Positions 1-64,000 of a stretch of 64,000 nt of DNA are shown piece by piece. Positions within the stretch are counted from its first letter, which is position 1. The number at the start of each line of letters is the position of its first letter. The notes beneath the pieces are model-generated. The model was not told where the DNA came from. It saw nothing but the letters and a program-made list of their open reading frames with translations, and did not search any database. The position numbers were made by a program, and so were the translations under genes. Origin of the DNA: an uncultured delta proteobacterium (GTDB taxonomy: Bacteria > Desulfobacterota > Desulfomonilia > UBA1062); assembly GCA_963798485.1 (NCBI GenBank), contig CAWCTR010000007.1, positions 384,001-448,000 on the forward strand, read 5' to 3'.

Positions 1-88
1 TGTGCCAGTTAATAGCACTCAAAAAACATATGCTGCTCTGAGCAGGTAGATGATGGATAATGCCGCACCTTACGTAATCTGTTGAGCA

Positions 89-698
89 TCATTTCAACTG
101 ACTGACGCCCACTGATTTATCAACTCCATCAACCTTCATTTTAAATCCACCGCCATACCGGAAGATTATTACTCCCGGCATGAAAGCGTAATGGTAGCAG
201 TAGTAATATTCGCTCTGCTGCCATATCTGCCCATTGGTCAGCTTCACGATAGTCTCTCCTTCCCATCCTTTGAAATCACCGTCTATTTTGCATTCGATTA
301 CTTCCGAAGAAGGTTCTTTTTGTGATTCAGATTTTGCTGATTCCAAAGACCTAGCCTGCTGAAGAAAGCCGAAGAGTTGTAGCGTTTGATCGGGACTTAA
401 TCTACGGTTCTGAGATATATTTACAATATCCTGAGAAGTGACTCCGTAAGCCCCTTCACTCTTAATCATAACAAAGAGATCGTTCATTGCAGCTTTTAAT
501 CTCTGTTTATTCAGAGTCGCAGAAAGATCATCCATTGATTTGGTGAAAGAATCAGTCTCCTCTCTTAATCTGCCGATTGGCTTCTTCACTTCCCACAAGC
601 CTTCCCATAGCCCACCTCCGGCATGAATGACTCGATGACCAGAACCATACGGTGGCTGATGCCAATATGAGCAGTACAATGATTTGTGCCTTCTTCAC
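89..698 (-). pseudogene. Probable frameshifted secreted hypothetical protein
   Basis: GTG at 698 (after a GAGGGGG RBS) opens a signal-peptide-like VKKAQIIVLLILASATVWFWSS that stops early. The long 89-679 frame carries the rest, ending in a compact IDGDFKGWEGETIVKLTNGQIWQQ domain. Confidence 0.5.
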
Positions 699-817
699 GA
701 CTTACATGCCCCCTCATAAGGAAGATGGACTTAACCATTAGAGATGTTGTTTGCCTAATTATATAAGATTATGATCTATTTAATGGATTATGGCAACAAT
801 AACACATACCATTATTT

Positions 818-1366
818 TCACTTGCCAGTATACCTCTCCGAATGCCCCTTATGCTCGTTGAAGTTCTGGATATACCTGTCCACCAAAGGCTTGTTCCCTT
901 TCATGATCAAGAGGTTCTCTGCATTGTTCTCCTCTGCTGCCTTGGTGAAGTTGAATGACCCCGTGATCAAGGTGACCCGGTCTATCACCATGATCTTGTT
1001 ATGAGCTATCGCATGGGCTGAGTCGATATAAGTTGGTATCCCAGCATGAGCGACAAAGTCAGCAGATGAATACTTCTGAGAGCGTTGCCCTTTATCCAAG
1101 ATCACCTCTATCTTGATTCCTCTCTTCCAGGCATCGACAAGGGCCTTGGCTATGGGCTTGCTTGTGAAGGAATATGCCTGAACAAGGATCTCTGATCTTG
1201 CCCCGTTGATCTCTTGCACAATGGCTTCTGTAGCACCACCACGAGGGGAGAAGTAGGCATCTATAGTGCCGATTGCCTTGAACTGCTCAGCATGGGCCGA
1301 TATAGGTAGGATCGAAATAATCAGACAGCAGGTGAGGAGAATGAGTCTGGGTGCAATGTATTTCAT
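818..1366 (-). CDS. Secreted phospholipase D-family (Nuc-like) endonuclease
   Basis: Signal peptide, YFSPRGG, single HKD motif HNKIMVID, GSFNFT...NAEN. Confidence 0.9.
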   Translation of the reverse strand: MKYIAPRLILLTCCLIISILPISAHAEQFKAIGTIDAYFSPRGGATEAIVQEINGARSEILVQAYSFTSKPIAKALVDAWKRGIKIEVILDKGQRSQKYSSADFVAHAGIPTYIDSAHAIAHNKIMVIDRVTLITGSFNFTKAAEENNAENLLIMKGNKPLVDRYIQNFNEHKGHSERYTGK

Positions 1367-1445
1367 GATGTGCCTCTCTTAAGATGTATGTGTCTATGGG
1401 ATATACGATTTTACCACGGGAAGGAATAGGCTGTTTCAGGCCTTC

Positions 1446-1718
1446 GCCTCTGTTTCTGTCTGTAGTAACATATAATATTCCAAGCATGTCCATGAACTGG
1501 CTTCCCTGCTGATGATGTAGCAATCCACATATCACAATATTGCCTTGCCCAAACATGCGTATAACTAGTTTTCATACCGTCAAGCGGTGATGAACAGGAT
1601 GGAATAAATAATACTGAGTTTATTCGTAATATTAGAGATAATCCCAGTATCAATCCACCGATGTCTTCCTTATGGCTCATGCTCTTGAGCGTAGATTGAA
1701 ATATGGTGCCGATGTGCG
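1446..1718. repeat. ~270-bp diverged direct repeat, copy 1 (copy 2 at 11846-12117)
   Basis: Aligns by eye from GCCTCTGTTTCTGTC to TATGGTGCCGAT; both copies lie about 100 bp before an att core. Confidence 0.9.
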
Positions 1719-1755
1719 CTTAATGTGAACACCATTATTTTGAATCATCCAATCT

Positions 1756-1841
1756 TGCGGAGTAGCGCAACGGTAGCACCCTACCTGCAAAGCATGGCTG
1801 TGACTTATTGGTCGAGGGTTCAAATCCCTCCTCCGCTACCA
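1756..1841 (+). tRNA. tRNA-like / pseudo-tRNA containing the att core
   Basis: Acceptor stem GCGGAG/CTCCGC, perfect T-arm GAGGG-TTCAAAT-CCCTC, encoded CCA, D-arm-like TAGCGCAACGGTAGC. The anticodon stem around CTGCAAA pairs poorly. 86 nt. Confidence 0.55.
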
Positions 1842-1842
1842 T

Positions 1843-1900
1843 TAACTTATTGATATTATTAATGGTTAGTATTTGTTTTGGCTCCCCGTGTCTTCCCCGT
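1843..1900. promoter_or_regulatory. att arm: IHF site plus paired integrase arm-type sites
   Basis: TAACTTATTGATA (1843-1855) matches the IHF consensus YAANNNNTTGATW. TCCCCGT occurs twice 11 bp apart (1883, 1894); the same pair recurs at 12151 and 12162. Confidence 0.7.
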
Positions 1901-3022
1901 AATCGGTATTACATTCCGTTCAAGCAGTTCACGCTTCTTCGCAATACTTGCCCTTGCATAAGCCTCCGTTGAAGAGTAGCTAGCCCAATCTCCGGCCACC
2001 TGGAGATCACTCCTTGACATCCCTTCCTCGTTGTACATTTGTGAAGCCCTGCTGGTCTTGGTGCCACGATATACATCTATGTTTTCACCAGCCTTCTCAC
2101 AGGCCTCTTTCCATATCTTTCTATATTGCCTCTCTGTGTACCGTTTACCCTCAAGCCTTGATTCGGCGCATGTGAAGAAGTAAGGCCCGAATGATTTTGG
2201 CATGGAGTCCATATATGGCTTGAACTCAGAGTGACAGGGTATCACATGGATATCACCTGTCTTGGTTCGATCAACCACCTTGCTATCACTTACCCCTCTG
2301 CGTATGATGAATGCGTCTTGAGCTTGGTCATAGTCAATCTTCTGTAATGCCATGGCTTCACCCGGTCGTCTGAGGTGCAGATATAACCACATGAAGAAGG
2401 GTTTGTGCTCTGTGGGGATCTCCTTTATCACGGCGTAGTATCTATCACTTGGCAGCCATTCGATAGGCTTTTGTCTGATATCGTATAGACTCTTTTCAGG
2501 GAAAGGCGGAACAGCAAGAATACGCTCAGACTTCCATGCATACCTGAGGCAGCATCGAAGCGTATCGACTACGTTCTTTTTGTTATTCCCTGATCCTGGC
2601 ACCCAGTTGAGAAGCTTAACGAGGGTATCATATCGAATCTCATGAAGCATGATAGGGTTCTCCTTGAAGAATGGAATCAGGTGAACATTGACAGCAGTCT
2701 TATACTTCTTGTAACCACCAGGGGTCAACGTAGGCCGTCTATCCTCAAGCCACTGCTCCATATATGGGATGATGTCAGCAAGGTGTTCACCGAGATACTT
2801 CTCGATGCGTAGGATTCCCCGCTCTTCATCTCCCTGTATAAGGGCAAGGAGCTTCTCGGCCTTCTTGTAACCTATATCGCTCTTCTTGTCTGGGTGCCTC
2901 TGGTACATTGGATCTGATTCCCCAAGATATTTCGATATCTTATACACTCTGCCCTGCTGAGACCAGTTGACAATCCAGTATGGTATCCGCACATCCTTCC
3001 GAAGCGTAATAGAGCCCTTCAT
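1859..3022 (-). CDS. Tyrosine recombinase / phage-type integrase
   Basis: LRRPGEAMAL (R-I), TKT (K) and C-terminal STEAYA (Y). ATG at 3022 follows a GGAGGG RBS (the ORF track starts at 3133). Points toward the att site. Confidence 0.9.
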   Translation of the reverse strand: MKGSITLRKDVRIPYWIVNWSQQGRVYKISKYLGESDPMYQRHPDKKSDIGYKKAEKLLALIQGDEERGILRIEKYLGEHLADIIPYMEQWLEDRRPTLTPGGYKKYKTAVNVHLIPFFKENPIMLHEIRYDTLVKLLNWVPGSGNNKKNVVDTLRCCLRYAWKSERILAVPPFPEKSLYDIRQKPIEWLPSDRYYAVIKEIPTEHKPFFMWLYLHLRRPGEAMALQKIDYDQAQDAFIIRRGVSDSKVVDRTKTGDIHVIPCHSEFKPYMDSMPKSFGPYFFTCAESRLEGKRYTERQYRKIWKEACEKAGENIDVYRGTKTSRASQMYNEEGMSRSDLQVAGDWASYSSTEAYARASIAKKRELLERNVIPITGKTRGAKTNTNH

Positions 3023-3272
3023 GCATACCCCTCCCTCGAATTTATGTGAGGGAAGGGTATACTCTGTCTGGGAAAACATCAATGCTTGTGCAGCATCGAT
3101 GCTCCCAGATCTGCATGTGGACTCAGTCTGCAAAGTTAGTAATACCTCCGTCTATGGCAGCAGGGGGCTGCGCTGGGTGAAGTTTCCGTTTCAACTCGAA
3201 TCAGTGCTTCATCGATTTCCATCAAGGAATGATGGAACTTTAAGAACTACTTGAAATTATAAGGTGAATCTC

Positions 3273-3823
3273 ATAACCTATTGGAATATAATGATTTATA
3301 TGCGTTCCCAACAAAATCCTAACAAGTTCCCAACAAATCCTAACAGACCCAACAAATCCTAACATTGTCGTATTAAACATCATAATACATTGGATTCAAT
3401 ATAACTTAGTGCGTTCCGAACAAAATCCGAACACGTTCCGAACAAATCCGAGCAATCCGAACATTTCCGAACATTCCCATCATGGTTACGGGATGAAACA
3501 CTTAACTATATGAAATATAATACCTTTCTGTCACTCTCAACAAAGTCTCAACAAACTTTCAACAACTCTCAACACTCTCAACAACTTTCAACAATCCCAT
3601 CATGGTTACAGGATTAACCCACTTAACCTATTGGAATATATTGATTATATGTGTTCTGAACAAAATGTGAACACGTTCTGAACAAATCCAAACAATGTGA
3701 ACAAATCCAAACAATCCCATCAAGGATACCGGATGATTCCACTAAACCGATGGAAATATAATGTCTTTCTGAGCAACCTCACAGATTCCTCACAAATTCT
3801 GACAAACCTCACAGATCCTCACA
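3273..3823. repeat. Higher-order array: five ~120-bp modules of IHF-like header plus phased octamers
   Basis: Octamer runs start at 3306, 3415, 3535, 3655 and 3776. Spacing is 11-11-10-9-10 in modules 1-4 and 11-10-9-10 in module 5. The CCCATCA linker recurs at exactly 120-bp intervals (3476, 3596, 3716). Confidence 0.95.
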
Positions 3824-3984
3824 TTGTCATAAGTATGACCCTCACGCTCTCCCCTGCTGGTGACAAAGCCAGTAGTAGAGCGGGCCGCAACAAGACGGCC
3901 CGAAAGTATATAGAGTCTATTGCAGCAGTGGGTGGGGAAGTGTAGTGTCTCTGTGTAGCATTTCGGTACTAATCATTCCTGATG

Positions 3985-4025
3985 ACCTACATAATATAAT
4001 TTTTAAATCATTATTTTATGTAGGT
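3985..4025. other. AT-rich inverted repeat
   Basis: ACCTACATAATATAAT / ATTATTTTATGTAGGT: 16-bp arms, one mismatch, 9-nt loop, just downstream of the wHTH gene. Confidence 0.7.
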
Positions 4026-4037
4026 GCTCAATATTGA

Positions 4038-4406
4038 TTACCTATACTCTTTCCAGCTATCGACAAGCCTGTATGTTGCCAATGTATTCCTCTTTTTTCC
4101 CATTACTCCTTTTCGTGCTCTCCGTAGGAAGCCTTTTTCAATCAGATCTGCAATATGCCTAGTGAACGAGGCGCTGCTTATCCCCAACCCTTTCGCTCTT
4201 GCAGCAGGGAAGGGATAAGGCCCCTCGTCATAGACAGGCTTTCCTTCTGAGTCAGCCGTAAATGTCCTCCAGTGAAGGAATTCCATAAGCACATACCGGG
4301 CATCCCCACTAAGAGCCCTGAACGCCCTTGAATGGAACATATCCCTTTCTATGAAGAGGCGAGGAGCTTTGCCCTTCCATTCGTCAGCAATGTCTATCAG
4401 TTTCAT
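4038..4406 (-). CDS. Small winged-HTH protein, replication-initiator-like
   Basis: AFRALSGDARYVL...AKGLGISSASFTRHIADLIEKGFL...TYRL pattern; ATG at 4406 after AAGGAG. Confidence 0.65.
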   Translation of the reverse strand: MKLIDIADEWKGKAPRLFIERDMFHSRAFRALSGDARYVLMEFLHWRTFTADSEGKPVYDEGPYPFPAARAKGLGISSASFTRHIADLIEKGFLRRARKGVMGKKRNTLATYRLVDSWKEYR

Positions 4407-4500
4407 ACTCCTTGCCTCTCTCTCCCTGCTGTCGTAGTAGCCCCGTGGCCTAGTATTCCAGAGCTGCTCCAACTAAGTTTGTATTCTCCATAGCCCTGAC

Positions 4501-4882
4501 ATACACCTCGGCAAGCAATATTCACAAGGGCGATATTACATGATGGCAAATATACTGATAAAAAAGGGGCTCCGATGATAGTCGTCACTCCTTCTACACG
4601 CTCCTCCACTAGCAAGCATGTATCGCTGGTAAGCACGAGTCTTGCGGTACTTGACGACTTTTTTCATGTATGACCCCCTTTCTGGCCTAAACATACACCT
4701 TGGCAATCAATATCATAAGCACAAAAAGACTATAATGGAAAATAATTTGCAATGGTGTTGCCATGATCGCCGTGACCTCCTTTTTGGCTTAACCATACAT
4801 CTTGGCAAAGAAAGTTGTGAACACAAAGTGATCACTGTTGAAAATGTATTTTACTCTCTAGCCTGACAATACACCTTGGAAA
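4501..4882. repeat. Dispersed 14-bp motif ATACACCTTGGCAA (candidate operators)
   Basis: Copies at 4501, 4535 (variant), 4693, 4795 and 4869; an inverted pair at 5478-5508 lies upstream of the XRE gene. Confidence 0.65.
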
Positions 4883-4966
4883 TTAAATTGGTTCGTGCAA
4901 ACTGATACAGTATTAATTTCCTTGCTGTATTTCGAGTTAATGGTTGGTGAGCTCTGGCTTGTCCGG

Positions 4967-5365
4967 CTACTTCTCCAAGCTTGCAAGAATGCCTTGTAAT
5001 ACAGGTGTCAGGTTATAACCACGCTTAAGGATTTGGTCGATCAGTTCATTAACCTTCGTGTTGGAGAGAACCCTTGCAACCCTCCAGAATCCCTTTTCCC
5101 TCGGATCATCATAGCCCTGTCCGTCATAGATGTCAGTTGCTGTTATGACACCACCTTCAATAAAGCTTATGAGGTAATAAGCCGTTAAAGGCTTCCTGTA
5201 CTTGGATGTCTGAGCATTCTTCGATAACAGATCTGATAACCTGGAGTTGGGGAACCCCAGCTTAATCGATAGTTCCAACTGGTTCATATTGTTCTTATGC
5301 AGATAGTCACGAACCAGAATGCCAAACTTCTCTTGTAATCTTGATAGATTAACCTTGTTCAACAT
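4967..5365 (-). CDS. XRE/Cro-like HTH transcriptional regulator
   Basis: MNQLELSIKLGFPNSRLSDLL HTH; GGAGG RBS. Confidence 0.7.
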   Translation of the reverse strand: MLNKVNLSRLQEKFGILVRDYLHKNNMNQLELSIKLGFPNSRLSDLLSKNAQTSKYRKPLTAYYLISFIEGGVITATDIYDGQGYDDPREKGFWRVARVLSNTKVNELIDQILKRGYNLTPVLQGILASLEK

Positions 5366-5736
5366 AGCGACCTCCGGTGTAAGTATGATCTATATGAAGA
5401 GCTGCAAGCAGTCAATGCATGAGATTGCCACTGTGTAAATATGATCATATTTGGAGGTCGTGGAGAGTAGGTATAGTTTGCCATGATGTAATCCATCAAC
5501 CTTGGCAAAGAATCCTCACCACCGAGCTATTACGAGCCTGGAATAGGCCTGTGATTTGTGGAGGTCTTGCATATAGATCACCATTTATTTTATGTGCAAA
5601 GCTGATCACGTATCATAGGTATCTATTATTTCTTCAATGGAAGTGCATTATTTTGAATGCCTAATTGATTTTTATACGGTAAGATATCATCATTGTATCT
5701 TTTTGACAGCTGGTGGCTACTTTCAAGGGGGGCAAG

Positions 5737-6258
5737 ATGAAGCATCCACTAACCCTTATTGTCGGTTGCGCTTTTCTCTTTTTTGTTGCTGGCTGCGCTA
5801 CGCCATACCAACCCGTTGGTCTCGGAGGAGGGTATTCCGAAACGCAGCTAGCTCCTGATGTTTTTCGTGTCAACGTGAGGGGCAATGGATACACCTCAAA
5901 CGAACGTGCACAAGACTTCGCTCTTCTACGGGCAGCTGAACTGACCTTGCAGCATGGATTCAAGTATTTTGCCATAATCGATGAATCTTCATCCACCGAT
6001 GTCAGTACATATTCGACACCAGGCTCATCCCAGACCACTGGATCTTCCACCGGCACAGCAAATGTGTATGGAAACTATGGAACCTACCAAGGCACTTACT
6101 CAGGAACTACCACTTACAATCCACCTCAGACCTACAATATCCACAAGCCACGAAGCTCTATCTCTGTCCGATGCTTTGCTGACAAACCAGACTCAACTTA
6201 CACTTTTGACGCAGTATTCTTGCAACAATCAATAAGTCAGAAATATGGAATCAAGTAA
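5737..6258 (+). CDS. Lipoprotein (CC0125/CC1285-like)
   Basis: Lipobox VAGC, then ATPYQP...GGYSE...RGNGYT...ALLRAAELTL. Confidence 0.75.
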   Translation: MKHPLTLIVGCAFLFFVAGCATPYQPVGLGGGYSETQLAPDVFRVNVRGNGYTSNERAQDFALLRAAELTLQHGFKYFAIIDESSSTDVSTYSTPGSSQTTGSSTGTANVYGNYGTYQGTYSGTTTYNPPQTYNIHKPRSSISVRCFADKPDSTYTFDAVFLQQSISQKYGIK

Positions 6259-6341
6259 CTGGCTTTCAGTCGATAACGTGTCACAGCAAATGTTTTGCAT
6301 ATACTGAAGGTTATGAGAGAAGATCTCTATGGGCTACGTGA

Positions 6342-6962
6342 TTAATTGCTTGAGTCCAATGCCTTGGCATTTCTCTTCGCCCTGACAAGCGTTGACACAC
6401 TCAGACCAGTCTCTAAGGCAACATCATTGTAGCTCTTCCCCTGCTGGAGTAGGGCAAGACCATTCCCCACCTTGTCAGCTTCTCTCCTTGGTCTTCCACC
6501 AATTCTTCCCTTTGCCCTTGCATTGGCAAGCCCTGACTTGACACGCTCACGAATAAGCTCAAGCTCGAACTCAGCTATCAAGGATAGCATTCCTGCCATC
6601 ATTCTCCCTGCTGGTGTGGTCATGTCTACTTGACCAGGTGCCACGAAAGCTACTCCCAGGTGTTTCAATTCATCAACTGTATTCACAAGGTCTTTAGTAG
6701 ATCGACTCCACCTATCCAAGGATAAGACCAGGATAGCATCAATCTCCCTCTTGCGTGCCATGTTGAGGATCTTCTCACGTTCTGGTTTCTTCTCTGCTGC
6801 ACCACTTATCTTTTCCTCGAACTCTATGACTATCTCCCAGCCTCTTGCCTCTGCATGTGCTCGAAGGTCTTTGAGTTGTCTATCCACTGATTGATCCTTT
6901 GTCGATACCCTGGTGTAAATCGCCACTCGCTCCACTTTCCCTACTTTCTTGGGCATGGTCAA
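6342..6962 (-). CDS. Serine recombinase (resolvase/invertase family)
   Basis: YTRVST catalytic motif, LDRWSRS, GRIGGRP and a C-terminal HTH. Confidence 0.93.
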   Translation of the reverse strand: MTMPKKVGKVERVAIYTRVSTKDQSVDRQLKDLRAHAEARGWEIVIEFEEKISGAAEKKPEREKILNMARKREIDAILVLSLDRWSRSTKDLVNTVDELKHLGVAFVAPGQVDMTTPAGRMMAGMLSLIAEFELELIRERVKSGLANARAKGRIGGRPRREADKVGNGLALLQQGKSYNDVALETGLSVSTLVRAKRNAKALDSSN

Positions 6963-6964
6963 AA

Positions 6965-7110
6965 ACCTCCTTAAAATGATGTCTGGAAATCAAGCACTGA
7001 TGCAGAGGGTATCACACAAATCACTGATGGTCAAATACAATTGATTATGACCAATCAAGGAGACAGCCCCAGCAGGGTATCAAGAAGACTGATTGTATTG
7101 AAATGATATA
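6965..7110. promoter_or_regulatory. Probable res site
   Basis: Imperfect palindromes upstream of the resolvase, e.g. TGGTCA (7028) ... TGACCA (7048), plus repeated GGGTATCA and ACTGAT half-sites. Confidence 0.5.
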
Positions 7111-7270
7111 GGTCGATAGAGCGATGACAACAATCGGGATGATGTCCTTGGTAGGGCTGATACAACTAAGGCTTACCACCGAGCGGCTACGAGCTGGGAA
7201 TTGTGATGCAAGGACTGGGAAGATACCATTGCCAAGAAGGAAGGATTGTACAGACAGAATGAATTCCTTG

Positions 7271-7397
7271 GATTCCTGGCCCTTAGTTTGACCCCCCCTG
7301 GCACCCCCTGGCAGAAAAGGCCCACCCCATAGAGTCTCCTTCTATGTATCCCTATGTGCTTGTGTGCCTGTCTGGAGGTAACCCCAATATTTTCCAA
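7271..7397. repeat. ~130-bp diverged direct repeat, copy A (copy B at 9812-9944)
   Basis: Shared GATTCCT..TTGACCCCCCC..TAGAGWCTCCTTYTATGTATCCCTATG..GCCTGTCTG..TTTCCAA. Confidence 0.85.
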
Positions 7398-7453
7398 AAT
7401 CTAATCGCATTAAAAAAGCAGGGACTGAGATTTACCGTGCTTTTACAAGCTTA

Positions 7454-8239
7454 TTAACAGCAATGATATTTATTGAGCTTCTTCCTGAATCCAATAAGCC
7501 CGAGCAACCCTGACCCGAAGAGACGTATGCTTGCCGGTATCGGGGTAGCTGTTGCCTCGGCGACTGTGCTGCCGTTGGCATAGAGGGTGAGAATGGCGGA
7601 GTAAGGGGTGCCGTTTGCACCCGGTGCAACCGTGGCAATATTGAAATGGTAGAGGTACATGGTCACGGAAGCGCCAGTATCGAGGGCTGCAAGGTTGGCC
7701 TCGCCAATCTGACTGACCCTATTCAATCCTCCAAAAGCGCCGGGAGCAGTTCCATTCTGATCCATTTTCGCCCTGTATGAATCTGAGTTGCCTGGGTCTG
7801 CATCTACGATCTGGTTTGTGACCCCATTGAGGTTTGTGCGGTAGTAGGTGTTGGCAACAAAGTTATAAGCATTACTAAAGGCAATCAAGAAAGTATTATT
7901 GATTGACGGCCTTACATTCTGCGTGGTTGCAAAATATTCTTGATGGGGAGTAGAACCACTACTACCGCTGTAGGCAAAGAACCCAACACTCAGATTCGAC
8001 CAGCTGGATGCCTGGAGTGCGCTGAGATTGATGCTGTTCGCCCCGGCAAGAGTCAATGGGTTACTACTGAGTGTGTCAAGTCCTAAGGTGGTTAGATCGC
8101 CGAGATCAATAGCACGTTCTGCCGTAGTTCCATTGTACACTACCTCTATAAGATGGTTGTTCTCGAAATAGGCAAATGCCTGAGAGGAAATGGCTGTCAT
8201 GAGCACGATGGTTGGCACTATTATAAATAATAATTTCAT
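7454..8239 (-). CDS. VPLPA/PEP-CTERM-type surface protein
   Basis: Signal peptide from MKLLF (GGAGG RBS), low-complexity body, C-terminal TPIPASIRLFGSGLLGLIGFRKK. Confidence 0.85.
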   Translation of the reverse strand: MKLLFIIVPTIVLMTAISSQAFAYFENNHLIEVVYNGTTAERAIDLGDLTTLGLDTLSSNPLTLAGANSINLSALQASSWSNLSVGFFAYSGSSGSTPHQEYFATTQNVRPSINNTFLIAFSNAYNFVANTYYRTNLNGVTNQIVDADPGNSDSYRAKMDQNGTAPGAFGGLNRVSQIGEANLAALDTGASVTMYLYHFNIATVAPGANGTPYSAILTLYANGSTVAEATATPIPASIRLFGSGLLGLIGFRKKLNKYHCC

Positions 8240-8274
8240 ATTGTTAACCTCCATGGACACCCTTTGTTGTGATG

Positions 8275-8940
8275 TCAGATGCTTCTCTTCTTCCTGGTTG
8301 CTGCCAATCCTGCCAAACCGGAACCGAATAATAGGAAGGTTGCTGGCAGTGGTGTAGTCACAGGCGTGCGAGTCCAAGTGCCTGTGCCGAAAGAGGCAGC
8401 TAAAGTTATAAACTGTGGATTTTGAGGTGTACCACTTAAATACCAAACATCGTCACATATACTACCGGGATACTGATCGGTTTGGATATAATAGTAGCCA
8501 TGTAGTGTGGAAGATGAAGCGCTAGAGGTATAGAGATCAGTATACCACTCCGTTGGAAGACCTGATGAACCCACAGCCATTACACGAAGTGCAAGATCTT
8601 GAAATGCCGACCCAGATGGTATGACAAGGGCACCAGAAGATAGGGTATATTGGGTCGTTAGTAAAAAGCCCCCGTAGGCTTGAGGATCAGATGCGCCTGG
8701 CTCAGCAGCTGCTGCTGCCAGTGCGGCTGGTGTACATATGAATTGTAGCGTCATATGATCACCGATGATAGGAGTGGATGGGAATGAGGGGCCTGTGAAA
8801 TAAGTGAAATTAGCGCTAGTGTATGTGTAAAGATACTCTTGGTCGGCGTGGACTGAAAAGGGTACCATCAACATCAGGATGAGAAGCGGTAGAGTCATGG
8901 GTTTGAATGTGTGGATACGTTGGGCTTTGGGTAAGTTCAT
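8275..8940 (-). CDS. VPLPA/PEP-CTERM-type surface protein
   Basis: Signal peptide ending VHA; C-terminal TPLPATFLLFGSGLAGLAATRKKR; GAGGAG RBS before 8940. Confidence 0.85.
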   Translation of the reverse strand: MNLPKAQRIHTFKPMTLPLLILMLMVPFSVHADQEYLYTYTSANFTYFTGPSFPSTPIIGDHMTLQFICTPAALAAAAAEPGASDPQAYGGFLLTTQYTLSSGALVIPSGSAFQDLALRVMAVGSSGLPTEWYTDLYTSSASSSTLHGYYYIQTDQYPGSICDDVWYLSGTPQNPQFITLAASFGTGTWTRTPVTTPLPATFLLFGSGLAGLAATRKKRSI

Positions 8941-9500
8941 AAATAATCTCCTCACAAAAGATTTACCGTTCTTATTGCCACGGGACATGCTTCACCCGCA
9001 TTGCACTCTAAGTCTTATATCTTGTGAGGGCTTTCTGGTTCTTCGGTTAACTACTGTTTGTCCCTAGGAAAGGATCACTTGTAAGCCAGCAAAGTACCCT
9101 TAACGGATACTATTAACATGGTTCTGTTAATATCGTATGAATGAATTGTTAAGTCTTGGTGAATGTATGAGAATGTTTGAGGGGTTATTTAGTGTTAGCT
9201 ACAACTCGATCTTACAAATAGAGAACTGACACTGAAGATGCTCTACGGGATTACCTAAAGAAGCACGAACCTCATTCCAAAAAGTAACCTTCATGAAATA
9301 AGGTCTTAGGGCTTCGTGATTAACGAGATGGTATGCCTTGGCAGTGTTGAGGTCTTGAAGGCTCATCAGAGAGCTGTAACGAGCTCGGAATGCAACTCCT
9401 AACCCATATATAGATTGTATGCAGCACCAAGGAAGCATATTGCTTTTTAAAAAGATATGGTGTCTTGTTATCTGAGATACTTCCAGCAAGGCACACTATA

Positions 9501-9803
9501 ATGTTTGGTAAAAATGATTACAAAGACATAGCTGACAAAGATCAAACGGAGAAGCCTGTAAGGTTAAAAGGCTCTTTTACTTGTTACAAATGTGGGCAGA
9601 GATATGACAATAAGTTTAAGAATCGACATGAAGTCCAAACGGGATGGAGTATTGGTCGAAGCTTAAGATTATATCGTCACCCTGTTAGCCTATGTCTTAC
9701 CTGTTATAAGAAGCAGATTAAGCAGGAGCGAGTCGTGAGCTTGATTATAGTTGCTGTTATAGCCTCTTTGGCCTTTGCTGCTTTACATTACCATTGGTTT
9801 TAA
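9501..9803 (+). CDS. Hypothetical protein with two CxxC motifs and a C-terminal TM helix
   Basis: CYKC...CLTC and a hydrophobic tail; start uncertain. Confidence 0.5.
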   Translation: MFGKNDYKDIADKDQTEKPVRLKGSFTCYKCGQRYDNKFKNRHEVQTGWSIGRSLRLYRHPVSLCLTCYKKQIKQERVVSLIIVAVIASLAFAALHYHWF

Positions 9804-9811
9804 AAAAGACT

Positions 9812-9944
9812 GATTCCTAGCACTCAGATTGACCCCCCCCCCCGGTATACCCGCTGTAGAAAGGGTGGTATAGGTAGAGACTCCTTTTATGTATCCCTAT
9901 GCACACGCTCGCCTGTCTGAGATCAATCCAAATAAAATTTCCAA
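9812..9944. repeat. ~130-bp diverged direct repeat, copy B
   Basis: Aligns with 7271-7397. Confidence 0.85.
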
Positions 9945-9999
9945 CCCATATTAAATAAACAACTCCAGTCCTAGCTCTACGACCAACCAACATTCAAAC

Positions 10000-10362
10000 T
10001 TATTTATCTTCAAACCTGACGGCTATCCCATAAACTTCGGTGGTTTGGTAACAAAAGATATTATAAATCGGGATGAACCCATACATACTATTGGTTACGG
10101 TGACATTAATCAAAGCGTCTCCTCCCTTTTTTGCAAGGGCATCATTCACTGCGGTTGAGAATGTTCCATCTCCCCATGGGATTATTGCTAAGAGGAAGAA
10201 CCGACTAGACTCGCCTTGCACTGCACCCAACTCCTTGTAGGATTTACCATTTCTCAAGAGTGCACCAGGATCACCCATACTCCTGGCAACTATACCAAGT
10301 GTTCCTGTAGACGAACAACCAAACAATAACACTGCCACTAATAGTACAACAATTTTTTTCAT
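10000..10362 (-). CDS. Small lipoprotein (TRL-like)
   Basis: Lipobox LFGC; ALAKKGGDALINV...VYGIAV pattern; GAGGAG RBS. Confidence 0.7.
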   Translation of the reverse strand: MKKIVVLLVAVLLFGCSSTGTLGIVARSMGDPGALLRNGKSYKELGAVQGESSRFFLLAIIPWGDGTFSTAVNDALAKKGGDALINVTVTNSMYGFIPIYNIFCYQTTEVYGIAVRFEDK

Positions 10363-10510
10363 ATTATCTCCTCAAATTTAATGTAATAAATTCAGGCGTT
10401 ATTCCAACATGTTATATTTCTACAACTTTAGTGTCTTAGAGGAAACCACAAATGAAATATTGTCATGACAGTGGGATATAATATCATATTATTCTTAAAA
10501 AATATACTAT

Positions 10511-11805
10511 GGATCTGTAAATTAATTACATGCTCAATTTACCTTTGCAGGTATAATTGAGTAGTTCCACTCACCATGGAATTCATCACGCGAAATGCGT
10601 ATCGCGGCAAATTCTTCGTTAGTCACCCGGATGCCTTTCGGATAAGGTTTTGAGTCGAGTTCTGCTCGCACTTTCAATCCTTTTCGTGTGGTGGTTGACG
10701 CAATCAGATTCACTATTACTTCATGACTAACTAATGGCTGCCCACGCCAATTCATGCTAATATGCGAAAACAATCGATGTTCAATTTTATTCCATTTGCT
10801 TGTTCCCGGTGGGAAGTGACTGACACGGATAGGAATACCAAGCTCATCGGACAACAACTGCAACTCAAGTTTCCATAGCCGAACCCGAGAACCATTGCTG
10901 CCACCACCATCCGCTGTGATTATCAACTCTTTGGCATTGGGATAGAGCGGTCTCCCCATTGAAAACCACCATCGGCGAATTGTGGACACGGCAAAGCTTG
11001 CCGTGTCATGATCCGTACCTACGCTAACCCAGCCAGTATTGTTTGCCAGATCATAGACACCATATGGGTTGGCGCGGCCCAGATCTTTATCAACAAAGTC
11101 ATATACATTAACTTGTTCTGGTTCTCCCTGTGGCCGCCATTCCTTTCCTCCGTTCTTAAACTGACCAACGAGTTCTTTCTTCTTGGTGTCAACCGAAATT
11201 ACCGGTTGCCCTTTACGCAACGCTTCTTCTGTCCGGGTGTTTATATATTTAAACTGCGCATCGCGGTCGGGATGGCTAGACCCTTCCATGGTTTTGCGGT
11301 TTCCTTGCAGGCTATATCCAAGCTTTTTAAGTAGTCCTCCTATAGACGTGTGGCTAACAATATACCCCTCCACGCCCAACTCAGTTTCCAGCTGCCTCAG
11401 GCTCTTGCAGGTCCAGCGTAAGGGTGATTCTGGATCTCCCAGGGTTACCGGCTCTACCAAGCTCTCCAATGCTGTCAGCAATTTCGCGTCGCCTTTAACA
11501 GAAGCTTTTCTCCCGGCGCCTACTCGGCGTATTCGCCGCGAACTGCTTCCCAGTTCCTCAGGCCTTTGAGCAAGATCTTTTAACCCTTGCTGAATCGAGC
11601 CACGCGCCACCCCTGTTGCTTTCCATACAAGCGTTATGCCGCCATGACCAACTACTTTTGCCTCGGATGCGGCTACCAAACGCCTCAATCGTTCATCTAA
11701 CGCCCATTCAATACTCTGATAGCGCTCTTTGATTGCTGACTCATTATCCATGCATTAAATCTAACACACAGTGTTAATATAGTCATGTTATTTATTTACA
11801 GTTCC
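10511..11805 (-). mobile_element. ISAzo13-family insertion sequence
   Basis: 22-bp imperfect TIRs GGATCTGTAAATTAATTACATG / (rc) GGAACTGTAAATAAATAACATG; 3-bp TAT target duplication (10508-10510, 11806-11808). Confidence 0.9.
10534..11751 (-). CDS. ISAzo13-family DDE transposase
   Basis: GDPESPLRWT, ISVDTKKKE, ADGGGSN, PPGTSKWNKIEHRLF, HGEWNY. Confidence 0.93.
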   Translation of the reverse strand: MDNESAIKERYQSIEWALDERLRRLVAASEAKVVGHGGITLVWKATGVARGSIQQGLKDLAQRPEELGSSSRRIRRVGAGRKASVKGDAKLLTALESLVEPVTLGDPESPLRWTCKSLRQLETELGVEGYIVSHTSIGGLLKKLGYSLQGNRKTMEGSSHPDRDAQFKYINTRTEEALRKGQPVISVDTKKKELVGQFKNGGKEWRPQGEPEQVNVYDFVDKDLGRANPYGVYDLANNTGWVSVGTDHDTASFAVSTIRRWWFSMGRPLYPNAKELIITADGGGSNGSRVRLWKLELQLLSDELGIPIRVSHFPPGTSKWNKIEHRLFSHISMNWRGQPLVSHEVIVNLIASTTTRKGLKVRAELDSKPYPKGIRVTNEEFAAIRISRDEFHGEWNYSIIPAKVN

Positions 11806-11845
11806 TATGCCTGATCTGATTATTGATCTAACGATCATAGATTAT

Positions 11846-12117
11846 GCCTCTGTTTCTGTCCGTAGTAACATATAATATATCAAGCATGCCCTTGAACCGG
11901 CTCCCCTGCTGATAATGTAGCAATTCACGTATCACAACATTGCCTTGCTCAAAACATGCGTAGAACTAGTCTTCATGCCGTCAAGCGGTGATGAATTAGA
12001 TGGAATTATCAATACTGAGTTTATTCAAAATATTCAAGATAACCCCAGTATGCACACCCAAGTCATTCACATGGCTCATGCTCTTGAGCGTAGATCCAGA
12101 TATGGTGCCGATCTGCG
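11846..12117. repeat. ~270-bp diverged direct repeat, copy 2
   Basis: Aligns with 1446-1718. Confidence 0.9.
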
Positions 12118-12150
12118 TAGAAGGGGGTCACTATCGCAATACATTCACCT

Positions 12151-12231
12151 TCCCCGTATCTTCCCCGTAGTGCCTGGAGAGCTAGGCTAGGGCAGTAACT
12201 GTGGAGTATTCAAATCCCTCCTCCGCTACCA
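12151..12231 (+). other. attR: arm-type pair plus 23-bp core
   Basis: TCCCCGT twice (12151, 12162), then the tRNA 3' fragment at 12209-12231. Confidence 0.85.
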
Positions 12232-12300
12232 AGATATAAAAACTTAAATGAATTATTAATGACAAGCAAGTGTGCATGGCACTGAAGCTTCTCATTAATT

Positions 12301-12696
12301 TTATTTATTATGAAAAAACTTTCGAAATGTTGCAATACCCATCATGCCGCTTCCGACAAGAAGCATTGTAGCTGGTTCAGGAACAGGTGATGGATGGGTC
12401 GTTGGCCGATCAGGATTGAAATTGCAAGAGACATTGATACTCACCGGGTTGGATGGTGGCTGAGGTAAATTGCATTTAAGAATATCGGGGCAGGGGCTCG
12501 TGATGGCGCTTCTGCTTAGCAAGCATGTATCATTAGAAATAATGTTCAATAATATACTTGAATTTGAATAGATTGTATTGAAAAAGAATAACGGTATGTT
12601 GGAGTCTGTGTTAGGCATATTACTTATTGGAAGTGCATAAGCTGTTAGCGGTATAAACAGAAAAAGTAATGCTACTAATGTTCTTTTTATAGCCAT
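12301..12696 (-). CDS. PEP-CTERM sorting-domain protein
   Basis: Signal peptide; VPEPATMLLVGSGMMGIATFRK. Confidence 0.9.
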   Translation of the reverse strand: MAIKRTLVALLFLFIPLTAYALPISNMPNTDSNIPLFFFNTIYSNSSILLNIISNDTCLLSRSAITSPCPDILKCNLPQPPSNPVSINVSCNFNPDRPTTHPSPVPEPATMLLVGSGMMGIATFRKFFHNK

Positions 12697-12741
12697 TTGT
12701 TACCTCCTGGTGTCTTTCCGATGATGTTTTGTTAGGTAAAA

Positions 12742-12758
12742 TGCATTATTGATGCCAA
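12742..12758 (-). promoter_or_regulatory. Sigma-54 promoter of the PEP-CTERM gene
   Basis: Minus strand TTGGCATCAATAATGCA is GG-N10-GC, about 45 bp before the ATG; PEP-CTERM genes are commonly sigma-54 controlled. Confidence 0.7.
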
Positions 12759-12988
12759 AGAAAGAGATTCAAAACAGTTATTAAATTCAAGTAATTATCA
12801 GAAAAGGAATTTAAAAAAAACGATGCAAACACTATAATAAGAAATGATTAGCCACATTGTCCCAAATATTTTCTCTTTTGTGGAAAAACTGTGATTGCCT
12901 AATTATGAGATGGAAGTTGAAAGACATCTGGGATCTGGTTTATTATCCTTAACAATTTCCGATAAAAGTTTTGAAAGGGTGATGTAGC

Positions 12989-15040
12989 ATGTCTAATAAA
13001 ATCATGCTTGCTTTATGTATTCATTCCCACCAGCCTGTGGGTAATTACGCGAGTGTTTTCGAGCAGGGAGCAAGGGAATGCTATCTGCCTTTTCTGAGAC
13101 TCTTACAGGAGTACCCTGATATTCGTGCAACACTCCATTATACAGGGCCGTTACTTGAATGGTTCGATCAGAATTCACCGGAATTTTTCGAGCTGCTTAC
13201 CATGCTGGTAGAAAGGTCCCAGGTGGAACTTATGGGGGGCGGATTTTATGAGCCCATTCTCCCCGTTATCCCAAAGAGAGATGTTCAAAAACAGATTGAA
13301 TATACGAAAAATTATTTGAAAAACAGGTTCGGTGTGGTCCCCGGCGGTATGTGGTGTACGGAGAGGATTTGGGACCCAAGCCTCCCGAAAAAGATCAACT
13401 CTGGTGCAAAGGTTGAATATACACTCCTTGACGACAGCCATTTTCTCTCTGCCGGTCTTTGCCCGGATGATGTCCATGGATATTACATAACCGAAAGGGA
13501 GGGATATGCCCTTAAAGTGTTTCCCATTGACATGCACCTGCGCTATCTTATCCCTTTCAAAGAGCCCAATGAAATTATTGACTATATCCTCCATCTGAAG
13601 GCGAGGGGAGTGAATATCATCACCTACGGAGATGATGGGGAAAAATTCGGCATGTGGCCGGGGACGTTCAAATGGGTGATAGAGCAGGGATGGCTTCGGC
13701 GTTTCTTTGATGCCATGCTGAAGGTCTCAAACGATATTGAGATCGTTCCCTTGTCTTACGCCCTTGAGCGTTATCCCCCCAACGGACTCGTCTACCTGCC
13801 TACGGCAACCTATCAGGAAATGATGGAGTGGAGCCTCCTTGCTCCCCAGGGCAGATACTATGAAGAACTTGTAAAGAAGGCAAAAACAGAGCACGACTGG
13901 GATCGTAAGCGCGCATTTTTAAGAGGGGGCATGTGGGACAATTTCCTCTCCAAGTATCGCGAATCTAATTTGATGCATAAAAAGATGCTGAAGGTAAGCT
14001 CACTGGTGCAGACATATGGTCAAGGGTCTGATGATGCCATGAAGCATCTTCTTATGGGTCAATGTAATTGCCCCTACTGGCATGGTCTTTTCGGTGGAAT
14101 CTATATCGGGGCTCTTAGGCATGCGATCTATGAGAATCTTCTGAAGGCCGAACAGATCATCGATGAAAGCCGTATGGGCGATTGCCCCTGGATCGTTGAA
14201 CAGGTAGACCACGATGTTGATGGTTACGAAGAGGTCCTCATTTCGGGGAGGATACTCAATTGCTATATCTCACCACAAGACAATGCCTCGGTCTTCGCAC
14301 TTGAATACAAGCCGAAGCATTATAGTCTCTCCAATATCCTGATGCGTAACCCTGAAATTTATCACAAGGATGTCCTGAATCCCCAGGTGCACAAAAAGAA
14401 AAAGTCAGCTGAAGAGCCGCTGTCTATTCATGATATTCCCCATGAAACCCCCGAAGAGTTCAAAGAACTTCTGGTGTATGATACCTACCGGAAGGATTCC
14501 TTCATTACCCATTATCTTGAGGCACCTGCGTCAGTTGAGAAGATCCTCAAAGAAAACCGGATCGGTACCTCCCTGACTGCTCATCTCCCGTTCCAGCTTG
14601 TGTCGAAGGTTGACAATGAAGACAGTGTTTCCCTTACATTTACCGGCACACAGGGCATTCTGGAGATAAGCAAAACATATCGGTATGATCCTTTAGGATC
14701 TATTACTTTATCTCATGTAATATCCCCCTTAAGTGAAAATACATGGATCGTCATTGAATGGAATATATTCACCCTCACCGGTGAGAGGCCATTTGTTGAT
14801 ACGCAGGCCATGGAGAATGACCGTGGTGTTTACAGGGCTCACTGTGTTGAGATCAAGGATAGCTATAGCGGGCTCACCGTTCGGATTGAATCCGGATCTT
14901 ACTGGGTTGTCTGCATCGTGCCCATTGAATGTGTATCACAAAGTGAGGATGGCTTTGAAAAGACATTCCAGGGGTGGAGTGTATATTTCATGCAGCAGTG
15001 CCAGAAAAATGTTCCTGATGTAACACTGAAGGTGTCTTAG
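12989..15040 (+). CDS. GH57 alpha-amylase / 4-alpha-glucanotransferase
   Basis: HSHQP, GMWCTERIW, GDDGEKFG, YWHGLFGG. Confidence 0.9.
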   Translation: MSNKIMLALCIHSHQPVGNYASVFEQGARECYLPFLRLLQEYPDIRATLHYTGPLLEWFDQNSPEFFELLTMLVERSQVELMGGGFYEPILPVIPKRDVQKQIEYTKNYLKNRFGVVPGGMWCTERIWDPSLPKKINSGAKVEYTLLDDSHFLSAGLCPDDVHGYYITEREGYALKVFPIDMHLRYLIPFKEPNEIIDYILHLKARGVNIITYGDDGEKFGMWPGTFKWVIEQGWLRRFFDAMLKVSNDIEIVPLSYALERYPPNGLVYLPTATYQEMMEWSLLAPQGRYYEELVKKAKTEHDWDRKRAFLRGGMWDNFLSKYRESNLMHKKMLKVSSLVQTYGQGSDDAMKHLLMGQCNCPYWHGLFGGIYIGALRHAIYENLLKAEQIIDESRMGDCPWIVEQVDHDVDGYEEVLISGRILNCYISPQDNASVFALEYKPKHYSLSNILMRNPEIYHKDVLNPQVHKKKKSAEEPLSIHDIPHETPEEFKELLVYDTYRKDSFITHYLEAPASVEKILKENRIGTSLTAHLPFQLVSKVDNEDSVSLTFTGTQGILEISKTYRYDPLGSITLSHVISPLSENTWIVIEWNIFTLTGERPFVDTQAMENDRGVYRAHCVEIKDSYSGLTVRIESGSYWVVCIVPIECVSQSEDGFEKTFQGWSVYFMQQCQKNVPDVTLKVS

Positions 15041-15115
15041 GGATGTCATAGATGAGGATGCAGCGAAGATAATGCGATCACCTGTAGTTTCATTATAAGG
15101 TATCGGAAAGAAGAG

Positions 15116-15808
15116 ATGCCGAGGTTTTTTGCTGAGATCACCCGGTTCCCTATAGCCATAATTGTCGGAAAGGGGGCTGTCCGTCATATCACTGGTCCCT
15201 TAAGGAAGAGGAAGGGTGACGAGATTGCTATCCGCGTGGGGGACCAAGGCTTCCAGGCAAGGATCTCAGCCATTGGTTCAGAAGAGATCCTGCTTGATAT
15301 AATTGACGAAGAGCCCCTTCAAGATAGAAGCATTGCACGAGTGCACCTGGCCATATGTCTCTTCGACCTAAAGGATCTCGATAATGCCATCCGGTGTACA
15401 TCGGAACTCGGTGTTTCAAGTATCCACCCGGTCATATCATCAAGGTCGAACATCCGATCCATAACTGAGGCTCGATTTGCACGTTGGGAGGCTATAATCC
15501 TTGAGGCGGTCAAGCAATGTGACAGGATGACAACCCCCATTATCCATTGGCCGGTGTCTCTGGATGCATTCATATGTGAAGTATCTCACCTGTGGAGCAC
15601 CAGGCTTGTGGCCCATAAAGAAGCTCGATATTCCATACTCGAATATCGGGGAAACGATTGTTGTATACTTATAGGTCCTGAAGGAGGATTTTCTTCAGAA
15701 GAGCTTCGGGCGATTACTCAGGGCGGGTTCATTCCTGTGAGCTTGGGGAATACGATCTTGAGGTCTACCACGGCAGCAATATGCGCTATAAGTATTCTTG
15801 GTTTGTAA
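15116..15808 (+). CDS. rsmE: 16S rRNA m3U1498 methyltransferase
   Basis: ELGV, EAVKQC, IGPEGGF, SLGNTILR. Confidence 0.92.
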   Translation: MPRFFAEITRFPIAIIVGKGAVRHITGPLRKRKGDEIAIRVGDQGFQARISAIGSEEILLDIIDEEPLQDRSIARVHLAICLFDLKDLDNAIRCTSELGVSSIHPVISSRSNIRSITEARFARWEAIILEAVKQCDRMTTPIIHWPVSLDAFICEVSHLWSTRLVAHKEARYSILEYRGNDCCILIGPEGGFSSEELRAITQGGFIPVSLGNTILRSTTAAICAISILGL

Positions 15809-15826
15809 AAATAATCTTCGCGAACC

Positions 15827-15937
15827 AATTGCAAAACTACCAGAATGTCATTCCCGCGGAAGCGGGAATCCAGTCTTCTCAAGGACTTCTGGACCCCCGC
15901 TTTCGCGGGGGTGACACCTTTTTTTAGTTTTGCAATT
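15827..15937. repeat. REP-doublet-like nested palindrome between convergent genes
   Basis: GTCATTCCCGCGGAAGCGGGAATCCAG plus an inverted copy, inside an AATTGCAAAACTA/TAGTTTTGCAATT outer stem. Confidence 0.85.
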
Positions 15938-15944
15938 AGCTAAT

Positions 15945-18233
15945 TTACTTGGGTTTTTGCGATTGGAGACGTGTGAGCTGTGCCTGGGCCTGTTGTTTTT
16001 CCGGGAATTGTTTGGTGCTGATCAGTGATTTTTTTAGGTATGAAACAGCCTCAGTGTTTCTCTTGAGATCCATAAGGGCCAGCGCCATGTGATAGAGTAC
16101 TGTCGGCTCATCTCCCAGTTTCTCGGAAGCTAGTTGGAACTGACCCAGGGCGTTATCGGGTAGACCCTCTTTCAGATAAACATAACCGAGGGTATCTGCA
16201 ACCCTTGGATCATCAGGGTACATATCCTTGGCTGTTTGTGCTAATTTGAGTGCCTCACCAAGATCGCTCTTCTTTCCTTTCTCAGCGAGAACCCAGGCCA
16301 GGTTGTTTGCTGCAAGGCCATTTTTCGGATTCTTATCGAGGATATACTTATATACCTTTTGAGCATCATCCAGATTCCCCGCGCTCTGATGGAGCAGGGC
16401 GAGCATGGTTGCTGCATTTATATCATTGGGGTTCTTGTTCAGGATAGCCTCATACTCCTCCAAGGCATTCTTCACCATGTTGTTCCGTGCATAGTATTGG
16501 GCCAAGACATGGTAGGAGGCGTCTTTTTTGGGATCGAGCCCTATCGCTGTTTTTATCTCTGAGAGTGCCTCATCTTTCTTCCCTGACCCTTCCAGGAGCG
16601 CTGATAGTATCATATGGCAACTTGCCGTACCTTTTGCGGCGCAGATGCCTTTTATCTTTGTAATTGCCTCCTGCCATCCGATTACTCCAGGGGCTGTATA
16701 GGCAAAGAACGATAAGGCTTCGTCATTGTGAGGGTAGAGGGTAATTGCGCGTTCAGCTATAAGGTAAGCATTCTTTTTATCATTTTGGTCCAGGTAGTAG
16801 CGGATTTGTGCATGGAGTGTGATCCAATCATTAGGTGAGAGGGTTTTCAGGGTTTGGATGTATGGTAAGGCAGCTTGGGGGCCTGAAGTTCTGAGTGCAG
16901 AGAGTGCGCCAATATAGAGGATGTCAGGGGTATTCACCGAATGTTTGACAAGGAGCTCGGTTTCAGTAACTGCGTCCTTGAATTCGCCCTGGAGGAAGTG
17001 GATCTTTGCCATTATCCTGTGGAGCTGTATATTCTGGACATGTTCCTTAAGAGAATTCTCAACGAGTTCCCTCGCCTTTTTCATATCACCTTTGATAATG
17101 TAGGCCTGTGCTGCCGTTGACGCAACATCCGGGTTTTGGGGAGCCATTTTCAGGGGTTCACTGAGCATCTCTATGGCCTTGGTGCCGTCTTTTTCTTCGA
17201 TGTATACCCGGGCAAGCATGATTTTTGATACTATATCACCGGGATACTTCTCCACTGTCTCGATAAGCAATTTCTTTGCCTGAGCACCATCTTTTTTCTC
17301 CAAGAGGATCTGGGCGATGAGGGTGCGGATCTGAGTTGAATCTTTCAACTCGCGTGCTTTTTGTGCTGTTTTCAATGCCCCATCCAGGTCATGCTTCTGG
17401 TGGAGTATGGAGGATTCCAGGAGATAAGGCTCGGGGTTTTGCGGATAGTCCTTTTTCAAAGCTGCAAGCCGGCCCTGATAAAGGGCATCCATGTTATGGC
17501 GAGCATAGAACATAGCCAAAGCAACCCCGGCAGAGACATTGCCGCCTGAAACACGATATGCCTCTTCGGCCCACCTTCTGGCAGTGGCAAGATCATTCTT
17601 GAGCGCATAAATATCGCTTGCAACAAAACGCAATTTTGTTGACTTTGGGAACAAGGTAGTTCCCTTGTTTACCAAGGCTTTTGCATCATCCACCCTTCCC
17701 ACAGGCATATACATTTGAATGGTAGTTATATACATGTCCTCTGTGGGATTCTGTGCGCCGATAAGCCCTTCCATGACCTTGATCCCTTGCTCCCGCTTCC
17801 CGTTCATGAAGAGGGATTGAGCCAACACCTCTTTTGCGAGAATATTCTTTGAGTCGGTTTGAAGGAGCGTAGAAGCTTGCTGTTCTGCCAGATCATATCT
17901 TTTCGCGAGTAGGAGCATGGAAGCGAGGTATTCTCTGGACTTTACATTCTTTGGATCGGCTTGGGAGGCCTTCGTGAAGGCTGCGTATGCTTCCTGCGGT
18001 CGGCTCAGTTTGAGCTGGGCCTCGCCAAGGCTGATAAGTGTTTTGACATCATCCGGGGTTATCTGCAAGGCGTTCTGATATTGGATCGCGGCCTCGGCAT
18101 ATTTCCCATGGCTTAAGTATTTCTGGGCGCTTGAGAGGTAGTCCTGCCGTTTTTCTTGCGGACTTTTGCTGCACCCGACAAGGACAACCATAGAAATAAA
18201 TATAAGTACTAAGAGCAGAGCGACCCTCTTCAT
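15945..18233 (-). CDS. TPR-repeat lipoprotein (PrsT-like, PEP-CTERM system)
   Basis: Lipobox LVGC, many TPRs, NNLAW...DTLGYVY tail. Confidence 0.8.
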   Translation of the reverse strand: MKRVALLLVLIFISMVVLVGCSKSPQEKRQDYLSSAQKYLSHGKYAEAAIQYQNALQITPDDVKTLISLGEAQLKLSRPQEAYAAFTKASQADPKNVKSREYLASMLLLAKRYDLAEQQASTLLQTDSKNILAKEVLAQSLFMNGKREQGIKVMEGLIGAQNPTEDMYITTIQMYMPVGRVDDAKALVNKGTTLFPKSTKLRFVASDIYALKNDLATARRWAEEAYRVSGGNVSAGVALAMFYARHNMDALYQGRLAALKKDYPQNPEPYLLESSILHQKHDLDGALKTAQKARELKDSTQIRTLIAQILLEKKDGAQAKKLLIETVEKYPGDIVSKIMLARVYIEEKDGTKAIEMLSEPLKMAPQNPDVASTAAQAYIIKGDMKKARELVENSLKEHVQNIQLHRIMAKIHFLQGEFKDAVTETELLVKHSVNTPDILYIGALSALRTSGPQAALPYIQTLKTLSPNDWITLHAQIRYYLDQNDKKNAYLIAERAITLYPHNDEALSFFAYTAPGVIGWQEAITKIKGICAAKGTASCHMILSALLEGSGKKDEALSEIKTAIGLDPKKDASYHVLAQYYARNNMVKNALEEYEAILNKNPNDINAATMLALLHQSAGNLDDAQKVYKYILDKNPKNGLAANNLAWVLAEKGKKSDLGEALKLAQTAKDMYPDDPRVADTLGYVYLKEGLPDNALGQFQLASEKLGDEPTVLYHMALALMDLKRNTEAVSYLKKSLISTKQFPEKQQAQAQLTRLQSQKPK

Positions 18234-18454
18234 AATCCCCCCTTGTAGCAAATGGGCTCACGATAACACAGTTGGCAGCATAGGAAAAGGAACAAGAAGC
18301 TTCTATGGATGAAACCATTCGGATTATCTCCATATAGGCTATCTCAGATGTAGGCATAAGGGCAGGCCCAAAGTTGATTGATCATGGGGCTTATGTTGAC
18401 TTCCCTTTTCCAAGATACTATTAAAAGGACGGAATCTATTCAAGGAGTAAAAAT

Positions 18455-19147
18455 ATGTTTTTTGATCCCCTCTATCTCATTATGATTGTTCCAACATTTT
18501 TACTGAGCCTTTTTGCGCAGTTTAAAGTACGTTCATCCTATAAAAAGTATTCAAAGATACCTACATCTCGCGGAATAACAGGGGCAAAGGCTGCCCGTAT
18601 CATCCTTGATGCACAGGGTATACGGGATGTATCTATTGAGCTTGGCAAAGGGTTTCTCTCGGATCATTACGATCCCAGGAGCAAGGTTCTCAGGCTCTCT
18701 GAATCGGTTTATGCAGGAGATTCATTGGCAAGTGTCGGTGTTGCAGCGCATGAGGCAGGCCATGCCATTCAGCATGCACGAGGCTATGTCCCTCTCCAGC
18801 TGAGAAGCGCCCTTGTTCCAATTTCTTCCCTTGGTTCGAACCTCGCATGGCCACTGCTTTTCATAGGGTTCATCTTCATGGCCAAGTCACTCATTATGGC
18901 TGGGATCGTATTCTTTAGCTTGGCGGTTCTCTTTCAGCTGGTCACTCTTCCTGTGGAGTTCAATGCCTCTTCCAGGGCCTTGCAGGCGCTGCCTGCAACA
19001 GGAATCCTTTCTGATACGGAGCTGGCCGGCGCAAGGAAGGTTTTAACAGCAGCTGCACTCACCTATGTTGCAGCAGCAGCAACTGCTATTATTCAGCTTT
19101 TGTATTTTATTCTGCGGTCAGGCCTATTGGGGGGTAGTGATGAATGA
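18455..19147 (+). CDS. Membrane zinc metallopeptidase (YugP-like)
   Basis: LSDHYDP, AAHEAGHAIQH, TLPVEFNAS. Confidence 0.9.
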   Translation: MFFDPLYLIMIVPTFLLSLFAQFKVRSSYKKYSKIPTSRGITGAKAARIILDAQGIRDVSIELGKGFLSDHYDPRSKVLRLSESVYAGDSLASVGVAAHEAGHAIQHARGYVPLQLRSALVPISSLGSNLAWPLLFIGFIFMAKSLIMAGIVFFSLAVLFQLVTLPVEFNASSRALQALPATGILSDTELAGARKVLTAAALTYVAAAATAIIQLLYFILRSGLLGGSDE

Positions 19148-19281
19148 AGCTTCTTATATGTAACGGGGATCTTTATTTCATGCCTTAATAGGTGATCTCC
19201 TGTGCTGGAATTATAAACAATTGAACAATGGGCTTTTTGAACTATTTAAATTTAGAATCTGTTTTTCCGATGTAGGGTAAG

Positions 19282-20634
19282 ATGAGAAGGTTTGTTTCAG
19301 CAGCTATTCTATTTATTCTTGATATTATTATTGCCGGTGGTTCTGTGTTCCTTGCGAAGTATATCCAGAGGTTTCTTCCCGAGGTAAGCCTTCCGGATGA
19401 ATTCTTGTTGATTAAGGCGGGTGTATACACCTTTATCACTCTTATTTGTTTCTATTTCCAAGAACTCTATGACTGGAAATACTGGAAAAAGCCCTCAGAG
19501 CTCATTTCTTCCATCCTTCTTGGTGAAGGCCTGACGCTGATCATTCTTGCATTCATATATTATATTCTCCCCATCAGTAGTCTTGAAAGGGATGTGCTTC
19601 TCATGGCCATTGCCATAACATCAGGATTTTCATTTATGCTCCGCCTGCTCTACCTTAAATTGCGATTCACCCATTATGCCGGCATGAAGGTAGTGGTTTT
19701 AGGTGATGGAGAGAATGCCAAGTTTCTGTTTCGAGAAATACGCTCCGGTGGCTATCCCGTAATTTTTGAAGGTTATATCGGCCGCAGCAACTGGGATTTG
19801 CCGTTGCGTTGCCTGGGTGAAGCCTCTTCGCTCGTAGATATTATACATAAAATTGATCCCGATGTCCTCGTAGTTGCCCCGGATGGCTGGCGGGGAACCC
19901 TGCCCATCGAGGATTTGCTCAGGGTAAAGTTCACCTTATGTGATGTCATTGACAGCCCCACCTTCTATGAGCAGGTTACCGGCAGAATTCTTGTTGAAGA
20001 AATTCGCCCAAGCTCCATAATATTCACAAGGGGTTTTCAGAGCGCACGAATTGAAGACCTCATAAAACGCCTGTTTGACCTGGTCTTCGCTCTGTTCGGG
20101 CTCATCATTACATCACCTATTATGCTGCTTACCGCTCTTGCCATCCGCATCGAATCTCCAGGTCCCATCTTATATCTCCAGCACAGGGTTGGTGTGGATG
20201 GTAAGGATTTCAAGGTAATCAAATTCAGGTCCATGCGTCAGGATGCAGAGAAGGACGGTCCCAAGTGGGCCAGTCAGAACGATCCTCGTATCACCCGTGT
20301 GGGCAGGATCATCAGGAAGCTGAGGTTGGACGAACTGCCCCAGTTTATCAATGTGATTAAAAACGATATGAGCTTTGTCGGCCCGAGGCCCGAGAGGCGC
20401 TATTTCGTGGACCAACTCGAAAAGGCCATACCCTTCTATGCCTTGCGGATGCATGCTAAACCGGGGATTACTGGATGGGCCCAGATCAATTACCAATATG
20501 GTGATACCTTTGAAGATGCCAAGGAGAAGCTTAAATTTGAGCTCTATTACATGAAGCATCGCTCCATGTGGCTCGATCTTGTAATCATCTTCCAGACCAT
20601 CAAGGTGGCGGTCAAAGGGAGAGGGTCGCAATAA
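19282..20634 (+). CDS. Polyprenyl glycosylphosphotransferase (sugar transferase, PEP-CTERM/EPS type)
   Basis: N-terminal TM helices, KFRSM, DPRITRVG, LDELPQ, VGPRPER, KPGITGWAQ. Confidence 0.92.
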   Translation: MRRFVSAAILFILDIIIAGGSVFLAKYIQRFLPEVSLPDEFLLIKAGVYTFITLICFYFQELYDWKYWKKPSELISSILLGEGLTLIILAFIYYILPISSLERDVLLMAIAITSGFSFMLRLLYLKLRFTHYAGMKVVVLGDGENAKFLFREIRSGGYPVIFEGYIGRSNWDLPLRCLGEASSLVDIIHKIDPDVLVVAPDGWRGTLPIEDLLRVKFTLCDVIDSPTFYEQVTGRILVEEIRPSSIIFTRGFQSARIEDLIKRLFDLVFALFGLIITSPIMLLTALAIRIESPGPILYLQHRVGVDGKDFKVIKFRSMRQDAEKDGPKWASQNDPRITRVGRIIRKLRLDELPQFINVIKNDMSFVGPRPERRYFVDQLEKAIPFYALRMHAKPGITGWAQINYQYGDTFEDAKEKLKFELYYMKHRSMWLDLVIIFQTIKVAVKGRGSQ

Positions 20635-20656
20635 TTGAATAATTGTATTGAATAAT

Positions 20657-20710
20657 TGTAGGAGCGGCTTCAGCCGCGAAATACTCTTCGCGATTGAAAT
20701 CGCTCCTACA
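20657..20710. repeat. GTAG-type REP doublet
   Basis: TGTAGGAGCGGCTTCAGCCGCGAA ... TTCGCGATTGAAATCGCTCCTACA. Confidence 0.8.
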
Positions 20711-21452
20711 GCACGCTCAGAATCACCGGCCCGTTCGCAGTAATAGCGATGCTGTGTTCGAAATGCGCAGACAAGGATCCGTCGGCGGTAACGGCAGTCC
20801 ACCCGTCATTACGTATGGCAACCTTCCATGTACCCTCATTGACCATGGGTTCAATGGCGAACGTCATGCCCTCTTGAAGCATAGGGCCGGCCCCCTTTTT
20901 GCCGAAATTGGGGATCTGAGGGTCTTCATGGAGGCTTCTGCCGATGCCGTGGCCAACAAATTCTCTCACGACAAAAAATCCTGCTGATTCAACAACCTTC
21001 TGGATCGCTTCTGAAATGTCGTAAAGGTGATTTCCCGCACGAGCCTTGCTGATGCCCTCATAAAGGGATTTCTCCGTTACCTCCATCAGATGACTGGCCT
21101 TCTTCGATATAATGCCCACGGCATAGGTCTTGGATGCATCCGAGTAGAAATTATTGTGTATCGCACCCACATCAATGCTTATGATATCACCGGGCAAAAG
21201 CTTGCGAGGCCCTGGTATCCCATGGATAACTTCTTCGTTTATTGAGGTGCACAGCGTTGCAGGGTAGCCGCTGTACCCTTTGAATGCAGGAATTGCACTG
21301 TGTGAGCGAATGAAGAGCTCAGCCTCTTTGTCGAGTTCGGCTGTGGTGATTCCCGGCTTGATCATGGGCCCTATGTGCTCGAACAGGAGGGCCAGGATCC
21401 TGTTCCCCTCCCGCATTATTGCAATTTCCTGGGGGGTCTTGAGGATGATCAT
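20706..21452 (-). CDS. map: Methionine aminopeptidase
   Basis: HGIP, GHGIG..LHEDP, AIEPM, SAHFEH. Confidence 0.96.
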   Translation of the reverse strand: MIILKTPQEIAIMREGNRILALLFEHIGPMIKPGITTAELDKEAELFIRSHSAIPAFKGYSGYPATLCTSINEEVIHGIPGPRKLLPGDIISIDVGAIHNNFYSDASKTYAVGIISKKASHLMEVTEKSLYEGISKARAGNHLYDISEAIQKVVESAGFFVVREFVGHGIGRSLHEDPQIPNFGKKGAGPMLQEGMTFAIEPMVNEGTWKVAIRNDGWTAVTADGSLSAHFEHSIAITANGPVILSVL

Positions 21453-22327
21453 CCATCCAGAACCTTTTTCAGGGGATACTCGATAATGCCCCGCGCACCG
21501 GCCTTTAGGAGCTCCGGCATCAATGAGCGCGACTGCGATTCATTGATGATGATCTCGAGCGAATACCAGTTCGGGTCATGCAGCGGCGAGACCGTGGGTG
21601 AGGTGATGGCCGGCAGCATGTTGATAACAGCTTCAAGCTTATCCTTGGGTGCATTCATCTTCAGGCCCACCATGCCGGTGGCCTGCAGGGCCGCCTTGAG
21701 CATGAGGGAGATCTGCTCGATCTTGGTACGTTTTTGAGCATCCTTCCAGGTTTCTTTGTTGGCAATGAGCTTCGTATTGGTTACGAGCAGGACATCTATG
21801 ATCTTCAGGTTGTGCGCCTTAATGGTGGAGCCGGTCTCGGTCACCTCCACGATGGCATCCGCCAGGCCTTCCACCACCTTTGCCTCGGTGGCGCCCCAGG
21901 AGAATTCAACCTCCACGTTGATGTTTCTCTCCTTGAAGAACTTTTTGGTGAAGTTCACCAGCTCCGTGGCGATCTTCTTGCCTTCAAGGTCTTCAAGTTT
22001 CTTGATAGAGGATTTATCGTCCACGGCCAGGACCCACCTGGCAGGTTTGTAGGTGGCCTTTGAGTAGATGAGGTCAGCCACCTCAACCACATCGGATTCA
22101 TTCTCCAGGATCCAGTCTTTGCCCGTGAGTGCAAGATCGAACAGGCCTGATTCAACGTACCGCGAGACCTCCTGGGCCCTCACCAGGGCACATTCGATGT
22201 CCGCGTCATCAATAGAGGGAAAATAGCTGCGGGATGATGTGCCGATTATCCAGCCTGCATCCTTAAACAGCTCAACGGTGGAAGCCTGCAGGCTTCCCTT
22301 GGGTATTGCCAACCGGATCAAGCTCAT
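21449..22327 (-). CDS. hisG: ATP phosphoribosyltransferase (long form)
   Basis: AIPKGSL, GATE, ETGST and a C-terminal regulatory domain. Confidence 0.95.
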
Positions 22328-22707
22328 TTCTTGTATACCTCTTTCGGGTCAAAGACCCTGATACCATCTTCGAGAAGCATTCCTTTCTCAACCTTTCTGA
22401 AGAAGCACGAGCGGTAGCCGGTGTGGCAGGCAGCACCTCCGACCTGATTCACCTTGAGCAGAATGGTATCCTGGTCACAGTCGATACGGATCTCCACAAC
22501 CTCCTGAACATTACCGGATTCCTCACCCTTTCTCCAGAGCTTGTTTCGGGAACGGCTGAAGTAGCATGCCCTATTGGTGCGGAGAGTTTCATCGAATGAT
22601 TCCTGATTCATATAGGCGAGCATTAAGATCTCGCCGGTGGCTGCATCCTGTGCGATTGCGGGGACAAGCCCTTCTGACTTTGCGAAATCGACCAGTTTCT
22701 CCATCAA
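22324..22707 (-). CDS. hisI: Phosphoribosyl-AMP cyclohydrolase
   Basis: [27 protein letters not shown]. Confidence 0.96.
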
Positions 22708-22789
22708 ATGCCTCCTGAATGCTGAGCCTTAACAGGTTTTTACAAAGCGTGTCAAGGGGGCAAGGCCTGGTTCTGCGTGGCTTTGCCGG

Positions 22790-24142
22790 TTATGGCTTGT
22801 TGACGCTCAAGCCGAGACAATCTTCAGCCGCCTCCTTGAGCAGCTCTGCCATGGTGGGGTGGGGGTAATGGGGCTTGATGAAGTCCTCGATATGGAGTCC
22901 TTTCTCAATGGCCAGTGTTGCCCATGAGATGAGTTCTGTCGCATGAGGGGCCATTATGGTCACCCGCTCCATCTTCCCTTCAGGGCTGCAATACACGGTT
23001 GCGAATCCCTCTGAGGCCTCCATGGTCCGTGCCCTGCCTAGGGCGGATACCGGGAAGGTGCCCATTTTCACGAGCACAGGATTCACCTGTTTACCTACTG
23101 AGGCTATCTCGGGATTTGTAAAGACAATCGATGGTATGGCTGAATAGTCCATGGTCCGGGACCCGCCGGTAATGCTGTCCACAGCAATGAAAGCCTCTTT
23201 TGATGCGACATAGGCATACATCTGTGAGCCGGTCACATCCCCGATGGCATATATGCCCGGGATGTTTGTGCGCATGGAGCTGTCTACCCGGATGCCTCTT
23301 GATGGTGTGAGCATAAGGCCTTTTGCTTGCAGTCCTTCCGGGATAACCGGCTCTCTGCCTATGCAGAGCAAAAGACCTTCTCCTGTTACGGTTTCCATCC
23401 CGGCCGGTGTTTCTATGAATAATTTGAATGCGCAAGGCCTTTCTACGGCTGTTATTCTCGCTGATGGAATGAACCGCACATCCTTGTAGTGTGATACCAG
23501 CCCTCTGGAAACCTCTTCATCTTCGGTGGCAAGGACCCTCTCAAGGGCCTCGATAACCGTAACCTCAGAACCAAGGTTCGAAAATACATGGGCCATCTCC
23601 ATGCCGATCACGCCGGCGCCCACAATGAGGAGAGAGGATGGGAGCTGCCTGATATCAAAGATCTCATCGCTAGTCAGGACCCCTTCGAGATTGAACAGGT
23701 CGGGTCTTTTCGGGCGGGAGCCGGTGGCAATAATGATTGAGGTGGATATAATATGTTCATCTACGATCTGGATGGAATTCTCTGTTAAGAACTTGGCATA
23801 TCCCCGATAGATATCGACCCCGGCTTGGTTCAGCAGGTACTCAATGCCCTTTGCCAGCCTTGTTACGATCCTGGTCTTGCGCTTATAAAGGCCCTCGAGG
23901 GTCAGCGTTGCATCTCCTGCAATGATACCAAACCGCCGGGCATTTTTTATGTGATCATAGAGGTTGATGCTTTCAATGTAGGTCTTGGCAGGGATGCACC
24001 CCTTGTTCGTACAGGTGCCCCCGAAGTTCGAGCCTTCAGCGATACCAACCCGCAGGCCCTTTTTTGCACCGAGCAGTGCGGCAGTATACCCGCCCGGCCC
24101 TGTGCCTATGACAAAAAGATCATATCGTTTCTGCGTGTCCAT
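22790..24142 (-). CDS. lpdA: Dihydrolipoamide dehydrogenase
   Basis: GTGPGGY, GGTCTNKGCIP, HPTMAE. Confidence 0.88.
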   Translation of the reverse strand: MDTQKRYDLFVIGTGPGGYTAALLGAKKGLRVGIAEGSNFGGTCTNKGCIPAKTYIESINLYDHIKNARRFGIIAGDATLTLEGLYKRKTRIVTRLAKGIEYLLNQAGVDIYRGYAKFLTENSIQIVDEHIISTSIIIATGSRPKRPDLFNLEGVLTSDEIFDIRQLPSSLLIVGAGVIGMEMAHVFSNLGSEVTVIEALERVLATEDEEVSRGLVSHYKDVRFIPSARITAVERPCAFKLFIETPAGMETVTGEGLLLCIGREPVIPEGLQAKGLMLTPSRGIRVDSSMRTNIPGIYAIGDVTGSQMYAYVASKEAFIAVDSITGGSRTMDYSAIPSIVFTNPEIASVGKQVNPVLVKMGTFPVSALGRARTMEASEGFATVYCSPEGKMERVTIMAPHATELISWATLAIEKGLHIEDFIKPHYPHPTMAELLKEAAEDCLGLSVNKP

Positions 24143-24145
24143 TTT

Positions 24146-24472
24146 TCAGGTCTTTTTCCTCTTCTTCTTAGGGATCGGATAGAATATATCTATGTATGTA
24201 TGTTTGAACACCCTTAAGGCCTCACGGTGAATCATCAGCATCTCCCTGCGGGTATGGGCGAGTTTGTGAAGCTCATTAAATTTTCCCACGAGTATGTTGT
24301 ATTCCTCGATGCCTTGGGTCTTATCCATAAGGGCATCCAGCTCTTTAAGCTGCTCCAGGATCGACTCGAGCTGATGGCCGGAGTGGCCCAGGGCCTTGGC
24401 CATCTCCTCCATGAGTTCTTGCTGTGTCTTTTCAATACTATCTTTCACCACGCCACGTGCTATAGCACACAA
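24146..24472 (-). CDS. Hypothetical helical protein
   Basis: Co-oriented, 4 bp from lpdA; HREAL motif. Confidence 0.7.
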   Translation of the reverse strand: MCAIARGVVKDSIEKTQQELMEEMAKALGHSGHQLESILEQLKELDALMDKTQGIEEYNILVGKFNELHKLAHTRREMLMIHREALRVFKHTYIDIFYPIPKKKRKKT

Positions 24473-24636
24473 GGCCCATGCCTATAAAGGGCCTGACACA
24501 TCCCCCTGGCCGGAAAGTAATATTTCGAACAGGTAGCCATATTCTCTGAAACAATTCTATGATAGGATACCTTCATCTTGGCGGATAAAGAATCACATCC
24601 TGACATCCGATAAAAAGGCGTATACGGAGGGTTATT

Positions 24637-25953
24637 GTGGATTTTGATATATTCTCAGAACAAGTCGACACCACGATACAGTCCTTGGGGAAGGCTACAA
24701 TCGAATCCCCGGTGAGGGGAAGTGCCATCTTTGTGGAAGAGAGCGAGCGGGTCATCATAGATACCTCTCTGGCCTTCTTCAACAGGTGCACGCAGGGCGG
24801 TCCCGCGCCAACATCATTTGAGCTCTCCGGGCCACGCCGGAAGATCTTCTTCGATCCTTCCAAGACAAAGTGCGGTATTGTAACGTGTGGAGGGCTCTGT
24901 CCTGGGATCAATGACGTTATCCGGGGCATTGTCCTAGAGTTGTACTATGTCTACAGTGTGGAGAATATCTACGGCATCACCTATGGTCTCCAGGGTTTTG
25001 TCCCCAAGTACAAGCATCCCCTCATCGAACTCACGCCTTCATATGTCGAGCACATCCATGGAATAGGCGGCACCGTGCTCGGGTCCTCGAGGGGGTCTGA
25101 AGATATCTCGGAGATCGTGGATGCCATCGAGCGGCTGAATATGAATATCGTGTTCTTCATCGGAGGAGACGGTACCTTGAAGGCGTCTTCTGCCGTGGCC
25201 AGGGAGGCCGTGGCCAGGGGGTTCAGGTGCTCTATCATTGCGGTCCCTAAGACGATCGATAACGATATCCTCTTTGTTTCCAAGACCTTTGGCTTCGATA
25301 CTGCCGTGGAGGAGGCAAGGAGGGTCATCCAGAGCGCTCATGCGGAGGCCAAGGGGGCGCCTTTCGGCATCGGGCTCGTTAAGGTGATGGGCCGGGACTC
25401 CGGATTCATAGCAGCGAATGCCGCCCTTGCTTCCCGGGACGTCAATTTCGTGCTCGTCCCTGAGGAGGACTTTGACCTTGAGGGTGAGAATGGCTTTCTG
25501 GCGACACTCGAAAAAAGGGTCAGGTCTCGGGGGCATGCCGTGGTTGTGGCGGCTGAAGGCGCCGGCCAGAAGTTCTTCAAGGATCTCCCCGAAGAAAAGG
25601 ATGCCTCCGGCAATGTAAAGAAGCACGATATAGGCCTTTTCCTTAAGGAACAAATCGAGCGTTATTTCCTGGCCCATGGTATGCCCACCAATCTCAAGTA
25701 CCTCGACCCGAGTTATGTGATCAGGAGTGTGGTTGCCAATGCATCCGATTCGATCTTTTGCGGGTTCCTCGCCCAGATGGCGGTTCATGCAGGTATGAGC
25801 GGTAAAACCGATATGTTGATTGGTTTGTGGAATAATGTATATGTACATATACCCAATGCAATATGTATGAGGGGGAGGAAGAAGATCGATACGAGCGGGC
25901 CTTTGTGGATGAGCGTCAGGGAATCAACCGGACAGCCCGAAATGAAGAATTGA
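24637..25953 (+). CDS. pfkA: 6-phosphofructokinase (PfkA family)
   Basis: GGLCPG, GGDGT, PKTIDND, MGRDSG, YLDPSY. Confidence 0.92.
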   Translation: MDFDIFSEQVDTTIQSLGKATIESPVRGSAIFVEESERVIIDTSLAFFNRCTQGGPAPTSFELSGPRRKIFFDPSKTKCGIVTCGGLCPGINDVIRGIVLELYYVYSVENIYGITYGLQGFVPKYKHPLIELTPSYVEHIHGIGGTVLGSSRGSEDISEIVDAIERLNMNIVFFIGGDGTLKASSAVAREAVARGFRCSIIAVPKTIDNDILFVSKTFGFDTAVEEARRVIQSAHAEAKGAPFGIGLVKVMGRDSGFIAANAALASRDVNFVLVPEEDFDLEGENGFLATLEKRVRSRGHAVVVAAEGAGQKFFKDLPEEKDASGNVKKHDIGLFLKEQIERYFLAHGMPTNLKYLDPSYVIRSVVANASDSIFCGFLAQMAVHAGMSGKTDMLIGLWNNVYVHIPNAICMRGRKKIDTSGPLWMSVRESTGQPEMKN

Positions 25954-26000
25954 AGCGTGGCTGCACAAAGGCCCAAAGTACGGATCGAAAAGGAGCGGCT

Positions 26001-26762
26001 ATGGATGACAAGATTTTATTAGAAGATGATATTATTGATCTTACCGACCTTCTGGAGGAAGGCAGCCCGCCAAAGAAGCCCCAGCAAGCCGACATACGAA
26101 AGAAGGTTGTGAATGAGCCCGATTCCTTTGACCTCGGCAAGGAGATCTCTATGGACTATGATGTCTCCATTGAAGAGATCGAAAATAACAGCACGGTGCG
26201 TGCCCATGATACCCCTTTGGATTTTGATAAGAAGCCCGGCAAGCAACCCAAAACTGATGATATTTTGGATGATCTCCTCAAGGAGCCCCTGGGCGGCATC
26301 GAGTCTGAGATCGATCTTGCAATGAAGGACAAGTTAGAGGAAGTGAGCCTTACGGCCAAAGAAGAGGAAGTGCTTCTCAGTGAAGGTTTGGTAGAAGAGA
26401 TACCCTCAATAAAGAAAGAAGAGGCTGCTGCCCTCAATGAAGAGTTTCCGGCCCCACCGATAGAGCCTGTGAGGCTTCAGGAGGTTCCCATCCCTATGTC
26501 CATGCCGTCACCAATGCAGGAACCACCCAGTGCCTATGAGGAAATGCCCAAGATCGGCATCCCGGCAGATATGCCCACCGAGGCCATTTTAGATGCCGTT
26601 ATCACTGAATTCAGGAAAGAAATGCCTGCCCTCCTGGAAGGCATCCTCAGGCCGGTTGTGAAGGAACTCTTCAAGGAGATTATCTCCTCAACCCGTGAAG
26701 TGATCCCCGGGATTGTAGAGAAGGTGATACATGAGGAGATTGAAAAGCTCAAGAAACTCTGA
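26001..26762 (+). CDS. Acidic, Pro-rich protein with PopZ-like termini
   Basis: AGGAG RBS; EDDIIDLTD N-terminus, D/E/P-rich middle, ILRPVVKE...IPGIVEKVIHEEIEKL C-terminus. Confidence 0.75.
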   Translation: MDDKILLEDDIIDLTDLLEEGSPPKKPQQADIRKKVVNEPDSFDLGKEISMDYDVSIEEIENNSTVRAHDTPLDFDKKPGKQPKTDDILDDLLKEPLGGIESEIDLAMKDKLEEVSLTAKEEEVLLSEGLVEEIPSIKKEEAAALNEEFPAPPIEPVRLQEVPIPMSMPSPMQEPPSAYEEMPKIGIPADMPTEAILDAVITEFRKEMPALLEGILRPVVKELFKEIISSTREVIPGIVEKVIHEEIEKLKKL

Positions 26763-26843
26763 TCAGATAACCCCTGGGAGCCTTTTGCCTTTCCGTCCTG
26801 TTCATGTTATGAGATTTTGCACAACCTTCATCAGGAGTGCAAG

Positions 26844-29480
26844 ATGCTCGATAAAGACTACGACCCGAAGGATATTGAACAGAGATGGTACGATACCTGG
26901 CTTGAGAAGAAGTATTTCCATGCCCGTGAAGATGATGAGACAAGACCCTGCTATGCAATCGTAATCCCTCCCCCCAATGTCACCGGCGTGCTCCACATGG
27001 GGCATGCATTGAATAACACCCTTCAGGATATCATGATCCGTTATAAAAGGATGGATGGATATAATTCCTTATGGATGCCCGGCACCGACCATGCGGGTAT
27101 AGCCACACAGAACGTAGTGGAAAAGTATCTTGCCGAAAAGGCCACCTCCCGGCATGAACTGGGAAGGGACGCCTTCATAAAAGAGGTATGGAAATGGCGA
27201 GAGAAGCATGGAGGGCTTATCATCAGTCAGCTCAAAAGGCTCGGCGCCTCCTGTGACTGGGACCGCATCAGGTTCACCATGGACGAGGGGCTCTCCAATG
27301 CGGTCAGGAAGGTCTTTGTAACACTGTATCAGGAAGGCCTGATCTATAGGGGCGACTACATCGTAAACTGGTGTCCGAGGTGCCACAGCGCCCTGTCCGA
27401 CCTGGAGGTGGAGCACGAGGAAGAAGACGGCCATCTCTGGCATATAAGGTATCCACTCGCCGATGGATCTGGTGAGGTTGTAGTGGCTACCACCAGGCCC
27501 GAGACCATGCTCGGCGATACTGCCGTGGCCGTCAACCCCGATGATGAGCGGTATGCTTCCATGATCGGCAAGGACCTTATCCTGCCTGTCATGAACCGCC
27601 GTATCCCTATTATTGCCGATGCCCTGGTGGATAAGGAATTCGGCACCGGCGCCGTCAAGGTCACCCCCGCCCATGATCTCAACGACTACGAGATGAGCCT
27701 GCGGCATGGTCTGGAAGTTATCGTCATCATAGATGAATCGGGATTCATGAATGCCAATGCCGGGAAGTATAACGGGCTTGAGAGGTTTGAATGCAGGAAA
27801 CAACTCGAGAATGACCTGGCGGACCTTGGCTTCCTCGTGGACAAGACCGCCTACCGGGTTCCGGTCGGCAAGTGCTACCGGTGCAAGACCACCATCGAGC
27901 CGTATCTCTCCAAGCAGTGGTTCGTCAAGACCAGGCCATTGGCGGATGAGGCCATCAAGGCAGTCCAAGACGGCCGGACGCGGATCATCCCCAAGCAGTG
28001 GGAGAAGGTCTATTACGAGTGGATGAACAACATCCGTGACTGGTGTATCTCGCGGCAGATCTGGTGGGGGCACCGGATCCCTGCATGGTATTGCGATGCA
28101 TGCGAAGAGGTCATGGTAAGCGAGATAGAACCCAAGCAGTGCCCCAAATGTAAATCCGCCTCACTCAGACAGGAGACCGATGTGCTCGATACCTGGTTCT
28201 CCTCGGGGTTGTGGCCCTTTTCCACCATGGGCTGGCCGGAGCAGGGCGCCACATTGAAGAAGTTTTACCCCACCGATGTCCTTATCACCGGGTTTGATAT
28301 CCTCTTCTTCTGGGTGGCCAGGATGATGATGCTGGGCCTGAAGTTCATGGATGATGTGCCTTTCAGGGATGTCTACCTCCATGCCCTGGTGCGTGACGAG
28401 CAGGGCCAGAAGATGAGCAAGTCCAAGGGCAACATCGTTGACCCCATCATAGAGATGGACAAGTATGGGGCGGATGCCTTCCGCTTTGCACTCACCGCCT
28501 TCGCCGCCATGGGGCGGGATGTGCGCGTCAGCGACAAGCGCATCCAGGGGTACCGCTTTTTCATCAACAAGATCTGGAACGCAGGCAGGTTCGTCCTGGC
28601 CAATATCAAAGGGTTCGAGCCGGAAGCAGTTACCCTTGATCTGGCGAAACTCGGGTTGGCGGAAAAATGGATACTGACCGAGCTGAATAGGACCATCCGG
28701 GATGCAAGGCGCGCCCTTGATGAATACCGCTACAACGACACGGCGGACATCCTCTATCAGTTCACCTGGCATACCTACTGTGATTGGTACATCGAGCTGT
28801 CCAAGTCCAGGCTGAACACCGAAGATGCGCAGTACACCAGGTGGGTGCTGCATTATGTATTGAAGTCCATCCTCGAACTCCTGCACCCCATCATCCCCTT
28901 TGTGACCGAGGAGATCTGGCAGTGTCTGCCGGCCAGGGTCGGGGAGTCCATAGTGATCGCCTCCTATCCAAAGGAGAGACCGGAGTTGGACTTTACCGAC
29001 GATGCCGAACTCATGGGCTATATCATCGAGGTTATCTCCGGTGTACGCAGCATCAGGGGTGAGACAGGCATATCCCCTGCCGTGGTGCTTGATGTGGCCA
29101 TCAGGGTGCCTGACGCAAAGCTGCAATCCTTGCTGGCTGCCAACAGCATCCATATCAAAGACCTTGCAAGGGTGGGTAAGGTGAAGTTCATCGCCCATGA
29201 ATCCGAGCGCCCGAAGAAGTGCGCCCTTGCCGTGAGGAAGGGCCTCGAGGTCTATGTGCCCCTTGAAGGTATAATCGACATCGACAAAGAGACTGACCGC
29301 CTGAACAAGCAGATGGGCAAGGTGAACAAGGAACTCGCAGAGAAACTCAAGAAGCTGTCAAACCCCAACTTTGTGGAAAAGGCGAAGAAGGAAGTGGTGG
29401 AAGAGCAACTCAAGATAAAGGAAGACCTTGAATTCGAACTCATAAGCCTCCAGAAGGCCTATTCGCTGCTTCAAGGGTGA
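26844..29480 (+). CDS. valS: Valine-tRNA ligase
   Basis: PPPNVTG.LHMGH, KMSKS, WCISRQ. Confidence 0.98.
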   Translation: MLDKDYDPKDIEQRWYDTWLEKKYFHAREDDETRPCYAIVIPPPNVTGVLHMGHALNNTLQDIMIRYKRMDGYNSLWMPGTDHAGIATQNVVEKYLAEKATSRHELGRDAFIKEVWKWREKHGGLIISQLKRLGASCDWDRIRFTMDEGLSNAVRKVFVTLYQEGLIYRGDYIVNWCPRCHSALSDLEVEHEEEDGHLWHIRYPLADGSGEVVVATTRPETMLGDTAVAVNPDDERYASMIGKDLILPVMNRRIPIIADALVDKEFGTGAVKVTPAHDLNDYEMSLRHGLEVIVIIDESGFMNANAGKYNGLERFECRKQLENDLADLGFLVDKTAYRVPVGKCYRCKTTIEPYLSKQWFVKTRPLADEAIKAVQDGRTRIIPKQWEKVYYEWMNNIRDWCISRQIWWGHRIPAWYCDACEEVMVSEIEPKQCPKCKSASLRQETDVLDTWFSSGLWPFSTMGWPEQGATLKKFYPTDVLITGFDILFFWVARMMMLGLKFMDDVPFRDVYLHALVRDEQGQKMSKSKGNIVDPIIEMDKYGADAFRFALTAFAAMGRDVRVSDKRIQGYRFFINKIWNAGRFVLANIKGFEPEAVTLDLAKLGLAEKWILTELNRTIRDARRALDEYRYNDTADILYQFTWHTYCDWYIELSKSRLNTEDAQYTRWVLHYVLKSILELLHPIIPFVTEEIWQCLPARVGESIVIASYPKERPELDFTDDAELMGYIIEVISGVRSIRGETGISPAVVLDVAIRVPDAKLQSLLAANSIHIKDLARVGKVKFIAHESERPKKCALAVRKGLEVYVPLEGIIDIDKETDRLNKQMGKVNKELAEKLKKLSNPNFVEKAKKEVVEEQLKIKEDLEFELISLQKAYSLLQG

Positions 29481-30199
29481 TGGCGCCACCGAAGCCAAAG
29501 GGAGTTATCACGGAGTTCATAGAGCTTAACCAGGTGGACTCCACCAATCAATATGCCCTGGACAAAAGCAGGCCGGGCCTTCTTGTCACTGCCCGCGCAC
29601 AGAATGCAGGCAGGGGAAGGCGGGGCAGGCCGTGGTTCTCGCCTGCTGGTGAGAATGTATATATGACACTCACCCTGGCGCCGCCTGAAGAACGCTACCC
29701 CATCATTGCAGGCGTTGCCGTCCGCTCCGCCATTGCCGGTCTTCTTCCGGATGAGACTGTGGCCGTTAAATGGCCCAATGACATTATCATATCAGGCAAG
29801 AAGGTGTGCGGGATCCTCTGTGAGACCAGGGGGCCTATCACCGCTATCGGCATCGGCATCAATGTGAACCAGCAGGCATGGCCCAAGGAGCTTGAGCACA
29901 GGGCTTGTTCATTGAAGCAGCACTCTGGCCATGGATTCAGCATCAATACGGTGATTGAATCGGTCTTAGAACATCTCTGCACCTGGATTGATGTGTTCCG
30001 CAGCCAGGGCTTCGGGCCGGTCAGGGAGGAGTTCCTCCGCCATGGTTTGTTGGAAAGATATGAGGTCTTTAATGAAAGGGGTCAAAGATGCACCATCGTC
30101 GACCTCACCATGGAGGGCCACCTCATTATCAGGGAAGGTGACACGGAAACAGAGCTTATTCATGAGCCTGTGTCCCTGGGATGGGATAATGAGCTGTAA
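29477..30199 (+). CDS. birA: Biotin-protein ligase (no HTH)
   Basis: STN, QNAGRGRRGRPW, KWPND, KVCGIL. Confidence 0.92.
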   Translation: MMAPPKPKGVITEFIELNQVDSTNQYALDKSRPGLLVTARAQNAGRGRRGRPWFSPAGENVYMTLTLAPPEERYPIIAGVAVRSAIAGLLPDETVAVKWPNDIIISGKKVCGILCETRGPITAIGIGINVNQQAWPKELEHRACSLKQHSGHGFSINTVIESVLEHLCTWIDVFRSQGFGPVREEFLRHGLLERYEVFNERGQRCTIVDLTMEGHLIIREGDTETELIHEPVSLGWDNEL

Positions 30200-30585
30200 G
30201 GTACGAACATTTTTAACCCGTTTTTTAAAAGCAACTCCCCATCGATGTACCGGTGGATTATGCCGGAAATGAGTGTTTGATATGGGATACCCATTTCCAT
30301 CGCTTTCTTCTGGATACCCTGTTAATCATGTTCAGTAGGTTTATCATTGACGGATTATCATGATAAATCATATTCATTGCTAAATCCTTGACATACCAAA
30401 GCATGCTGGAGGTTATTCTTTCTGAAAATACATGAGGCTGCTCCGGAGTTCATCCGATATTATTTAAAGACAAGGAAGAAGTTACTTCCTGTAAAATCTC
30501 CCCGGCAAGGGCATGTGATGAGTCGTCTATGTCTGACGCCTGTAACTTTAGCTGATTCAGCTGGAGAAGGCGGGGACTAAATTTC

Positions 30586-31956
30586 ATGAAGTGGCACTGG
30601 ATAGTGCTCTTGCTCATTATAGCACTCCCGTATTTCCACCTCAATGGGTCACACTTGGTGGATCTGACCGTTGGGTCGCCACCCGCAGGGGTGGCTCTGG
30701 AATACCATCATATCAGGCTTCTCCTCGAACCCCTTGCCGGAGTTGCTGAGTATTTCTTCTCCCTCAAAGATCCCAGGGGGCAGGTGAAAGCCTGGTTTTT
30801 CTGGACAGCAGTCATACCAGGACTCATAGTTTTATGGAGGAGCAGGAGATTGCCAAGGGTACTTGGCGCGATACTGATCTCATGGCTTGCATTAATCACC
30901 CTCTTCGCCCTTCTCGTAGTCCTGCCCTTGCCTACATTGTACCTCAAAGCTCCTGCGGATTGGCTCCGGGTTGACTTCCATTCACACACCTGGCATTCTT
31001 GGGACGGCATTGCTTCCCCGAAACAAAACCTGCTTTATCACAAGAGGTTGGGTTATGATTGTTTCTTCATCACTGAACATGAGGTTACTGAAAGTTATTC
31101 TGATTTTTCTGAGGAAGTGCGGCTTCATAGTGCATTTCCCGGTGTCGAGACGGTGAGCGCAGATGGCGTTCGTTTCTTAATTCTTGCTGATCGAAAGTTT
31201 TCAATGTCTGATTTCGATCAAAAGAATGCCAAAGAAATTATCAATAAAGCACATGAAAAGGGGTTCCTTGTTGTTCATGCGCATGCTTTTACGGGGCAGG
31301 ATTGGAATTATCTTGCCAACCTAGGAGTCGATGGCTTTGAGATATACGATTCAGCTGACCGTGGAATCACTCACGAAAAACGGGGGAAGCTCATACGCCT
31401 TTGTAAAGAACGAAACCTGTTTATGGTCAGCGCCTCGGACTACCATGGATGGTCTACCTTGTCGGATGTCTGGACCCTTGTCAAAATACCGGCGAATGTG
31501 AAGCCTACCGCCAAGATGCTGCTCGACCTTTTACGCAAGCGAACCGAAATCCGTGTGGTGGTCAACCAGCCGACCGGGGAGTATTTCGGCGCCGGATCTT
31601 TTTTTGAACCTTTTACAGGAACAATCCACTACTTCGGAAGCCTGAGCCACATAAAATCATTAAGCTGGGCAGGATGGATTTTAACTTTAATGTTCTTACA
31701 CAAGATTCTGGGAAAGAGAAGGCTTTTGCAATCCATCGCGATCTCCTTGTGCTTTTGTTTCCTCTCCTATTCTTTATTCATGGCTTATTGCTGGTACTTT
31801 ATCCACCCCGGCAGTGAGATCCTCGGATACCCCCGTGCTATGGCTCTAGCAATCCTTGCCTGTATGTGGTTTGTAGTGTCGCTATTTCTGCATACTCCGG
31901 CAAAAACATCGATTTTCCAGAGGTTTTCATCCCGGAAAAGACAAACAACCGTTTAA
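30586..31956 (+). CDS. Membrane-anchored PHP-domain metallophosphoesterase
   Basis: DFHSHT..SWDG, ITEH, HAH, SDYH, flanked by TM helices. Confidence 0.8.
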   Translation: MKWHWIVLLLIIALPYFHLNGSHLVDLTVGSPPAGVALEYHHIRLLLEPLAGVAEYFFSLKDPRGQVKAWFFWTAVIPGLIVLWRSRRLPRVLGAILISWLALITLFALLVVLPLPTLYLKAPADWLRVDFHSHTWHSWDGIASPKQNLLYHKRLGYDCFFITEHEVTESYSDFSEEVRLHSAFPGVETVSADGVRFLILADRKFSMSDFDQKNAKEIINKAHEKGFLVVHAHAFTGQDWNYLANLGVDGFEIYDSADRGITHEKRGKLIRLCKERNLFMVSASDYHGWSTLSDVWTLVKIPANVKPTAKMLLDLLRKRTEIRVVVNQPTGEYFGAGSFFEPFTGTIHYFGSLSHIKSLSWAGWILTLMFLHKILGKRRLLQSIAISLCFCFLSYSLFMAYCWYFIHPGSEILGYPRAMALAILACMWFVVSLFLHTPAKTSIFQRFSSRKRQTTV

Positions 31957-31997
31957 ACTGTTTGATGAATAAAGTTAGAACATCCATTACTCGGGTC

Positions 31998-32939
31998 TTA
32001 CTGTTGGCCTTGGAGTCCGACTTTCAAATTAGCAAGATCGCTTTTTAGAATATCAAGAAATGATATGCCATACTCCAATTGATCCTTTGTCAAATTATGC
32101 GCTGCATTAAGAAGTAACATTTTCGCATTCGTTTCATTGGCAATCGTTTCGGCAATCTTGGGGCTCGTAAGCTCTTCATAGTAAACATATTTAATGTTGT
32201 GTCTTTTTATCTGATCCACCAGCTTGGCAAGGTCGTTGGCAGTAGGTTCGGCATCCGGAGAGACGCCCTGGGCAGCTAAATATATCAAACCATACCGGCG
32301 AGCCAAATAACCGAAAGCATAATGCCCTCCATAAATGATTTTTTTACCTTTGTAAGGGGCGAGAGTTGTGCTGTACGCACTATCCATTTCAGTTAGCTTC
32401 TTGTTATATTCATCTGCTTTCTCTTTATAAAAATCCTTATTTAAAGTATCCTTTGTCTGTAAGCCCCGCATGATGTTGTTAACCATTATTTTGGCATTCT
32501 CAAAATCAAGCCAAATGTGTGGGTCAAGTGATCCTGCAGGTTCATCTGCATCGTGAAATACACCAGGAATCATCTTCGTGCCTTGGCTTGAATCAACTAC
32601 AATGAGATTCTTGTTTGAAATACTTTTTAATATATCTGCAGCCCATGGTTCCATAAATTTGCCTGTATACACAAAAAGATCCGCTTCATTAATCTTGATA
32701 ACGTCACTTGGTTTGGGTTCAAATGAATGGGCTTCCACGCCCGGAGGAAGCAGCAATGAAACCTCTACCTTGTCTTTCCCAACATTTTTCACAAAGTCAT
32801 AAAGGGGGAAAAGTGTTGTCACAACTTTAATCTTATGTGATCTTTCTGCATCTGTATGGCTTGAACTATTACACCCAATTGCAAAAATAACAGTGCAAAG
32901 GGTTAGAATAACAATTCCGGAAAATACTTTTTTGACCAT
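31998..32939 (-). CDS. Zn/Mn ABC substrate-binding lipoprotein (ZnuA/AdcA-like)
   Basis: Lipobox AIGC, EAHSFEP, DPHIW, HYAFGY. Confidence 0.9.
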   Translation of the reverse strand: MVKKVFSGIVILTLCTVIFAIGCNSSSHTDAERSHKIKVVTTLFPLYDFVKNVGKDKVEVSLLLPPGVEAHSFEPKPSDVIKINEADLFVYTGKFMEPWAADILKSISNKNLIVVDSSQGTKMIPGVFHDADEPAGSLDPHIWLDFENAKIMVNNIMRGLQTKDTLNKDFYKEKADEYNKKLTEMDSAYSTTLAPYKGKKIIYGGHYAFGYLARRYGLIYLAAQGVSPDAEPTANDLAKLVDQIKRHNIKYVYYEELTSPKIAETIANETNAKMLLLNAAHNLTKDQLEYGISFLDILKSDLANLKVGLQGQQ

Positions 32940-33180
32940 ATGTTCCGTCCTCGCTGTATAGCTTTGTCTTTTATTCTTTTCATACTCATGATATCCATAG
33001 TAATACATAGTAATACATAGTAATACCTTTCCCATATAAGTCAAGGGTTCCAAAAAAATGGACCCCGGATAACAAGAACAACAGTAATCCACCATGACAG
33101 GATTTTAGTACTCAACGGGTACTTGTTTCTGAATGTTCAACAATTATTATCAACTCACAAGAAAAGTGAGGGAGGTATCT

Positions 33181-33363
33181 ATGCTGAGTTGCGCTACAAT
33201 GAAAAAAGGTGAGATCTACATGTGCAAGGACTGTGGTCTTGAGATTAAAATAGTTCAAGAATGCAAAGAATGTAAAGAGCCAGAAGGCTCTTCGGCTTCA
33301 TGCTGCGGAACTGGATGTACCTTTTCTTGTTGCGGTGAAGAACTAAAGAAAAAAAAGGCATAA
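33181..33363 (+). CDS. 60-aa Cys-rich protein (desulforedoxin/metallothionein-like)
   Basis: GGAGG RBS; 10 Cys; YxCxxCG...CCG frame. Confidence 0.75.
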   Translation: MLSCATMKKGEIYMCKDCGLEIKIVQECKECKEPEGSSASCCGTGCTFSCCGEELKKKKA

Positions 33364-33451
33364 AAAAAACTATAAGATAACTCAAAATACATTGAAGGCA
33401 AGGGGATGGATGTTCACCTGCCATCTTTCATGAGGCGTAGTAAGATCCTCC

Positions 33452-34255
33452 TCATTGAGGAAGCAGGGTCTCAATCAGTCCCCAGCGACCTACAGGAGGG
33501 GGTCCCTTAAAGAATACATACGGCATTCTTGGTGGAGGTACCTTCTTAATTGAAGAGACTTCAACCGCTGGATAGGCCCCTGTCAGGCCATGTTCTGTTT
33601 TGATGATACCTTTGACCCTTACCCAATCATCCTTGGCAAAAGCATCGGCATTATCATATAAGCATGTTAGGCCCAAAACCTGTGCATCAGCTGTGCAACA
33701 GGTGATAGCAAAGCGGGCAACCACTAATTGATTTTTGCGGAACTCATCATTTTTATACACAAAACCTACAAAGTCTATATTTTTGTCAACAAAGCTCCGA
33801 GGCTGTAAAGTCAGCATCTGCATTGCATACATGAAAGTATTGTCGGTAATGACAGGGTTCCAATTGGCTGCATAATTGTAAACCGTTGCAGACTCAACTG
33901 ATCTCCCGCTTACCTGCTGGTTATTCGTCAGGTTGATACCCTTCTGGTTTACCATATATGAACTCAGAGCTTTAGGAGGCATGAGCAATCCAATGGCTAA
34001 CGGGACGATAAAAACAACATACATTCCCCATCCTCTTCTGAACTCATGATGCAGAATTTCTTGCGGCTTCAATGTATTGATAAATTGAACCAGCGCCAGT
34101 GCATAAAAAAACCAATAGGAAATCTTGATTCCCACTATAAACCTGGGATGAATGTACAAAAGGACATCGCCATTCAAAACAACGTGCATTAATAAATATC
34201 CGAATCCGAACAAAAGCAATGCGCGTATGAGGCCTGTTAGTTTGGCAAAAACCAT
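33452..34255 (-). CDS. TIGR03943 / YcgQ-like membrane protein
   Basis: YIHPRF, GFVY, RFAITCCTADA, WVRVKG. Confidence 0.88.
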   Translation of the reverse strand: MVFAKLTGLIRALLLFGFGYLLMHVVLNGDVLLYIHPRFIVGIKISYWFFYALALVQFINTLKPQEILHHEFRRGWGMYVVFIVPLAIGLLMPPKALSSYMVNQKGINLTNNQQVSGRSVESATVYNYAANWNPVITDNTFMYAMQMLTLQPRSFVDKNIDFVGFVYKNDEFRKNQLVVARFAITCCTADAQVLGLTCLYDNADAFAKDDWVRVKGIIKTEHGLTGAYPAVEVSSIKKVPPPRMPYVFFKGPPPVGRWGLIETLLPQ

Positions 34256-34258
34256 AAA

Positions 34259-35785
34259 TTAGACTCCGAACAGATTAAGATTGACGCTGATAAGGGCATA
34301 GCTGAATGTTAAAAGGGTAACGATCAGGATTAAAAGGGATACAAAAGATGCCTTAAACTGACTTGACATCATCAGAGTGTTTTTCAAATCAATCATGGCA
34401 CCATAAACAAGGAATGCTACAATTGACCCTGTTGAGAACGAAGAGGACATTGCCCTTGCTACAAATGCATCGGCACTTGAGCAGATTGATAGTCCAAAAC
34501 CAAAGAGCATCATCACAGGTATTGACAAAACCATTCCATGACCCACGCTTGCTATTGCGCTTCTTGGAATGACGACCTGAACAAGAGATGCAAGAAAAGC
34601 GCCGATGATAAAATACATGCCCATAGTAAAAAACTCATTGCTGGTATGCAAGAGAACATCATGGAGCTTAGTAGGCAATGACTTAGAGTGGTGGTCATCG
34701 CAACAATCACCATGATTATGGTTGTCGCAGGCCTCTTCTCTTAAGATGTTTTGACTGCCGAAGTGCAAATTGGTTATCAACCCGGCAAAGACTGCCACAA
34801 AAAATGTCCCGACCATCCTATAAACCGCCATTGACCCTGTAGGGAAAGCCATTATTGTGGACACCAAAGCAACCGGGTTGATAACCGGAGCTGCCAGCAT
34901 GAACGTAATAGCGATATGAAGGGGTACCCCCTTTCGTATGAGACGACTTGCCACCATGACAATTCCACATTCACATATAGGGAAGATCATCCCCATGAAT
35001 GCAGCTGCGATCAGACCAGGAAGGGTTCTCTTCGGCAAAAACCTGGCTATTGTCTCTTCAGAAATAAACACCTCTATTACTGCAGAGAAAAATGCCCCGA
35101 TGAGGAGAAAGGGGAGTGATTCCAGAATGACACTTAAGAAGAGAGTTTCAAGGCTGCTCACTTGCTCATAATTAATCCTGCTGAGTGCGGGAATCCCGTA
35201 TCCGGCAGCCCATAGGTAAATCATTATGAACAAGGAAACGATGATTAACCCTATTGAGAATTTTTGCAGCCTCGATGCAGGAGCATGAAGGTAACGAAAA
35301 TCCAATTCCTGAACAAAAGTCGTCTTAACTCTCTTAGAAATAAGCATATACGGAACCCAAACCAAACATGTCAGGAAAGCGGAACTGATATTTCTCATAA
35401 AGACAAGGTTAATTACCGGTTTTCCCGGCAGGATCAATTTAATTGCAAAAGTGTCTACAATTGTTATGAGTAAAGACAAGACAGATATTGCAATGAACCA
35501 CTTCGGAAAGCTTTTTGATTTCTTGAAGAATAAAAGAATCATAAACGAAGAAGCGAAAAACAAACCGATATTGGTAAAGACTTCCGATAGAATATACGGA
35601 CCCCATAGCGGGTGATATGCATTACTGGCTGGGTTGGTTAATATGGCCCACATCCCATGAGAAAATATCGGGAGAAATGTATTTATCAAAACGGCGCCTG
35701 TCTTGAGTGGAGCAACAAGTACACCTATTCCAACCAGGATCAGCCAGCCTCTTAATCCATTGAGTTCCTTGTTTCCTTGAGTCAT
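34259..35785 (-). CDS. Permease (YcgR/DUF318-like) with an N-terminal DUF2569-like domain
   Basis: GLRGWL...WVPYMLISKRVKTTF, then ESLPFL, PICECG, a His-rich loop and SICSSADAF. Confidence 0.82.
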   Translation of the reverse strand: MTQGNKELNGLRGWLILVGIGVLVAPLKTGAVLINTFLPIFSHGMWAILTNPASNAYHPLWGPYILSEVFTNIGLFFASSFMILLFFKKSKSFPKWFIAISVLSLLITIVDTFAIKLILPGKPVINLVFMRNISSAFLTCLVWVPYMLISKRVKTTFVQELDFRYLHAPASRLQKFSIGLIIVSLFIMIYLWAAGYGIPALSRINYEQVSSLETLFLSVILESLPFLLIGAFFSAVIEVFISEETIARFLPKRTLPGLIAAAFMGMIFPICECGIVMVASRLIRKGVPLHIAITFMLAAPVINPVALVSTIMAFPTGSMAVYRMVGTFFVAVFAGLITNLHFGSQNILREEACDNHNHGDCCDDHHSKSLPTKLHDVLLHTSNEFFTMGMYFIIGAFLASLVQVVIPRSAIASVGHGMVLSIPVMMLFGFGLSICSSADAFVARAMSSSFSTGSIVAFLVYGAMIDLKNTLMMSSQFKASFVSLLILIVTLLTFSYALISVNLNLFGV

Positions 35786-35851
35786 TTGAATTCCTTGCTT
35801 CCTGTAGCAGTAATATTCCATTCAGTTTGATTTGTTTAATATACCCACCCA

Positions 35852-36952
35852 TCATTCGTGAATAAGTTTTGAAACACGTTCGAGTGTTATCCCTTCAGCT
35901 TTGAGCTTGGGAACCTCCCTCAGTAATACAGCGATAGTCTCAGTGTGCGGGTGGCAGATGCCAATAGCGCTTGAATGTTTTACAGCTTTTCTTTTCAGCT
36001 CTTCAAGCTGGCCCATGATGTAGGCTTCATTCAGCTCATCATCAAGGAACACATCACGTTTATTCCAGGGAAGGCCGATCTCCTGGGCAACCTTAAATCC
36101 CACGGATTTACTTGAGGTAAGGCTATCGATATAGAAGAGGCCCTTATTTTTAAGCTCCGTTTCAACAAGCATCATGATCTCCCGATCCTGAGTCACTTCG
36201 GAGCCCATATGATTGTTCACGCCAGTTATATATGGCACGGCCCTGATATCACCCAGCAGGATGGTCCGGATCTGATCAGGAGCCATGCCCTTGAAGATCG
36301 CTCCCTCACCGGGGTCATGACCGGCAGCACCTTGCATAGGCAGATGTAACATGACCTCATGGCCCTTTGTATGGAGATATTGTGCAACCTCTTGTGAGTG
36401 CGGGCGCATAGGCATGACAGAGAAAGTAAGATCTCCATCAATTACCGCGAGCTGTTCTGCAGGTTTCATATCAGTGCCCATATCGTCCACTATGATGGCC
36501 ATATAGCCTGTTGGAAGAGCAGGGACGACAGGCTTGGGAGGAATCACAGCGGCTACTTCCTTTTTCGGATAAATGAATTCAATCATCCAGGTCTCGTCAC
36601 CAACTTCTATTGTTACATACCCGATATCCTTGATCTCGATGTTGCCGTATTTCTCGGCTGGCTTGAATGCGGATGACAACTGATCACGGGTGAAGTTTTT
36701 ACGGGACTCCACCTTGATTGTATGATTATAGGTCGTTGTCTGGTCTTTATGAATTCCGAGATCAAACAGACAGCCCTTTATAATTAAATCAGGTTTCAAA
36801 AGCTTTGCAGGTGCCACCAGTACATGTTGTGCTTCCCTTCTGTGCATACCCTTTTCCAGAAATACGACTGCCCCCACAAGGACCATTATGATTGCAAATA
36901 TGGCAAGGAGAGTAGCTTGATTGACGTTGATCTTTTTCCTTCTCTTTCTCAT
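35852..36952 (-). CDS. Divergent polysaccharide deacetylase (YibQ-like)
   Basis: IIVDDMG, HLPM, NNHMGS, RDVFLD, ICHP. Confidence 0.92.
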   Translation of the reverse strand: MRKRRKKINVNQATLLAIFAIIMVLVGAVVFLEKGMHRREAQHVLVAPAKLLKPDLIIKGCLFDLGIHKDQTTTYNHTIKVESRKNFTRDQLSSAFKPAEKYGNIEIKDIGYVTIEVGDETWMIEFIYPKKEVAAVIPPKPVVPALPTGYMAIIVDDMGTDMKPAEQLAVIDGDLTFSVMPMRPHSQEVAQYLHTKGHEVMLHLPMQGAAGHDPGEGAIFKGMAPDQIRTILLGDIRAVPYITGVNNHMGSEVTQDREIMMLVETELKNKGLFYIDSLTSSKSVGFKVAQEIGLPWNKRDVFLDDELNEAYIMGQLEELKRKAVKHSSAIGICHPHTETIAVLLREVPKLKAEGITLERVSKLIHE

Positions 36953-38400
36953 TCGTTGGTCGACCCTTTCTTCTTTAGGCTGGAGTGGTTGCTTCTGACC
37001 ACACTCTCTCCCGAGTCAGCCCCATTGTTGGCATATGCATTTATGCCATGGATGATGCCGTCAATAATGCTGTTCTGGTAGGATTCTTTCTGCAGGAGTT
37101 TACATTCTGTAGGGTTGGTGATGAACCCGGTCTCTATCAGGATAGCCGGCATCTGCGCACCTACCAGGACATAGAAAAGGGCCTGTTTGACACCATGGTT
37201 CTGGCAGGTGTTCTCGGATTTCTCGTGAGATGAGATAATGGAGTTCTGAACGTACGTGGCAAACTTGGATGATTCATTTATTTTGCTGTTAAGCATAAGG
37301 TCGTTGATGATGAACTTGAGATCACTCAACGATTTGGTTGTTGTTTCATTCTCTGTTGCAGCAATTTTAATGGCATAGTCATCTTTGGTCATATTGAGAA
37401 AATAGGTCTCAACCCCATCCAAGGATTTGTCAGGGTTTGAGTTCACATGGATGGAAATAAAGAGATCTGCCTTGTTCTTATTTGCAAAGGCTGTTCGCTC
37501 CTCAAGGGGGATAAAGATATCTTCATCCCTGGTGAGGAAGGCTTCGAAGCCTTCTTCTTTCAGGCGTTTTGCAAGTGCCTTGCCTATTGCAAGGGTGATA
37601 TCTTTTTCCTTCTCACCATCTGGTCCTATTGCTCCAGTGTCCTTCCCTCCATGGCCTGGGTCAATGACGACCTTCGATATTTTGCGAGAGAGTCCATTTG
37701 TTACGGAAGACTGATTGCCCATAACTTGTGAAGGTGTATTATCCTTGTCCACAGTGATCGCATCCTCATTCCGGTCAAGGGTCTTATCAGATTGCTTTGT
37801 CTCCTTGTGCTTGAGATCGGTACCTTCCTGATTATCCACATCGGGAGCCTTCTCCTCACCCCCGTTCTTTTTTTTCTCAAGGCTGTGAAGAGCAGCTCTC
37901 GCCTTCAAGGAAATATCCCCTCTTGGATACTTCTTCACGATCTCATGATATAGTTCGATGGCCTTCTTTTTCTCTCGTAGTCTGACCTCGTAGACTTTGG
38001 CCTCCCTGAAAAGGGCATCGGGCACAGTTCCGGAATCGGGATACTTGCTGACGACCGTCTTATAGGCTTTGACTGCTTCTTCAAGGTCAGCCTTCCTGAA
38101 GAAGTAGCCATAGATCTGCTCGTAGAGTTTTCCCTCCATATATAAGGCTTTCGGGGCAAAAGACGATTCAGGGTATCCTATTGTGACATCATCAAACTTT
38201 TGCACCACCTTCACCCAGTTGGCTTTGTCCTTCCGGAGGCTTGCATCTCGTGATAGCTCAACATATGCCGAATTAGCTTCCCGATATTTTTCTTTTGCAC
38301 CAGAGGTGGCGGCAAAAACAGCCTTCTGCATGTCGGGGAGGAAAAGAAGTATGCAGATTGTAATTATTATGGGTATGATTCTGGGTCTATATATAGTCAT
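36949..38400 (-). CDS. N-acetylmuramoyl-L-alanine amidase with N-terminal TPRs
   Basis: IDPGHGGKD, EKD, SIHVN, ILIETGF. Confidence 0.92.
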   Translation of the reverse strand: MTIYRPRIIPIIITICILLFLPDMQKAVFAATSGAKEKYREANSAYVELSRDASLRKDKANWVKVVQKFDDVTIGYPESSFAPKALYMEGKLYEQIYGYFFRKADLEEAVKAYKTVVSKYPDSGTVPDALFREAKVYEVRLREKKKAIELYHEIVKKYPRGDISLKARAALHSLEKKKNGGEEKAPDVDNQEGTDLKHKETKQSDKTLDRNEDAITVDKDNTPSQVMGNQSSVTNGLSRKISKVVIDPGHGGKDTGAIGPDGEKEKDITLAIGKALAKRLKEEGFEAFLTRDEDIFIPLEERTAFANKNKADLFISIHVNSNPDKSLDGVETYFLNMTKDDYAIKIAATENETTTKSLSDLKFIINDLMLNSKINESSKFATYVQNSIISSHEKSENTCQNHGVKQALFYVLVGAQMPAILIETGFITNPTECKLLQKESYQNSIIDGIIHGINAYANNGADSGESVVRSNHSSLKKKGSTNE

Positions 38401-38441
38401 GGTGTTTATCAATGCCCCTTGTAAAATACTCTTATTGCCTA

Positions 38442-39308
38442 TCAGAGTGGAGAGAGCCCTGAGTGAGCCGGGGTCCCATGGGCGGCTGCCTGCACTTTTG
38501 TAATAGCTGCATTGGGAGTGCCCCCATTGGCAGAGGCCTTGAGGATTGCGCCTGAGATCATGCGCCAGTTTTCTTTCTCGTGGTCTCTCCAGATCATGTA
38601 GCGGGAAAGCTCGTAGGGATCTTTGTTGAGACCCAAAGGAGAGAGAACAGGCCCCCACGTGATGGTAAAGGCATAAGAATATCCTGCCTCCTTTAATGTC
38701 TTTTTCGTAATGCCGGCTCGCACCCCGTTCGGATATACAAAGGCCGTGATCTTCTTATTCAGGTTTTTCTCGAGGGTCTCTTTAGAGTCATAGATCTCCC
38801 TGAGAAACCCTTTCTTATCTTTGTCATAGAATTTCTGGTTCATGAGTTCATGGTAGTATCCATGGGCAGCAATATCGCACCCATCTTTCGAGAGTTCCTT
38901 CAATTGCTCCCAGGTAAGGGCAAAGGACTTTTTCCCGATAATGGATGGATAAATAGCCAGCATGGGCTTGATATGCCGGGGCTTGAGAATCTCCTGATAG
39001 GCAGGGTAGGCACTCTGATTTCCATCGTCAATAACGAGAAGCAGGTTCTGTGTCCCCGTGACTGAGCCCTTGAGGAGATCGGCGTACGATGTGAAATGGA
39101 ATCCTTTGCTCTGGAAATACTCCAATTGAGAGCGGAGCTCCTGCATGGAAATATCGCCTGCAAATTTCTTGTTTCCGAGGAAGGAATGATAACAGAGTAC
39201 AAATACCTTCTTATCTGCAGCGTATGCCGGAGTCCATCCTCCAGCAAGGCAAAGCACGATCACAAGCACTAGGGCCGGAATAAAGGTTAGTAGTCTATGT
39301 CTGTTCAT
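38442..39308 (-). CDS. Secreted CE4 polysaccharide deacetylase
   Basis: LCYH, IDDG, HGYYH, YPNG. Confidence 0.88.
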   Translation of the reverse strand: MNRHRLLTFIPALVLVIVLCLAGGWTPAYAADKKVFVLCYHSFLGNKKFAGDISMQELRSQLEYFQSKGFHFTSYADLLKGSVTGTQNLLLVIDDGNQSAYPAYQEILKPRHIKPMLAIYPSIIGKKSFALTWEQLKELSKDGCDIAAHGYYHELMNQKFYDKDKKGFLREIYDSKETLEKNLNKKITAFVYPNGVRAGITKKTLKEAGYSYAFTITWGPVLSPLGLNKDPYELSRYMIWRDHEKENWRMISGAILKASANGGTPNAAITKVQAAAHGTPAHSGLSPL

Positions 39309-39756
39309 AGTTTGATCCTTAAGCATGAAGTGGGAAGCAATGCAAGAGATCCGAATATCGGGATATTGATCTTTTGTATCTCTGTTATCATATATTCATT
39401 TAGTCTTGACTCCGGTAGTGAAATTATTTGCCAACCCCAAGAAATGGAGGTTTTTCACAGTCAGAAGATGGGAATAAGGGGTTAATGGATTGAAATCCTG
39501 TACATAGCCTTTGAGAAGAAGGCCATCTATGAAGTGAGCAACAACCTTGATCGGATCCACCTTTCCCCCATCAGATTATTTAAGATAAAGATATAAGACG
39601 ATTGAAGTACAGCATTTGTTTACAGAGACTCTGGATGAAGGCAATATTTTCTCTCTCGCATGAAATATTTTCCAGGAGGGCACTGTAGCGTCCCGTACAT
39701 AAATTAGGAAGCGCCTGCCTTTTCTCCTGTGGCATAATGGTTGCTCACTGTAGGGT

Positions 39757-41763
39757 ATGATAATAGAGTTTGTCCGCCATTTTCTGATCATAGCACTAAT
39801 ATCCCTGACACTACTTGCCATAGCATTCAGTTTTTTCTCTCAATTCGTCCTGCCTGCCATGCGCCTCAGGAAAGACCTTCAGGCGACCATCGAGCGGATC
39901 AGGCGCTTAAAGGCGGCCTCCAAGGGTAAGGTAACCGACCTTGAGGAGATCTCGCAGGAGATACTGACAAGTGAAAGGTTGCGCCACCCCTGGCAGGAGT
40001 ATCGCGAAACGCTCCATGAACAACAGTTCGCTGATCCCTCCGGTCATGGCAAGTCGGTACGGTGGCGTTCCACAACCCTGGCTGAGACCTTTTTCTCCGA
40101 TCAGGCCCTTGTAGATACCCCGTTGAAGACCGCTTTCTACAAGCATCTGCCCGGGATACTCACCGGGCTCGGCATCATCGGCACGTTCTCGGGCCTCATC
40201 GTAGGCCTGATCAGGTTCGAGGTGTCAGGCGATGCGGACAAGGTGCGTGCGAGCCTGAACGGGCTCATACAGAGCGTGGGGTATTCCTTTGTCGTATCCG
40301 CAACGGCTATCACCCTTGCCATGATCTTTATCTGGGTTGAGAAATCACTCGTTACGGTGTGCTACCGTCACGTCGAGAACCTATGCCAGCTCATAGACAG
40401 CCTCTTCGATACCGGGGCCGGGGAGGAGTATCTGGCGCGCCTCGTGGTTGCCTCGGAGACTTCGGCAGAGCTCACACAGAAGATAAAGGATTCCCTGGTA
40501 GGCGACCTCAGACAGGTCTTCACCGAGCTCGCCACGCAGCAGATGAAGGCCTCGGCCCTGCTTAATAAAAATCTCTCCGTAACCATCGCCCAAGGTATAA
40601 CCAAGAGCATAGAAGCACCCATGGAGCGTATCTCCATGGCCGTTGAGAAGGCAAGCACTAACCAGGGCGATGCGGTGAACAAGGTACTCTCCGATGTCTT
40701 GGCAAGCTTTTCGTCACAGATGCAAGGCCTGTTCGGCAATCAGTTCCATGAAATGGGCGACATCCTTAAAGGAACCGCAACAGCCATCCAGTCGGCTGCC
40801 TTGCAGGTGACCAGGTGCGTTGAAACCATGCAGGCCACGGGAAAAGGAACGGAACAAGCCATGGCCGAACGCCTGAACAGTGCGGTCAATTCGCTGGATG
40901 AACGTCAGAAGATCATGGACAGGTCCATGAGTGCCTTTGTAGAAAAGACTTCTCTGGTGAACACCTCCCAGACAGAGGCAACAAGGAATATGCAGTCGAT
41001 CCTTACCGACATCGGGGAGCGGATGGCGGGCATCGTTACCCAGATCGAGACACAGTCACGGCACACGGCAGAGGTGTATGAAGCACACCAGGGCGCTCTG
41101 GCAGAACAGACCATCTCCACAATGGGCGAGATAACGAACCAGCTCAGGACCCTTGCCAATGAGATGAGACAGGCAGGTGAAGTTACCCGTGACAGCGCGA
41201 CAAACCTGGCCTTCATCACCAAAGAATCGACAGGGCTGTTCAATGCAGGTGCACAGGCCCTGCAGGTCTCTTTCAAAGACTTTTCAAAGGCCTCCGGTAT
41301 GGTGAGCACGAGCATGCAGGCGATACAGAAGGCATCAGTTGAGATCCAGGGCGCCTCATCCAACCTCGCACAGGTAACAAACGGGGTAAAGGATATGATG
41401 GATGAACACAGGCGCACGAGCGATATTTTTGCAACTATTGTCTCGGATCTCAGGTCCACCATTGAGAATGCCCGGCACGAGGCGTCCATGACCACCCAGA
41501 TCGTTGCGCGGATACAGAAGGCAACCGAGCAGCTCGGCATAGCCCAGAACAAGGCGGAGGAATATCTCCATGGGCTGACTGATGTGCTGGCCCAGGCGCA
41601 TGCCGAGTTCGCCGGAAATATCGAACTGACGCTCCGGAAGAGCAATACCCAGTTCCATGAAGAGCTCTCCAGGGCCGTATCGCTGGTCTCAGGGGCAATT
41701 CAGGATTTCGGGGATGTCCTCGACTCGGCCTCGGACAAGGGTGAAAAGAAATGCTGGGTCTAA
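39757..41763 (+). CDS. zorA: Zorya ZorA-like motor subunit
   Basis: MotA/TolQ-like PGILTGLGIIGTFSGL TM region plus a long helical tail. Confidence 0.85.
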   Translation: MIIEFVRHFLIIALISLTLLAIAFSFFSQFVLPAMRLRKDLQATIERIRRLKAASKGKVTDLEEISQEILTSERLRHPWQEYRETLHEQQFADPSGHGKSVRWRSTTLAETFFSDQALVDTPLKTAFYKHLPGILTGLGIIGTFSGLIVGLIRFEVSGDADKVRASLNGLIQSVGYSFVVSATAITLAMIFIWVEKSLVTVCYRHVENLCQLIDSLFDTGAGEEYLARLVVASETSAELTQKIKDSLVGDLRQVFTELATQQMKASALLNKNLSVTIAQGITKSIEAPMERISMAVEKASTNQGDAVNKVLSDVLASFSSQMQGLFGNQFHEMGDILKGTATAIQSAALQVTRCVETMQATGKGTEQAMAERLNSAVNSLDERQKIMDRSMSAFVEKTSLVNTSQTEATRNMQSILTDIGERMAGIVTQIETQSRHTAEVYEAHQGALAEQTISTMGEITNQLRTLANEMRQAGEVTRDSATNLAFITKESTGLFNAGAQALQVSFKDFSKASGMVSTSMQAIQKASVEIQGASSNLAQVTNGVKDMMDEHRRTSDIFATIVSDLRSTIENARHEASMTTQIVARIQKATEQLGIAQNKAEEYLHGLTDVLAQAHAEFAGNIELTLRKSNTQFHEELSRAVSLVSGAIQDFGDVLDSASDKGEKKCWV

Positions 41764-42452
41764 GGCTTCCCTATCGTCGTTCCACACAAGACGAGGCGGA
41801 AAAGCCCTTCTGGATATCGTTTTCCGATATGATGACGGCGCTCATGGTGCTTTTTCTGGTGGTCATGACCGTGACGCTCCTTGCGATCACCCATACGATC
41901 TCACAGGCCGAGCGCATGAAGACAGTAAGGGATGCAGAGATCAACAAGCTCATGGCCAAGATACGGGAGGCTTCACAAGATTTCCCCGGCATCACCCTTA
42001 AGGGCAGTACCATCGACTTCGGCGACCAAGCCCGCTTCGACACCGACAGCTACCGCCTTAACCGTGAGCAGGCGCAGCATTTAAGGGCCTTTGTGCCCAG
42101 TGTATTGAAGATAGCCCGGGATCCTTTGGGCAAAAAGTGGCTGAAGCGGGTCGTGGTGGAAGGATACGCAGACCAGCGGGGGACGTATCTGCATAACCTC
42201 GACCTGAGCATGCAGCGTTCCGAAAGGGTGTTGTGCGCCTTACTGGCAATGCCGGAACCTCAAGAGAAATCGCTGAGCCCAGAAGACCGGCTGCTCATAG
42301 AGCAGCTCTTCCTGGTCGGTGGGGCATCGTTCAATTCTTTGAAGAAAACCCTGGAAGAGAGCAGGCGGATAGAGCTGAAACTGGAATTCCTAGAGATGGG
42401 AGAAACCAGACCCATGGCGCCTCCTATAAAACTGGCTGCAGACCAGTACTGA
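41751..42452 (+). CDS. zorB: Zorya ZorB-like (MotB/OmpA) subunit
   Basis: FWISFSDMMTALM with the conserved Asp; VEGYAD, NLDLS..R, SRRIE. Confidence 0.87.
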   Translation: MLGLRLPYRRSTQDEAEKPFWISFSDMMTALMVLFLVVMTVTLLAITHTISQAERMKTVRDAEINKLMAKIREASQDFPGITLKGSTIDFGDQARFDTDSYRLNREQAQHLRAFVPSVLKIARDPLGKKWLKRVVVEGYADQRGTYLHNLDLSMQRSERVLCALLAMPEPQEKSLSPEDRLLIEQLFLVGGASFNSLKKTLEESRRIELKLEFLEMGETRPMAPPIKLAADQY

Positions 42453-42466
42453 GAGCTCGATTGACC

Positions 42467-43879
42467 ATGAACGCACTCGATTTATTACGTTTCAAGCTGC
42501 ATCAATCGTTTTCTGCTGCTTTTCATGATGCAACGTGGGGACAGCCAGAACTTATGAGCAAGGTCCTTCAAGAGGTGTGCTGTGCATTTGATACCTCCGC
42601 AGATACCACCTCAAAAAGGTCCATCGGTCATACCCTGTTGTCTTTTCGCGCCTCTGCCAAGCTGCCCACATTTCTAGATCTGAAATATGCGTGCATAGGC
42701 ATTTCCCAGCCGGCTGGAGACGATGGCTGGTGTTTGCTGGAAGATAAGGACCTCTTCGAAATAGTACTGGAGGGCGTAGGCGCCCAGGCGCATAATCCCA
42801 GACGCTTGAGGAAGTGCTACCAGGGCCTTCTGAACGGGTATTTCGACTACAATATATTTGATGTTGGCGTCCCGGAGCAGGGCCGGAAGAATTGGCTGAG
42901 CCTGCGTTCCTTTCTCCATGATCATTTGAGTGTAATTCAGCGGTCCGTGCCCGTGCTCAGCTGGGTAAAGGTTATCGTCAGCCACATAAACCTGCTTGGC
43001 GATAACCCGTGCGACCGCTATGGCGCGGCACTGGCACAGGGCGACTACACGGAATTGAAATCGGTATTCAAGGGCCTCCTCATCCCTAAGAATTCGTGGA
43101 TCTGGGAGGTCATAGTCCTGGCGCGCATCAGGGCCATATGCAGTTTCACGGATGAAGAATTCAAGGAACAGCTTGCACCGTCTCTCGTCATGGCAACCCA
43201 AAACTCGGGCATTCTACTCTCCGAGATACTGAAAAAGAAATGTCTCGCGCAGCTCATAGGCCGTTATGCACGGTGTGCAACAAGACCGGAAAATGCCTTG
43301 CTTTGTGATTCAGCTATAACAATACTGGGAAACCCATGGGTCAACCGGGCGGCATGGGATGCACATGTACACGATGATATCGCGAGAACCATGATCGAGA
43401 GCTGGCTGAAACGCCGGTTGATCACTGATTATTTCCACCTGCTCAGCCGGGACAGATCGGTGGATATGAAGCGCCTTAAGTACTGGCTGCATTTCATCCC
43501 CAAGATAGAAGACATGTGGTTTGCGCTGGGTCCCTATGCATTGAACCACCCCGGGGCGGTCTTCAAAGATTTCCGGGAGATAGCAAAAGACCGCATCCTG
43601 GCGCTTGAAAGCCCGGGCGGTGATGAAGACAACGCACTCATCATGCGTATTGACGACTATGTCTTTGTGGAGTTCGGCTCAACAGAAAACTCCTGTCTGG
43701 TCTTCAAGAGCAACGACCTGCCGTTTGATCTGGACAAGAAGTGGATCTATATCGGCGCCAAAGCAGGTTCAGGGCTGCCTCACAGGCTTAAGATGAAGCA
43801 TTCGTTGCGAAAAAACAGCACCCTCACACATCCCATAGCCGACCCGTCAACGAGGGGCACCAATAAAAGATTCACCTAA
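42467..43879 (+). CDS. zorC: Zorya ZorC-like EH-signature protein
   Basis: LGNPW, RLKYW, NALIMRI..YVFVEF; follows zorAB; start reassigned to MNAL. Confidence 0.75.
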   Translation: MNALDLLRFKLHQSFSAAFHDATWGQPELMSKVLQEVCCAFDTSADTTSKRSIGHTLLSFRASAKLPTFLDLKYACIGISQPAGDDGWCLLEDKDLFEIVLEGVGAQAHNPRRLRKCYQGLLNGYFDYNIFDVGVPEQGRKNWLSLRSFLHDHLSVIQRSVPVLSWVKVIVSHINLLGDNPCDRYGAALAQGDYTELKSVFKGLLIPKNSWIWEVIVLARIRAICSFTDEEFKEQLAPSLVMATQNSGILLSEILKKKCLAQLIGRYARCATRPENALLCDSAITILGNPWVNRAAWDAHVHDDIARTMIESWLKRRLITDYFHLLSRDRSVDMKRLKYWLHFIPKIEDMWFALGPYALNHPGAVFKDFREIAKDRILALESPGGDEDNALIMRIDDYVFVEFGSTENSCLVFKSNDLPFDLDKKWIYIGAKAGSGLPHRLKMKHSLRKNSTLTHPIADPSTRGTNKRFT

Positions 43880-44125
43880 ACGGAAATATTGATCAGTCCC
43901 GGTATCTTGTTTGCGCTGATACTCACGTTTCCCTGCTGGTTGTATTGGGTGACAGCCTGCAGCTTGTTTGTTGAATTATATGTCAAGTTTCAAGACACCT
44001 CACTCTTCCTTGAATGGAACCTTCGGGTGCCGTATAACCAGGCATCTTGACAAAGGCCTGAGGCTGCTTATCATAAGCTGCGTATTTCCGGTTGAATATG
44101 GATTACACCGCTAGGAGGGTCGATC

Positions 44126-44995
44126 ATGCAAAACCACCAACTTGCCACTGTCATAATACCACTGCCAAACCACGATTTCGATCCGACAGAGGCAGCGGTG
44201 AGCTGGAAGGTCCTCAAAGGGTACGGCCACAGGGTCCTCTTTGCAACCCCTGATGGGAACAGGGCTTATGGAGACCCCCACATGCTCACCGGTGAAGGGC
44301 TCGACCTGTGGGGTTTTATCCCTGGGCTGAAGAAAATCAGGATGCTCGGTCTTATGCTGCGGGCTAACGCTGAGGCACGTAAGGCCTATGCGATGATGGA
44401 GCAAGACCCTGATTTCCTCAAACCGATGTCATATCAGGACCTGGAAACCGATTTATTTGACGGCTTACTTTTACCAGGTGGTCACTATGCCCGCGGCATG
44501 AGGCGTTATCTGGAAGCCCCGATCCTCCATGCCTTTGTCGGTGCCTTCTTCGATAGTGCAAAACCCGTGGGCGCTATCTGCCACGGCGTGGTAGTTGCCG
44601 CCCGCAGTCTTTCGCCAAAAACCGGCAAATCAGTGCTTTATGGCCGCAAGACCACTGCGCTCACCTGGCAATTGGAAAAAATGGCATGGTCGTTGATGCG
44701 TATTGCCGGCCGTATATGGGACCCGGATTATTATCGTACATATCCGGAAGAACCTGGAGAACCTGTGGGTTACCGGAGTGTACAGGCAGAGGTTACACGC
44801 GCCCTCGAACAGCCGGATGACTTCCTGGATGTGCCGAAAACCACACCGTACTATTTCCTTAAGACAAGCGGCATGTTCCGTGATTCGGATTCAGATGGCC
44901 GGCCTGCCTGGGTAGTAAAAGACGGATCATATGTTTCCGCACGATGGCCGGGTGACGTGCATGCATTTGCACGAACCTTCTCTTCAATCCTGTAA
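44126..44995 (+). CDS. DJ-1/PfpI family protein
   Basis: FDPTE, LPGGH, AICHG, SARWPGD. Confidence 0.9.
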   Translation: MQNHQLATVIIPLPNHDFDPTEAAVSWKVLKGYGHRVLFATPDGNRAYGDPHMLTGEGLDLWGFIPGLKKIRMLGLMLRANAEARKAYAMMEQDPDFLKPMSYQDLETDLFDGLLLPGGHYARGMRRYLEAPILHAFVGAFFDSAKPVGAICHGVVVAARSLSPKTGKSVLYGRKTTALTWQLEKMAWSLMRIAGRIWDPDYYRTYPEEPGEPVGYRSVQAEVTRALEQPDDFLDVPKTTPYYFLKTSGMFRDSDSDGRPAWVVKDGSYVSARWPGDVHAFARTFSSIL

Positions 44996-45034
44996 GGTCT
45001 ATTACCCAAAAAGTGAATCATAACATATTCAAAA

Positions 45035-45114
45035 AAGAGATTCTTCACTTCGTTCAGAATGACATGAATTATTATGAGATAGGGTGTCATCCTGAGCGCA
45101 GCGAAGGATCTCTT
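45035..45114. repeat. REP-like inverted doublet between convergent genes
   Basis: GAGATTCTTCACTTCGTTCAGAATGACA ... TGTCATCCTGAGCGCAGCGAAGGATCTC. Confidence 0.8.
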
Positions 45115-45164
45115 AGTCTTCGTATCCTTTGAGCAACAACCGTTAAAGAGCTGACCCGCCCCTG

Positions 45165-45353
45165 TTATGCCGCCCTTTCATGGAAAAAGCGCATCAGGAA
45201 CTCCGCATCGGACGGGGAAAGGTTGAATTCAAAGATAGCCTGATTCAAAAGTTTCTGGACCGGCCGGCCGGCGTTATTCTCAAGATGCCCTGATATCCAC
45301 TTTATGGCATTCTTTATTTCTTCTCTCTCATATCTTTCAGTTATCGTTTTCAT
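45165..45353 (-). CDS. Small hypothetical protein
   Basis: GAGG RBS; IKNAIKWIS...FNLSPSDAEFL. Confidence 0.65.
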   Translation of the reverse strand: MKTITERYEREEIKNAIKWISGHLENNAGRPVQKLLNQAIFEFNLSPSDAEFLMRFFHERAA

Positions 45354-45452
45354 AACAATACCTCGCTTTGAGTATGTCATTCATATCTCTCAATTAGTTT
45401 CTCTCTATTTTGGATGATCTCTTCATGGAAGAGATGCATCTGAGGGACTATT

Positions 45453-46226
45453 TCAGCCGAGAAAACCGAAGTACCAGTCAATGATTTGTTGGCCCCAGAA
45501 CACGTAGATCAGGGCGCCAAGGGCCAAAAACGGCCCGAAGGGGATGGCGGCCTTGAGGGTACCTTTCTTGATGAGACCGTAGGGGATGCCCACTATGGTT
45601 CCCATGAGCGATGAGGCAAACACCGTGAAGAGAACGCCCTGCCAGCCCGTGAAGACCCCGATCATGGCGAGCAGCTTCACATCGCCGCCGCCCATGCCCT
45701 CTTTCTTGGTGAGAAAATAATAACCATAGATGATTGCCAGGAGCAACCCACCCCCTAAGACGAGCCCGAAAAGGGCGTCTTTGTAGGTCACGGGCAGCCA
45801 GTATACGACCAGGAGCCCCGCTACGATGCCGCCAAGCGACAGCCTGTCAGGGATGATCTGGATATCGAGGTCAATGAAGGTGATAATGAGCAGGACGCAG
45901 GTCCAGAGGTAATAGATCAGGAAGGGGACACTCGGGCCGAACCGGTACAGCAGGCTCACCGCGAGCAGGCCGCTTAGGAGCTCCACCACCGGATACCGGA
46001 CCGATATGGGCTCGGAGCAATTCCTGCACTTACCCTTTAAGATGAGATAGCTGATAACGGGTATGTTATCCCAGGGTTTGATGGGGGTCCCGCACTTCGG
46101 GCAGTGTGATGCCGGCCACACCACGGACTCATCGCGCGCGATCCTGTATATGCATACATTGAGGAAACTCCCGATAAAGAGCCCGAAGAGCGCTGCGATG
46201 AATACCATATCAGCTCGTGAGCTCAC
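45453..46226 (-). CDS. pilD: Prepilin peptidase
   Basis: GSFLNV, two CxxC, GMGGGDVKL, IPFGPFL. Confidence 0.95.
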   Translation of the reverse strand: MSSRADMVFIAALFGLFIGSFLNVCIYRIARDESVVWPASHCPKCGTPIKPWDNIPVISYLILKGKCRNCSEPISVRYPVVELLSGLLAVSLLYRFGPSVPFLIYYLWTCVLLIITFIDLDIQIIPDRLSLGGIVAGLLVVYWLPVTYKDALFGLVLGGGLLLAIIYGYYFLTKKEGMGGGDVKLLAMIGVFTGWQGVLFTVFASSLMGTIVGIPYGLIKKGTLKAAIPFGPFLALGALIYVFWGQQIIDWYFGFLG

Positions 46227-46635
46227 CCCTCTTGAAGCGGAGCACCTCCCCGTACAGGGTGGAAGATACCTCGTTCATGATGCCTTTGATCGGGTCGTTA
46301 TCCGCTATGAAGGATGCGGCGTTATCCACCTTGGTCTTCATGGCATCAAGCTGGTCCACCATGGGTGAGAGGGCCTTGAGGTTCATATTCGGATCGGATA
46401 CGGCCTTTGAATAGCGCTCAAGGAGCTCAACGGCTTCTTCACTGGCGCTCACCGCACTGAGCTTGACCGGGCTGACCGGGTTCATCTGAAGCTGGGTTCC
46501 AACCGATCCGGCATTGTTCACAGACCCGGTTTCAATCCCTTTGAGGAGGTCTTCAAAAACCCCGCCTCCTCCACCTTGAGGTTTTGTCTGGGGCACTGGA
46601 ACAGAACCTATAGTCATATTCGGATTAATCTTCAT
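46210..46635 (-). CDS. Hypothetical protein
   Basis: AGGAGG RBS; ends RFKRGEL; overlaps the pilD start region. Confidence 0.7.
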   Translation of the reverse strand: MKINPNMTIGSVPVPQTKPQGGGGGVFEDLLKGIETGSVNNAGSVGTQLQMNPVSPVKLSAVSASEEAVELLERYSKAVSDPNMNLKALSPMVDQLDAMKTKVDNAASFIADNDPIKGIMNEVSSTLYGEVLRFKRGELTS

Positions 46636-46758
46636 ACATGCCTCCTGGCCATAGGTAAGCAAGGAAGATGCCAGATCCCTTTTCCCTGGCCATCACCACA
46701 AAGGCGTAACGTAAACGGGAATTTTATTCCATCTTGAAGGGAAAAATAATCCATGCCT

Positions 46759-47691
46759 TCACGACGGAGGTACGAGCCTCTGGATGAATGCCGAGCGTGC
46801 CTTGAGGACCTCATCAATGGGCATCTTGACAAGCTCGTGCACGTACCCACGCACTGCCTTACAAACCTCCTCGATGACGCGGACCGGGTCATTGTGCGCC
46901 CCGCCTGTCGGTTCCTTGACGAGATAGTCCACAATGCCATAGCTGAAGAGGTCCCGGCCGCTGCCTCGCAGGGTCTCTGCGGCCTTCTCCTTCTTTGAGG
47001 AATCGCCATAGATGATGGAGGAAAATCCCTCGGGACTGATGGCACTGTAGAAAGAGTTCTCGAGCATGATGATCTTGTCGCCGAAGCCGATCGCCAGGGC
47101 GCCCCCTGATCCCGCCTCACCGATGATGCATGCCACTACCGGGGTCTTCACGCAGGCAACCATCTGGATGCACTGGGCAATGGAAAAGGCCTGGCCCCTG
47201 TCTTCCGCCTCGGGTACGGGGTATGCGCCGGGCGTGTCCACAAAGGTGATGACGGGCCTTTTGAATTTCTCGGCGAGCTTGAATAGCTTGATGGCCTTAT
47301 AGTGCCCTGAGGGGCTTGCCATGCCGTAGTGGTACCGCATGTAATCTTTCTTCCCCTCGGATCGTTTCTTGTGGCCTATGACCACTACGGGGATGTCGTC
47401 CAGAAATGCCAGCCCGCCCAAGACGGCAGGGTCGTCTTCATAGATACGGTCACCCTTGAGCTCGGTGAAGTCGGTGAAGAGGTGCGCAATGAATTCATCG
47501 ATACCGGGCCGGTCCGAATGCCTTGAAAGCTCTACACTGCTCCAGCGGGAAATGCCCTCGTAGAGCTCTTTCCTGAAGACCTCCACCTTTCGTTCGATCT
47601 CGGTGATATCGACGCCCTCGAGCTTTGATATGGATTCCTGCAGCCCTTTTAGGGCATTGTCGATGTCAATGAACTTCTCTTTTGATTTCAC
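46759..47691 (-). CDS. accA: Acetyl-CoA carboxylase carboxyltransferase alpha
   Basis: LKGDR, DTPGAYP, AEDRGQ, GSGGALA, EPTGGAH. Confidence 0.93.
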   Translation of the reverse strand: MKSKEKFIDIDNALKGLQESISKLEGVDITEIERKVEVFRKELYEGISRWSSVELSRHSDRPGIDEFIAHLFTDFTELKGDRIYEDDPAVLGGLAFLDDIPVVVIGHKKRSEGKKDYMRYHYGMASPSGHYKAIKLFKLAEKFKRPVITFVDTPGAYPVPEAEDRGQAFSIAQCIQMVACVKTPVVACIIGEAGSGGALAIGFGDKIIMLENSFYSAISPEGFSSIIYGDSSKKEKAAETLRGSGRDLFSYGIVDYLVKEPTGGAHNDPVRVIEEVCKAVRGYVHELVKMPIDEVLKARSAFIQRLVPPS

Positions 47692-50600
47692 TGGAGTTCA
47701 ACCCCCTTTGCGCCTACGATTTCGGAGAGTCTGTAGAGGAAATCCCTCACCGGTGAGACCATATATTCCTTTCCTGCGTCGATATTGACGAATGCGGCAT
47801 CGGTTTCCACCTCAAAACAAAGCGAGCACGACCCTTTGCTGCCCATGACCGCCATCTTCAGCGCACCCAGTGCCTCACCCTTCAAGGTCGAGGGCACCCG
47901 GACGATAATTCGCTTTGCCAGCACCATCTCGGCACCATCGAGCGGCATGACCTCCTCGGCTACGAGGTCAATACTCTGCACGTCCGACTCCCCGGCACCG
48001 TTTTCCTCATTCCGGTTGATCCTTGCCTTTATAATCACTGGTTCATCAGAGGCAATCAATGCCTGATACTTGCCATAACACTGGGGGAAAAAGAGGATCG
48101 CAGCCGATCCATCAAGGTCTTCGAACACGCCCCGTGCCATGGCCTCACCCTTCTTGGTCCTGGTCACGTTTATCGCACTTATGACACCGGCGAGCACCAC
48201 TGAATTGGGGGCGTCCCTGAGCGTCAAGGTCGTGGCCGTGGCGTACTTGTCGATGAGGTCCGCGTACTTGTTCAGCGGGTGTCCCGAAAGGTAGAACCCC
48301 ATCCCGTCCTTTTCCATCTTGAGCCTTTCAGCCTCAGGCCAGTCGGGGATGTCGGGCATGACAAAAGGCTTGCTGATATCGACCTCAGAGAATTCCTCGA
48401 GACTGAACAAGGTGCACTGGGCGTCATTCCTGCTGCGCGCTAACCGCTGGGCCTGGTCAAGGAGGGCGTCGAGCACCTCGAACATGGCCCTGCGATTTGT
48501 GTGCAGCCTGTCGAATGCGCCTGCCTTGATGAGTGATTCAACTACCCGCCTGTTTACCTTGGATAGCGCTATCCTGTTCAGGAACGAGGAGATATCCTTG
48601 AAGGGGCCGTTCGCGCAAAGTTCCGCAAGGACCGCCTCCACCGCCCCCCTTCCCACATTCTTGATGGCGCCAAGACCGAACCGGATTCCCTCTTGTGTGA
48701 CCACGAACTCGAAGCTGCTCTGGTTGATGTCCGGCGGCAGGACTGCAACACCACGCCTCCTGCATTCGGCAATATGCTGCGATACCTTGTCCGTATTGCT
48801 CAGGTCGAGCGTCAGGTTTGCGGCCATGAATTCCTTGAAGTGGTGCGCCTTCAGATAGGCGGTCTGGTAGGCCACCAGGGCGTATGCCGCTGCATGAGAC
48901 TTGTTGAACCCGTAATCGGCGAATTTTTCCATAAGATCGAAGATCTCAATGGCCTTGTCCTTGTCCACACCTCTTTCAACAGCACCTTCGGTAAAGATCT
49001 CGCGCTGCTTGGCCATCTCTTCGCGGATCTTCTTGCCCATGGCGCGCCTCAAAAGGTCGGCCTTGCCGAGCGAGTAGCCGGCCATCTCCTGGGCGATCTG
49101 CATAACCTGCTCCTGGTAGACGATGATGCCGTAGGTCTCTTTCAGGATCTTTTCCAGCAGAGGGTGGGGATAGTCGATGACCTGCCTTTCGTGCCTGCGA
49201 TCGACATAGGAAGGGATAAGGTCCATGGGTCCCGGACGATAGAGGGCCACTGCCGCGATGATGTCCTCGAACTTGTCGGGCTTGAGCTGCCTGAGCATAC
49301 CCTTCATGCCGGAGCTTTCAAGCTGGAACACGCTCGACGTGTCGCCATCGCCTATGAGCTGGTAGGTTGACCTGTCATCGAGGGGGATACCGGTGATATC
49401 AAGATTGATGCCTTGCGAGCGCAGGATCTCGATGGTCTTGGCGATTACCGTCAGCGTCTTGAGGCCCAGCATATCAAACTTGATGAGGCCGACCCTCTCG
49501 ATGCGCTTCATGTCGTACTGGCTGATGAGCATGCCCTTCTTGTCGACATACACAGGCACATGATCGGTTAAAGGCCTGTCATCCGAGATGATGACGCCGC
49601 CCGCATGCACCGATGCGTGCCTGCTTAAGCCCTCCAAAGCCTTGGCTATCTCTATGAGTTGGGCAACCGCCGGGTCCGTGTCCACAAGCTCTTTCAGCCT
49701 CGGCTCTGCCGAGACGGCCTCCTCGAGGGTGATGTTCAGGTCAGCCGGGATGAGCTTGGCGATCTTGTCCACCTCGGCATAGCCCATGCCCATGACCCGG
49801 CCAACATCCCTGATGACGGCCTTTGCCTTCATGTTTCCGAAGGTGGTGATCTGGCTCACGTATTCAGGGCCATACCTGTTCTTGACGTACTCGATCACCT
49901 CGTCCCTGCGGTTTTGGCAGAAGTCCACATCGATATCCGGCATGCTCCTGCGCTCAGGGTTTAAAAAACGCTCGAACAGGAGGTTCCACCTTATGGGGTC
50001 GATGTCGGTGATCTTGAGGCTGTAGGCAGCCAGCGACCCTGCTGCGCTGCCACGGCCGGGCCCTACCGGGATATCATGATCCTTGGCATACTGGATGTAA
50101 TCGGCCACAATGAGGAAGTAGCCGGCAAACCCCATGGATTTGATGATCTCGAGCTCTTCTGCGAGCCTCTTTCTATAGCCCTCGGGGATACTATCCCCCA
50201 TCCTCGCCTTCAGCCCCTCCCAGGACTTTTCCTCGATGACCTGCTCCAGGCTTTTATCAGCCCCTATGGGATAAACCGGGAAACAAAAGACATCCTTGGG
50301 GATCTCAATGTTACAGAGGCCGGCGATCTCGGAAGTAACATCCACTGCCTCGGGGACCCACGAAAAGCTTTTGGACATCTCGTCAGGGCTCTTGAGATAG
50401 AGCTGGTCGGTCTCGAAACTCATCCGCCCCTTGTCATGGATAGTGCTCTGGGTCTGGATGCATAGGAGGACCTCATGGGCCTTGGCATCAGAGCTCTTGA
50501 GATAATGGCAGTCGTTTGTGGCCGCAACAGGGACACCGTGACGCCTGCCCAGGTCTACGATTAATGGGTTGACCTTATCCTGGTCGGGTAGTTGGTTGTG

Positions 50601-51128
50601 CTGAATCTCAAGGTAAAACCGGCCCTCAAAGACCTTCCGGTAGAAATCCAGGGCCTCCAGCGCCCTGTCCTCGTTATCGCGGAGCAGCCAGTAAGGGATC
50701 TCACCTTGGAGGCAGGCGGAAAGTCCGATAAGCCCTCCACTCAACTCTGTAAGCGTTCGCTTGTCCACCCTGGGCTTGTAGTAGAACCCCTTGGTATGCG
50801 CAAGCGAGGTGAGCTTCATGAGGTTGCGATAGCCCTGGTTATCCTTTGCCAGTAAGATGAGGTGGTAGTGCTTGGGCATCCCGGGGATGAGTTCCCTGCT
50901 GGCCATATCGCCCGGGCTGACATAGACCTCGCAGCCGATAATGGGCTTTATGCCCGCCTTGATGGCCTTGTCGTAAAACTCTAACGCGCCGTACATGACG
51001 CCGTGATCGGTAATGGCTACTGCGTCCTGGCCGAAGGACTTGGTGGTTTTTATGAGGTCGTCGATCCTGATGGCCCCATCCAAGAGGCTGTACTGGGTGT
51101 GACAGTGGAGATGGACGAACCCCATCAA
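47688..51128 (-). CDS. dnaE: DNA polymerase III alpha
   Basis: HLHCHTQYSLLDG, GRGSAAGS, PDIDVDF, YGFNKSH. Confidence 0.98.
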   Translation of the reverse strand: MMGFVHLHCHTQYSLLDGAIRIDDLIKTTKSFGQDAVAITDHGVMYGALEFYDKAIKAGIKPIIGCEVYVSPGDMASRELIPGMPKHYHLILLAKDNQGYRNLMKLTSLAHTKGFYYKPRVDKRTLTELSGGLIGLSACLQGEIPYWLLRDNEDRALEALDFYRKVFEGRFYLEIQHNQLPDQDKVNPLIVDLGRRHGVPVAATNDCHYLKSSDAKAHEVLLCIQTQSTIHDKGRMSFETDQLYLKSPDEMSKSFSWVPEAVDVTSEIAGLCNIEIPKDVFCFPVYPIGADKSLEQVIEEKSWEGLKARMGDSIPEGYRKRLAEELEIIKSMGFAGYFLIVADYIQYAKDHDIPVGPGRGSAAGSLAAYSLKITDIDPIRWNLLFERFLNPERRSMPDIDVDFCQNRRDEVIEYVKNRYGPEYVSQITTFGNMKAKAVIRDVGRVMGMGYAEVDKIAKLIPADLNITLEEAVSAEPRLKELVDTDPAVAQLIEIAKALEGLSRHASVHAGGVIISDDRPLTDHVPVYVDKKGMLISQYDMKRIERVGLIKFDMLGLKTLTVIAKTIEILRSQGINLDITGIPLDDRSTYQLIGDGDTSSVFQLESSGMKGMLRQLKPDKFEDIIAAVALYRPGPMDLIPSYVDRRHERQVIDYPHPLLEKILKETYGIIVYQEQVMQIAQEMAGYSLGKADLLRRAMGKKIREEMAKQREIFTEGAVERGVDKDKAIEIFDLMEKFADYGFNKSHAAAYALVAYQTAYLKAHHFKEFMAANLTLDLSNTDKVSQHIAECRRRGVAVLPPDINQSSFEFVVTQEGIRFGLGAIKNVGRGAVEAVLAELCANGPFKDISSFLNRIALSKVNRRVVESLIKAGAFDRLHTNRRAMFEVLDALLDQAQRLARSRNDAQCTLFSLEEFSEVDISKPFVMPDIPDWPEAERLKMEKDGMGFYLSGHPLNKYADLIDKYATATTLTLRDAPNSVVLAGVISAINVTRTKKGEAMARGVFEDLDGSAAILFFPQCYGKYQALIASDEPVIIKARINRNEENGAGESDVQSIDLVAEEVMPLDGAEMVLAKRIIVRVPSTLKGEALGALKMAVMGSKGSCSLCFEVETDAAFVNIDAGKEYMVSPVRDFLYRLSEIVGAKGVELQ

Positions 51129-51134
51129 AAGGCC

Positions 51135-52613
<1,479 letters not shown>

Positions 52614-53490
52614 TTACTGGATGCTGTAATCAAGGCGAACCGGCCGTATAAGGCCTAGGCCCTGAGAAAGATCTCCCCGTAGTGGCAACGGTGTAACGTT
52701 CCACGGGAGGATCTTTTTGAGCAGGTCCCAGATGCCTTCATGCGTTGTCAGGCCTGACGATACGAGGTTCACCGGTAATGTGCCCCTTCTTCTTTGCCTC
52801 ATCCATTGCATCTTCGAGCCCGCCGATCTTATCGACAAGCCCAACGGTGCATGCCTGCCTTCCGGTGAACACCCTGCCGTCCGCGAGTTGCCGTACCGTC
52901 TCTACCTTGAGCTTCCTGCCCGCGGATACCGCCTCGATGAACTGGAGATGCACATCATCCACCAGGGATTTGAAATAGGCTTTCTCACGGCCGGACATGG
53001 GTTTGAAAGGGGAGCCTGCATCCTTCAGGGTGCCTGCGGTTATGCTGTTGGGTGTCACCCCCAGCCTTTTAAGCCCCTCGCTGGCATCGAAGAATTCCAT
53101 GATTACGCCGATACTGCCGGTCATGGTCCCGGGCAGGGCATAAATGGTATCACAGGCGCATGCAATGTAATAGGCACCTGAGGCACCCAACGCACCGAAC
53201 GATGCGATAACGGGCTTTTTCTTTTTCAGCTTTAAGAGCGCGCCGTAGATCTCCTGGGAGGGACCTACCTTGCCGCCGGGACTATCGAGGCGCACAACGA
53301 CCGCCTTGATATTATCATCATCACTAAACGCTTTGATGGTATCCAGATAGGGCATCGATTCGGTGATGATACCATCCACCTCGATCATGCCGATGGCAGG
53401 TTTCATTGATGTCCTGAGGGCATCGAACCCCCAGGCTGCTGCACCTATGGCAATCAGGAGAGAGAGTATCCATTTGGTTCTTCGTTTCAT
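52614..53490 (-). CDS. sppA: Signal peptide peptidase SppA (36K type), frameshift near the C-terminus
   Basis: DSPGG, ASGAYY, GSIGV, DGRVFTG. The main frame stops at 52738; a plausible tail ending RLDYSIQ continues in another frame to 52614. Confidence 0.85.
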
Positions 53491-53638
53491 GGCGTTAGCG
53501 GTTTCGAACTCCGGGTTTAAAACACCTGTCGCAGTAAAACTATACCTGCCTAAGCACTATATGGAATATCTTTTACCTTGTCTTAAGGGGATACTTCATT
53601 TACTGAGGTACCCCCAGTATTCCGACTACGGATGGAGC

Positions 53639-55423
53639 CTAACCCTTCTGTTTGGAATCCCGCAGGCCCTTGATCAGGTCTCCGAGGTTGGTGCCTACCT
53701 TATTGTCAGAGGGCTTGCTCTCCTGAACCGGGGCAGCCTTCCTGTGGTGCGCCTCATCAATGGCCTTGATGGAGAGTCCGATCTTCTTATTCTCAGGGCT
53801 GATCCTCAAGACCAAGGCCTCCACCTCCTGGCCTATTTCAAGCACTTCTGCGAGTGAATCTATCTTATCGCTGCTGACCTCGGAGATGTGGATCATGCCC
53901 TCAATGCCCGGCTTTATCTCGACAAAGGCGCCGAAATCGGTCAATGAGGTGATCTTTCCTTTAATGGTGCTGCCCACCGGGTGTTCGAGGGCTATCTGAT
54001 GCCATGGATCGGGCTGGAGCTGTTTGATGCCCAGCGAAAACTTTTCATTCTCAGGGTCAATGGCCAGGACCTTGGCAGTGATTACATCGCCCTTCTTGTA
54101 GAGATCCCGCGGGTTCTTGACCTTGGGGTCCCAGGTAAGATCGGACACATGGATAAGACCATCAACATCAATCGTGTCATCGATACTCACAAACAGCCCA
54201 AAGTCGGTAACATTCTTGACTGTTGCATCCACAACGGTGCCTTCGGGATAATACTCCTGGATCTGTTTCCAGGGATTGGGCATGGTCTGTTTCAGACCCA
54301 GCGAAATACGGCGCCCCGCCTGGTCCACACCCAGGACGACCACATCCACGGTCTGCCCTTCATCAAGCACCGAGGAGGGGTGTCTCATCCGTTTGGTCCA
54401 GAACATCTCGGAGATATGGACAAGCCCTTCGACCCCTTCTTCAACCTCTACGAATGCTCCATAATTGGTCACCGAGGTCACCTTGCCGGATATCTTCTTG
54501 CCAATCGGGTACCGGTATTCCAACCCCTCCCAGGGATCAGTCGTGAGCTGCTTGAGTCCCAGTGAGATCTTCTCGGTCGCAGGGTCGAATTCAAGAATCT
54601 TAACCTTGATCTCCCGGCCGGAAGCAACCTTTTCTTTGGGGTCCTTGAGCTTGCCCCAGGACATGTCGGTGATATGAAGGAGTCCATCGATACCGCCGAT
54701 ATCGACAAAGGCCCCGTAGCTCATAATATTCTTGACCCTGCCTGTTACCACGTCGCCCTTGGCCAAGGTCGTGAGTAACTGCTTCTTGCTCTCTTCCCGC
54801 TGCTTTTCCAGCACCTCGCGATGGCTGACTACAACATTGTTCTTTTTCCTGTTGAACTTGATGATGGCAACATCAATGGCCTGGCCTATCATCTTTTCAA
54901 GATCGGCCTCACTCACGGGATTGACCGTGGCCTGTGAGCTCGGCAGGAATGCGCCGAGGCCGATATCCACAATAAGACCGCCCTTGATCCTCTCGGTTAC
55001 CTTGCCCCTCAGGTACGTGTTATCCTGATATGCCTTAACGATATCATCCCAGATCTTCAGGCGCTTAGCCTTTTCTTTGCTCAGCTTGATAAAGCCCCTG
55101 GAAGCGTTTATACTCTCAACAAGAACCTCTACCTCCTGGCCGACTGCAGTGGTGATCTCACCATCATCACCGATGAACTCGCTTATGGGCGCCTGTCCGT
55201 CCATCTTTTTCCCGATATCGATCATGATATGGTCCGTGCTTATCTGGACAACCGTGCCCGTCACAACCGAACCCGGCGTGATGCGCTTGTCGAATGTTCC
55301 CTCATAAAGTGCCTCAAAATTGGTGCTCTCAGCCTCAAGACCAAGGGTCTTGGTTTCGACGAGATCCTCCTTTGTTGAAGCGGTGCTCTCCTGCTCATTT
55401 TTTGTTTCGTCTAAGCTATACAT
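53639..55423 (-). CDS. rpsA: 30S ribosomal protein S1
   Basis: Repeated S1 domains (YGAFV..GIDGLLHITD). Confidence 0.97.
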   Translation of the reverse strand: MYSLDETKNEQESTASTKEDLVETKTLGLEAESTNFEALYEGTFDKRITPGSVVTGTVVQISTDHIMIDIGKKMDGQAPISEFIGDDGEITTAVGQEVEVLVESINASRGFIKLSKEKAKRLKIWDDIVKAYQDNTYLRGKVTERIKGGLIVDIGLGAFLPSSQATVNPVSEADLEKMIGQAIDVAIIKFNRKKNNVVVSHREVLEKQREESKKQLLTTLAKGDVVTGRVKNIMSYGAFVDIGGIDGLLHITDMSWGKLKDPKEKVASGREIKVKILEFDPATEKISLGLKQLTTDPWEGLEYRYPIGKKISGKVTSVTNYGAFVEVEEGVEGLVHISEMFWTKRMRHPSSVLDEGQTVDVVVLGVDQAGRRISLGLKQTMPNPWKQIQEYYPEGTVVDATVKNVTDFGLFVSIDDTIDVDGLIHVSDLTWDPKVKNPRDLYKKGDVITAKVLAIDPENEKFSLGIKQLQPDPWHQIALEHPVGSTIKGKITSLTDFGAFVEIKPGIEGMIHISEVSSDKIDSLAEVLEIGQEVEALVLRISPENKKIGLSIKAIDEAHHRKAAPVQESKPSDNKVGTNLGDLIKGLRDSKQKG

Positions 55424-55525
55424 GGCTTCCTTCCCCCCATCCGTCGTTCCGTATTCCTGATTAAGTTGCGTTCCTATACAATAGAGACCGACAAAACACA
55501 AGGTCATAAAGGATGGGCTCTCTCT

Positions 55526-55948
55526 TTAGTCGAGCGGATTCTTCTTCTTGATTGAAGAGGGATCTTTGAGGGCCTTTTCAAGCTCGGAAAAGATGCTGCT
55601 CTTATCGCCCTTTTTTGCCAGGGACTGCTCGATCTCCTTAAGGCGCGACTCTTGCTTTGTCTTGAACTGGGAGATCTCTTCTTCCATTTTGGGCGCTTCT
55701 ATTGACCTTGGAAACTCCTCGATCTTCATATGATCCCGTATGGAGAACCTGGCTTCCCCCCCGCTTATGATGACATTTATGGCGCCGGTCTCCTCGAGCT
55801 TCCTTGAAATGCGGGAGAGTTCCTCTTCCGAGACCTGCAAAAGATCCTTCAGACCCTTCAGAGAGGGGGGCTGATGGCGGAGGTGTTCGAATAACCTGAT
55901 GGCAGCCACAAAAAGGTGTGCCTGGCTATAGATATCGCCTGGTAACAT
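55526..55948 (-). CDS. Hypothetical wHTH-like protein
   Basis: AHLFVAAIR...PP...HTH-like helices; start uncertain. Confidence 0.65.
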   Translation of the reverse strand: MLPGDIYSQAHLFVAAIRLFEHLRHQPPSLKGLKDLLQVSEEELSRISRKLEETGAINVIISGGEARFSIRDHMKIEEFPRSIEAPKMEEEISQFKTKQESRLKEIEQSLAKKGDKSSIFSELEKALKDPSSIKKKNPLD

Positions 55949-56070
55949 AATAGTTACTGTAATCCAAAGGTTTACGTAATGCAATTGAGATTCAAGAATA
56001 TCCTTGACTTCTCCGATACAAGAAAACAAAGATAAGGTGCCTGAATTGTAGAAAATAAAGGAGGACCCCT

Positions 56071-57069
56071 TTGAAAAAACGCGCTCTAAGCATGATGGGC
56101 CTTTTTTTGTTTCTTGTCTTGATTAGTCCCTGCTCGGCAGATGAGATAAAGCACACCGTAGTTAAGGGAGACACCCTGTGGGACATCTCCATGAAATATT
56201 TGAAGACACCATGGAAATGGCCTCTTGTCTGGGCTAATAACCAAGACATCACCAACCCGCACCTTATTTATCCCGGTGATCTCGTAGTAATCACCAATGA
56301 TGGCGGGAAGACCATCATCAAGATCATACCTTCTCCTGAGCGGGGCGGCACCGAATCCAAAATGACGATCTATACCCCTGACGAAGCCGCAGCGGTTAAG
56401 GGAAAATCCATTTGGGTCTCTCCGCAATTCTCCACCTATATCTACAGCCCCAATATCCTGTCCGGATCCGGGACGATCGTAAAAAAGATCGAGGGTGGGG
56501 ACCTCGTCTCCCAGAACGATCATATCGTCCTTAAAACAACCTCGGAGTTGAAACCGAATCAGGCAATCACCATTGTCTCCAAGATCCAGGACATCAATAA
56601 TGGCGATCATCCGGGGGGCTACCTCTATAAGGCGGTTGCCACCGCAGTGGTTGAAGACGTACAGTCCGACATCGTCAAGGCCCGCGTCAGCTACTCTCTA
56701 CAGGAGGCAAAAGTTGGGGGCGTGATTTTCGATGACCTCGCCTCTGTCAAGCCCTTGATGCTGAGTGTATCCGAGCCAACCCTGAACGCACCGGCAAGGG
56801 TAATGGATTTCTATGGAGGCGTATCCGGCAGCAGCACCAACGACCTGGTCTTTATTGATGCCGGCAAAAACCAGGGTGTGGGTATTGGTTCAATCCTGAA
56901 CATAGCGAAGACCACCAAGTTCGAGGGTGATGATAAAAAGCTGGCTGTGTTCAATGAATCTATCGGCTTGGTGCTCGTCCTGCAAACCCTTGAGAATACC
57001 TCTATGGGCCTTTTGGTCGAATCCAAGGCACAAATAGAAAAAGGGGACGCCGTAACCGGTAAGAAATAA
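56071..57069 (+). CDS. LysM peptidoglycan-binding protein (TsaP-like)
   Basis: HTVVKGDTLWDIS...WP.VW..N..I.NPHLIYPGD. Confidence 0.88.
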   Translation: MKKRALSMMGLFLFLVLISPCSADEIKHTVVKGDTLWDISMKYLKTPWKWPLVWANNQDITNPHLIYPGDLVVITNDGGKTIIKIIPSPERGGTESKMTIYTPDEAAAVKGKSIWVSPQFSTYIYSPNILSGSGTIVKKIEGGDLVSQNDHIVLKTTSELKPNQAITIVSKIQDINNGDHPGGYLYKAVATAVVEDVQSDIVKARVSYSLQEAKVGGVIFDDLASVKPLMLSVSEPTLNAPARVMDFYGGVSGSSTNDLVFIDAGKNQGVGIGSILNIAKTTKFEGDDKKLAVFNESIGLVLVLQTLENTSMGLLVESKAQIEKGDAVTGKK

Positions 57070-57131
57070 CCGCCCAAGGGACTCCGAAGCGCATGTTCGA
57101 CATCCTCCCTGAAGGCTTTAGGTCAGGGTCT

Positions 57132-57464
57132 TCAGAACGGTACACTCCGGTAGGATAGAAGATTCTTCAGCCCTTTTTCATCGGTTTTCGTAAACATGAT
57201 AGCCATGCCTGTGCGGGTTTTCCAGATGACGCGGCCTTGCACCCAGATGACCTTACCGAATGCCTCGGCATCGAGACTGGCGATCACGTATCCGTCAACT
57301 TCAGGGGTATTCCCGGTCTGGACATACATACCACCTTTGCTGATATCATAGACACGGCCCATCTTATAGGCATGGTCATTATCGCGATATGCGACCTTCA
57401 TGTTCACCCTGACACGCTTATGTGTTCTCATTTCCGACATAGCCTTAAGCCTCTCCACAAACAT
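57132..57464 (-). CDS. PilZ-domain protein
   Basis: RxxxR (RTHKR) and DISKGG. Confidence 0.88.
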   Translation of the reverse strand: MFVERLKAMSEMRTHKRVRVNMKVAYRDNDHAYKMGRVYDISKGGMYVQTGNTPEVDGYVIASLDAEAFGKVIWVQGRVIWKTRTGMAIMFTKTDEKGLKNLLSYRSVPF

Positions 57465-57658
57465 GAATCACCATTCAATCTTGAATCAATACAACCCGCG
57501 AAACGACTCGTTTGTGTTCCGGTCGATCATTATATTTTACCCCAATCTCTATCGGAAGTCTATACCCTTTCATTCACTAAATATCTTATAACCTCATCGT
57601 AATAGGGCAAGCCAACACTACGTTGACACCCCTGCTGCGATACGTTATAGATCAGGCC

Positions 57659-58189
57659 ATGAGAGTGCTCTATACCGCAGATGAGATTGCTGAGAAGGTC
57701 GCGGAGCTCGGAGAGAGAATCTCATTGGCATATCAGGGCAGTGAAGTATTAATCGTAGGGGTCTTAAAAGGCGGATTTATGTTCATGTCCGACCTGGTCC
57801 GCCGGATCAACCTCCCGGTAAAAATCGATTTTGCAAGGCTTTCCAGTTATGGTAATGCAGACAGCCCTATAGGGGATGTCATGATCGTGGACGATATCCA
57901 TGAAGCAATTACCGGCAAACATGTTTTAATTGTCGATGACATTATGGACACCGGACATAGCCTGCTCACATTTAAACAGCACCTTCTGGAAAAAGGACCG
58001 GCCTCGGTAAAGATCTGCACGATGATAGACAAGGCTGGACGGAGGGAAGCCTCCATATCGCCGGACTACTACGGTTTCCGCATCACCGAAGGGTTTGTCG
58101 TGGGTTACGGCTTGGATTTTGCAGAGAACTACCGGGCATTGCCGCAGTTGTACGTACTCGATGCCGAAGACAGGAGGAACCTCTTGTGA
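57659..58189 (+). CDS. hpt: Hypoxanthine phosphoribosyltransferase
   Basis: VLKGG, VDDIMDTG, FVVGYGLD. Confidence 0.95.
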   Translation: MRVLYTADEIAEKVAELGERISLAYQGSEVLIVGVLKGGFMFMSDLVRRINLPVKIDFARLSSYGNADSPIGDVMIVDDIHEAITGKHVLIVDDIMDTGHSLLTFKQHLLEKGPASVKICTMIDKAGRREASISPDYYGFRITEGFVVGYGLDFAENYRALPQLYVLDAEDRRNLL

Positions 58190-59112
58190 TCATCGTTAAT
58201 TGCCCCAGCTGTCACAGTAAATTCCGGTTTTCCGAGGAGGGACTTTCCCAGGGCACCCTTAAAATGCGCTGCAGTATTTGCCAGCATATATTTTCTTACA
58301 CCATTGAACCCGAGGTCTCCCTGGAAAAGGAATTCGACCTGCTTCTGAGCTCCACATCCGCAGACGATGCACCCGCAATAGCTGCTGAACCCCCTGCGGC
58401 ACCCGAAACTGTCTTTGAAGAGGCCTCTATGGAGATTATCGAGACCCCAGAAGGGGATATCCCTTCTGAGCCGGAACCGAAAGAATCACAAGCAGCCCCG
58501 GAATCAGTCATACGGGAAATCGACTCCATCCTAGGGACCGGTTCTCAAGCACCTGAAGAGGAAGAGGAACCAGCCCCCGAGGTGACCCCAAGAAAGAGCC
58601 CGCTGAAGATCGCGCTGCTTATTATCTGCCTTTTCGTGGTAGCATTATCCTCCTTGTGGTTGTTAAGGGACAAGATAGGATTCTTTTGGCAGGCAAAACC
58701 GGATATTGTCCAAACACCTATACAAAAGGGCCCATTCTTCACCATTGATGAACAGAAACTTATTTACGAGATGCTCACCCACGAGCAGGAGGGCAGCGTA
58801 CTGGTTATTAAGGGCAGTCTCAAAAAGATTTCAAAGAGACCTGTCGAATCCGTCATGGTGGAGGCCCGGGTGTATGACAGGGGCGGTAAACTTATCGAAT
58901 CCCGTCTCGCCTATGCAGGCATCGTCCCTGATACGAGCGAATTCACCAAACAACCTCAGAAGGATATCGACGCCCTTCTCACCTCTGACCCGTCTTCTCC
59001 CGGATCTACGCTTCCTGCCAACGACATCCCCTTTGCCGTGGCGTTTTTCGGGAAACCCGCCCAGGAGGGGTCATCGTTCCAGGTTGAAGTAAAGGATATT
59101 CGTTGGAAGTAA
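58186..59112 (+). CDS. MJ0042-type zinc-ribbon / DUF3426-like membrane protein
   Basis: CPSC...RCSICQHIF, acidic linker, TM helix, periplasmic domain. Confidence 0.8.
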   Translation: MIIVNCPSCHSKFRFSEEGLSQGTLKMRCSICQHIFSYTIEPEVSLEKEFDLLLSSTSADDAPAIAAEPPAAPETVFEEASMEIIETPEGDIPSEPEPKESQAAPESVIREIDSILGTGSQAPEEEEEPAPEVTPRKSPLKIALLIICLFVVALSSLWLLRDKIGFFWQAKPDIVQTPIQKGPFFTIDEQKLIYEMLTHEQEGSVLVIKGSLKKISKRPVESVMVEARVYDRGGKLIESRLAYAGIVPDTSEFTKQPQKDIDALLTSDPSSPGSTLPANDIPFAVAFFGKPAQEGSSFQVEVKDIRWK

Positions 59113-60122
59113 AGGCCTTAGAACCAGCAACACGGTTAAAATACGGGGCAGCGCTCCTTTGTATCGTTTTCATCATCGGGACCTTGGGATTTCATTTCAT
59201 CGAAGCGTGGAACTATCTCGATGCCTTTTTCATGACACTCATCACCATCACCACCATCGGTTACCAGGAAATTCACCCCCTGACCGAGGCAGGCAAGGTC
59301 TTTGATATATTCCTCATCTTCTTAGGGGTTGGGTCTGCTGCATACGTGTTTGCATCCTTCACCAGGTTTATAGTAGAGGGTGAGATGCAACGTTATTTCG
59401 GGAGGCGACGGTTGGACAAGACAATCATGCGGATGAGCAATCATTACATCGTCTGCGGTAACGGAAGGATCGGGTCCCTCATCAGCCAGGAGCTCCTTCA
59501 CTCCAACAAGACATTCCTCGTGATCGATAAGGACCCTGTTGTCATTGAATATCTGGAACGCACAGGCGTCCCTCATATCCTAGGTGATGCATCCGATGAA
59601 GACATCCTTATGAAAAGCGGAATAAAGCGAGCAAAAGGCCTTATCGCCACTGCATCATCCGACATGACCAACGTCTACATCATCCTGATAGCCAAAGAAC
59701 TCAATCCCGATCTCTTTGTGCTTGCCCGGGCCGAGACAGAGGATTCCGTAAAGAACCTGAAACGGGCCGGGGCAAACAAGGTGGTCTCTCCCTACCTCAT
59801 CGGGGGCCGCCATATGGCGAACATCATCCTTAAACCTACCGTGGTGGACTTCATTGAACTTGCCTCAGGTGAAAAGACCGGGGACTTCATTATCCAGATG
59901 GAAGGGTTCAAGATCCGGGAAGACTCCCGCCTCGTGGGTAAGACGCTGAAAGACGCCCCCATCAGGAAGGACATCGGCCTTATCGTAGTTGCCGTCAGGG
60001 ATCATACCGGCAAAATGGTCTTCAATCCCGGCGCTGATCTTACCATCTCAGTGGATGACGTACTCGTCTGCATAGGTGACACCGAGTCACTCCGGTCCAT
60101 GAAGACCCTTGTAAACAGCTAG
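59103..60122 (+). CDS. Potassium channel with TrkA-N/TrkA-C (RCK) domains
   Basis: 2TM pore TTIGY, CGNGRIG, GDAS. Confidence 0.9.
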   Translation: MEVKALEPATRLKYGAALLCIVFIIGTLGFHFIEAWNYLDAFFMTLITITTIGYQEIHPLTEAGKVFDIFLIFLGVGSAAYVFASFTRFIVEGEMQRYFGRRRLDKTIMRMSNHYIVCGNGRIGSLISQELLHSNKTFLVIDKDPVVIEYLERTGVPHILGDASDEDILMKSGIKRAKGLIATASSDMTNVYIILIAKELNPDLFVLARAETEDSVKNLKRAGANKVVSPYLIGGRHMANIILKPTVVDFIELASGEKTGDFIIQMEGFKIREDSRLVGKTLKDAPIRKDIGLIVVAVRDHTGKMVFNPGADLTISVDDVLVCIGDTESLRSMKTLVNS

Positions 60123-60127
60123 AGGTC

Positions 60128-60541
60128 ATGCGGTTTTTAGGCCTGGATTATGGCAGCAAACGTATCGGTGTCGCCTTGAGCGACCCGGATGGGACTATGG
60201 CCTTTCCCATTGAAACCATACAGGTTAAGCCCGATGGATCACACCTTAAGGATATCAAGGCCCTTATCGATGCCTATCAGGTGGCTAAGCTCGTAGTGGG
60301 GCTGCCCTACAACATGGACGGAAGCCTCGGAGACAGGGCTCGGGAGGTTATGCGGTGGGGCGGACAGATCGAGGCGTTGCTGGGTATACCCGTTATCTTC
60401 TGGGACGAGCGACTTTCAACCTCAGAGGCCCATGACATGCTCATAGGGATCAATATCAAAGGCAGGAAACGGAAATCCATTGTGGACAAGATCGCTGCGA
60501 GCATTATCCTTAAGGGTTATCTGGATTCGGAGAATGCATGA
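60128..60541 (+). CDS. ruvX: Pre-16S rRNA nuclease YqgF/RuvX
   Basis: LGLDYGSKRIGVA, VGLP, DERLST. Confidence 0.95.
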   Translation: MRFLGLDYGSKRIGVALSDPDGTMAFPIETIQVKPDGSHLKDIKALIDAYQVAKLVVGLPYNMDGSLGDRAREVMRWGGQIEALLGIPVIFWDERLSTSEAHDMLIGINIKGRKRKSIVDKIAASIILKGYLDSENA

Positions 60542-61527
60542 GCACCCGTCTACGTATCTTCCTTATGGTGCTCCTGTGTCTTTTCGTCCTTGCCTTCATC
60601 CATACCTGCTCATTTCTTACAACACCCATTACTCCACCCAAACCTGTACGCCTTGATATCCTGCCAGGGCAGGGCGCCTGGGAGATTTCAAAGATTCTTC
60701 AGAAAACCGGCGTCATTGCACATGCGGGCACCTTCATTGCGATTGCCGCCCTCACGGGCAAGGCAAAACATATGCAGGCAGGGGCATATGTTTTCGAAGG
60801 CAATCACGTTCCCCTTGATATTATGAATATACTGTTCAGAGGCAAGACTCAACAGTACCGGATAACTATCCCTGAAGGATATACCATCTATCAGATCGGA
60901 GATGTTATATCAAAGACGGGCCTTCTCCCCAAGGATCGCTTCGTAACAAGTACCCGAAGCAAACAAACGACAGACTTTTTCGCTGTAAGAGCCCTATCCA
61001 TGGAAGGGTTCCTCTTTCCTGATACCTATTATCTGGCCCCGCATATGACACCTCTAGAGATCATGGCAAAGATGATCGAGAGGTTCAGGGGCGTATACAC
61101 CCCGTTAATGGAGCAGCGCTCAAAGGCCCTTGGCATGTCAAAACTCGAGGTAATAACCCTGGCATCGCTCATTGAGAAGGAGGCCTATACAACCTCGGAA
61201 AAGCCCCTGATCTCTTCCGTGTTTCACAACAGGATGATACTGGGTATGCGCCTGCAATCAGACCCGACCGCCGTCTATGACATTGATGGATTTACGGGCA
61301 AGGTCGGCCCGGATGATCTGCTCCGCGAAAGCCCATACAACACGTACCGTCATGGCGGTCTTCCTCCAGGCCCGATATGCAACCCCGGCCTTGACTCCAT
61401 AAAGGCCGCACTGTGGCCCGCCAAGACCGATTACCTCTACTTCGTCTCAAAAGGTGATGGGACACATGTGTTCTCACACACGCTTTACGAGCATAACCGG
61501 GCGATTTCAAACAACACAAAGAAATAG
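60538..61527 (+). CDS. mltG: Endolytic transglycosylase
   Basis: EGFLFPDTY, ASLIEKE, LQSDPT, SPYNTY, GLPPGPI. Confidence 0.95.
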   Translation: MSTRLRIFLMVLLCLFVLAFIHTCSFLTTPITPPKPVRLDILPGQGAWEISKILQKTGVIAHAGTFIAIAALTGKAKHMQAGAYVFEGNHVPLDIMNILFRGKTQQYRITIPEGYTIYQIGDVISKTGLLPKDRFVTSTRSKQTTDFFAVRALSMEGFLFPDTYYLAPHMTPLEIMAKMIERFRGVYTPLMEQRSKALGMSKLEVITLASLIEKEAYTTSEKPLISSVFHNRMILGMRLQSDPTAVYDIDGFTGKVGPDDLLRESPYNTYRHGGLPPGPICNPGLDSIKAALWPAKTDYLYFVSKGDGTHVFSHTLYEHNRAISNNTKK

Positions 61528-61582
61528 AAAATATCCCGGAATTCTCTAAAGTTGTGAGGCGTCCCTTTCGATAAGGGAAGGC

Positions 61583-62197
61583 ATGGCAAAAGTCAGTGCG
61601 GCCATTGTTGACGATGAAGACGAAATACTCGATCTTATCGAACAAATCCTGACTGAGGAAGGACTCAGGACAAGAAGGTTCCACAAGGCAGAGGAACTCC
61701 TTGAGATCGCAGAGAAGGAATCATTCGATATCATAATCTCCGATCTCATGCTTCCCGGTCTTACGGGCCTCGATCTCCTGGAGCGACTTCACAGGAAGGG
61801 TATTACTACGCCATTTGTCCTCATCACTGGGTATGCATCACTGGATACGGCCATAGAGGCGGTGAATCGGGGGGCCTTCTCATATATCAAGAAGCCTTTC
61901 AACATTGAAGAGATCCGCTTTGTGGTCAACCGGCTTAGGCAGAGACAGGATCTCCTGGAAGAAATTATACAGCTGAAGAGGCAAGTGGAATATTTGCAGT
62001 CGAAACTCTCAAAAGAGGTGGCCGACGAATTCCCGAACACAGCGCTGCCCCCGGTGATGACTGCATTGCAGGGCCCCAATGACATGAGCAAGGCCTTTTC
62101 AGCCATTGAATATCTCGGCAGGCTCAAGACCGATGGTCTTCTTACCGAAAGGGAATTCGGCGAATATAAGGGCCGCATATTGAAAAGGATAGCTTGA
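61583..62197 (+). CDS. Response regulator receiver with coiled coil and SHOCT-like tail
   Basis: VDDE, DLMLP, KPF; ends LKTDGLLTEREF...K.RIL. Confidence 0.85.
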   Translation: MAKVSAAIVDDEDEILDLIEQILTEEGLRTRRFHKAEELLEIAEKESFDIIISDLMLPGLTGLDLLERLHRKGITTPFVLITGYASLDTAIEAVNRGAFSYIKKPFNIEEIRFVVNRLRQRQDLLEEIIQLKRQVEYLQSKLSKEVADEFPNTALPPVMTALQGPNDMSKAFSAIEYLGRLKTDGLLTEREFGEYKGRILKRIA

Positions 62198-63621
62198 TGT
62201 ACAACAGGGTTCTCATCGTTGACGATGATCCCGGGATACGGGAGACCATATCACAGATTATCAAAGAGCTCGGATATGATCCTGATACTGCCGCTGATGG
62301 TCTGGATGCATTGGCCATGCTGGATACAGGATCTTACCTATGCGTTTTCACCGATATCATGATGCCCAAGATGACCGGGATCGAGCTTATTAAAAAGATC
62401 AAGGCCCGCGACGTGTCGCTGCCGATCATTGTGATTACGGGTTATGCATCCCTGGAGATAGCCATTGATGCCATGAAATGCGGCGCCTCCGATTTCATCT
62501 CGAAACCCTTCAAGGTGAGCCAGATCCAGCTGTTGCTCAGCAAGGTTAAGCGGGAAAAACTCCTGCTTGAGGAGAACAAAAAATTCTCCGATGCCCTGCA
62601 GCTCCACCGCCTTATCGACAACCTTGCAGGCCAGTTGGAAGATAAAAATAAGGAGCTTACGTCTCTACAGGCCATCTCAGAAAAGATAATCAGCTTAAAA
62701 GGGATCCGCGATCTGGTGGGGGCCATTGTAGATGTCTCCAAGCAACTTCTCGAAGATGTCGACGTGCGTTTCTACCCTTTAAACCGGAAGACCCAGACAC
62801 TTATTGATACGAGCAATGGACAGGACAGAATCATCAGCACCGAGTTGATGGAGGGTAAGATCGTCAGGAGAAATAACTCGCTGGCAAGTTCAAAGCGGAA
62901 CTTCGCAACCATCTTTCCCCTCATGATCGAAGGCCAGGTGTTCGGGACCCTTGATATCCATTCGGATTCCATGCTCGGCGAAGAAAAAGAAGGCAAAATC
63001 CTCTACCTCCTCAACCGATCAGCCGAACGTATGGAGAACGTTGCTCTCTATGAGGGCCTGTATGAAAACATGCTCTCTACCCTTAACAGCATGGCCAAGA
63101 TCCTGGATGCCAGAGACCCGCACACATTACAGCATTCCACCAGGGTCACCAACTTATCTCTTGCTATGGCCACTATCCTCAAGCTCTCTGATGATGAAAA
63201 GGATGTGTTGTATATTGCCGCTTCGCTCCATGATATCGGTAAGGTGGGCATACCCGACAGCATACTCCTGAAACCCGGGCTGCTCACTGATGAAGAATTC
63301 GGGATCATCAAGCGGCATCCCGATATCGGTGCAGACATATTAAAGCCCCTTCCACCCATGTCTCGTGAGACGGATGTCATCCGTTATCACCATGAACGAT
63401 ATGACGGCAAAGGATACCCCTATGGGATCGGAGGCGAAGAAATCCCGCTGCTTTCACGCATAATCACCCTGGCCGATTCCTACGATGCCATGACCTCGGA
63501 CAGGCCTTACCGGAAAGGACTACCCATGGACAAGGCTATTGAAGAGGTCGTGCGCTGCATCGGGAGCCAGTTCGATCCTGAACTGGCAAAGTTGTTCATC
63601 AGTAAAGTAATCAGCGGCTGA
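62194..63621 (+). CDS. Response regulator with HD-GYP phosphodiesterase domain
   Basis: Receiver domain, LHDIGK, HHERYDGKGYP. Confidence 0.92.
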   Translation: MMYNRVLIVDDDPGIRETISQIIKELGYDPDTAADGLDALAMLDTGSYLCVFTDIMMPKMTGIELIKKIKARDVSLPIIVITGYASLEIAIDAMKCGASDFISKPFKVSQIQLLLSKVKREKLLLEENKKFSDALQLHRLIDNLAGQLEDKNKELTSLQAISEKIISLKGIRDLVGAIVDVSKQLLEDVDVRFYPLNRKTQTLIDTSNGQDRIISTELMEGKIVRRNNSLASSKRNFATIFPLMIEGQVFGTLDIHSDSMLGEEKEGKILYLLNRSAERMENVALYEGLYENMLSTLNSMAKILDARDPHTLQHSTRVTNLSLAMATILKLSDDEKDVLYIAASLHDIGKVGIPDSILLKPGLLTDEEFGIIKRHPDIGADILKPLPPMSRETDVIRYHHERYDGKGYPYGIGGEEIPLLSRIITLADSYDAMTSDRPYRKGLPMDKAIEEVVRCIGSQFDPELAKLFISKVISG

Positions 63622-63628
63622 ACGCCTC

Positions 63629-64000
63629 TTAAGGCACAGTGGCCTGGGGGGGAGGAAGCTGAACAGGCGCGTTCCCGACTGCTTTTGAAGGCCTCGAATT
63701 CATCTGTTCCACGAGGGTCTGGACCCTTTGACGTAATTGCTGGTTTTCCTGGACAAGGGCCTCGTTCTGGCCGGCGGTTGTCTTGAGGTCGGCATTCTCT
63801 TTCTCCAAGACCGAAAGCCTTTCATTGAGGCGCGCCATCTGGCTTTCTTCAGGGACACCCTGCTGTTTCTTCAAGGAGGCGATATCATTCTCCAGGGTAC
63901 TGAGCTTGCCTGACAGCTCCTGGTTCTTTTCTTCCAGGGTGGAGATGTAGGAGATGGTCTGCTTGAGGATTTCTTTGTAATCAGGATGCTGCTGTTTTCG
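63629..64000 (-). CDS. Coiled-coil protein, 3' part (5' end outside the window)
   Basis: The frame appears open to the window edge; heptad-rich sequence. Confidence 0.6.
   Translation of the reverse strand, partial: RKQQHPDYKEILKQTISYISTLEEKNQELSGKLSTLENDIASLKKQQGVPEESQMARLNERLSVLEKENADLKTTAGQNEALVQENQQLRQRVQTLVEQMNSRPSKAVGNAPVQLPPPQATVP

Follow-up and report, generated by a model that had tools for sequence, protein, structure and literature searches.

The five tandem modules of phased octamers at positions 3273-3823 of the window, by which we mean the whole 64-kb stretch of DNA analysed here, are best explained as the iteron sets of the replication module of an integrated island, serving as its origin, its copy control or both, a reading that we hold with about even confidence. 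Under this explanation, the five iteron sets, acting in double-stranded DNA, and the adjoining winged-helix gene would together make up the island's replication module. Each module pairs an AT-rich stretch of about 30 bp with six octamers (five in the last module) one helical turn apart, and a protein bound to them would therefore be aligned on one face of the helix. The most likely reader would be the 122-aa winged-helix protein together with its paralogues, whose family appears to be akin to the domain with which phage and plasmid initiators bind their origins. We infer that binding would start or limit replication, and that different modules may have different readers.

Anatomy of the octamer array

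Direct reading of the site positions and a genome-wide scan bore out the preliminary description of five modules of about 120 bp each, with fixed octamer spacing and only five sites in the last. Each module consists of an AT-rich header followed by six octamers in modules 1 to 4 (M1-M4) or five in module 5 (M5), with steps of 11-11-10-9-10 in all of M1-M4 and of 11-10-9-10 in M5. The mean spacing of 10.2 bp places the sites in phase with the DNA helix, as phased direct repeats of the iteron type. All modules are described on the plus strand. M1 (3273..3382) has its header at 3273-3305 and octamers spanning 3306-3364 (starts 3306, 3317, 3328, 3338, 3347 and 3357), in which TCCCAACA and TCCTAACA alternate and the fifth site is ACCCAACA. 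M2 (3383..3504) continues from its header into six sites at 3415-3473 (starts 3415-3466), spelled TCCGAACA throughout except for the fourth, TCCGAGCA, and ends in a short inverted-repeat tail. The six sites of M3 (3505..3624), at 3535-3593 (starts 3535-3586), are spelled TCTCAACA/TTTCAACA, and those of M4 (3625..3744), at 3655-3713 (starts 3655-3706), comprise two copies each of TCTGAACA, TGTGAACA and TCCAAACA; both modules have a header and a tail. M5 (3745..3823) has a header and five sites at 3776-3823 (starts 3776-3816), spelled ACCTCACA and TCCTCACA, plus a single TTCTGACA. The array is an AT-rich region, with a GC content in 100-bp windows of 0.30-0.41 versus 0.47-0.53 in its flanks. The AT-rich stretch of each header, at only about 30 bp, is short for an unwinding element, which is a point against a replication function.

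The octamers are more alike within modules than between them (mean Hamming distance 0.93 versus 2.31), and none of 20000 position-preserving shuffles attained the observed within-module similarity. In this respect the earlier claim of a different octamer in each module holds, but the modules differ less than the title of that description implied: the 29 sites have in common the consensus T-C-Y-N-A-A-C-A, with position 4 as the chief discriminator, and two of the modules are not uniform, M1 having two spellings and M4 three. The shared T-C...A-A-C-A could allow one permissive protein to recognise every module, a possibility that speaks against the replication reading. Differences between modules lie mainly at octamer positions 3-5, and positions 6-8 are invariant or nearly so over the 29 sites. 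The spacers between octamers are also partly conserved from module to module, so that the modules can be regarded as positional homologues in which the variable triplet was altered in concert. With positions 3-5 uniform in each module, and positions 1-2, positions 6-8 and the spacing fixed, the octamers suggest that selection has favoured recognition specific to each module.

By Tandem Repeats Finder, the region 3412-3762 has a period of 120 bp (2.9 copies, 68% matches), with sub-periods of 19-22 bp and about 30 bp inside the modules. The long period is compatible with unequal crossing-over, and these sub-periods, together with the finding of no multi-module array in any relative, would suit a functionless relic of tandem duplication, whose uniformity within modules arose by slippage or conversion and not by selection. 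We consider such a relic very unlikely, since turnover of units would scramble both the irregular 11-11-10-9-10 spacing and the spacers, and both are kept in M1-M4 and in the homologous module of a sister island on contig C14. The near-invariance of positions 6-8 also argues against it, as does the occurrence of the TCCGAACA set in a third context, a 524-nt metagenome contig in which 3413-3473 is present with 3 differences between unlike flanks. Metagenomic DNA contigs (small shares, three DNA runs) cover 3397-3547 identically, the rest of the array being uncovered.

We likewise find it highly improbable that the modules encode RNAs of about 120 nt, for example protein sponges with repeated motifs. 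Such RNAs would fit the TATAAT-like hexamer found on the plus strand in every header, the G-U wobble pairing that one tail hairpin has on the plus strand only, and a pair in the tail hairpin of which both partners differ between the copies on C7 and C14. However, a search of Rfam over 1500-5500 gave nothing at E<=1 besides a tRNA, no terminator-like site was found, the octamer runs are nearly free of G and unable to fold, M3 lacks minus-strand GGA motifs, and spacing by helical turns has a meaning for duplex DNA and not for RNA.

The array architecture is limited, in the 4.3-Mb genome, to the window and the single C14 module, and chance is excluded. Our scan of the whole genome for this geometry (chains of at least 5 copies of a 7-mer with <=1 mismatch and steps of 9-11) gave 13 rows, all of which fall within M1-M3 or the lone C14 module. 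A weak phased cluster on C8, at the 3' end of an 843-aa ORF, was set aside as probably coding low-complexity sequence. The exact six-site pattern had 0 matches in genome contigs and 0 in viral contigs; with <=3 mismatches, a search of 401 genomes of the phylum returned this genome and one 3-mismatch match that is not octamer-like, the reversed pattern, as a control, giving 3 matches.

The island and its sisters

The array lies in an island of about 10.4 kb (about 1819-12231) integrated at a tRNA-Cys gene. The tRNA-Cys(GCA) gene occupies 1756..1841 on the plus strand (ARAGORN; Rfam tRNA 34.6 bits); its last 23 bases (1819-1841, plus) form the attL core, and a 23-bp direct repeat of the tRNA 3' end, found by exact-word search, forms attR (12209..12231, plus). 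The tyrosine integrase is encoded at 1859..3022 on the minus strand (Pfam Phage_integrase 3e-09, SAM-like domains; phrog_1 integrase 9.7e-22), with a likely ATG start at 3022 in an ORF that is open to 3133. Between this start and the array lies a leader (3023..3272, minus), predicted to be a structured 5' UTR in which a hairpin pairs the ribosome-binding site; as minus-strand RNA, the only strand folded, it has z = -5.4 against 200 shuffles. The leader is identical to that of the C14 island at 207 of 219 positions. With 12/219 positions differing, against 5/48 fourfold sites as the neutral yardstick between window and C14, its conservation exceeds the neutral level only modestly and is given no weight here. 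Each inter-module tail of the array is a degenerate copy of the leader hairpin region.

To the right of the array lies a conserved tail (3824..3940, plus; 96 of 113 positions identical to C14), made up of a pair of neighbouring hairpins and the motif GTCTATTGCAGCAGTGGG; a close variant of this motif stands left of the array at 3152-3169. There follow the winged-helix gene (4038..4406, minus), a spacer with four direct repeats of about 33 nt (4486..4886, plus) and the gene of a 132-aa, repressor-like HTH protein (4967..5365, minus; phrog_1468 transcriptional repressor, 2.3e-06), which belongs to the conserved backbone and has 124 of 132 residues identical to its C14 copy. No relative of the 132-aa protein was found among genome contigs, and among 52 genomes from the order, the leader DNA was matched by this genome and otherwise by a single 54-bp stretch of G036. 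The tail hairpin and its motif are confined to three islands of this genome; the hairpin pattern has 46 matches in metagenome contigs, which we attribute to chance, since these contigs have a GC content of 0.52-0.75 and none of the matches comes with the flanking motif or phased repeats.

Several earlier suggestions about the array can be weighed against this map. Its headers had been likened to IHF sites, but none contains an exact match to the IHF consensus; such matches number 3 in the window, where 2.75 would be expected, and just one of them is close to the array, at 1843-1855 next to the att core. The suggestion of a centromere-like region found no partition gene among the scanned ORFs to go with it. 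That the octamers might be decoy or regulatory arm-type sites of the integrase is scarcely credible and we reject it, because a different motif, TTCCCCGTA, flanks the att core. A candidate for the arm role, this motif occurs exactly just three times in the 64 kb, always on the same strand and with copies to either side of the core: one in the P' arm (1893..1901, plus) and two in the P arm (12150-12158 and 12161-12169, same strand). The array is 1.5-2 kb from the att core, and octamers are absent near both att ends. In favour of arm-type sites, the integrase is extended at its N terminus, and between the sister islands both the integrase (32% identity) and the octamer differ.

The statement that the island has no primase-helicase holds for the 12 ORFs scanned against Pfam, none of which contains a primase or helicase domain; the island thus lacks the element-encoded primase-helicase of a P4-type ori/crr. 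For a replication reading this is an unfavourable observation.

The C14 sister island shares leader and tail with the island in the window and has a single module, whose six TCCGAACA sites are identically spaced and to which M2 is 88-90% identical. Between the window and C14, the header is identical at 20 of 28 positions and the winged-helix protein at 46%, and winged-helix gene and octamers form a diverged block inside a backbone that is 87-95% identical. The two have been swapped as a block between sister islands with a conserved backbone. The third island of the genome carries a winged-helix gene and four phased TACCAAC-type sites, which M1 resembles, and octamers accompany the winged-helix gene in all three islands. 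Some of the octamer variants thus recur elsewhere in the genome: M2 has the octamer of the C14 island and M1 resembles the sites of the third, but clusters of the M3, M4 or M5 octamers are found nowhere else in the genome.

The likeness of two modules to the octamers found in the other two islands of the genome makes cross-talk with those islands possible. We tentatively entertain, as somewhat doubtful, the idea that the array is a panel of several specificities, each module being cognate to a different circulating initiator variant, two of them encoded by the other islands of this genome. If so, any relative that happened to be active might replicate or switch the island; or else the initiators of rivals might be soaked up and shut down, with incompatibility serving as a weapon. 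In both cases, a mobile element would store a library of the origin codes of other elements.

The winged-helix family and the Prim-Pol parallel

The preliminary description had proposed the adjoining winged-helix protein as one possible reader of the octamers, and the affinities of its family make it a plausible candidate. A profile search collected 2283 cluster representatives, a large family with no curated Pfam or NCBI name among the matches seen. The profile phrog_186, 'DnaD-like helicase loader', is matched by 10 of 12 members at E<=0.1 and by 36 of 86 at E<=1e-3; at the latter threshold the other PHROGs matched by the 86 members are, one unnamed profile excepted, replication initiation families, and no member matches an excisionase or regulator PHROG. 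HTH_36 matches 5 of 12 members and Pfam RepA_N, weakly, one (E 0.14), and one of the clusters neighbouring the family in the Atlas bears the name of the lambda O N-terminal domain.

For the 122-aa protein itself (AF2 pLDDT 82), the top Foldseek matches are the DNA-binding domains of RepA_N-type plasmid initiators (E 1.3e-3, TM 0.5); the matches 4pql, 4pt7, 5kbj and 4pta range from E 1.3e-3 to 3e-2 at a TM of about 0.5, none reaches E<=0.001, MarR folds are close behind, and no Cox or Xis structure is among the matches listed. It reaches no replication family at E<=0.1, and its only Pfam hints are MarR-type (E about 0.007). Like its two paralogues in this genome, it has no counterpart of the C-terminal extension of about 60 aa found in longer relatives, which is the part expected to recruit the replisome. 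From these comparisons we suggest that it belongs, as a short form, to a family resembling replication initiators, other short forms of which include a 120-aa protein encoded on an 8.3-kb contig; that it lacks both a replication-family match of its own and the extension weighs against the replication reading. Other searches were uninformative: PDB chains gave nothing below E 0.09 with profiles A1 and A5, word-index matches (1 and 18) had no Pfam domain and were named 'predicted transcriptional regulator' or hypothetical, the names of 10 cluster representatives told us nothing, tblastn in plasmid and phage collections found no relative, and alignment A4 found none in viral contigs.

In ten more distant relatives, the same gene precedes an AT-rich header that is homologous, along with repeats of 17-20 bp that are specific to each island and have conserved spacings of about 105, 44-46 and 23; past the repeats come an HTH_17 gene or an SF2 helicase and then the integrase. 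In longer relatives the repeats straddle the 3' end of the gene.

A further parallel is provided by primase-helicases. In G036:C17, an element whose integrase is 93% identical (402/433) to that of this genome's third island, the corresponding position is occupied by a Prim-Pol gene that is split by an AT-rich stretch and four phased repeats. From this we suggest that replication modules of the Prim-Pol or winged-helix type may be exchangeable in the lineage. In related genomes, Prim-Pol/PriCT genes contain clusters of phased octamers, four to six in each and similar in spacing to those of the array, the Prim-Pol primase-helicase genes of the family having two such clusters, and at 7 of 10 close Prim-Pol loci at least four phased octamers lie at the same intragenic place. 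Their spacing is 10-9-10 or similar, not a multiple of 3, and their spelling is specific to the element (CGCAACA, GTCGTCA, RTCACA, GGCNACA). Owing to their intragenic position, these clusters are unlikely to be operators; an internal origin within a gene is a known arrangement. The protein-level counterpart is not significant: hhalign of A5 against the Prim-Pol protein of G010 places recognition helix and wing on residues 310-355 with E 0.053 and a probability of 1%.

As the preliminary description chiefly proposed, the octamers might also be read by the primase-helicases of other elements, so that the island would be replicated in trans, as a hitch-hiker, or would act as a decoy for their initiators. 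The clusters in related genomes are written in a related style, TCGCAACA (G010) being one letter off spellings of M1 and M3 and RRTCACA (G036:C27) being close to that of M5, and this genome, besides an island that has no primase or helicase of its own, contains a Prim-Pol/DUF3987 island on C22. We nevertheless judge this explanation unlikely, as the spelling of no module is exactly that of a Prim-Pol octamer, the C22 locus is without an octamer cluster, M3-M5 have no counterpart elsewhere in the genome, and the octamers are co-inherited with the winged-helix gene in all three islands.

The main alternative to the replication reading, to which we give limited credence, is a transcriptional operator. 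Here the winged-helix protein would polymerise head to tail on the octamers in the manner of P2 Cox or 186 Apl and switch an integrase promoter in each header, the five modules representing five tandem, separately controlled promoters. The array has the at least three direct repeats one helical turn apart expected of an RDF array, RDF-type proteins being described as binding direct repeats 10-11 bp apart in the available parts of PMC7498355 and PMC3936717. It lies just upstream, on the minus strand, of the conserved structured integrase leader, degenerate copies of whose hairpin region separate the modules, and in the distant relatives header and repeats precede an excisionase-like HTH_17 gene and the integrase. 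The location directly upstream of the leader, where an operator would also sit, is itself an observation against the replication reading, as are the six direct repeats at one-turn intervals, which are typical of Cox/Apl/Xis binding. Yet no octamer or phased octamer-like run occurs at the att ends (1650-2250 or 11800-12400), where an RDF should bind. Promoter-like hexamer pairs in the region are not in excess (5 versus 3.7 +/- 2.0 in shuffles), and the headers share no conserved minus-strand -10 element. The family's lack of excisionase and regulator matches, and the equivalent clusters inside Prim-Pol coding sequence, also argue against an operator.

Comparison with known replication and excision systems

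A pair of initiator and iteron normally marks out a single private replicon, and incompatibility, like the relation of satellite to helper, is set by the specificity of such pairs. Here one small island has five variant site sets, two of which resemble the sites of co-resident islands, so that cross-talk or competition between integrated elements becomes directly testable. The lineage offers a compact natural series for the co-evolution of winged-helix recognition and its DNA code, in which the geometry is constant, one to two letters vary and Prim-Pol and winged-helix replication modules interchange.

The ori/crr of satellite phage P4 combines short octamer iterons, read by the alpha primase-helicase, with a repeat unit of about 120 bp, and the array shares both the clustered octamers and the unit length. 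The likeness drawn earlier therefore stands for the look of the array, which supports replication-type iterons, and for related genomes, whose Prim-Pol genes hold phased octamer clusters of element-specific spelling; it fails for the island, which has no primase-helicase and in which a separate winged-helix protein of 122 aa is the candidate for reading the sites. P4 also has one spelling, as against five modules of different spelling here. In plasmids P1 (incA) and F (incC), additional iteron clusters, located downstream of the gene for the initiator, cause incompatibility by titrating or handcuffing it; those clusters repeat the plasmid's own iteron, whereas the clusters described here differ and two resemble the sites of other islands. 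With lambda O and the DnaD-like loaders of phages, the link lies in the PHROGs matched by the winged-helix family, which include 'replication initiation O-like' and 'DnaD-like helicase loader'. The short form, however, is without the C-terminal partner-binding part, and the sites are direct 8-mers, unlike those of the lambda origin, which are 19-bp inverted repeats. In its accessible part, PMC9942202 mentions crr by name only.

Cox of P2, Apl of 186 and Xis are, in the portions of the sources available, small winged-helix proteins that polymerise. Phage 186 has five direct-repeat sites at att and seven at pR-pL, 10-11 bp apart (PMC7498355, in part), and Cox-boxes occur in at least 6 copies 10-11 bases apart, Cox acting also on P4 (PMC3936717, in part). 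The array resembles these systems in its five to seven direct repeats 10-11 bp apart, its position next to the integrase and, in the candidate, a small winged-helix reader. It differs in that att is without matching sites and the protein family is distinct, and none of these systems has tandem variant site sets. The PLE satellites of Vibrio cholerae, to judge from the portions available of PMC7145576 and PMC8263062, use an initiator, RepA (RepA_N fold), that is without a helicase or primase of its own, and in them DNA-binding domain and origin covary and are exchanged between conserved backbones. Their three iterons of about 30 bp are semi-palindromic and of a single type, in contrast to the direct octamers in five variant sets found here; the block swapped between the window and C14 matches the exchange of initiator domain and origin described for PLE in the available part of PMC8263062.

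Anatomy of the array and spelling of the octamers

Between positions 3273 and 3823 of the window we confirm the layout given in the preliminary description, with five modules (M1 to M5), each about 120 bp long. Every module begins with an AT-rich header bearing a TATAAT-like hexamer, after which the octamers follow on the plus strand: six in each of M1 to M4, with start-to-start distances of 11-11-10-9-10, and five in M5, with distances of 11-10-9-10. Scanning the whole 4.3-Mb genome for 7-mers repeated at least five times in a chain, with no more than one mismatch and at steps of 9 to 11, we observed matches only in M1 to M3 and at one place on contig C14. Two octamers differ on average by 0.93 letters if they share a module and by 2.31 if they come from different modules, and the within-module uniformity was reached by none of 20,000 shuffles in which the position of each site was kept. 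The modules do differ in their octamer, but more narrowly than had been claimed: T-C-Y-N-A-A-C-A is common to the 29 sites, with positions 7 and 8 invariant, the difference between modules lies mostly at position 4, and M1 and M4 are internally mixed. Because the inter-octamer spacers are partly identical across modules, we regard the modules as position-by-position copies whose variable letters have changed together. Since repeat-unit turnover would have scrambled the irregular spacing, we read the spelling within modules as being under selection.

Island setting and related islands

The last 23 bases of a tRNA-Cys gene ending at 1841 are repeated at 12209-12231, and the two copies delimit an island of about 10.4 kb. 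From 5365 to 1859 its minus strand carries, in order, a 132-aa repressor-like HTH gene (from 5365; phrog_1468), a 560-bp spacer with four direct repeats of about 33 nt (4486-4886) that may be operators, the 122-aa winged-helix gene (4038-4406), a conserved two-hairpin tail, the array itself, a leader of 250 nt and a tyrosine integrase gene reaching down to 1859. A resolvase, PEP-CTERM proteins, a DUF6567 protein and an ISAzo13-type transposase make up the remaining content. As previously stated, the island appears to lack a primase-helicase: no helicase or primase domain was detected in the 12 ORFs scanned. The tRNA-Cys(GCA) gene (1756-1841) is 86 nt long, with an anticodon-to-T-arm stretch unusually long for a Cys tRNA and an Rfam score of only 34.6 bits.

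The comparative evidence for octamer-type modules comes from this one genome and one short metagenome contig. A sister island at tRNA-Val, on C14, has the same leader and tail and one module of six TCCGAACA sites spaced as in the window, together with a winged-helix gene, the 132-aa gene and an IS21 insertion. Its backbone is close to that of the window island on contig C7 (207/219 leader positions and 124/132 residues of the 132-aa protein are identical, and 5/48 fourfold-degenerate sites differ), while other parts of the island are less alike: the integrases are 32% and the winged-helix proteins 46% identical, the headers agree at 20/28 positions and the octamers differ. The C14 octamer is found in M2 of the window, at 88-90% identity over about 66 bp. 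The six TCCGAACA sites of 3413-3473 recur with three differences in a 524-nt metagenome contig (run X1, record 6), and because its flanks are unlike those in the window, C14 or the third island, the TCCGAACA set occurs in at least three contexts. In that third island, located at tRNA-Met 5 kb upstream of the window, a winged-helix gene (33% identical) precedes four phased, M1-like TACCAAC/TCCCAAC sites spaced 11-11-10.

A motif of about 18 bp, GTCTATKGCAGCAGKGGG, stands in direct orientation to the left and right of the array (3152-3169 and 3917-3934) and is also present in the third island (L008, about 6797-6817 and 6981-6995). A GGGCCG...CGGCCC hairpin precedes it at the right side of the array and twice in the third island; these hairpin-plus-motif elements, shared by the window and third islands, are restricted to the three islands of this genome. 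The IS21-family element (istA/istB) of the C14 island lies between the module and the winged-helix gene (L007, 5816-8055, 2052-2132), and a second one adjoins a Prim-Pol island on contig C22 (L094, 9980-12442); both have tandem 22-23-bp terminal repeats.

Our tests of the ALTERNATIVES covered arm-type sites, an RDF operator, RNA and IHF. In the 64 kb there are exactly three exact copies of TTCCCCGTA (1893-1901, 12150-12158 and 12161-12169, the last two in tandem), on both sides of the att core, and these are probably the integrase arm-type sites. As TTCCCCGTA flanks the core and no octamer is found near it on either side, we reject the octamers as integrase arm sites, including the decoy arm sites suggested earlier. 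None of the headers, which had been likened to IHF sites, is an exact match to the IHF consensus; the perfect IHF site reported at 1843 is an exact match (1843-1855) directly beside the att core, in a window where the count of such matches equals that expected by chance. As regards RNA genes, neither an Rfam match nor a terminator was found. Very likely, the array functions as double-stranded DNA and is recognized by a sequence-specific protein aligned along a single helix face.

The winged-helix family and the Prim-Pol parallel

The 122-aa protein matches no Pfam family above threshold, and relatives are present in 9 of the 122 genomes of the class, this genome counted. A profile of 12 sequences retrieved, at E<=1e-3, 2283 cluster representatives. 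Among the 12 family members, 10 hit phrog_186 'DnaD-like helicase loader' at E<=0.1 and others hit families of replication initiation; the window's own protein has no match to the replication families at this threshold. At E<=1e-3, 36 of 86 members match phrog_186, besides which only five replication-initiation PHROGs and one unnamed PHROG are matched. Pfam HTH_36 and MarR_2 are each matched by 5/12 members, and in the protein atlas a long-form member adjoins a cluster that bears the name of the lambda O N-terminal domain. The structures nearest to the AF2 model of the 122-aa protein (pLDDT 82) are DNA-binding domains from plasmid initiators of the RepA_N type, at only E 1.3e-3 and a TM of about 0.5, with MarR folds next; the model of a long form gave weaker matches. 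The three paralogues of this genome are without the C-terminal 60 or so residues of longer relatives.

At ten loci of related genomes a comparable AT-rich header comes after the winged-helix gene, with 17-20-bp repeats of island-specific sequence and constant spacings (near 105, 44-46 and 23) behind it. The next gene encodes an SF2 helicase or is HTH_17 excisionase-like, and the integrase follows. L017, L018 and L023 (proteins 60-62% identical) have a repeat core in common, which may reflect shared descent alone, since the loci are linked.

Searching 52 genomes of the order with a relaxed geometry pattern (six ACA triplets, one mismatch), we obtained one extra match, which falls within a gene of the related genome G010 that encodes 561 aa with Prim-Pol and PriCT_1 domains. 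Prim-Pol relatives occur in 24/122 genomes of the class, and in 7 of the 10 close loci (E<=1e-77) four phased octamers occupy a common position in the stretch that separates the two domains (L097, on G010:C12, at 2089-2124; L098, L099, L100, L101, L103 and L120 at the equivalent place). Among the other three loci, G036:C17 has such octamers on visual inspection only, another shows no more than a doubtful chain of three sites, and the last, which is a contig fragment, shows no chain; more distant Prim-Pol loci contained no chain of four exact 6-mers. The spacings (10-9-10, 10-10-9 or 9-9-10) are not multiples of three, so the octamers are not amino-acid repeats. Their spelling is element-specific (CGCAACA, GTCGTCA, RTCACA, GGCNACA), CGCAACA being found in four loci, of which those of G044 and G045 are near-identical and hence not independent. 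Some 260 bp further downstream there is another cluster, which in G048 comprises about six sites spaced roughly 11-11-10-10-10. These intragenic clusters have the appearance of internal origins superimposed on protein-coding DNA.

On G036:C17 (L034/L125, about 2540-2590) the Prim-Pol is split into two ORFs exactly at the octamer place, by an AT-rich stretch and four phased repeats 10 bp apart. The integrase of this element is 93% identical (402/433) to that of the third island, where the winged-helix gene and four phased sites stand in the position of the Prim-Pol; by this comparison, the winged-helix-plus-octamer block occupies the place that an octamer-bearing primase-helicase has in a close relative. 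A fourth island of this genome, on C22 (L094, 4447-9408), encodes an integrase, an SF2 helicase and a Prim-Pol/DUF3987 protein, and no octamer cluster was found at it.

Candidate functions of the array

The best-supported function, which we hold with evenly balanced confidence, is that the array serves as origin and/or copy-control locus and so forms the cis-acting half of a replication module, for which the winged-helix paralogues would be the readers; both replication itself and the direction of transcription at the locus are what we infer. That each module is spelled in concert, and that M2 and M1 match the other two islands, argues for five modules with five readers, while the common core and the mixed M1 and M4 argue that one tolerant protein might be enough. 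The earlier idea of hitch-hiking or decoy use is to us a live, if rather unlikely, reading.

We consider it rather unlikely that the array is a protein-bound transcriptional operator of the RDF type, the main rival model but one compatible with the replication module because initiators often repress nearby promoters. In its favour, the array lies upstream of an integrase leader (3030-3300) that, folded as minus-strand RNA, is much more stable than shuffled sequences (z = -5.4). The last predicted hairpin of the leader pairs the purine-rich ribosome-binding site, and both halves of a palindrome in the leader are altered between the C7 and C14 copies. Against the operator model, promoter-like matches are no more frequent than in shuffles and the winged-helix family is not excisionase-like. 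Unlike the Cox and Apl arrays, moreover, that of the window has no octamer sites at att, although its architecture is alike and fits them very well.
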